The notes beneath the pieces were generated by a model, which was given only the letters and a program-made list of their open reading frames with translations, was not told where the DNA came from and ran no database searches. The position numbers and the translations under genes were made by a program. This document shows, piece after piece, positions 1 through 28,111 of a stretch of DNA of 28,111 nt. Numbering within the stretch: the first letter of the stretch is position 1; every line of letters starts with the position of its first letter. The stretch comes from Pseudomonadota bacterium (GTDB lineage Bacteria; Pseudomonadota; Alphaproteobacteria; Paracaedibacterales; CAIOTO01): positions 65,238 through 93,348 of the forward strand of contig JAZKDQ010000015.1 of the NCBI GenBank assembly GCA_040387495.1, written 5' to 3'.

Positions 1-710
1 ATTTGCAAGTTGGAGATGAGCCTCTTTTATTAGCAAACTCGGCTCCTACATGGGCAGGTCCTGATCGAGTTCAATCTGCAAAAGCAGCTATTTTGCATGG
101 TGCCACTATCTTGGTGATGGATGATGGATTGCAAAACCCCTCTTTACAAAAGGATCTCAGCTTCATTGTTGTTGATTCAATTCAAGGCATTGGAAATGGT
201 ATGGTATTTCCTGCAGGCCCATTACGTGAACCCCTTGAATCAGGTGCAGATCGCGCGCAAGCAATGATTGTTATTGGGAATAACACTTCACCATTTGAAT
301 TCGTTGACGAACAATTTTTCGCAAAAATTAAATGTCTTAAAAATAATGTTGATACGACTAAAAACAAATCCATTGTTGCTTTTGCTGGCATTGGTTATCC
401 AGAAAAATTCCGTCATACTCTTAAAGAGAATGACTATGAAATTTGTCAGTTTGTTGAATTCGCAGATCATCATCCATACACAATTCATGATATGATTAAA
501 CTTATTAAAATTGCGGAACAATATAAAGCTACACTTTTAACGACGACTAAAGATTGGCTTAGAATTCCAAATCAGTATCGAAACAAAGTAGAATCGCTGC
601 CAATTTTGCTTAATTTTGATGAGCCTGAAAAAATTCAAAAGTTCTTGACTAAAATAATAGGTAGAGGTCACGCGAGTAAGTGTGTGGAAGCAGCCACTAG
701 TACATTGTGA
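1..710 (+). CDS. lpxK: Tetraacyldisaccharide 4'-kinase (5' end outside window)
   Basis: VGDEPLLLA, MDDGLQN, GNGMVFPAGPLREP, AFAGIGYPEKF, FADHH and TTTKDW are LpxK motifs. Confidence 0.93.
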   Translation, partial: LQVGDEPLLLANSAPTWAGPDRVQSAKAAILHGATILVMDDGLQNPSLQKDLSFIVVDSIQGIGNGMVFPAGPLREPLESGADRAQAMIVIGNNTSPFEFVDEQFFAKIKCLKNNVDTTKNKSIVAFAGIGYPEKFRHTLKENDYEICQFVEFADHHPYTIHDMIKLIKIAEQYKATLLTTTKDWLRIPNQYRNKVESLPILLNFDEPEKIQKFLTKIIGRGHASKCVEAATSTL

Positions 711-768
711 TTCAGACATAAATCATATACGCTAGAGGTATGTTATATAAACGCTAAATGAAATAAGT

Positions 769-2274
769 ATGCGCCGAGTTATTTTATGCATTCTTGATGG
801 TTGGGGGGAAAGAGCCCTTGATCAAGATAATGGTCTTCTTTTTGCAAAAAATTGGCAGCATTTATTAAAAACATATCCACATACATTTTTGAATGCATCT
901 GAATCTTATGTAGGCCTACCTGATGGGCAAATGGGGAATTCAGAAGTTGGGCATATGACGTTAGGTCTTGGGCGAAAAATCACTCAGGATTTACCGCGCA
1001 TTAACAATGCAATTAAGGATGAGACATTTCAAACGCATGATGCTTTTACCGAGTTTGTAAAAAAAACAAAAGCTGGATCAAACTGCTGTCATGTTATGGG
1101 GCTACTTTCTCCTGGCGGAGTACACTCGCACGAAGATCACTTCTTTTGTACTGTTAAGCTGCTAGCAGAGGAGGGGATTAACGTTGTTGTGCATCCTATT
1201 TTAGATGGCAGAGATACGCCGCCACGTTCTGCTTTATCTTCACTCGAGAAACTTCAAAGTTTTCTTGGAAAGAATATAAAAGCAGGAACAGTATCAGGTC
1301 GTTATTTTACTATGGACCGAGACAATCGATGGGAACGCACACAAAAAGCATATGCTGCCTTTGTTAGAGCTGATGGGTATAAATCTAAAACATTATTAGA
1401 TGCGGTTCTTTCGGCATACTCTGCAGACGTTAGTGATGAATTTATTGAACCTTGCGTGATTGGTGATTATGCAGGTGTTGAGCCAAATGATTCATTATTT
1501 TTTGTGAATTTTAGAGGTGATCGTGCGCGGCAATGGATTTCTGCACTCACACTGCCATACTTTGATAAATTCTCAATATCCCGTCTTCCGTTTTCATCAA
1601 TACTTACAATGACTGATTATTCGAAAGAGTTGTCACCCTATCATTTGACTTTGTTTCCAAAAACAGTCGTCACTGAAGGACTTGGTGAAATTGTGGCAAA
1701 TCATGCTTTGTGTCAATTGCGAATTGCTGAAACTGAAAAGTATGCACATGTAACTTATTTTTTTAACGGCGGAATTGAAGCTCCTTTTGATGGCGAAGAA
1801 CGTATCATGGTGCCATCACCACAAGTGGCAACCTACGATTTAAAGCCAGAAATGTCTGCTGAGGAGGTTACTGAGCACGTGTTATCAGCCCTTGTTTTAA
1901 AAAAACATCATCTAATTGTTGTTAATTACGCAAACCCAGATATGGTCGGACATACAGGCATTCGTCCAGCTATTGAAAAAGCAATTGAAACGATTGATTC
2001 ATTATTGCTTAGGCTTGAAAAGGAAGCACTACAAAATGATTGGGTACTTATCATAACAGCAGATCATGGAAATGTTGAGCAAATCACAGATGATGCAGGG
2101 CAGCCTCACACGGCACACACATGTAATACCGTGCCATTTTTAGTAATTAACGGAGAAAACTATTTGAGTCTACGGGAGAATGGTTCGCTGGCTGACGTTG
2201 CACCAACAATTTTGCAATGGCTAAATTTACCTCAACCAGATGTGATGTCTGGTCATTGCTTGCAACAGTTATGA
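769..2274 (+). CDS. gpmI: 2,3-bisphosphoglycerate-independent phosphoglycerate mutase
   Basis: ILDGWG, GQMGNSEVGH, DGRDTPP, NFRGDRARQ, AETEKYAHVTYFFNGG, NPDMVGHTG, TADHGN. Confidence 0.97.
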   Translation: MRRVILCILDGWGERALDQDNGLLFAKNWQHLLKTYPHTFLNASESYVGLPDGQMGNSEVGHMTLGLGRKITQDLPRINNAIKDETFQTHDAFTEFVKKTKAGSNCCHVMGLLSPGGVHSHEDHFFCTVKLLAEEGINVVVHPILDGRDTPPRSALSSLEKLQSFLGKNIKAGTVSGRYFTMDRDNRWERTQKAYAAFVRADGYKSKTLLDAVLSAYSADVSDEFIEPCVIGDYAGVEPNDSLFFVNFRGDRARQWISALTLPYFDKFSISRLPFSSILTMTDYSKELSPYHLTLFPKTVVTEGLGEIVANHALCQLRIAETEKYAHVTYFFNGGIEAPFDGEERIMVPSPQVATYDLKPEMSAEEVTEHVLSALVLKKHHLIVVNYANPDMVGHTGIRPAIEKAIETIDSLLLRLEKEALQNDWVLIITADHGNVEQITDDAGQPHTAHTCNTVPFLVINGENYLSLRENGSLADVAPTILQWLNLPQPDVMSGHCLQQL

Positions 2275-2284
2275 AGCATTTGCC

Positions 2285-3382
2285 ATGAAACATGCATTTT
2301 TCATCATCTTAGTTTTCTTGAAAATCGTGATATTTAACGCTCATGCTGAAAAATCTGTGAAAGATATTAATAATATACGCATGAGGCTCATTGATATTAC
2401 ACGTCAAATAATGCAGCTAGAATGTGAAATTAATGAATCAAATAAAGCAAATCTGTTGCTCACAAATCAGGAAAAAAATGCAGTATCAACTATTTTAGAT
2501 CAAAAAAAAATTGGTATGACGTTGCAAAATTTAAGACATGTGCAAGGATCATCGCCTTTGCTTATGGCTATAACAAGCCACTCTGTTGATGATTTGGTTA
2601 AAATCATCATTTTACTAAAAGTATTAGAACCACAACTTAATATAAAATACAATAAATCCCTTTCTCAATTAAAAACTGTTTCGATGAATCGTTCTCAAAT
2701 TAAAGAAAATACGCAAAATTTCGAAAAGAAAAAGGAAAAGGCTTCAGAACTTGAAGGTGAACTAGAAGAATTATTAACGCAGAAATATCATCTTTTCTTT
2801 AATACTTCACATAATCCAAACTTAGAAAAATTTGCAAAAGAACACAGGAAAACTGATGGTAGTAAAGATTCTTCTCAGAATTTTGATGATTTAGTGCATC
2901 AATTGCAAACACTTTTTACTTCCGAAACAGCAAAATCCATTCAAAAAATGACCTTATTATTACCTGTAAATGGCGTGTTAAGTGCGAATAGCACACAGAG
3001 TAATAATACACAGCAACAGAGTAATAATACACAGCAACAGAGTAATAATGCACAACAAATGCAACAAGATCTTTCTTTGAGTTTTGAAACGTATGCAAAT
3101 GCACACGTAATAAGTCCAATTAAGGGGAGTATAGTCTTTACTGGGTTTCTTCCATCATTTGGGCAAGTAGTCATTTTAAAACAAGATGATTTCTTCTGTG
3201 TGATGACAGGTCTTGGTGCAGTCCATTGTTTTCTGGGTGATACTTTATTGCCAGGCGAGCCAATTGGTCGCATGCCACCTGCCGATAAATCCATAAGAAC
3301 ATTTAAATTACGGATGGAATTGCATAAAGGTGGTCAACATCTTGATCCACGTCCATATTTAAGTGCGGTTGCGAGCACGTAA
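2285..3382 (+). CDS. EnvC-like murein hydrolase activator (signal peptide, coiled coil, degenerate M23/LytM domain)
   Basis: Hydrophobic N-terminus ending AHA, long coiled coil, C-terminal LPVNG...VISPIKGSIVFTG..FGQVVIL...GEPIG...LRMEL...LDPRPYL; zinc-ligand HxxxD/HxH motifs absent; lies directly after gpmI. Confidence 0.75.
   Translation: MKHAFFIILVFLKIVIFNAHAEKSVKDINNIRMRLIDITRQIMQLECEINESNKANLLLTNQEKNAVSTILDQKKIGMTLQNLRHVQGSSPLLMAITSHSVDDLVKIIILLKVLEPQLNIKYNKSLSQLKTVSMNRSQIKENTQNFEKKKEKASELEGELEELLTQKYHLFFNTSHNPNLEKFAKEHRKTDGSKDSSQNFDDLVHQLQTLFTSETAKSIQKMTLLLPVNGVLSANSTQSNNTQQQSNNTQQQSNNAQQMQQDLSLSFETYANAHVISPIKGSIVFTGFLPSFGQVVILKQDDFFCVMTGLGAVHCFLGDTLLPGEPIGRMPPADKSIRTFKLRMELHKGGQHLDPRPYLSAVAST
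2996..3058 (+). repeat. In-frame tandem repeat, 3 x 21 bp (CAGAGTAATAATACACAGCAA), encoding QSNN(T/A)QQ
   Basis: Two identical units (2996-3016, 3017-3037) and a third with 2 mismatches (3038-3058). Confidence 0.95.
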
Positions 3383-3445
3383 GAGATTGGAGACCACCAC
3401 AAAAGCTCGGGGCTAAGAATTGCATAAGAGTTGCAGGTATATGTA

Positions 3446-3474
3446 TTGACACAAAGTCTAATAAACTTTATTAT
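3446..3474 (+). promoter_or_regulatory. Predicted sigma70 promoter of the recombinase gene
   Basis: TTGACA (3446-3451), 17 nt spacer, TATTAT (3469-3474). Confidence 0.6.
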
Positions 3475-3486
3475 TAGACTTTGTGT
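3449..3486. other. Perfect 16-6-16 inverted repeat; candidate tyrosine-recombinase (dif/loxP-like) target site
   Basis: ACACAAAGTCTAATAA-ACTTTA-TTATTAGACTTTGTGT; arms are exact reverse complements with an ATAA-N6-TTAT core as in dif; ends about 95 bp upstream of the recombinase ATG. Confidence 0.7.
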
Positions 3487-3580
3487 ATTAGCTAAAAAAT
3501 TAAGGTTTTTTAGTATAAATATGAGGCGCTTTCTTATGCGTTCACTAATTAAAATTAAAATAATAAAAATGAGGACTGAA

Positions 3581-4807
3581 ATGAAATCACCAATACCTGT
3601 TTTTGAAGATCTTACACAGATGGATACATACGATCTTGTTACGTACTTACCGGATCAAACATATTTACCTGATTATATAAAAGCGCTGAACTTTCTTAAG
3701 GCATACAATGGTAGCCAGGGCACATTCAATGCCTATCGTCGTGAAGTTGAACGTTTGCTCCATTGGTGTACACTTGTAGCACAGAAATCATTGCAAGAAG
3801 TAAAGCGTGAAGATATAGAGTCGTTTATAGAATTTTGCCAGAAACCACCCACAGCATGGATTGGTGTTAACAGATTATCGCGTTTTATCACAATTGACGG
3901 AATGCGACTACCTAATCCCAAATGGCGACCTTTTGTTGTTACGATTCCAAAAGCAGCATATCAAGCTGGTGAGCGGCCAAACCCAAAAGATTTTGAACTT
4001 TCTCAAAGCGCTATTAAAGATATGTTTGCCATTCTTGGTTCTTTTTTTACTTTTTTACTTCAAGAAGAATATGTGTTTGTAAATCCCGTTGCGCTTATTC
4101 GCCAAAAAAGTAAATTCATTCGTACGGCACAAAACAAACCTAAAATCAGACGACTTTCTGATCGTCAATGGAGCTATGTAATAGCAACCGCTCAAGAAAT
4201 GGCTACTGTAAATCCCACATTACATGAGAGAACGCTCTTTATGATGTCCACTTTATATTCAATGTATTTACGTATATCAGAGCTTGGCGCCAGTAAACGC
4301 TGGAGTCCAGCTATGAATCATTTTTTTAAAGATAGCGACGAGAATTGGTGGTTTACGACTGTTGGGAAAGGCAATAAACAACGGCAAATTGCAGTGAGTG
4401 ATACGATGATAGAAGCCTTAAAAAGGTGGCGTCTATATTTAGGGTTGTCCCCCCTTCCCTCACGTGCTGACCAATCCCCCTTAATTACAAAATTACAGGG
4501 ATTTGGTGCAATTACGAATACGACATACCTTCGTCGTGTCATACAAACTTGTTTTGATCAAACAATCGCTAAGCTTAATCAAGATGGCTATGAAGAGGAT
4601 GCAGATTCACTGAAGGAAGCAACTGTTCACTGGCTTCGGCATACAGGAATATCAGATGATGTTAAACACAGACCACGTGAACATGTGCGGGATGATGCCG
4701 GGCATGGATCAGGGACTATTACAGACAAATATATCGATGTGGATTTAAAAGAGCGACATAAATCAGCTAAACACAAACTTATTCACGAGGATAATGGTTT
4801 ATCATAA
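3581..4807 (+). CDS. Tyrosine site-specific recombinase (Xer/integrase superfamily), 408 aa
   Basis: Catalytic set present: LRISE (R), GKGNK (K), HWLRH (HxxR), AGH, TDKYID (Y); N-terminal core-binding region (TFNAYRREVERLLHW); ATG 3581 preceded by GAGGA. Confidence 0.92.
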   Translation: MKSPIPVFEDLTQMDTYDLVTYLPDQTYLPDYIKALNFLKAYNGSQGTFNAYRREVERLLHWCTLVAQKSLQEVKREDIESFIEFCQKPPTAWIGVNRLSRFITIDGMRLPNPKWRPFVVTIPKAAYQAGERPNPKDFELSQSAIKDMFAILGSFFTFLLQEEYVFVNPVALIRQKSKFIRTAQNKPKIRRLSDRQWSYVIATAQEMATVNPTLHERTLFMMSTLYSMYLRISELGASKRWSPAMNHFFKDSDENWWFTTVGKGNKQRQIAVSDTMIEALKRWRLYLGLSPLPSRADQSPLITKLQGFGAITNTTYLRRVIQTCFDQTIAKLNQDGYEEDADSLKEATVHWLRHTGISDDVKHRPREHVRDDAGHGSGTITDKYIDVDLKERHKSAKHKLIHEDNGLS

Positions 4808-4974
4808 ATTAATTGGATTTTCAACGCTTCTTGTGCCCGTGATAGATGTTTACCACTTAAATTTTTTGCATAAAATGAAAATCTCAGTTTCTAAGAGGGT
4901 TTACCCTAATTTGTCTTTTTACCCTCAAAAAGGAGTATATTTTTGTAATATGGACATATCTATGTCTTCCCCTC

Positions 4975-5003
4975 TTGCATATAAAATGAACTATGCGTAA
5001 AGT
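4975..5003 (+). promoter_or_regulatory. Possible sigma70 promoter for mreB
   Basis: TTGCAT (4975-4980), 17 nt spacer, TAAAGT (4998-5003), about 30 nt before the mreB start. Confidence 0.35.
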
Positions 5004-5025
5004 AAATCAACTTCAGATTAATTAG

Positions 5026-6075
<1,050 letters not shown>

Positions 6076-6122
6076 ATAGGGATATTCGTCTTAACAAATT
6101 GGCATAATTAAAGTAAAATCTT

Positions 6123-7301
6123 ATGAATAAAATTTGGTCTAAAAATATGCTAACAAAAAAAAATATTATAATTAGCGCACTGTGTGTTTTATCTATATGG
6201 GTGGTATACAGTGCAAAGTCTTTTTTTGAGCAAAAGCCGTTTGTCGTTATACAAATTTATGAAGAGACAGCTGTTGGTGATAAGAATCAAATTATTGGAG
6301 TTGTTAATGCATTTAAGAAGCACAAACAAAGTCTAAAAGTTGTTGACTATCCTTGTAATGAAAAAACGGATATTTCAAAGTTAATTAATGATATCTCTGG
6401 TTCAAATAAAAATAGTCTTGTGATTGGAGTTGGAAAAACTGCTTTTGCTGTACTGGATAAATTATCAGCAAAAAACTTAGCACATATAAAAACACTTGCT
6501 CTTGGGCATCAATGGACGACTGCCCACTTTGCATTACTAGGGAAAGTAAATTGGATAGCTGTGCCAAATTACACTGTACCAGATTCGCTTCCTGATCTAT
6601 CAGCAACCAAAGTCATTCGCACAAATGGTGTGTCACATGCGGTTACACCAGAAAGCCTTCATACAGAATGTAACGCGTATAAAGCAAAGATACCTTTAAC
6701 TGCAGCTGATAGAGTTATCATTTTAGGTGGGGATACCCCAACAACAGCTGGGGTGCAGAAACGGTTTACTAAGGCCGATGCTATAGGATTGGCAATAGCT
6801 ATTCTTCATGAGAGAAATGACGGAATTCTCTACATTGTAAATGGACCTCGCACTGGTAAGTTGAATGAAAACTTAGAAGAAATAAAAAACATACACAGAG
6901 ATGAGCGTATTGATGCAGTTACAACTGCATTTATTGAAACGTTAAAAAAACAAGGTGTTTCAGAAAATCGTATTAAATTATATGACTTTAAACTTGGACA
7001 AAAAAGCTTGTATACCCCCCTTCTTGCTGCCGCATTTTTGAATAATACTGCTATTTGGGTTCCAGGTGAATCATCATCAATGATATGCGAGGTAACTTCA
7101 GTAATACCACCTAAGAATGTTCTTATCTACGATAATGGAGCTATGAATGAAACACATAAGAAACACGTTGCAAGTGTATATGCACAAGGAAAAGCAAAAC
7201 GTTTTTATGATGGAACACTAAGGGATTTGATCGTAAAGAAGGTGTCATTACCAGACGCACATGATCAAATTGTGACCGTTATTATCGAAACAATACATTA
7301 G
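6123..7301 (+). CDS. Divergent ELM1/GtrOC1-family (mitochondrial fission ELM1-like) putative glycosyltransferase with N-terminal membrane anchor
   Basis: GDKNQIIGV, IILGG, NGPRTG and VPGESSSMICE resemble the family motifs GHxNQxxGL, LIGG, TSRRT and VTxDSxSMxSE; hydrophobic stretch IIISALCVLSIWVVY. Confidence 0.6.
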   Translation: MNKIWSKNMLTKKNIIISALCVLSIWVVYSAKSFFEQKPFVVIQIYEETAVGDKNQIIGVVNAFKKHKQSLKVVDYPCNEKTDISKLINDISGSNKNSLVIGVGKTAFAVLDKLSAKNLAHIKTLALGHQWTTAHFALLGKVNWIAVPNYTVPDSLPDLSATKVIRTNGVSHAVTPESLHTECNAYKAKIPLTAADRVIILGGDTPTTAGVQKRFTKADAIGLAIAILHERNDGILYIVNGPRTGKLNENLEEIKNIHRDERIDAVTTAFIETLKKQGVSENRIKLYDFKLGQKSLYTPLLAAAFLNNTAIWVPGESSSMICEVTSVIPPKNVLIYDNGAMNETHKKHVASVYAQGKAKRFYDGTLRDLIVKKVSLPDAHDQIVTVIIETIH

Positions 7302-7318
7302 TTTGAAAAAAGGTTTAC

Positions 7319-8269
7319 ATGACAGTCTCTTTATTTGGTTTCAAAGCTGCAGGACTTAAGCGTCAACAATATGTTTGGTCATTAATGATATCACTTGTAA
7401 AAGGCTCATTGTTAACGCTACAACGTATTTTCATCATTATGATGGTTGTTTTGGCTTGTGTATATGCCATGGTCGTAATGCGAATAGATCATCCAATATT
7501 GAGCCGAATCAAAACTATTTCACTTGATTTAACAATGCCGCTCTTGCAGAGTATCAATCAACCTATCGTCATACTGCACCATCAATATAAAAAATTACGT
7601 GATTTCAACCAATTACAGACCAGTTTAGATTCGCTCCAAAAAGAAAATTTTCAGCTTGAAGAATGGAAATCATTAGCGCTTCAGCTCAAGCGTGAGAATC
7701 AAAATTTACGTGAGTTATTGCGCACACTTCCCTCCCCTGACCAATCATTTTTTACAGCAAAAGTACTGGGTTCCCCCGCAGGAGGTGAACATTCAACGTT
7801 ACTAATTGCTGCTACAGAGGCAGATGGAGTTGAAAAAAATGCTGTTGTAGTCTGCGCAAAAGGCGTGGTTGGACGTGTTGTTGAAACGGGGTTACTTGTA
7901 TCACGTGTTACACTGTTAACAGATATTAATGCTCGCACACCAGTCCGCTTCGAATCAACAGGAGAACATGCGATCTTGGCAGGAACGGGGAAGGCAGAAC
8001 TTGTGATTCTTCATAGAAAATCTCTTTATGAAATGCCTCTTGAAAACACAGAAAAAACTGAGGTTCTTAAAGTTGGCGATCGCCTTGTCACGTCTGGTTT
8101 TGGTGGCATTTTTCCTCCTGACTTAGCAGTCGCTATTGTGACACGTATTGAAAAAGATCCTGCAGGCGATAAAGTCCTTGCACGATTAATAGCGACACCC
8201 CAAACACTTGAATTTGTACGTATATTTGATGCCCTCGATGCCCAAGACTCATCTATTCAAGTTTCCTGA
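7319..8269 (+). CDS. mreC: Rod shape-determining protein MreC
   Basis: TM helix, coiled coil (LKRENQNLRELL), GVVGRVVE, SRVTLLTD, GDRLVTSGFGGIFPPDL. Confidence 0.95.
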   Translation: MTVSLFGFKAAGLKRQQYVWSLMISLVKGSLLTLQRIFIIMMVVLACVYAMVVMRIDHPILSRIKTISLDLTMPLLQSINQPIVILHHQYKKLRDFNQLQTSLDSLQKENFQLEEWKSLALQLKRENQNLRELLRTLPSPDQSFFTAKVLGSPAGGEHSTLLIAATEADGVEKNAVVVCAKGVVGRVVETGLLVSRVTLLTDINARTPVRFESTGEHAILAGTGKAELVILHRKSLYEMPLENTEKTEVLKVGDRLVTSGFGGIFPPDLAVAIVTRIEKDPAGDKVLARLIATPQTLEFVRIFDALDAQDSSIQVS

Positions 8270-8762
8270 CTTTAGTGTCTGGGTCCGAATACGGATGCAA
8301 ATAGGTGTTTTTTTAGTAGGATACCTGTGCATTGTCATGAAAGCATCTTATTGGGGTTCTATTTTAGGGCCTAGACTTTTTTTATGGCCTTGCATCTTGT
8401 TTTATCTATCTATTTTTGCAACCCCAGTAGCATCGATGTTGCAAATTCTAGTTTTAGGACTGATTCATGATAGTATATTCAACTTACCACTTGGGCTTTC
8501 TAGTTTTATATGGATTTCATGGTATTGGTTTTTAGCAAAACAAAGCCGATATCTTATAAAAGCAAACATCAAAATCTTGTGGGGAACATTTGCTGCTACC
8601 CTCTGTGCAATTAACAGTATTGAATATATTATACTTATTAAAACACAGCATGCAGTTGATTGTGTTCATGTATTTAGTGAAACACTCTTGCACATTGGTT
8701 TTTTCCCTATTGGTATTCATTTTTTTCATCTCCTCCTTCTAAGGCTTGGTAACTCTAAATGA
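8238..8762 (+). CDS. mreD: Rod shape-determining protein MreD (start uncertain)
   Basis: Small polytopic membrane protein with LGLIHDSIFNLPLG motif, between mreC and mrdA; stop overlaps the mrdA start. Confidence 0.8.
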   Translation: MPKTHLFKFPDFSVWVRIRMQIGVFLVGYLCIVMKASYWGSILGPRLFLWPCILFYLSIFATPVASMLQILVLGLIHDSIFNLPLGLSSFIWISWYWFLAKQSRYLIKANIKILWGTFAATLCAINSIEYIILIKTQHAVDCVHVFSETLLHIGFFPIGIHFFHLLLLRLGNSK

Positions 8763-10567
8763 ATGATAACGAGACACACCAAACGTTCACCAGACGTACA
8801 TTTATTTTAGGCGCCTTTAAAAGTGGACTCATGCTAGCACTTGTGGGTCGTTTGTATTATTTGCAAATAATAAAGGGGTCACATTATGAGGTTTTGTCTG
8901 ACAAAAATCGTATACAAACACGTTTGTTAGCACCTTCACGCGGACTTATTAAAGATAAAAATGGTGTTGTTTTAGCTGGCCATAAAATAAATTACAATGT
9001 AATTCTTGCTCCTGAATTAGTTGATATGCCAGAAAATTTACTTAAAGAAGTAGCGCTTTTATTAAAGCTTAATGACAATCATTATGAAGTTTTAGCCAAG
9101 CGCTTCAAACGAACTAAACGTCAACATTTACTTGTTAAAGAAGATTTGAATTGGGAAGAACTTTCTAAAATAGAATTGCACAGTGACGATTTAAAAGGTA
9201 TTTTGATTGAAAAGGGAGAACGCCGTTTTTATCCCTTTCCAGATCTTACATGTCACACCATTGGCTATGTTGCATCTGCAACCCAAAAAGATTTATCTGA
9301 ATCAGAGCCATTACTTCAATTGCCTGGATTCCGCATTGGTAAATCCGGAATTGAACAAACATGCAATCATACACTTCAAGGTGATGCTGGGCTAAAACAA
9401 GTAGAAGTTAACGTGTACGGTCGCGTTCTTAGAACACTTGAAACACTTGAACCCACAAAGGGATCAGAGCTTAACCTGACACTTGACATAAAGCTTCAAC
9501 AGGAAGTTTCTGCTATTTTAAAGCGAGAAGAAAGTGCTGGTGCTGTTGTTCTTGATGTGCATACGGGCGCCATTCTTTCTTTAGTATCTCAACCATCCTT
9601 TAATGCTCAACTTTTCACAGATTCAATTTCGAGAAACGATTGGCGAGACATCGCTGATCATCCCCGTCACCCTTTAACAAATAAAGTTATCTCGGGTCAA
9701 TATGCACCAGGTTCAATTTTTAAAATCATTGTGTCGTTAGCCGCGCTGCATGAAAAAGTCGTTGACCCCCACATTACATACCATTGCCCAGGACATTATG
9801 ATTATAATGACCACCGTTTTCATTGTTGGAATTGGAAAAGCGGAGGAGGACATGGATCAGTCAATTTACAAACAGCGATTGCCCAATCATGTGATACTTA
9901 TTTTTTTAATATAGCAACCAAATTAGGTATTGATGCGATGACGTCAATGGCACGCATCTTTGGATTTGGTAATCCTACGGGAATTGAATTGTCAGGTGAA
10001 AAATCTGGTCTTATGCCGTCAAAGCAATGGAAACGTGAAAACAGAAGACAAGCGTGGACAGGTGGTGATACAATTAATGCATCTATTGGTCAAGGTTATC
10101 TTTTATCAACACCTCTCCAACAAGCAAAAATGACTGCAATGTTAGTAAATGGGGTAAGACCAATCACACCGCATCTTACCAAACGAGATCAGAGACATGT
10201 GCCAGCACCGATCACTTCAATCGATCCTGAACATGTTGCACTTGTCTGTCGTGGTATGGCAGATGTAGTTAATCAGCCACGTGGAACTGCATATCGTGCA
10301 CGTATTATGGATGACTCATTTTTAATGGCAGGAAAAACGGCTAGTACACAAGTTAGTAGAATTACAGCTGAACAGCGATTAGAAGGCACACATAATGATC
10401 GCCCATATCATTTACGGGAACATGCTATGTGCACAGCCTTCGCGCCAGTAGAAAATGCCCGCTATGCTGTTGCTGTTATTGTCGAACATGGTGCGAGTGG
10501 TGCACGTGCAGCGGCTCCCATAGCACGTGATATTCTCATTGCAGCACGTGAACGGGAGAAAAAATGA
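8759..10567 (+). CDS. mrdA: Penicillin-binding protein 2
   Basis: RLYYLQI, PSRGLIKD, GKSGIE; SxxK (PGSIFK), SCD, and KTA in place of KTG. Confidence 0.96.
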   Translation: MNDNETHQTFTRRTFILGAFKSGLMLALVGRLYYLQIIKGSHYEVLSDKNRIQTRLLAPSRGLIKDKNGVVLAGHKINYNVILAPELVDMPENLLKEVALLLKLNDNHYEVLAKRFKRTKRQHLLVKEDLNWEELSKIELHSDDLKGILIEKGERRFYPFPDLTCHTIGYVASATQKDLSESEPLLQLPGFRIGKSGIEQTCNHTLQGDAGLKQVEVNVYGRVLRTLETLEPTKGSELNLTLDIKLQQEVSAILKREESAGAVVLDVHTGAILSLVSQPSFNAQLFTDSISRNDWRDIADHPRHPLTNKVISGQYAPGSIFKIIVSLAALHEKVVDPHITYHCPGHYDYNDHRFHCWNWKSGGGHGSVNLQTAIAQSCDTYFFNIATKLGIDAMTSMARIFGFGNPTGIELSGEKSGLMPSKQWKRENRRQAWTGGDTINASIGQGYLLSTPLQQAKMTAMLVNGVRPITPHLTKRDQRHVPAPITSIDPEHVALVCRGMADVVNQPRGTAYRARIMDDSFLMAGKTASTQVSRITAEQRLEGTHNDRPYHLREHAMCTAFAPVENARYAVAVIVEHGASGARAAAPIARDILIAAREREKK

Positions 10568-11664
10568 TGACAGTTCTTCAAAAATTCACCTTTATTCCGC
10601 GAATGCCACTTTTTTTGCTATGCCTTATAACCATGCTTGGCATACTTATGCTTGTATCTGCGGCCAATGGTTCACTACACCCATGGGCAGCTAAACAAAT
10701 GATTCGTTTCACATTTGGTTTCATCGTAATGCTAGGTATTACTTGCATTAATGTTCGAATGTTTTTTGACTATGCATATCTTCTTTATTCCATTTCTTTT
10801 GTAGCATTAGTGGCTGTGGAATTGATGGGCTTTGTCGGGATGGGGGCACAACGTTGGATTGACTTATATGTATTCAACTTTCAACCATCTGAATTAATGC
10901 GCCTTGGATTAATTCTGACACTTGCACGGTATTTCCACGGACTTTCACAAGAAGAAATAGCACGTCCGTTTATGTTGCTCTCGCCAATTATTTTAATTTT
11001 CGCACCAACGTTGTTGGTAATGAGGCAGCCTGATTTAGGTACAGCAATGTTACTCATGCTAAGTAGCGCTGCAATTTTCTTTGCAGCAGGAGTTCGTTTA
11101 TGGAAATTCGCTGTTGTTGGTGGAGGAATTTTGACTGCAATCCCATTACTTTGGAGTTTATTACATGGTTATCAAAAGAAAAGGATCTTAATTTTTTTAA
11201 ACCCTGAAAGTGATCCTGCACATGCAGGTTATCACATTATACAATCAAAAATAGCATTAGGTTCTGGTGGTCTTTTTGGTAAAGGTTTTCTGCAAGGAAC
11301 ACAAAGTCACCTTAATTTCCTACCTGAAAAACAAACAGATTTTATTTTCACCATGTTTTGCGAAGAATTTGGTCTTATAGGAGCGCTTTTTCTCATCACG
11401 CTTTATACGTCACTTATTGTTTGCAATGTTCGTATTGCAATGAATGCTCGTACCACGTTTGCCCGTCTTACGGCGCTTGGCTTGTCGGCAACCCTTTTTC
11501 TTTATGTTTTTATTAATATGGCGATGGTTACAGGTCTTTTGCCTGTGGTAGGCATTCCCCTTCCCTTCTTTTCGTATGGCGGCACTGCAATGTTAACACT
11601 GCTTATTAGTCAGGGAATTTTGTTTTCTGTTCATTTACATAATGACATGCGCATTGTACGGTAA
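10564..11664 (+). CDS. rodA: SEDS peptidoglycan glycosyltransferase RodA
   Basis: GAQRWI, FQPSE, QPDLGTA, QSKIALGSGG, LPEKQTDFIF, GIPLPFFSYGG. Confidence 0.97.
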   Translation: MMTVLQKFTFIPRMPLFLLCLITMLGILMLVSAANGSLHPWAAKQMIRFTFGFIVMLGITCINVRMFFDYAYLLYSISFVALVAVELMGFVGMGAQRWIDLYVFNFQPSELMRLGLILTLARYFHGLSQEEIARPFMLLSPIILIFAPTLLVMRQPDLGTAMLLMLSSAAIFFAAGVRLWKFAVVGGGILTAIPLLWSLLHGYQKKRILIFLNPESDPAHAGYHIIQSKIALGSGGLFGKGFLQGTQSHLNFLPEKQTDFIFTMFCEEFGLIGALFLITLYTSLIVCNVRIAMNARTTFARLTALGLSATLFLYVFINMAMVTGLLPVVGIPLPFFSYGGTAMLTLLISQGILFSVHLHNDMRIVR

Positions 11665-11856
11665 GTATTTTATACCTAGGTAAAATTTTTGTATAAAAAG
11701 AATCAACTATCTATTTTAACCTGGCTTTGTTATAAGATGTTGAATATATAATATTTTTTGAATATTTGATGTAAATTATAGTTTTTCATTTAAATGAAAA
11801 TACTAATTTAAGCCAAGATCAGAAAAATGCTAATTACAAAAATGGAGCAATATACA

Positions 11857-12083
11857 ATGAAAAAAATTAATTATTTTGATAAAAATAGCTTTTTCTACGC
11901 AGCAATCTCTGTATTACTATTCTTACCAACTGTTGTCGAATCAAGCTTCTCTATTCCTACATTAAATGAATTAGGGTCAAAGATATGGGTGGAAAGTAGA
12001 ATAAAAGAATACCCTGAGCTTGAATGGTTGCTGGCTGATGATGTGCACTATACACAAGAAGGAAAAGCCGACCAGGTTGAACA
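11857..12083 (+). pseudogene. 5' fragment of a probably exported protein, truncated by an IS
   Basis: GGAG RBS, ATG 11857, signal-peptide-like MKK...YAAISVLLFLPTVVES; frame runs into the IS terminal repeat at 12084 and stops inside the IS at 12132. Confidence 0.6.
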
Positions 12084-13203
12084 GGCTGTGTTGCACAAAA
12101 GAAAAAGTGGGCACAGCTTCGCTATGTTTTAACTAAAATTTTAAGCAGCTCGTTTGGCTTTGGGCATGCCAAGCACTTTCATTTTATTGAGAATGCGAAC
12201 ACCAATTTGTATTTTTGTATTTTGGTTTTCTATCGTTTGTGAGCGGAGTGTTCGGCCAATGATTGTCTTGTAGCGATAGTTTGTGTTTTTGATGCCAGAC
12301 CTTTTACCATAGTGCGTAATGTCTTGCCATTTTTGACGACCAACATCCTTCATTAAATGGATGTTTCCTTTACGTTTTGACGAATCATCCTCGCGTTCAG
12401 CTTGAATGCCAAGGTTGGGAGGAATGACGGCTTTAATAGGTATATTTTGATTAGAATTGTGTTTCATGGGTATCAAGAGCATCATACGTTCCTGGGTGAT
12501 CATACCCACCTGAATCACCGTAAAATGTATCAATGGGAGCCTCAATTTCAGCAAGCAGGTCAGGTACTTGACTGACATCGCTTATGGAGTGTGTTGTCAG
12601 CGAGGCAGCAATAATTTCTCCAGATCCATCAATGGCTAAATGAAGTTTACGCCAGGCTTTTCGTTGGCGTGTGCCATGTTTATAGTTCATCCATTCTTTT
12701 TCACAAAGAACCTTAAGTCCTGTACTATCGACAATCACGACCAATGCCTCGGGTGAAGATTTTGAAAGTTTTGGCAAGATAATACGTTTGGCACGCCTGG
12801 ATAACGTTGTGTGATCTGGAATCGCCAAATCTAATTTAAGAAGCGTTACAATCGACGTTAAAAACCCTTAGGTTTGCCGGAGTGGTTGCTTATAAACCAA
12901 GCGAAGTATATGGGCTGTCTCAATCGCGAGATCGGAATACTGACGTTGACGACCACGTTTCATTTTCTCGGATCGAACGTGATTCCAGTGTGTAACTGTA
13001 TCCTCTGAAAACCACACGGTTAAGCTTCCTCGGCTCTTAAGAGATTTATCATAGGTAGCCCAGTCGCGAACGTTATAATTCTTTTTCGTAAATTTATGGC
13101 GAACGGTATCTTTAAGAGTGTAAGGCATAGAAAACAACCGATGAAAAATTAATAAGGCATCGTACACCATAATTTACAAAATTTCTATTTGTGCACCACA
13201 GCC
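12084..13203 (-). mobile_element. IS5 family (IS903-group-like) insertion sequence, 1120 bp, decayed
   Basis: Terminal IRs GGCTGTGTTGCACAAA (from 12084) and TTTGTGCACCACAGCC (ending 13203), 1 mismatch in 16; flanks GGTTGAACA / TTACGAAGT show no direct repeat. Confidence 0.9.
12141..13128 (-). pseudogene. IS5-family DDE transposase pseudogene
   Basis: WATYDKSLKSRGSLTVWF, YSDLAIE, PDHTTLSRR, VDSTGLKV, WRKLHLA and LNKMKVLGMP are spread over three ORFs; in-frame TAA at 12868-12870 (LRQT*GFL) and a frameshift near 12470. Confidence 0.92.
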
Positions 13204-13263
13204 TTACGAAGTGCGGAACCAGTCGCTATATAGCCCTTTCTTTTACGTTGCGCAGAAACTTAT

Positions 13264-14685
13264 TTACGCGGCTTTTTTCGTGATACATTCAGCAGCACTC
13301 TCAGACACCTCATTTCCTTTTGCAACAATCCAAATGAATGCTAGGAAATTCGCTAAAATACCAATGAGTGCACCTTCGATCTGCACATTGCTTTCAATAT
13401 ATCCATTCCATAAAATTGTACTGACTACGCCGGAAAAACTTCCTACCCAGAATGCTTTTGCAGGTGCCTTATAGCCGAAAAGACCAGCAATAAGCGGCAC
13501 CAATATAACAGGCGTCCAAAAATTATAAGCCATAAGCAACACATCAAGTGCACTTGTTTGCTTGATCGAAAAAACAATGCCCCCAATACCAACACACAAC
13601 GTTGCAATGCGCGTCCATTGAATTTCAGTTTCTGGTGTAAGTAAAGTTTTTTTTCTCGCATTTTGTAATGGCTTTAGCACATCATGCACAATCGAAACAG
13701 ACGCTGCATTTAAAAATGAATCGGCAGACGACATAATAACAGCCATCATGCCCGCAATGGCAAACCCTTTAAGCCCGACAGGCATTACTGTTTGAATCAC
13801 AAAAGGAAGCGCTAGGTTTGGCGCCAGATCCGTTGTAATAGAAAATGCGATAATACCGATAACCCCTATTAAAAGGAAGAACGGAATTGATAAAAGTCCA
13901 CTCCACAGTGTGCCGCGCATTGTTTCTTGAATAGACTTTCCTATAAGCAAGCGCTGCATATACGGTGGTACAAGTGTTTCTCCAAAAAATAAACTTAATG
14001 CTGCTGCAGAGAGCGTTAAAACGGATGCTGCTGACCACGTAAAGGCAGTTGCGGGTGTGTGTGCAAAAAGTGCATCGATTCCGCCAATGTGATAAATGCC
14101 GAAAATAAGAACGAGTGGTAACGCAACAATCAACACACAAAAATGAATAGTATCATTGGTAACAACTGCTTTCATGCCCCCAAGCGTTGAATAGCAAACC
14201 ACAATAAGTGCACCAATAAGCAAACCTGTTACCGGTGGAATATCCATGAAAATATGGACAATATAACCAAATGCGCTAAATTGTGCGCCTGCTATACCTG
14301 CACATACTAGAGCACCTGCTATACCTGTCATAATGCGGACGTTTTCACCATAGATGCTCCCCATAATTTCACCAACAGAATACATGGATGAAAATGGCTG
14401 CATGCGAGGGGCTATATATTTAGCAACAAGAATTTCTTTAAAAGAAAATCCCCATAAGGCAACTACATAAAATATGCCAAGCGTATATGTTTTTTCGGCA
14501 AGGCCTGTTGTAAAACCTCCCCCAATAAAAGAGGAAGAAAGCGTTGCAAAAACAAAAAAGGCTGAGTAAGATTTTCCACCAATTGCATAATCCTTTAGGT
14601 TTTTAACAGAACGACCCACCCACAAACCAGCCCCTAAAATAATAGCAAGGTATGACCAAAAAATAATATAATCAAGTGTTTGCAT
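13264..14685 (-). CDS. Sodium:solute symporter family protein (PutP/PanF-like; substrate unknown)
   Basis: Many TM helices; DYAIGGK, YSTLGGMKAVVTND, MQRLL, GMMAVIMSSADS, VHDV. Confidence 0.9.
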   Translation of the reverse strand: MQTLDYIIFWSYLAIILGAGLWVGRSVKNLKDYAIGGKSYSAFFVFATLSSSFIGGGFTTGLAEKTYTLGIFYVVALWGFSFKEILVAKYIAPRMQPFSSMYSVGEIMGSIYGENVRIMTGIAGALVCAGIAGAQFSAFGYIVHIFMDIPPVTGLLIGALIVVCYSTLGGMKAVVTNDTIHFCVLIVALPLVLIFGIYHIGGIDALFAHTPATAFTWSAASVLTLSAAALSLFFGETLVPPYMQRLLIGKSIQETMRGTLWSGLLSIPFFLLIGVIGIIAFSITTDLAPNLALPFVIQTVMPVGLKGFAIAGMMAVIMSSADSFLNAASVSIVHDVLKPLQNARKKTLLTPETEIQWTRIATLCVGIGGIVFSIKQTSALDVLLMAYNFWTPVILVPLIAGLFGYKAPAKAFWVGSFSGVVSTILWNGYIESNVQIEGALIGILANFLAFIWIVAKGNEVSESAAECITKKAA

Positions 14686-14929
14686 ATATGCATCCCTAAA
14701 AAACATAAATAGAATATATTTGAATGTACAGGGTTGAAAAAATCATGTCAACCTTAAGAAAATTACAACAAATACTTTGTAAATATCTTGAAAAAAAATT
14801 TATATTACTTGTTGTGCACTTTTTTACCTGAGAAATGATGAATCTCCTCAGACAATTTTCTAACGTTTGCTCTTTAAAATGCTTTCAGTTAACATAACCA
14901 ACAACACCTACGATAAAAGGATAAAAATA

Positions 14930-15172
14930 ATGGCAACTGCACCTATGCCACAAAATTTTGAAGATGGAATGAATGAACTTGAAACACTTGTTAAAAAGCT
15001 CGAAGAAGGACACATGCCCCTTGAAACGGCAATTGAAGCTTTTGAACGCGGAAGCGCACTTCGTAAATTCTGCGAAGAAAAGTTATTAAAAGCAAAACTC
15101 AAAGTGGATCAAATTTTGATCAATGCTGAGGGTAGCGTTCGTACGGAATCTTTTGACGCTAATCAAAGCTAA
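14930..15172 (+). CDS. xseB: Exodeoxyribonuclease VII small subunit
   Basis: FEDGMNELETLVKKLEEG.MPLE.AI.AFERG..L...C...L..A..KV pattern; ATG 14930 after AAGGA. Confidence 0.93.
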   Translation: MATAPMPQNFEDGMNELETLVKKLEEGHMPLETAIEAFERGSALRKFCEEKLLKAKLKVDQILINAEGSVRTESFDANQS

Positions 15173-15187
15173 AATAGAAAATCATAT

Positions 15188-16180
15188 ATGCTCGGATCTT
15201 TTCCCACAACACGTCATCGCCGTCTCCGCCAAACGCCATGGGTGAGAAACCTAGTTGCGGAAACGCATCTTTCGGTAAATGATCTGATTCTACCCATTTT
15301 TATTCGCGAAGATTCACTTCGAGCCGATCCTATTCCATACGCTCCTTTTTATCGTTACACACTTGCTGAATTGCCCCGAGTTGTTGAGCAAGCCGTTGCA
15401 TGTGGAATTCCTGCGATAATGCTTTTTCCTGCACTTGAGTCCGATAAAAAAGATGACTCCGGTTCAGAGGCACGTAATCCAAATACACTTGTCGCAAAAG
15501 CAATTCATCTTATTCGCCGACAGAATTTACCAGTTGGCATCTTTGTCGATGTTGCATTGGATCCTTACACATCGCATGGCCATGATGGGGTCATCACTAA
15601 TGACAAAGTTGATAATGATGTGACAGTTGAACGCTTAGTTGAACTGTCAATTGTATTAGCTGACGCCGGCGCGGATGCGTTATGTCCATCAGACATGATG
15701 GATGGCCGTGTTGCAGCAATTAGAAACGCATTAGATACCCATGGTTTTGATGATCGATTAATCATTAGCTATACGGCTAAATATGCTTCTAGCTTTTACG
15801 GGCCATTCCGTGACGCTGTGGGTGCAAAAAAGCTGGCAGGTTTGTCAGATAAAAAAACGTATCAAATGGATTATCGCAACATGCGTGAAGCATTGCATGA
15901 AGCGGCTTTTGATGTTGCCGAAGGTGCCGATATGCTTATTGTAAAGCCTGGCCTGCCCTACTTAGATGTTATATGTAAACTTTCAAAAGAAACCTATACG
16001 CCTGTTCTTGCTTATCATGTAAGCGGCGAATATATTATGGTAAAAACAGCAGCTGAGGCTGGCTATATAGACGAGAAAAATGCATTTATGGAATCATGCA
16101 TGGCATTCAAACGTGCCGATGCCCGAGGGATTATCACGTATGCTGCACTTGACCTGGCTCAGTGGCTAAAAGAAAGTTAA
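15188..16180 (+). CDS. hemB: Porphobilinogen synthase (ALAD), Asp-rich non-zinc type
   Basis: RHRRLR, DVALDPYTSHGHDG (Asp/Ala instead of Cys ligands), PSDMMDGRV, KYASSFYGPFRDA, VKPG, AYHVSGEY. Confidence 0.97.
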   Translation: MLGSFPTTRHRRLRQTPWVRNLVAETHLSVNDLILPIFIREDSLRADPIPYAPFYRYTLAELPRVVEQAVACGIPAIMLFPALESDKKDDSGSEARNPNTLVAKAIHLIRRQNLPVGIFVDVALDPYTSHGHDGVITNDKVDNDVTVERLVELSIVLADAGADALCPSDMMDGRVAAIRNALDTHGFDDRLIISYTAKYASSFYGPFRDAVGAKKLAGLSDKKTYQMDYRNMREALHEAAFDVAEGADMLIVKPGLPYLDVICKLSKETYTPVLAYHVSGEYIMVKTAAEAGYIDEKNAFMESCMAFKRADARGIITYAALDLAQWLKES

Positions 16181-16190
16181 GCACTTTCAG

Positions 16191-16988
16191 GGTTCTGTCG
16201 CAAATTTTTATGATTTTTGTTAGAGTGAGCTAAATTGAATTTAGAAACAGAGATTTGCTATGAATTTCAAAGGGTCTCATTTTCCAAAAGATGTTATTTT
16301 AATGTCAATGTGTTGGTACATTGCGTATCCCTTAAGCTCTCGACATGTTGAAGAATTATTAGCTGAACGCGGCCTAAGCGTTGATCATGCAACGGTTAAT
16401 CGTTGGGTTGTTAAGCATTCACCCACACTTGAATCCAAATTTAGAAGCACCAAGAATACCGTTGGTAAAAGTTGGCTGATGGATGAGACGTACATTAGGG
16501 TCAAAGGAGAATGGGTTTACTATTATCGCGCCGTTGATAAAGAAGGCCAAACAATCGATTTCTATTTGTCAAAAACACGTGATACCAAGGCAGTGCTTAC
16601 TTTTTTCAAGAAAGCAATCAAGAGTAGCGGACAACCTGAAAAGGTTAATATTGATAAAAGTGGAGCTAATTTGGCAGGGTTACAACAGGTTAATCGAGAA
16701 TTGCCTGACACGGAGCAGATTGTGATCCGTCAGGTCAAATATCTCAATAACATGATTGAACAAGATCATCGAGGGATCAAACGCATTACTAATCCCATGA
16801 TGGGCTTTAAGAATTTTATGTGTGCAGAAGCCACGCTTGCCGGAATTGAACTTTATCACATGCTTCGGAAAGGACAAAATATGATCAAAGGATCACTGTC
16901 TGCTTGGGAGCAGTTCTATGCTCTCGCAGCATAATTATATTTCAAAAATAAGACTAATTATACCTATTCAAAAATTTGCGACATAACC
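16191..16988 (+). mobile_element. IS6 family insertion sequence, 798 bp
   Basis: IRL GGTTCTGTCGCAAATTTTT (from 16191), IRR AAAAATTTGCGACATAACC (ending 16988), 1 mismatch in 19; no flanking direct repeat. Confidence 0.93.
16260..16934 (+). CDS. IS6 family DDE transposase, apparently intact
   Basis: FKGSHFP, ERGLSVDHATVNRWV, WLMDETYIRVKGEW.Y.YRAVD, IDKSG, YLNNMIEQDHR.IK. Confidence 0.96.
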   Translation: MNFKGSHFPKDVILMSMCWYIAYPLSSRHVEELLAERGLSVDHATVNRWVVKHSPTLESKFRSTKNTVGKSWLMDETYIRVKGEWVYYYRAVDKEGQTIDFYLSKTRDTKAVLTFFKKAIKSSGQPEKVNIDKSGANLAGLQQVNRELPDTEQIVIRQVKYLNNMIEQDHRGIKRITNPMMGFKNFMCAEATLAGIELYHMLRKGQNMIKGSLSAWEQFYALAA

Positions 16989-17103
16989 ATAAATCTCAAT
17001 TGAAAGCAACAAGTCATCTTGTATGGGAAACTTAAGCTTGATTTTACCCCACTATTTATGGGACATATAAGATAAGAAATATTAATTGTATTGCAACCAC
17101 CTT

Positions 17104-18699
17104 ATGACAAATCCAGTCGTTAACTCAATCAATCAAGCACAAACTGAATTTCAGCCTAAAAGTTGGCCTTTTGAAGAAGCACGCCGCATTCTCAATCGTA
17201 TTCATCATAAAACGCCTGAAAAAGGTTTTGTTCTGCTTGAAACTGGTTATGGGCCTTCAGGCTTGCCGCATATAGGTACATTTGGTGAAGTTGCCCGCAC
17301 ATCAATGGTGCGTAATGCATTTGCAAAACTATCAGATATTCCAACACGTTTGTTTGCATTCTCAGATGATATGGATGGATTGCGTAAGGTCCCCGAGAAT
17401 GTACCGCAGCAAGAAATGCTAAAATTGCATATTGGGAAACCATTAATGCAAGTGCCTGATCCATTTGGAAAATACGAAAGCTTTGGTCAGCACAATAATG
17501 CAATGTTGTGTGATTTTTTAGATTCATTCGGTTTTGAATACGAATTTCAAAGCAGCACTGATTGGTATAAGAGTGGTCGTTTTGACGACTCATTGCGACT
17601 CGTGCTCAAACATTACCAAGAAATTATGTCATTAATATTGCCGTCCCTCAGAGACGAGCGACGTGCAACTTACAGTCCTTTTCTGCCCATATGCCCACGA
17701 ACAGGTGTCGTGCTTCAGGTTAAAATGGAAGAACTGCGCCCTGAAAGCGATACAATCATATACCGTGATCCTGAAACAGGTATCCTGACCGAGACTTTGA
17801 TTACTGGCGGCCATTGTAAATTGCAATGGAAAGTTGATTGGGGAATGCGCTGGAAGGCATTTGATGTGGATTATGAAATGTCAGGTAAGGATTTGATTGA
17901 TTCAGTGAAATTATCGAGTCAAATTTGTCGAACTTTAGGTGGTCGTGCACCTGAGAACTTAACATATGAACATTTTCTTGATGAACAAGGACAAAAAATT
18001 TCTAAATCAAAAGGTAATGGACTTACCATTGATGATTGGTTGAAATATGCGCCGCATGAAAGCTTAGGTTATTATATGTACCAATCACCAAAGCGCGCAA
18101 AACGTCTTTATTTTGATGTAATTCCAAAAGCGGTTGATGAATATTTAACGCATATGCAAAAGTTTCATAACCAATCAGTAGATGATCAAAAAGATAATCC
18201 TGTGTATCACGTGCATTCAGGTGCCCCGCCAACAGAACAATCGGTGGCTCTTACATTCAATATATTGTTGAATTTGGCCTCTGTATGTAATGCTGAAGAC
18301 AAATCTATCCTGTGGGGATTCGTGAAAAGATACGTGGATAATTCATGTCCAAAATCGCATGAAATGCTTGATCGTTTGATTACCTATGCAATTCGTTATT
18401 ATCATGATTTTGTTGCACCACATAAAGAATATAGATCTCCAACAGACCAAGAGCGCTCAGCGCTGTCAGAACTTGCTGAAAAACTTCTCACTTTTGATTC
18501 ATCAACATCAGCAGAAGACCTGCAAACAGAAGTTTTTGAAATTGGCAAGCGTCATGGCTTCAGTGATTTACGCGCCTGGTTTGGTGCAATGTATGAAGTA
18601 TTGCTTGGACAAAAAGAAGGGCCACGTATGGGGTCTTTCATTGCTCTTTACGGAATTGAAAACACACGAATGTTAATACGTGAAAAATTGGGATTGTAG
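17104..18699 (+). CDS. lysS: Lysine--tRNA ligase, class I
   Basis: ETGYGPSGLPHIGTFGE (HIGH-type), KLQWKVDW, KISKSKGNG (KMSKS-type), GPRMGSF. Confidence 0.96.
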   Translation: MTNPVVNSINQAQTEFQPKSWPFEEARRILNRIHHKTPEKGFVLLETGYGPSGLPHIGTFGEVARTSMVRNAFAKLSDIPTRLFAFSDDMDGLRKVPENVPQQEMLKLHIGKPLMQVPDPFGKYESFGQHNNAMLCDFLDSFGFEYEFQSSTDWYKSGRFDDSLRLVLKHYQEIMSLILPSLRDERRATYSPFLPICPRTGVVLQVKMEELRPESDTIIYRDPETGILTETLITGGHCKLQWKVDWGMRWKAFDVDYEMSGKDLIDSVKLSSQICRTLGGRAPENLTYEHFLDEQGQKISKSKGNGLTIDDWLKYAPHESLGYYMYQSPKRAKRLYFDVIPKAVDEYLTHMQKFHNQSVDDQKDNPVYHVHSGAPPTEQSVALTFNILLNLASVCNAEDKSILWGFVKRYVDNSCPKSHEMLDRLITYAIRYYHDFVAPHKEYRSPTDQERSALSELAEKLLTFDSSTSAEDLQTEVFEIGKRHGFSDLRAWFGAMYEVLLGQKEGPRMGSFIALYGIENTRMLIREKLGL

Positions 18700-18851
18700 A
18701 GCTTATCAAAAGAGAGTACCTTGATAGCGTAGCTCTTACGAGTCTCAGTTAAGTCTATATGACACAACATATCCATATATGCAAACTTACTCCTTGAATA
18801 TCAATTAGGGAGGATGATAGAGCATAGTTGTTAAAGGCAAGCAAAGCGTTA

Positions 18852-20696
18852 ATGTCTGAACTATCAAACGTTACAGAGCAAATTAAAAATAGGATTATGC
18901 TAACGGATGTTTTATCGCCGTTCGTACAATTGCAACGACGTGGTGGCCGTATTGTAGGGCTTTGCCCTTTTCATAAAGAAAAATCTCCATCCTTTAATAT
19001 TGATAACGTAAAAGGTACCTATCATTGCTTCGGTTGTGGTCAGCATGGCGATCATTTTACCTTTTTATCTGAACATCAGGGAATGACATTTAATGAAGCT
19101 CTAATGCACCTTGCTGAGAAAGCTGGAGTGCAACTTCCTGAAAAGAAACCTAGGTCAACGCAGATACTGATTGATGGGGAATACAACGAAACGAGCACAC
19201 ACCAAAGTGAATATTCACAACAGGATAAGTGGCTAGAAATAATGGAGCAGGCATCTGTTTGGTACCAAGAAAAGTTTTTAACACCTGCAGCACAAGGCGT
19301 CAGAGACTATTTAGCTTCTCGTTCCTTATCGGATGAAATGGTAGAGCGGTTTCGTATTGGATTTGCACCTGCACATGAAAGTCTTGGGGATGCAATGCGC
19401 AAAATAGGTGTGGCACAAGCAGACTTAATTGCAGTTGGTCTTGTTACAGAAAATGGTGCTGATCGTTTTAAAGGACGCTTAATGTTTCCAATTTCTGATC
19501 CAAAAGGCCGTGTCATTGCTTTTGGTGGCAGAGCGCTTTCAAAAGATCAAGTACCAAAATATTTAAATTCACCTGAGACTCCTCTGTTTCACAAAAGTTC
19601 TGTTTTATATGCACAACACTATGCTTTTAAAGCTGTAACACGTGAAAACGGCCCGTTGGTAGTTGAGGGATATATGGATGTGATTACGCTCCATCAATTT
19701 GGTTTTGAAACGGCTGTGGCTCCATTGGGTACAGCTTTTTCTGATGATCACATAAGACGCCTTTGGCAGAGACACCCCTCGCCTATCTTTTGTTTTGATG
19801 GTGATGAAGCAGGAAAAAAGGCAGCTTTTCGAGTTGCTCAACGGATATTTCCATTATTGAAACCCCACTTTTTTGTGCAATTTTGTTTTTTACCAAATAG
19901 CGAAGACCCTGATACATATCTAAAAACCTATGGTAAAAATGATTTTAATAATCTTTTGCAAAAGTCTGCTTCATTGGTAAACACTGTATGGATGGGGTAT
20001 TTAAAAAAATTAAATATTACAGCAAAATCCACACCTGAAGAAAAAACTATTTTAAAGAAAGCACTTGCTCAGCATGTAGATGAAATTAGTGATCATGACT
20101 TGAAGCATTTTTTTCAACGCGATTTTAGTGACAGGTTTTATCAGTATTTTAACACCTTTAGTAAACAAGCAAAAAACATTGCAATAAAAAGTAAGGAAAA
20201 TAGTAACTTTTCTCCCATTCTTACGTCTGAAATCATGCAAACATTAAAAAAAGTTAAAAAAAATCACTTACCAGCAAAAATTTTGTTGGCAACTTTGAAA
20301 AACAACCCCACATTAATAACAAGGGTTTACGAAACGATTATTAATATAGAAGGTTTACCTGAAGATCTCGTTATGTTTCGTGATTATTTGTGTGAGCAAA
20401 ATTTTGATTCTGTAGAGATTCTAACGGAAGAAGCAGTAAAAAAAGGATTTTCGGACACACTATCTTCATTAGACGCTATTGATTTAAAATCAATAGCACC
20501 ATTTGCAATGATAGGAACAGAAAGTGAAGTCGCATTTCAAGGATGGATGGATGTATGGCAACAACATTATTTGAAATTAAGAGTTCAAAAAGAAACCACC
20601 ATGATGAAAGCTCGTTTGAAGTCTTCTTTAACTGAAAAAAGTTGGGAACAATGGCAACAAATTAAGACCGTATTAAATCATGAAACTAAAAACTAA
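18852..20696 (+). CDS. dnaG: DNA primase
   Basis: CPFH.EKSPSF...CFGC zinc finger, RLMFPI, PKYLNSPET, VEGYMDVI, FDGDEAG, DPD. Confidence 0.97.
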   Translation: MSELSNVTEQIKNRIMLTDVLSPFVQLQRRGGRIVGLCPFHKEKSPSFNIDNVKGTYHCFGCGQHGDHFTFLSEHQGMTFNEALMHLAEKAGVQLPEKKPRSTQILIDGEYNETSTHQSEYSQQDKWLEIMEQASVWYQEKFLTPAAQGVRDYLASRSLSDEMVERFRIGFAPAHESLGDAMRKIGVAQADLIAVGLVTENGADRFKGRLMFPISDPKGRVIAFGGRALSKDQVPKYLNSPETPLFHKSSVLYAQHYAFKAVTRENGPLVVEGYMDVITLHQFGFETAVAPLGTAFSDDHIRRLWQRHPSPIFCFDGDEAGKKAAFRVAQRIFPLLKPHFFVQFCFLPNSEDPDTYLKTYGKNDFNNLLQKSASLVNTVWMGYLKKLNITAKSTPEEKTILKKALAQHVDEISDHDLKHFFQRDFSDRFYQYFNTFSKQAKNIAIKSKENSNFSPILTSEIMQTLKKVKKNHLPAKILLATLKNNPTLITRVYETIINIEGLPEDLVMFRDYLCEQNFDSVEILTEEAVKKGFSDTLSSLDAIDLKSIAPFAMIGTESEVAFQGWMDVWQQHYLKLRVQKETTMMKARLKSSLTEKSWEQWQQIKTVLNHETKN

Positions 20697-20731
20697 TAAA
20701 TTTTAAATTTTAATAAGGAGCAACTTTAAAA

Positions 20732-22639
20732 ATGGCAAGTCGACCTATGCGAAAAGTTGAACATAACACAGCTGATGATTCAGCAGATGTTCCATTGATT
20801 GAACTTAGCAAATCAAATCCGACTTTAAAGCGATTGATTGCAAAAGGAAAAGAGCGTGGCTATATCACGTATGATGAGTTAAATGAGGCTCTTCCTCAAG
20901 ATCAATTGTCATCTGATCAAATCGATGAAACAATGACAATGATTGCTGAAATTGGAATCAGCATTGTTGATAGTGATGAAGAAGCAGAAGAAGCGTTGAC
21001 TGGTGATGAAACTGCAGTTAAACCTGATTTATCTGATTTTGATTTTACAGATAATGCAGAAGAAACTGAAGAAGAAGTGACTGGTCGCACAGATGACCCA
21101 GTACGTATGTACTTGCGTGAAATGGGTAACGTTGAGCTTTTATCTCGTGAAGGCGAAATTGCAATCGCAAAGCGTATTGAATCAGGTGTTGTTTCAATGA
21201 TTGGCGGTCTATGCGAAAGTCCTGTGACAGCTCAGCTTATTACCGTATGGGGCGACCTTCTTAATCAAGGAAAATTGATAACACGCGACTTAATTAGCGT
21301 GGATACATCAACAAATTTTGAAGAAGAACCCACGGAAGATGATGTTGAAGTTATCGAAGAGGCTGAAGCAATAGAAGAAGTTGCTATTGTTTTATCTGAT
21401 GCAGATGAAGCAGCACGTAATAAATTAATTATATTGTTCGATAAACATTTAAGTTTGTTTGCAGAACTTCGTCCACTGCAAGAAATATTAGTTGCTAAAA
21501 AGAAACCACTTTCAACAGGTGATTCAAAATATATAGCAATACGTGATAAATTGATTGCTAACTTTCAAGAAATAAAATTCAATTCACAACGTATTGAAGA
21601 CTTAGTAGAACATCATTCCCTTTTAAATAAGTCAGTTATGTTTTACGAACGCCATTTGCTAACTGCAGCTGAGACTAAAGGAATAAAGCGCGACAAAGCA
21701 CAGCCACGCCTTGTTAATCAGGCATACAGTGATGCATGGCTACAAGGACTTAAAGCGCTTAAAGAAAAAGGCTGGGCAGAATTTATTCTTGCTGAGTCGG
21801 AAAAGCTTAATGAAATTATAGAAGCTACACGTGAAATCGAAGAAAAATATGGCTTGCCCTTAAATGATTTCCGCCAAACGATTAACGCAATTCAACGTGG
21901 TGAACGTGAATCTTCGCGTGCAAAGAAAGAAATGATTGAAGCAAACCTTCGCTTGGTGATTTCCATTGCCAAGAAATACACGAATCGTGGATTACAATTC
22001 TTGGATCTTATTCAAGAAGGTAACATCGGGTTGATGAAAGCAGTTGATAAGTTTGAATACCAACGTGGTTATAAGTTCTCAACCTATGCAACATGGTGGA
22101 TTCGGCAGGCAATTACACGTTCAATCGCTGACCAAGCACGTACGATTCGTATTCCAGTTCACATGATTGAAACTATCAACAAATTAGTTCGTACATCACG
22201 CCAAATGATGAATGATATTGGACGTGAGCCAACGCCAGAAGAGCTTGCTGAAAAACTTATGATGCCACTTGATAAAGTTCGTAAAGTAATGAAAATTGCA
22301 AAAGAACCTATCAGCTTGGAAACACCTATTGGCGACGAAGAAGATAGCCATCTAGGTGACTTTATTGAAGATAAAAATGCTGTATTGCCGATTGATTCTG
22401 CAATCCATGCAAACTTGCGTGAAACAACAACACGCATATTATCTACACTTACAGCACGTGAAGAACGTGTGCTACGTATGCGCTTTGGTATTGGCATGAA
22501 TACGGACCATACACTTGAAGAAGTAGGACAACAATTTGCCGTCACGCGTGAGCGTATTCGTCAAATTGAAGCGAAAGCGTTGCGTAAACTAAAGCATCCA
22601 AGTCGCTCGCGTAAATTGCGGAGCTTTTTGGATACGTAG
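20732..22639 (+). CDS. rpoD: RNA polymerase primary sigma factor RpoD
   Basis: Region 1.1 ([13 protein letters not shown]), [56 protein letters not shown]. Confidence 0.99.
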
Positions 22640-22642
22640 AAA

Positions 22643-23245
22643 ATGAATGGCCCAGAACTTACACATGCTATATCACTTATGAGTCGTCTTCCTGGCCTTG
22701 GCCCGCGATCTGGAAGGCGACTTGTCTTGTATTTGCTCAAAAGACGCCAAGAAACATTAAGGCCTCTCCTGCAAGCATTACTTGAGATGGACCAAAAAGT
22801 AAAAACATGCAATCAATGTTTTTCGCTTGATACGCAAACTCCATGTTCCCTATGCACAGATGACAGACGCGATGTCACAAGTTTATGTGTTGTAGCCGAT
22901 GTGGCTGATGTATGGGCATTAGAGCGCGCACAGACATATAAAGGTCTATACCACGTCCTGGGAGGTCTTCTCTCTGCCATTGATGGAGTGATGCCGCATC
23001 AGCTAACGCTTGAGCCACTTATTAAACGTGTGAAGGATGGAGGCATCGATGAAGTAATTTTGGCATTGAATGCAACCGTCGAGGGGCAGACAACCTTGCA
23101 CTATATCGCAGACCTATTATCGCCTTATGGTGTTAAAGTTTCAACACTCGCACATGGTGTACCTGTGGGAGGAGAACTTGATTATCTTGACGATGGAACA
23201 CTCCATACAGCCTTTAAGGCGCGACGGGTTCTAGACGCTGCATAA
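22643..23245 (+). CDS. recR: Recombination mediator RecR
   Basis: LPGLGPRSGRRL, C4 zinc finger (CNQC...CSLC), YHVLGG, EVILA.NATVEGQTT, AHGVPVGGELDYLD. Confidence 0.96.
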   Translation: MNGPELTHAISLMSRLPGLGPRSGRRLVLYLLKRRQETLRPLLQALLEMDQKVKTCNQCFSLDTQTPCSLCTDDRRDVTSLCVVADVADVWALERAQTYKGLYHVLGGLLSAIDGVMPHQLTLEPLIKRVKDGGIDEVILALNATVEGQTTLHYIADLLSPYGVKVSTLAHGVPVGGELDYLDDGTLHTAFKARRVLDAA

Positions 23246-23271
23246 AAGATTGCATGATTTAGAGAAATACC

Positions 23272-23301
23272 TTGAAATTAAGGCTAAAACTCGTGTATAA
23301 A
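23272..23301 (+). promoter_or_regulatory. Possible sigma70 promoter for the tRNA
   Basis: TTGAAA (23272-23277), 18 nt spacer, TATAAA (23296-23301), 9 nt before the tRNA. Confidence 0.4.
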
Positions 23302-23310
23302 AAAACAATC

Positions 23311-23386
<76 letters not shown>

Positions 23387-23389
23387 ATC

Positions 23390-23415
23390 AAACTGCGGGT
23401 TTGTAAGCAGTTTTT
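23390..23415 (+). terminator. Possible intrinsic terminator after the tRNA
   Basis: AAACTGC-N10-GCAGTTT hairpin running into a T tract. Confidence 0.4.
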
Positions 23416-23629
23416 GATTAGACCAATAAACTCCAGGTAGCATATAGGTAGCACCAGAAATAATTTCGGTGCTGAAGTTTCGCTCCAGATCGAGATTTGT
23501 AAATTAATTTACAATTAGTATCCCCTCCCCCTCAAGAAGCAAGGATTGCTAAAGACATGGGAGTTTCTTCTAATACACTATGAGGTGAACTGATTTCTCA
23601 GTAACAGCTTAAGCTCCTACACATATAAC

Positions 23630-24673
23630 CTAAGTCCTACAAAATCCTTGGTCTATAGAGTTATCTAAGTCGTAAAATTCTATATTGTTATCAAGAAGAA
23701 GCTGCTTCAAATAATCTACTTGTTTTTTCATATTTTTAATTATCAGTTCTTTACTTGTTACAGTTCTTCTATTATTTAATTGAACTGAAGCGGTAGCCCA
23801 GCGAAGATTTCCTTTCTCATAACCTCTTTCATTATCGATACGGTCTAATGAAAGTTCTGCTGAACCCGGTTCTCCTACATATTCACAGATATATTCACAG
23901 AAGTTTTTTAAATCTTGTAATTCCGGACTTACTAGGATCCCGCGTCCACCATAATTTTCATACGCATGATGCTTTGGGTCATAACATCTTTGCATCATAG
24001 CATGGTGAGCTTTGTACACTTTTGATGTTTTTCCATCTTTACCCCTGGAAAGCCCATGTGTCTTATTAGGAGACACAAAATAGGGACAACTTGTTCCGCA
24101 ACTCTTAATAACACCTGATTTTAAATTATTCAATTGTTTATTTGTAATACTTCCACAAGAACACTTGCACTCTACGATACATTTTTTTAATACTTGATGA
24201 AACTTATAAACCCCTGTAGTTACTAAATTCCCAAAAGCTACTCCTGGTGTAATAGGTGGTTCATATAAAATACACTCATTACAACAATGCGTATATTTTA
24301 TGGTTTTTAAATGTATTAGTTGTTTGTATGAAATAATCCCACAATCACACTTGCATTCTAGTTTTGCATGAATTTTCTGTTTTCCAACTTTATACCCAGG
24401 AACATATGTACCTGTTAGCTCAAATACCCCAAAACGTGTTCCTGGTATAATCTTTGGTTTCTTAAAAATGCATTGATTACTACAATTTTTGGTTCTTCCA
24501 ATTTTTAAAGGCGTATATTCCTTGTTCAAAATTACTCCACAATCGCACTTACATTGTGCCATTGATCGAATTCTTTTAATTCCATCCATTTTTTCAGGAA
24601 TAAATAATCCTGTTGTTACTAGATTCCCGTAGCGTGTACCTGGAATTATTATTGGTAGTTTATTGCTTCCCAT
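23630..24673 (-). CDS. Phage-type HNH-like endonuclease-domain protein with three Cys-rich N-terminal repeats
   Basis: Three (I/P)I(I/T)PG..(Y/F)G...TG...CKC(D/S)CG...C...C units, then AMMQRCY.P...YENYGGRGI.V and SLDRIDN..GY..GN.RWAT...Q.NNRR; ATG 24673 with AGAGGA RBS. Confidence 0.75.
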   Translation of the reverse strand: MGSNKLPIIIPGTRYGNLVTTGLFIPEKMDGIKRIRSMAQCKCDCGVILNKEYTPLKIGRTKNCSNQCIFKKPKIIPGTRFGVFELTGTYVPGYKVGKQKIHAKLECKCDCGIISYKQLIHLKTIKYTHCCNECILYEPPITPGVAFGNLVTTGVYKFHQVLKKCIVECKCSCGSITNKQLNNLKSGVIKSCGTSCPYFVSPNKTHGLSRGKDGKTSKVYKAHHAMMQRCYDPKHHAYENYGGRGILVSPELQDLKNFCEYICEYVGEPGSAELSLDRIDNERGYEKGNLRWATASVQLNNRRTVTSKELIIKNMKKQVDYLKQLLLDNNIEFYDLDNSIDQGFCRT

Positions 24674-24957
24674 ATATCTTCCTCTAAGTAAATTTAGAGG
24701 CAATGCCGGATTAGAAGGGGATTTATAAGCTTATCTTCGTTTCTTCAGTTTTTTAAGGTTTTGTCTTTGCTTTAAAATTTTATCATATTTTCATTTTTAG
24801 CTCAATCCAAACATCCGCCAGCAATCATTGCCACTTATGTTTACACTTAATCAATAAGCAAACAGGAAGATTAAAACAAATTGGAAAAAGGAGGCATTTT
24901 CTACTTAATGCATAAAAACGGGTTGTTCTTGCCATTGATTCTTTGATGCTTAAGCAT

Positions 24958-26280
24958 TCACACCACGCGTGCTAATTCGTCCCAGCGTGTCGTGAAGCGT
25001 GGACTTCTCATCAGTTGTTTTGTTACATGTCGGGGTTTAATCCCACTCGAGGCAAAGAATACGGTGTCTTTCCCATTCAGTTGATTCAACTTATCGATGG
25101 CCACATTAAGAGCTATATTTTTTTGGGTATTATTGGTTGTTATTATCATTGGTGTAGGATGATCACTCAACATTTGCTTTTGTTTCTTCGCTCCCTCTTG
25201 GGTAAGATCCCACGCGCCAACCCCTGCTGCGTGATAAGTAAACCCCGGTCTAAATGCATGTCTCAGTGCTGCCAGAGCTCCTTTGATGAGTACTGAGGTA
25301 TTATTCGTGTAGGTATCAAACTCCATTATGGAAGTGCCCTTGTAATAAACTTCAGTGCTTGAGAAAGGACTGTTCCTACAAAACACATATATTGCGGGCG
25401 TGACTAGTTTTCGGCTTCTCAGCTTCTCTCCCAATCGTGTTGCGTGCACAGATACTGCTTGGGCAATGTCATCGAAGGATTTTAGCTTTACGCCAAAAGA
25501 TCTCGTAACTTGAATACTCTGTCGTTCAGGCTCGGACTCGTTAAAAGGCATGCATGATAGGCCCTGTAATTCTCGTACAAGCCGCTCTCCAATAACTCCC
25601 ATCGATTTCCTTGCCCATCATCGGGGGTCTTTGATCGAAAGGTCATACGCAGTGTATATACCCTGCTTCCTGAGCTTAGGTGTAAGTGACCTGCCAACAC
25701 CCCAGATCGAGCCAATCTCAGTTGCCTTTAATGCGGTATTTATTTCCTCATGTGTTTTGAGAATCATATATGTAGTGCGCTGCTTCTTTGCCATACGATT
25801 TGCCACTTTTGCCAGCGTCTTTGTGGGTGCTATTCCGATGGTGATTGGGATCCCTATGTATTTTAGGACAGTATCATACATTGTTTTTGCCATGATATTC
25901 ACGTCAGTAAGAGGATGATGAGAGAGGTCTATAAACGCTTCATCGATGCTGTAGACCTCAACATCAGGCGTGAACGTTCGAAGGATGGTCATCATACGAT
26001 TGCTGATGTCACCGTATAGCTCAAAGTTACTTGAAAAAATCTTGATACCATGTTGCTTGATAAGATGAGAAAATGTATGTAGGGGCGCTGCCATGGCAAT
26101 TCCAAGTGCTTTTGCTTCATTGCTACAGGCTATTGCACACCCATCATTATTGGAAAGGACAATGACGGGTTTGTTGTTAAGGGATGGGTTAAATATGCGC
26201 TCACAACTGACAAAGAAGTTATTGCCATCAACAATTGCAAAGAGAGACGAATGCTTAACGTGGCAAACCGTAAATGACAT
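24958..26280 (-). pseudogene. umuC: Y-family DNA polymerase V catalytic subunit (UmuC-like) with an internal in-frame TGA
   Basis: VDGNNFFVSCE, VLSNNDGC, FSSNFELYGDISNR, YSIDEAF, GIAPTKTLAKVAN, IWGVG, TRSFG, C-terminal SPRFTTRWDEL; both ORFs are in the same frame, separated by TGA at 25618-25620. Confidence 0.9.
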
Positions 26281-26537
26281 ATTGTATGCTTAAATTTGAA
26301 TATTGTTCAGCTATCATATTCCTTCGGTTGCCATTGTAAATCCCACTGTAAAAGCGAAAAATATTATTTATTTAAATTGACAAATATTATATTATAAGTA
26401 CAAATAAAATCGTAGTTTTACAGAAATCTTAGTACTTATATATAGATTTCTAATACCTTAGTTCGTATCTTGGCTTTGGCTTAACATCACCTTTCAGGTA
26501 ATCAATTATCTTTTGTAGTGACTCAATCATCTCGTGC

Positions 26538-26753
26538 TCACTCATCTTGTTTCCCCTGATCAGCAGGCATAACCTTGCCACTTTGTATGAATGCTTTAAC
26601 ATCCTCAATGTCATACATAATCTTCCCGCCGACCTTGTAATACATCGGGGCTTGCTTACGTAGACGTCGCATGCGTAATCCACCAGGTGTATAACCCATC
26701 ATCTCTGCTGCTTGCTTTGCAGCTATTAAGACATTGTTTTTATCTTCGTTCAT
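26538..26753 (-). CDS. Small helix-turn-helix DNA-binding protein (excisionase/AlpA-like)
   Basis: LIAAKQAAEMMGYT...LR..R....P.YYKVGGKIMYDIEDV..FI pattern, 71 aa. Confidence 0.75.
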   Translation of the reverse strand: MNEDKNNVLIAAKQAAEMMGYTPGGLRMRRLRKQAPMYYKVGGKIMYDIEDVKAFIQSGKVMPADQGKQDE

Positions 26754-27010
26754 TATGTAGTTATCCTTCTTTCTATATCTTCTATATCCTCTAACACGAA
26801 ACCTAAACCAAGTCTCATTGAATTAATGAGTGAAGAAACCCTATCAACACGACCAGAATCATTCGTATCTGTCAGCTCTGTAGTAGATACAAGGCCCTTG
26901 CAATAGGAGGAAAGCTCCGTATACCCGGCCTTATATATAAAGTGGTTTGTTTGTTCATCAATTATGGGATTAGCCGGCCACACATAGGTATCAGGCTTCA
27001 TGTTAATCAT
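26753..27010 (-). CDS. Hypothetical protein
   Basis: 85 aa ORF whose stop overlaps the HTH gene start (TAATG), suggesting translational coupling. Confidence 0.55.
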   Translation of the reverse strand: MINMKPDTYVWPANPIIDEQTNHFIYKAGYTELSSYCKGLVSTTELTDTNDSGRVDRVSSLINSMRLGLGFVLEDIEDIERRITT

Positions 27011-27094
27011 GTGTAAACCTTCCGTTGTTTATTAATCCAGTGTGATACATATAAACATATTTGTCTACACATGGCATGCGATGGAACAATAATA

Positions 27095-27529
27095 CTATTT
27101 CTTGCTGTGAAGTATCTCAAGTTGTTCTCGAATGATATCCAGTTCCTCAGCATTACATTTGTGAATCGAGAATCCCTTAGCTTCAACCAACTTGACAATC
27201 TCCTGTGCTTCTTCGAGTGAGAGTTCAGAATCGCCAACCTGACCTACTATCGCTGTCATTGCGGTGTTGATATCGGTCTGTGTATGTAGGTTCTTGATAG
27301 CATCACTTTTCACGAATGTTTGTGCTTTAGGGGTTGGCATCACTCGATCAAGTATAAGCTTAGATGCAGCCAGATCACCTGCTAATGCGAGCTCTATTAC
27401 CTTCTTTAAAATTGCCTCGGCATTCTCACTACCAATTCGTTCCAAGAAAATTTGAGCATTATTTTTGCTTCCCATTGGACGACCTTTACCGAATTGATTT
27501 CCAGGCTGAAAAGCATGTGATTTTTGCAT
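27095..27529 (-). CDS. DUF5681-like phage-associated protein (small-terminase-like N-terminus)
   Basis: FQPGNQFGKGRPMGSKN followed by VIELALAGDLAASKLILDR; AAGGA RBS. Confidence 0.7.
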   Translation of the reverse strand: MQKSHAFQPGNQFGKGRPMGSKNNAQIFLERIGSENAEAILKKVIELALAGDLAASKLILDRVMPTPKAQTFVKSDAIKNLHTQTDINTAMTAIVGQVGDSELSLEEAQEIVKLVEAKGFSIHKCNAEELDIIREQLEILHSKK

Positions 27530-27664
27530 GAAATAATTCCTTTTATAAGATTGCGTATATGGTTAATTTGCTGTTATTAGACGCTTTTGTTGATTTCAAA
27601 TCACATTTTCTAACAGGTTGAAGTAACATAACAATATAAACATATTATCACATGATTTACGTAC

Positions 27665-27975
27665 TTAAATCAAATGATTGGTGTTTTTATAAAATGAATT
27701 TTTCTCATTACTCGCCCTAACCCTCTTATGAATAAGCTGTGTAAAACCTTTACTCCAACACTGTACGGTAGCAGATCCACGAATGCTCATCATTTCTTCA
27801 AGTTCACGATAGCTTAAGGAAAAACGACACTTCATGTAGACAAATAAAAGAATCACACTTGGCGTTAAACAAAATCCTTTGAAATATTTGAGTAAGTCAC
27901 GAGAAACTTCAGGCATAAAATCACTCCTATTATTCTCACAGAATATAGGAGGATATCCTTGATTTCAACAGAGGC
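27665..27975 (-). pseudogene. Truncated IS6-family element (5' transposase fragment plus probable left IR)
   Basis: FKG......VILLFVYMKCRFSLSYRELEEMMSIRG; VDH motif deleted, no DDE core; GCCTCTGTTGAAATC (minus strand from 27975) resembles an IS6 end. Confidence 0.75.
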
Positions 27976-28111
27976 GAAGGAACCGCATCGGAACCGTTTC
28001 TACTATCTGCACGTAGCAGGAGTACCTCGGCAACTCATGCCGGTTGGGCAAGTGTCGGTTCAGTCGTATTTGCTGCGGTATAGATACAAGGCCTGGATTG
28101 GGCTAAGATGG

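Follow-up and report, generated by a model that had tools for sequence, protein, structure and literature searches.

An XerL-family recombinase and an adjacent palindromic site as the likely chromosome dimer resolution system of an alphaproteobacterium

Introduction

The closest described counterpart of the locus reported here is the XerL/dif system of the Legionellales, in which XerL is the enzyme of a single-recombinase dif/Xer system (Nicholson, Deecker, Ensminger 2022, PMC9765430). According to that paper, XerL(Cb) is the plasmid recombinase of Coxiella burnetii and complements L. pneumophila, the dif arms are perfect inverted repeats of 10 and 12 bp, and XerL/dif is active in yeast. L. 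pneumophila has its dif >400 kb away from xerL, and on the Coxiella plasmid a dif copy that is distinct from the chromosomal dif adjoins xerL and recombines. Across Legionella species, the distance from dif to the GC-skew switch ranges from 89 bp to 79 kb. The homologue search of the study was confined to a Legionellales database, and the paper makes no mention of KOPS polarity, of an embedded promoter or of a link to Tn3-family transposons.

Other systems share single traits with the locus. In XerS/difSL of streptococci and lactococci and in XerH/difH of Helicobacter and Campylobacter, one recombinase is used and dif lies near its gene; gene and dif are thought to have come in together as one module. 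Most proteobacteria rely on two paralogues, XerC and XerD, and an asymmetric 28-bp dif. Cre of phage P1 acts on loxP, with identical arms and an asymmetric spacer, and needs no partner enzyme. Here we describe an XerL-family recombinase gene next to a perfectly symmetric site in an alphaproteobacterium and compare it with these systems.

Results

The locus lies on contig JAZKDQ010000015.1 of assembly GCA_040387495.1 (20 unordered contigs, 1.66 Mb, 99.9% complete), in a stretch of 28,111 nucleotides (contig positions 65,238 to 93,348) that is called the window. Contig ordering by end overlaps was tried; the ends of C15 carry repeats common to C5. Among named taxa, the neighbouring PBP2 is closest to those of Candidatus Paracaedibacteraceae, Candidatus Finniella, Holosporales and Azospirillaceae, and a Legionellales host was rejected on this basis. 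The window also contains a class I LysRS gene and an ELM1-like gene. The features of the locus, in window positions, are:

3383..4967, plus strand: segment absent from the gpmI-M23-mreB locus on contig C79 of congener G004 (locus comparison)
3446..3474, plus strand: sigma-70-like promoter TTGACA-17-TATTAT embedded in the site (11 of 12 consensus matches; putative function)
3449..3486, no strand assigned: candidate XerL dif site with central region ACTTTA (palindrome, KOPS polarity, related palindromes upstream of homologues)
3571..3575, plus strand: GAGGA ribosome-binding site, 5 nt ahead of the ATG (read from the sequence)
3581..4807, plus strand: xerL orthologue, 408 aa, catalytic Tyr384 (alignment, orthology, profile scores)
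4452..4459, minus strand: KOPS-like GGGAAGGG within xerL, nearest to the site of the motifs on its right
7730..7737, minus strand: KOPS-like GGGGAGGG
11558..11565, minus strand: KOPS-like GGGAAGGG
23523..23530, minus strand: KOPS-like GGGGAGGG, coinciding with a switch of GC skew and of gene orientation

A first-pass annotation of this DNA had noted a palindrome beside an intact recombinase gene, and both were confirmed. The site ACACAAAGTCTAATAA-ACTTTA-TTATTAGACTTTGTGT is a perfect 16-6-16 palindrome, its arms (3449-3464 and 3471-3486, 16 nt each) being 100% complementary and spaced by 6 nt, and after a gap of 94 bp it is followed by the ATG of xerL at 3581, whose 408-aa frame closes at 4807. 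The resemblance to E. coli dif that had been pointed out is present in the inner ATAA-N6-TTAT and ends with this core. Searched at ≤3 mismatches, the window yields the 38-mer a single time, with 0 of 100 shuffles matching, and the 10+10 arm pattern (≤3 mismatches) is unique to the site in the whole 1.66-Mb genome. Perfect 9-6-9 palindromes with inner AA/TT number three in the genome, the site among them. No remnant of a canonical dif was found near the locus when the window was searched.

By sequence comparison, the 408-aa recombinase is an XerL orthologue. With CBUA0010 (pQpH1), a C. burnetii plasmid recombinase, it shares 59.2% identity across 99% of its length, and it groups in the tree with sequences from Coxiella plasmids and a Legionella sp. 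MAG (split support 100/97). The catalytic residues R231, K263 or K266, H350, R353, H375 and Y384 do not vary across 16 aligned family members. In the same alignment, HWLRHTGISDD and RDDAGH, taken at first for an atypical tail, prove to be conserved family motifs and not a peculiarity of one copy. Tyr384 aligns with the sole Tyr of the Coxiella motif ITDRYID. The tyrosine mutations of the XerL study are Y387F (Lp) and Y389F (Cb) (PMC9765430); the Coxiella Tyr is residue 389 if translation starts at an ATG located seven codons inside the annotated CDS. The first impression of a distinct and possibly undescribed system has therefore to be given up, since the enzyme is an XerL orthologue and XerL/dif was described in 2022.

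Membership in the better known Xer families is not supported by the NCBIfam equivalog models: the protein scored 62.7 bits with XerC (cut-off 335), 56.1 bits with XerD (cut-off 330) and 23.5 bits with XerS (NF003462, cut-off 267). Among solved structures no match was found at E ≤0.001 with the sequence or at E ≤0.1 with the 16-sequence profile. AlphaFold2 gave a poor model from the 16-row alignment (mean pLDDT 59, <50 over most of the catalytic domain), with which Foldseek returned XerH, Cre, XerD and XerA as a weak hint (best E 7.8e-4, TM ~0.25).

In the host genome PF00589 matches in one place, which is xerL, and xerL is thus the only tyrosine recombinase found. XerC and XerD were not found in the genome, where the best matches of their models are xerL itself with 49 and 38 bits, and a search allowing ≤4 mismatches of 23 finds no copy of the genus's canonical dif. 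The check proposed in the first-pass annotation, whether genomes with such a module lack xerC, xerD and canonical dif, thus holds for the host, a genome with a single recombinase and without XerC, XerD or XerS. RecA and an FtsK with gamma domain are encoded.

The polarity of FtsK-guiding (KOPS-like) motifs was compared with GC skew. Over 1.38 Mb, in the 17 further contigs whose skew sign is clear, GGGNAGGG motifs follow the skew at 93:7 and GGGCAGGG motifs at 48:0. On the site contig, six GGGNAGGG motifs lie on the plus strand at 3,003-62,633 and four on the minus strand at 69,689-88,760; polarity therefore reverses within a 7-kb interval that contains the site (68,686). Right of the site there are just these four motifs, one of them within xerL and none of the strictest variant GGGCAGGG. 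The GC-skew switch lies at ~87-88 kb of the contig, ~19 kb right of the site, and genes are co-directional across the site. The mapping against the GC-skew terminus, which had been suggested for checking, gives an offset within the range reported for Legionella species, and with the reversal of KOPS-like polarity it places the site close to the terminus, subject to 20 unordered contigs and few motifs. Contig C14 also reads plus, plus, minus, from three motifs only and with odd skew. In related genomes, G010 contig C41 has three plus motifs, the site at 7,793 and five minus motifs, GC skew flipping there too, and G003 contig C8 has one plus motif, the site at ~8,566 and four minus motifs. Motifs lie on a single side of the site in G012 C28, G011 C33 and G013 C1, which are therefore compatible with convergence and no tests of it; G013 C63 has no motifs.

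The comparison with congeners indicates what occupies this position elsewhere. In place of host segment 3383-4967, G004 contig C79 has ~126 bp with a canonical dif-like site, in the order gpmI-M23-TTCCATAA-TACAAA-TTATAAT-mreB and with KOPS-like motifs plus, plus, site, minus. The XerD arm of this site, TTATGGAAAAT, is identical to the one in the dif published for Rickettsia and Ehrlichia. A canonical XerCD system is present in both congeners G001 and G004. G001 encodes XerCD and no XerL, has the canonical site of G004 with 2 mismatches, and carries five GGGCAGGG motifs pointing at it. The assembly of G004 (240 contigs, 2.0 Mb) may mix strains, so that the co-occurrence of XerCD and XerL there is uncertain.

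In the order (62 genomes), XerL occurs without XerCD in seven genomes and together with it in five, 47 have XerCD only and three have neither. XerL is therefore found in 7 of the 10 genomes without XerCD, and the three with neither system are 75, 88 and 90% complete. Among the five genomes with both systems, one XerL copy is fragmentary and contains stops, and a second contains a single stop. The expectation that homologues carry the palindrome upstream was met in part: a 9-6-9 palindrome (≤1 mismatch) lies ≤250 bp upstream in 13 of 47 distinct homologous loci and within 3 kb in four more, and 30 loci have none within 3 kb. Perfect 9-6-9 palindromes, of which there are 11 in the 276 kb scanned, all lie upstream of xerL. 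Sites of homologues include a CCTGTAA type and a GTGATAA type. The two arms change together at 10 of 11 position pairs; since the sites were chosen for being palindromes, this covariation was not counted as evidence. In G007 (C3) and G008 (C6), xerL (49% identical) lies mid-replichore with no clear adjacent site, so the adjacency of gene and site is not general.

Discussion

The locus, a compact module of an XerL-family recombinase and its dif, most likely serves its host as the system that resolves chromosome dimers. The first-pass annotation had suggested a gene-plus-site module for this task and one homomeric recombinase on the adjacent symmetric site. The former is supported by the sole recombinase, the lack of XerCD and canonical dif and the convergence of KOPS-like motifs; the latter is most likely, since xerL is the only tyrosine recombinase gene of the genome. 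Judging from the sequence, XerL would bind the two identical arms as a homodimer. In a chromosome dimer made by RecA, the two sites would be joined at the septum, probably by FtsK, which would track the GGGNAGGG motifs pointing at the site from both sides, and Tyr384 would perform the strand exchanges over the 6-bp centre to give two monomers. As for its history, the module appears to occupy the M23-mreB spacer where the congener has a canonical XerCD-type dif, and the host would have lost xerC, xerD and canonical dif.

The locus resembles XerL/dif of Legionella and Coxiella in an orthologous lone recombinase, uninterrupted perfect arms round a short centre and the lack of XerC and XerD, and the Coxiella plasmid in a dif copy beside xerL. 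It differs in its arms (16 bp instead of 10 and 12, and of other sequence), in a chromosomal dif that adjoins xerL, unlike that of L. pneumophila, in the position of the site in the canonical-dif spacer of a congener, and in its host, a symbiont-like alphaproteobacterium resembling Paracaedibacteraceae, unrelated to Legionella and outside the described range of XerL. With XerS/difSL and XerH/difH it shares the single recombinase and the nearby dif, and XerH is the top fold match, on the weak model mentioned above; however, the protein does not belong to these families by sequence, and the dyad symmetry of difSL and difH is only partial. The presumed task, the inner ATAA-N6-TTAT, KOPS convergence and FtsK-gamma are shared with XerC/XerD and dif, whereas one enzyme and identical arms replace two paralogues and an asymmetric site. 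Cre/loxP is alike in the single recombinase without partner, the identical arms and the asymmetric spacer, but sequence similarity is undetectable and arm and spacer lengths differ.

Close homologues of xerL are paired with Tn3-family transposase genes, and the module therefore probably came from a mobile source. A Tn3-family transposase gene stands divergent to xerL at a distance of 76-250 bp in 10 of the 47 distinct loci. These include L002, the closest relative among the genome contigs searched (71% identical). The same arrangement is present at both xerL copies on G054 contig C45, which also has conjugation genes. The classic Tn3 res arrangement places a site with its embedded promoter between two divergent genes. 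With the tyrosine modules of Tn3-family transposons, the Tn4401 'TnpR' subgroup (10.1101/542381) and TnpI/IRS of Tn4430, the locus shares a site that overlaps the recombinase promoter, the homologues of xerL that are divergent to transposase genes have the palindrome in between, and the protein is 24% identical over 90% of its length to a Tn4401-family tyrosine 'TnpR' resolvase. One could thus read the locus as a transposon leftover, a tyrosine resolvase with its res site that has lost its transposase and plays no role in segregation. We regard this as unlikely. The window lacks a transposase gene, the one Tn3-like gene of the genome lying on contig C14, and xerL is intact and the sole tyrosine recombinase. 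XerCD and canonical dif are lost from the host, KOPS polarity turns at the site, and XerL prevails among the genomes of the order without XerCD. The inferred task, chromosome dimer instead of cointegrate resolution, also sets the locus apart from Tn3-family modules. An origin from a transposon would not conflict with a dif function today.

The -35 element of the embedded promoter touches the left arm, and the -10 element covers the central region and the right arm. The same register is found at L002, L062 and the C. burnetii plasmid locus and is thus common to four related loci. With an apparently strong promoter for xerL lying within the site, bound XerL would probably repress its own gene as well. 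That the palindrome is a mere operator for such autorepression, with the true dif elsewhere as in L. pneumophila, is very unlikely in our view, although xerL lies mid-replichore in G007 and G008 and the Coxiella plasmid copy by xerL is described as different from the chromosomal dif. Against this speak the lack of a second copy in the genome (≤3 mismatches of 20) and of another long palindrome of this type, the reversal of KOPS polarity at the site in the host, G010 and G003, and the reported recombination at the Coxiella plasmid site beside xerL. An integrase gene with the attachment-site palindrome of an integrated mobile element or genomic island can hardly be assumed, for although 3383-4967 is an insertion relative to G004 C79 and the gene context of the module varies among genomes, the insert contains site and gene alone, the search for flanking direct repeats or a second half-site gave only short chance-like matches, the contigs of four runs contain no excised, empty or rearranged form (two low-support joints lie elsewhere), and the protein is orthologous to an enzyme reported as proven in dimer resolution.

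Beyond the 2022 paper, our analysis adds the alphaproteobacterial host, the loss of XerCD, the KOPS reversal, the canonical-dif position, the pattern in the order, the Tn3 link and the promoter. We tentatively hypothesize, as a possibility somewhat short of probable, that XerL with its dif is a portable module, carried between amoeba-associated bacteria by Tn3-family transposons and conjugative plasmids, and has repeatedly displaced XerCD/dif by landing where KOPS converge. If so, the XerL system of the Legionellales would be one such domestication, the KOPS turn at XerL sites would indicate FtsK control of XerL as of XerD, and the site would double as the xerL operator. The 38-bp symmetric site with its lone 408-aa enzyme is a further candidate recombination tool, as the first-pass annotation had suggested, although such use is already anticipated by the reported activity of XerL/dif in yeast.

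In conclusion, XerL, presented as a peculiarity of the Legionellales, is likely the sole dimer resolution system in a lineage of alphaproteobacteria, close relatives of which continue to use XerCD. The host and its congener would represent the "after" and "before" states of one intergenic spacer. This opens the way to studying by what route one essential housekeeping recombination system can give way to another, whether XerL is coupled to FtsK and KOPS, a question left open in the 2022 paper (PMC9765430), and whether Xer systems and transposon resolvases exchange roles.

Results

The recombinase gene of the window is preceded by a palindrome:

3446-3474, promoter-like TTGACA-17-TATTAT within the site, 11 of 12 positions matching
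3449-3486, palindrome ACACAAAGTCTAATAA-ACTTTA-TTATTAGACTTTGTGT, candidate XerL dif
3581-4807, xerL frame of 408 aa, ATG at 3581 preceded by GAGGA, 94 bp downstream of the palindrome

A repeat finder returned two 16-nt arms, 100% complementary, with 6 nt between them, which confirms the perfectly symmetric site just before an intact recombinase gene described in the first-pass annotation. With up to 3 mismatches allowed, the 38-mer is single-copy in the window (0 of 100 shuffles match), and the pattern of 10 + 10 arm positions has no other match in the 1.66-Mb genome, where perfect 9-6-9 palindromes with inner AA/TT number three. Contigs from another run of the same study, and from two further studies, show parts of the locus unchanged; one contig from another study covers the entire palindrome.

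In Pfam, the protein scores barely above threshold for phage integrase (PF00589, 27.8 against 27.1 bits) and reaches 28.7 bits for a SAM-like N-domain (threshold 22.3). XerC, XerD and XerS were rejected as identities because the equivalog scores of 63, 56 and 23.5 bits are far below the cut-offs of 335, 330 and 267. In a tblastn search of plasmids it was 59.2% identical over 99% of its length to CBUA0010 of pQpH1, the one recombinase carried by the C. burnetii virulence plasmids. This recombinase and L. pneumophila Lpg1867 are described as XerL, a single recombinase, both required and sufficient for recombination at a dif site with perfectly symmetric arms, that works even in yeast; on the Coxiella plasmid a dif copy lies directly beside xerL (Nicholson et al. 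2022, PMC9765430). Tyr384 aligns with the tyrosine of the Coxiella motif ITDRYID, which is Y389 of that paper provided that translation begins seven codons inside the CDS as annotated. Sixteen family members, 62-86% identical to the window protein, all share R231, K263 or K266, H350, R353, H375 and Y384, and the motifs earlier called atypical are likewise invariant among them. The family is large (6227 of 8000 scored candidates at E ≤ 0.001). On sequence grounds we assign the system to the known XerL/dif type and not to a new one: the suggested distinct gene-plus-site module was not borne out, the protein being an XerL orthologue, and the functional idea that the recombinase acts on its adjacent site is well supported.

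PF00589 matches a single place in the window's genome (99.9% complete), and the XerC and XerD models find nothing there besides the xerL gene itself; no XerC or XerD was found. RecA and an 806-aa FtsK frame with gamma domain are present, from which dimers are expected to form, with the customary motor in place. From this gene content, the xerL module is the only candidate dimer-resolution system in this genome. Among ten genomes of the family, XerCD alone was found in G001 and G009, XerL alone in the window's genome, G003, G006, G007 and G008, and both in G004, an assembly of 240 contigs that may be mixed; the incomplete G002 and G005 show neither. Across the 62 genomes of the order, which are related and not independent, XerCD was found in 52 and XerL in 12 (XerL without XerCD 7, both 5, XerCD alone 47, neither 3, the last being 75, 88 and 90% complete). 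Two of the five XerL copies in genomes with both systems carry stops. No XerD-like genes were found in the genomes G010, G012 and G013.

KOPS, the polar motif tracked by FtsK, was examined in the 17 contigs of the window's genome with a clear skew sign. GGGCAGGG is the most strand-skewed octamer there (48:0 relative to GC skew), and GGGNAGGG, the E. coli KOPS consensus (PMC2800217), is distributed 93:7. From this polarity, the Paracaedibacteraceae-like lineage seems to use the E. coli consensus. Contigs of G010 and G001 also show strong polarity of the motif. The window's contig carries six "+" motifs at 3,003-62,633, the site at 68,686 and four "-" motifs at 69,689-88,760; of these four, one lies inside xerL and none is a strict GGGCAGGG. 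Four successive reversed motifs on one replichore are very unlikely at an error rate of 7%. The switch of GC skew, together with that of gene orientation, comes only at ~87-88 kb, ~19 kb to the right of the site, an offset within the range reported for Legionella dif (PMC9765430). G010 contig C41 shows three "+" motifs, a xerL-adjacent palindrome at 7,793 and five "-" motifs, with GC skew flipping at the same place, and G003 contig C8 one "+", the site at ~8,566 and four "-"; in three further site-bearing contigs the motifs are confined to one side of the site. In G007 and G008, XerL is 49% identical, lacks a clear adjacent site and is encoded mid-replichore, as is xerL in Legionella. A divergent point resembling an origin lies on G013 contig C1 at ~22-32 kb, just ~25 kb away from a xerL locus: GGGNAGGG polarity changes there from six "-" to four "+", and GC skew becomes positive.

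In the congener G004, contig C79 has the order gpmI (82%), M23 (64%), mreB (99%), mreC, without xerL. Homology to the window ends at the M23 stop codon and restarts 67 bp before mreB; therefore window positions 3383-4967 correspond to ~126 bp in G004. These hold TTCCATAA-TACAAA-TTATAAT, with two "+" KOPS motifs before and one "-" after: a canonical XerCD-type dif stands where the window has the xerL module. G001, a genome with XerC and XerD that lacks XerL, carries the same site once, with 2 mismatches, at a contig end, and five GGGCAGGG point toward it. On the other strand the XerD arm reads TTATGGAAAAT, identical to the XerD arms given for dif of Rickettsia prowazekii and Ehrlichia ruminantium (Carnoy and Roten 2009, PMC2731167). 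A search allowing 4 mismatches in 23 found no congener-type dif in the window's genome.

Homologues were scanned at 48 distinct loci, 47 of them with at least 250 bp upstream, for NNNNNN(T/C)AA-N6-TT(A/G)NNNNNN (9-6-9, at most one mismatch). The palindrome expected upstream of homologues was found within 250 bp at 13 of 47 loci and, in perfect form, 1.2-2.8 kb upstream at four more, and not within 3 kb at the other 30. The 276,374 bases scanned contain 11 perfect palindromes, every one of them upstream of xerL; the other 12 matches have one mismatch each. A looser scan gave 15 of 47 upstream regions against 5 of 47 in-gene control windows. Arms vary by lineage (GTCTAATAA, CCTGTAA, GTGATAA, CTTGCAA) with symmetry kept; a covariation count of the arms is circular and was set aside as evidence. 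In the 14 adjacent sites, read on the sense strand of the gene, pyrimidines in the centre equal or outnumber purines, so site and gene hold a fixed mutual orientation. The promoter-like register recurs with 10-11 of 12 matches in L002 (the closest relative among the genome contigs searched, 71% identical), L062 and the Coxiella plasmid locus, which with the window are all four adjacent-site members of its subclade. L078, on a long branch of the wider 100/97 clade, has a promoter-like match in a different register, and the register was not found in CCTGTAA-group sites.

A Tn3-family transposase gene diverges from xerL at a distance of 76-250 bp in 10 of 47 distinct loci, including L002. On the 54.9-kb contig C45 of G054, both xerL copies adjoin such a gene, one with a perfect GGGTGATAA-N6-TTATCACCC in between, and TraG-like and TrwB-type coupling proteins are encoded; the contig is probably a plasmid or integrative element. 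In addition to the two XerL/Tn3-transposase pairs, this contig (L121-L123) has three frames for group II intron reverse transcriptases, together with genes of the NRPS-like condensation and AMP-binding kinds, and the G054 genome keeps XerCD. No transposase was found near the terminus-located xerL of the window's genome, G003 and G010 within the stretches examined. The window protein is 24% identical over 90% of its length to the tyrosine "TnpR" resolvase of the Tn4401 family, a subgroup named in a tyrosine-recombinase survey (10.1101/542381). Contig C14 of the window's genome, whose GC skew and KOPS pattern are atypical, has a full-length Tn3-family transposase gene (73127-76084, with 30% identity to the G054 gene) and no tyrosine recombinase beside it.

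Further features of the window are:

12868-13170, minus strand, transposase fragment or gene, DDE_Tnp_1_5
16260-16934, plus strand, transposase fragment or gene, IS240/IS6-type DDE
24958-25602 and 25618-26280, minus strand, Y-family polymerase (UmuC/DinB-like) in two adjacent frames, IMS and IMS_C + DUF4113

Both transposase stretches sit among housekeeping genes right of the site. The split polymerase is probably a broken gene; its neighbours are small unknown ORFs and a DUF5681 frame (27095-27529). This is the final 5 kb of the window, in which genes change direction and GC skew changes sign. An ELM1-like gene (PF06258, 6123-7301) lies between mreB and mreC, also on G001 contig C7; on G004 contig C79 mreC directly follows mreB. 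The window's contig starts with inverted 216-bp repeats (95%) at 1-216 and 889-1104, with further copies at ~81,428-81,687 and on contig C5; the assembly was probably broken by these repeats, as likely ends of insertion sequences.

Discussion

Among named organisms, the PBP2 encoded nearby has its closest relatives in Candidatus Paracaedibacteraceae (75%), Candidatus Finniella, Holosporales and Azospirillaceae, by which a Legionellales host is rejected; class I LysRS and an ELM1-like protein are also encoded in the window. Judged by these relatives, the host is outside Legionellales. The 2022 search for XerL was restricted to the NCBI Legionellales database (PMC9765430), and our literature search found no paper on XerL outside this order.

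The XerL of the window and L002 cluster in the tree with the sequences from Coxiella and Legionella sp., set apart by a split with 100/97 support. XerL of the congeners G003, G004 and G006 lies on the other side and has other arms (CCTGTAA type) and other neighbour genes. Together, the split, arms and neighbours point to more than one acquisition of XerL within the genus.

From the promoter-like match inside the site, we propose that XerL may repress its own expression through its site. A term search of the text of PMC9765430 returned no mention of Tn3, KOPS or an in-site promoter. To the known XerL/dif system we add here the host, the spacer that holds a canonical dif in a congener, the KOPS evidence and the link to transposons.
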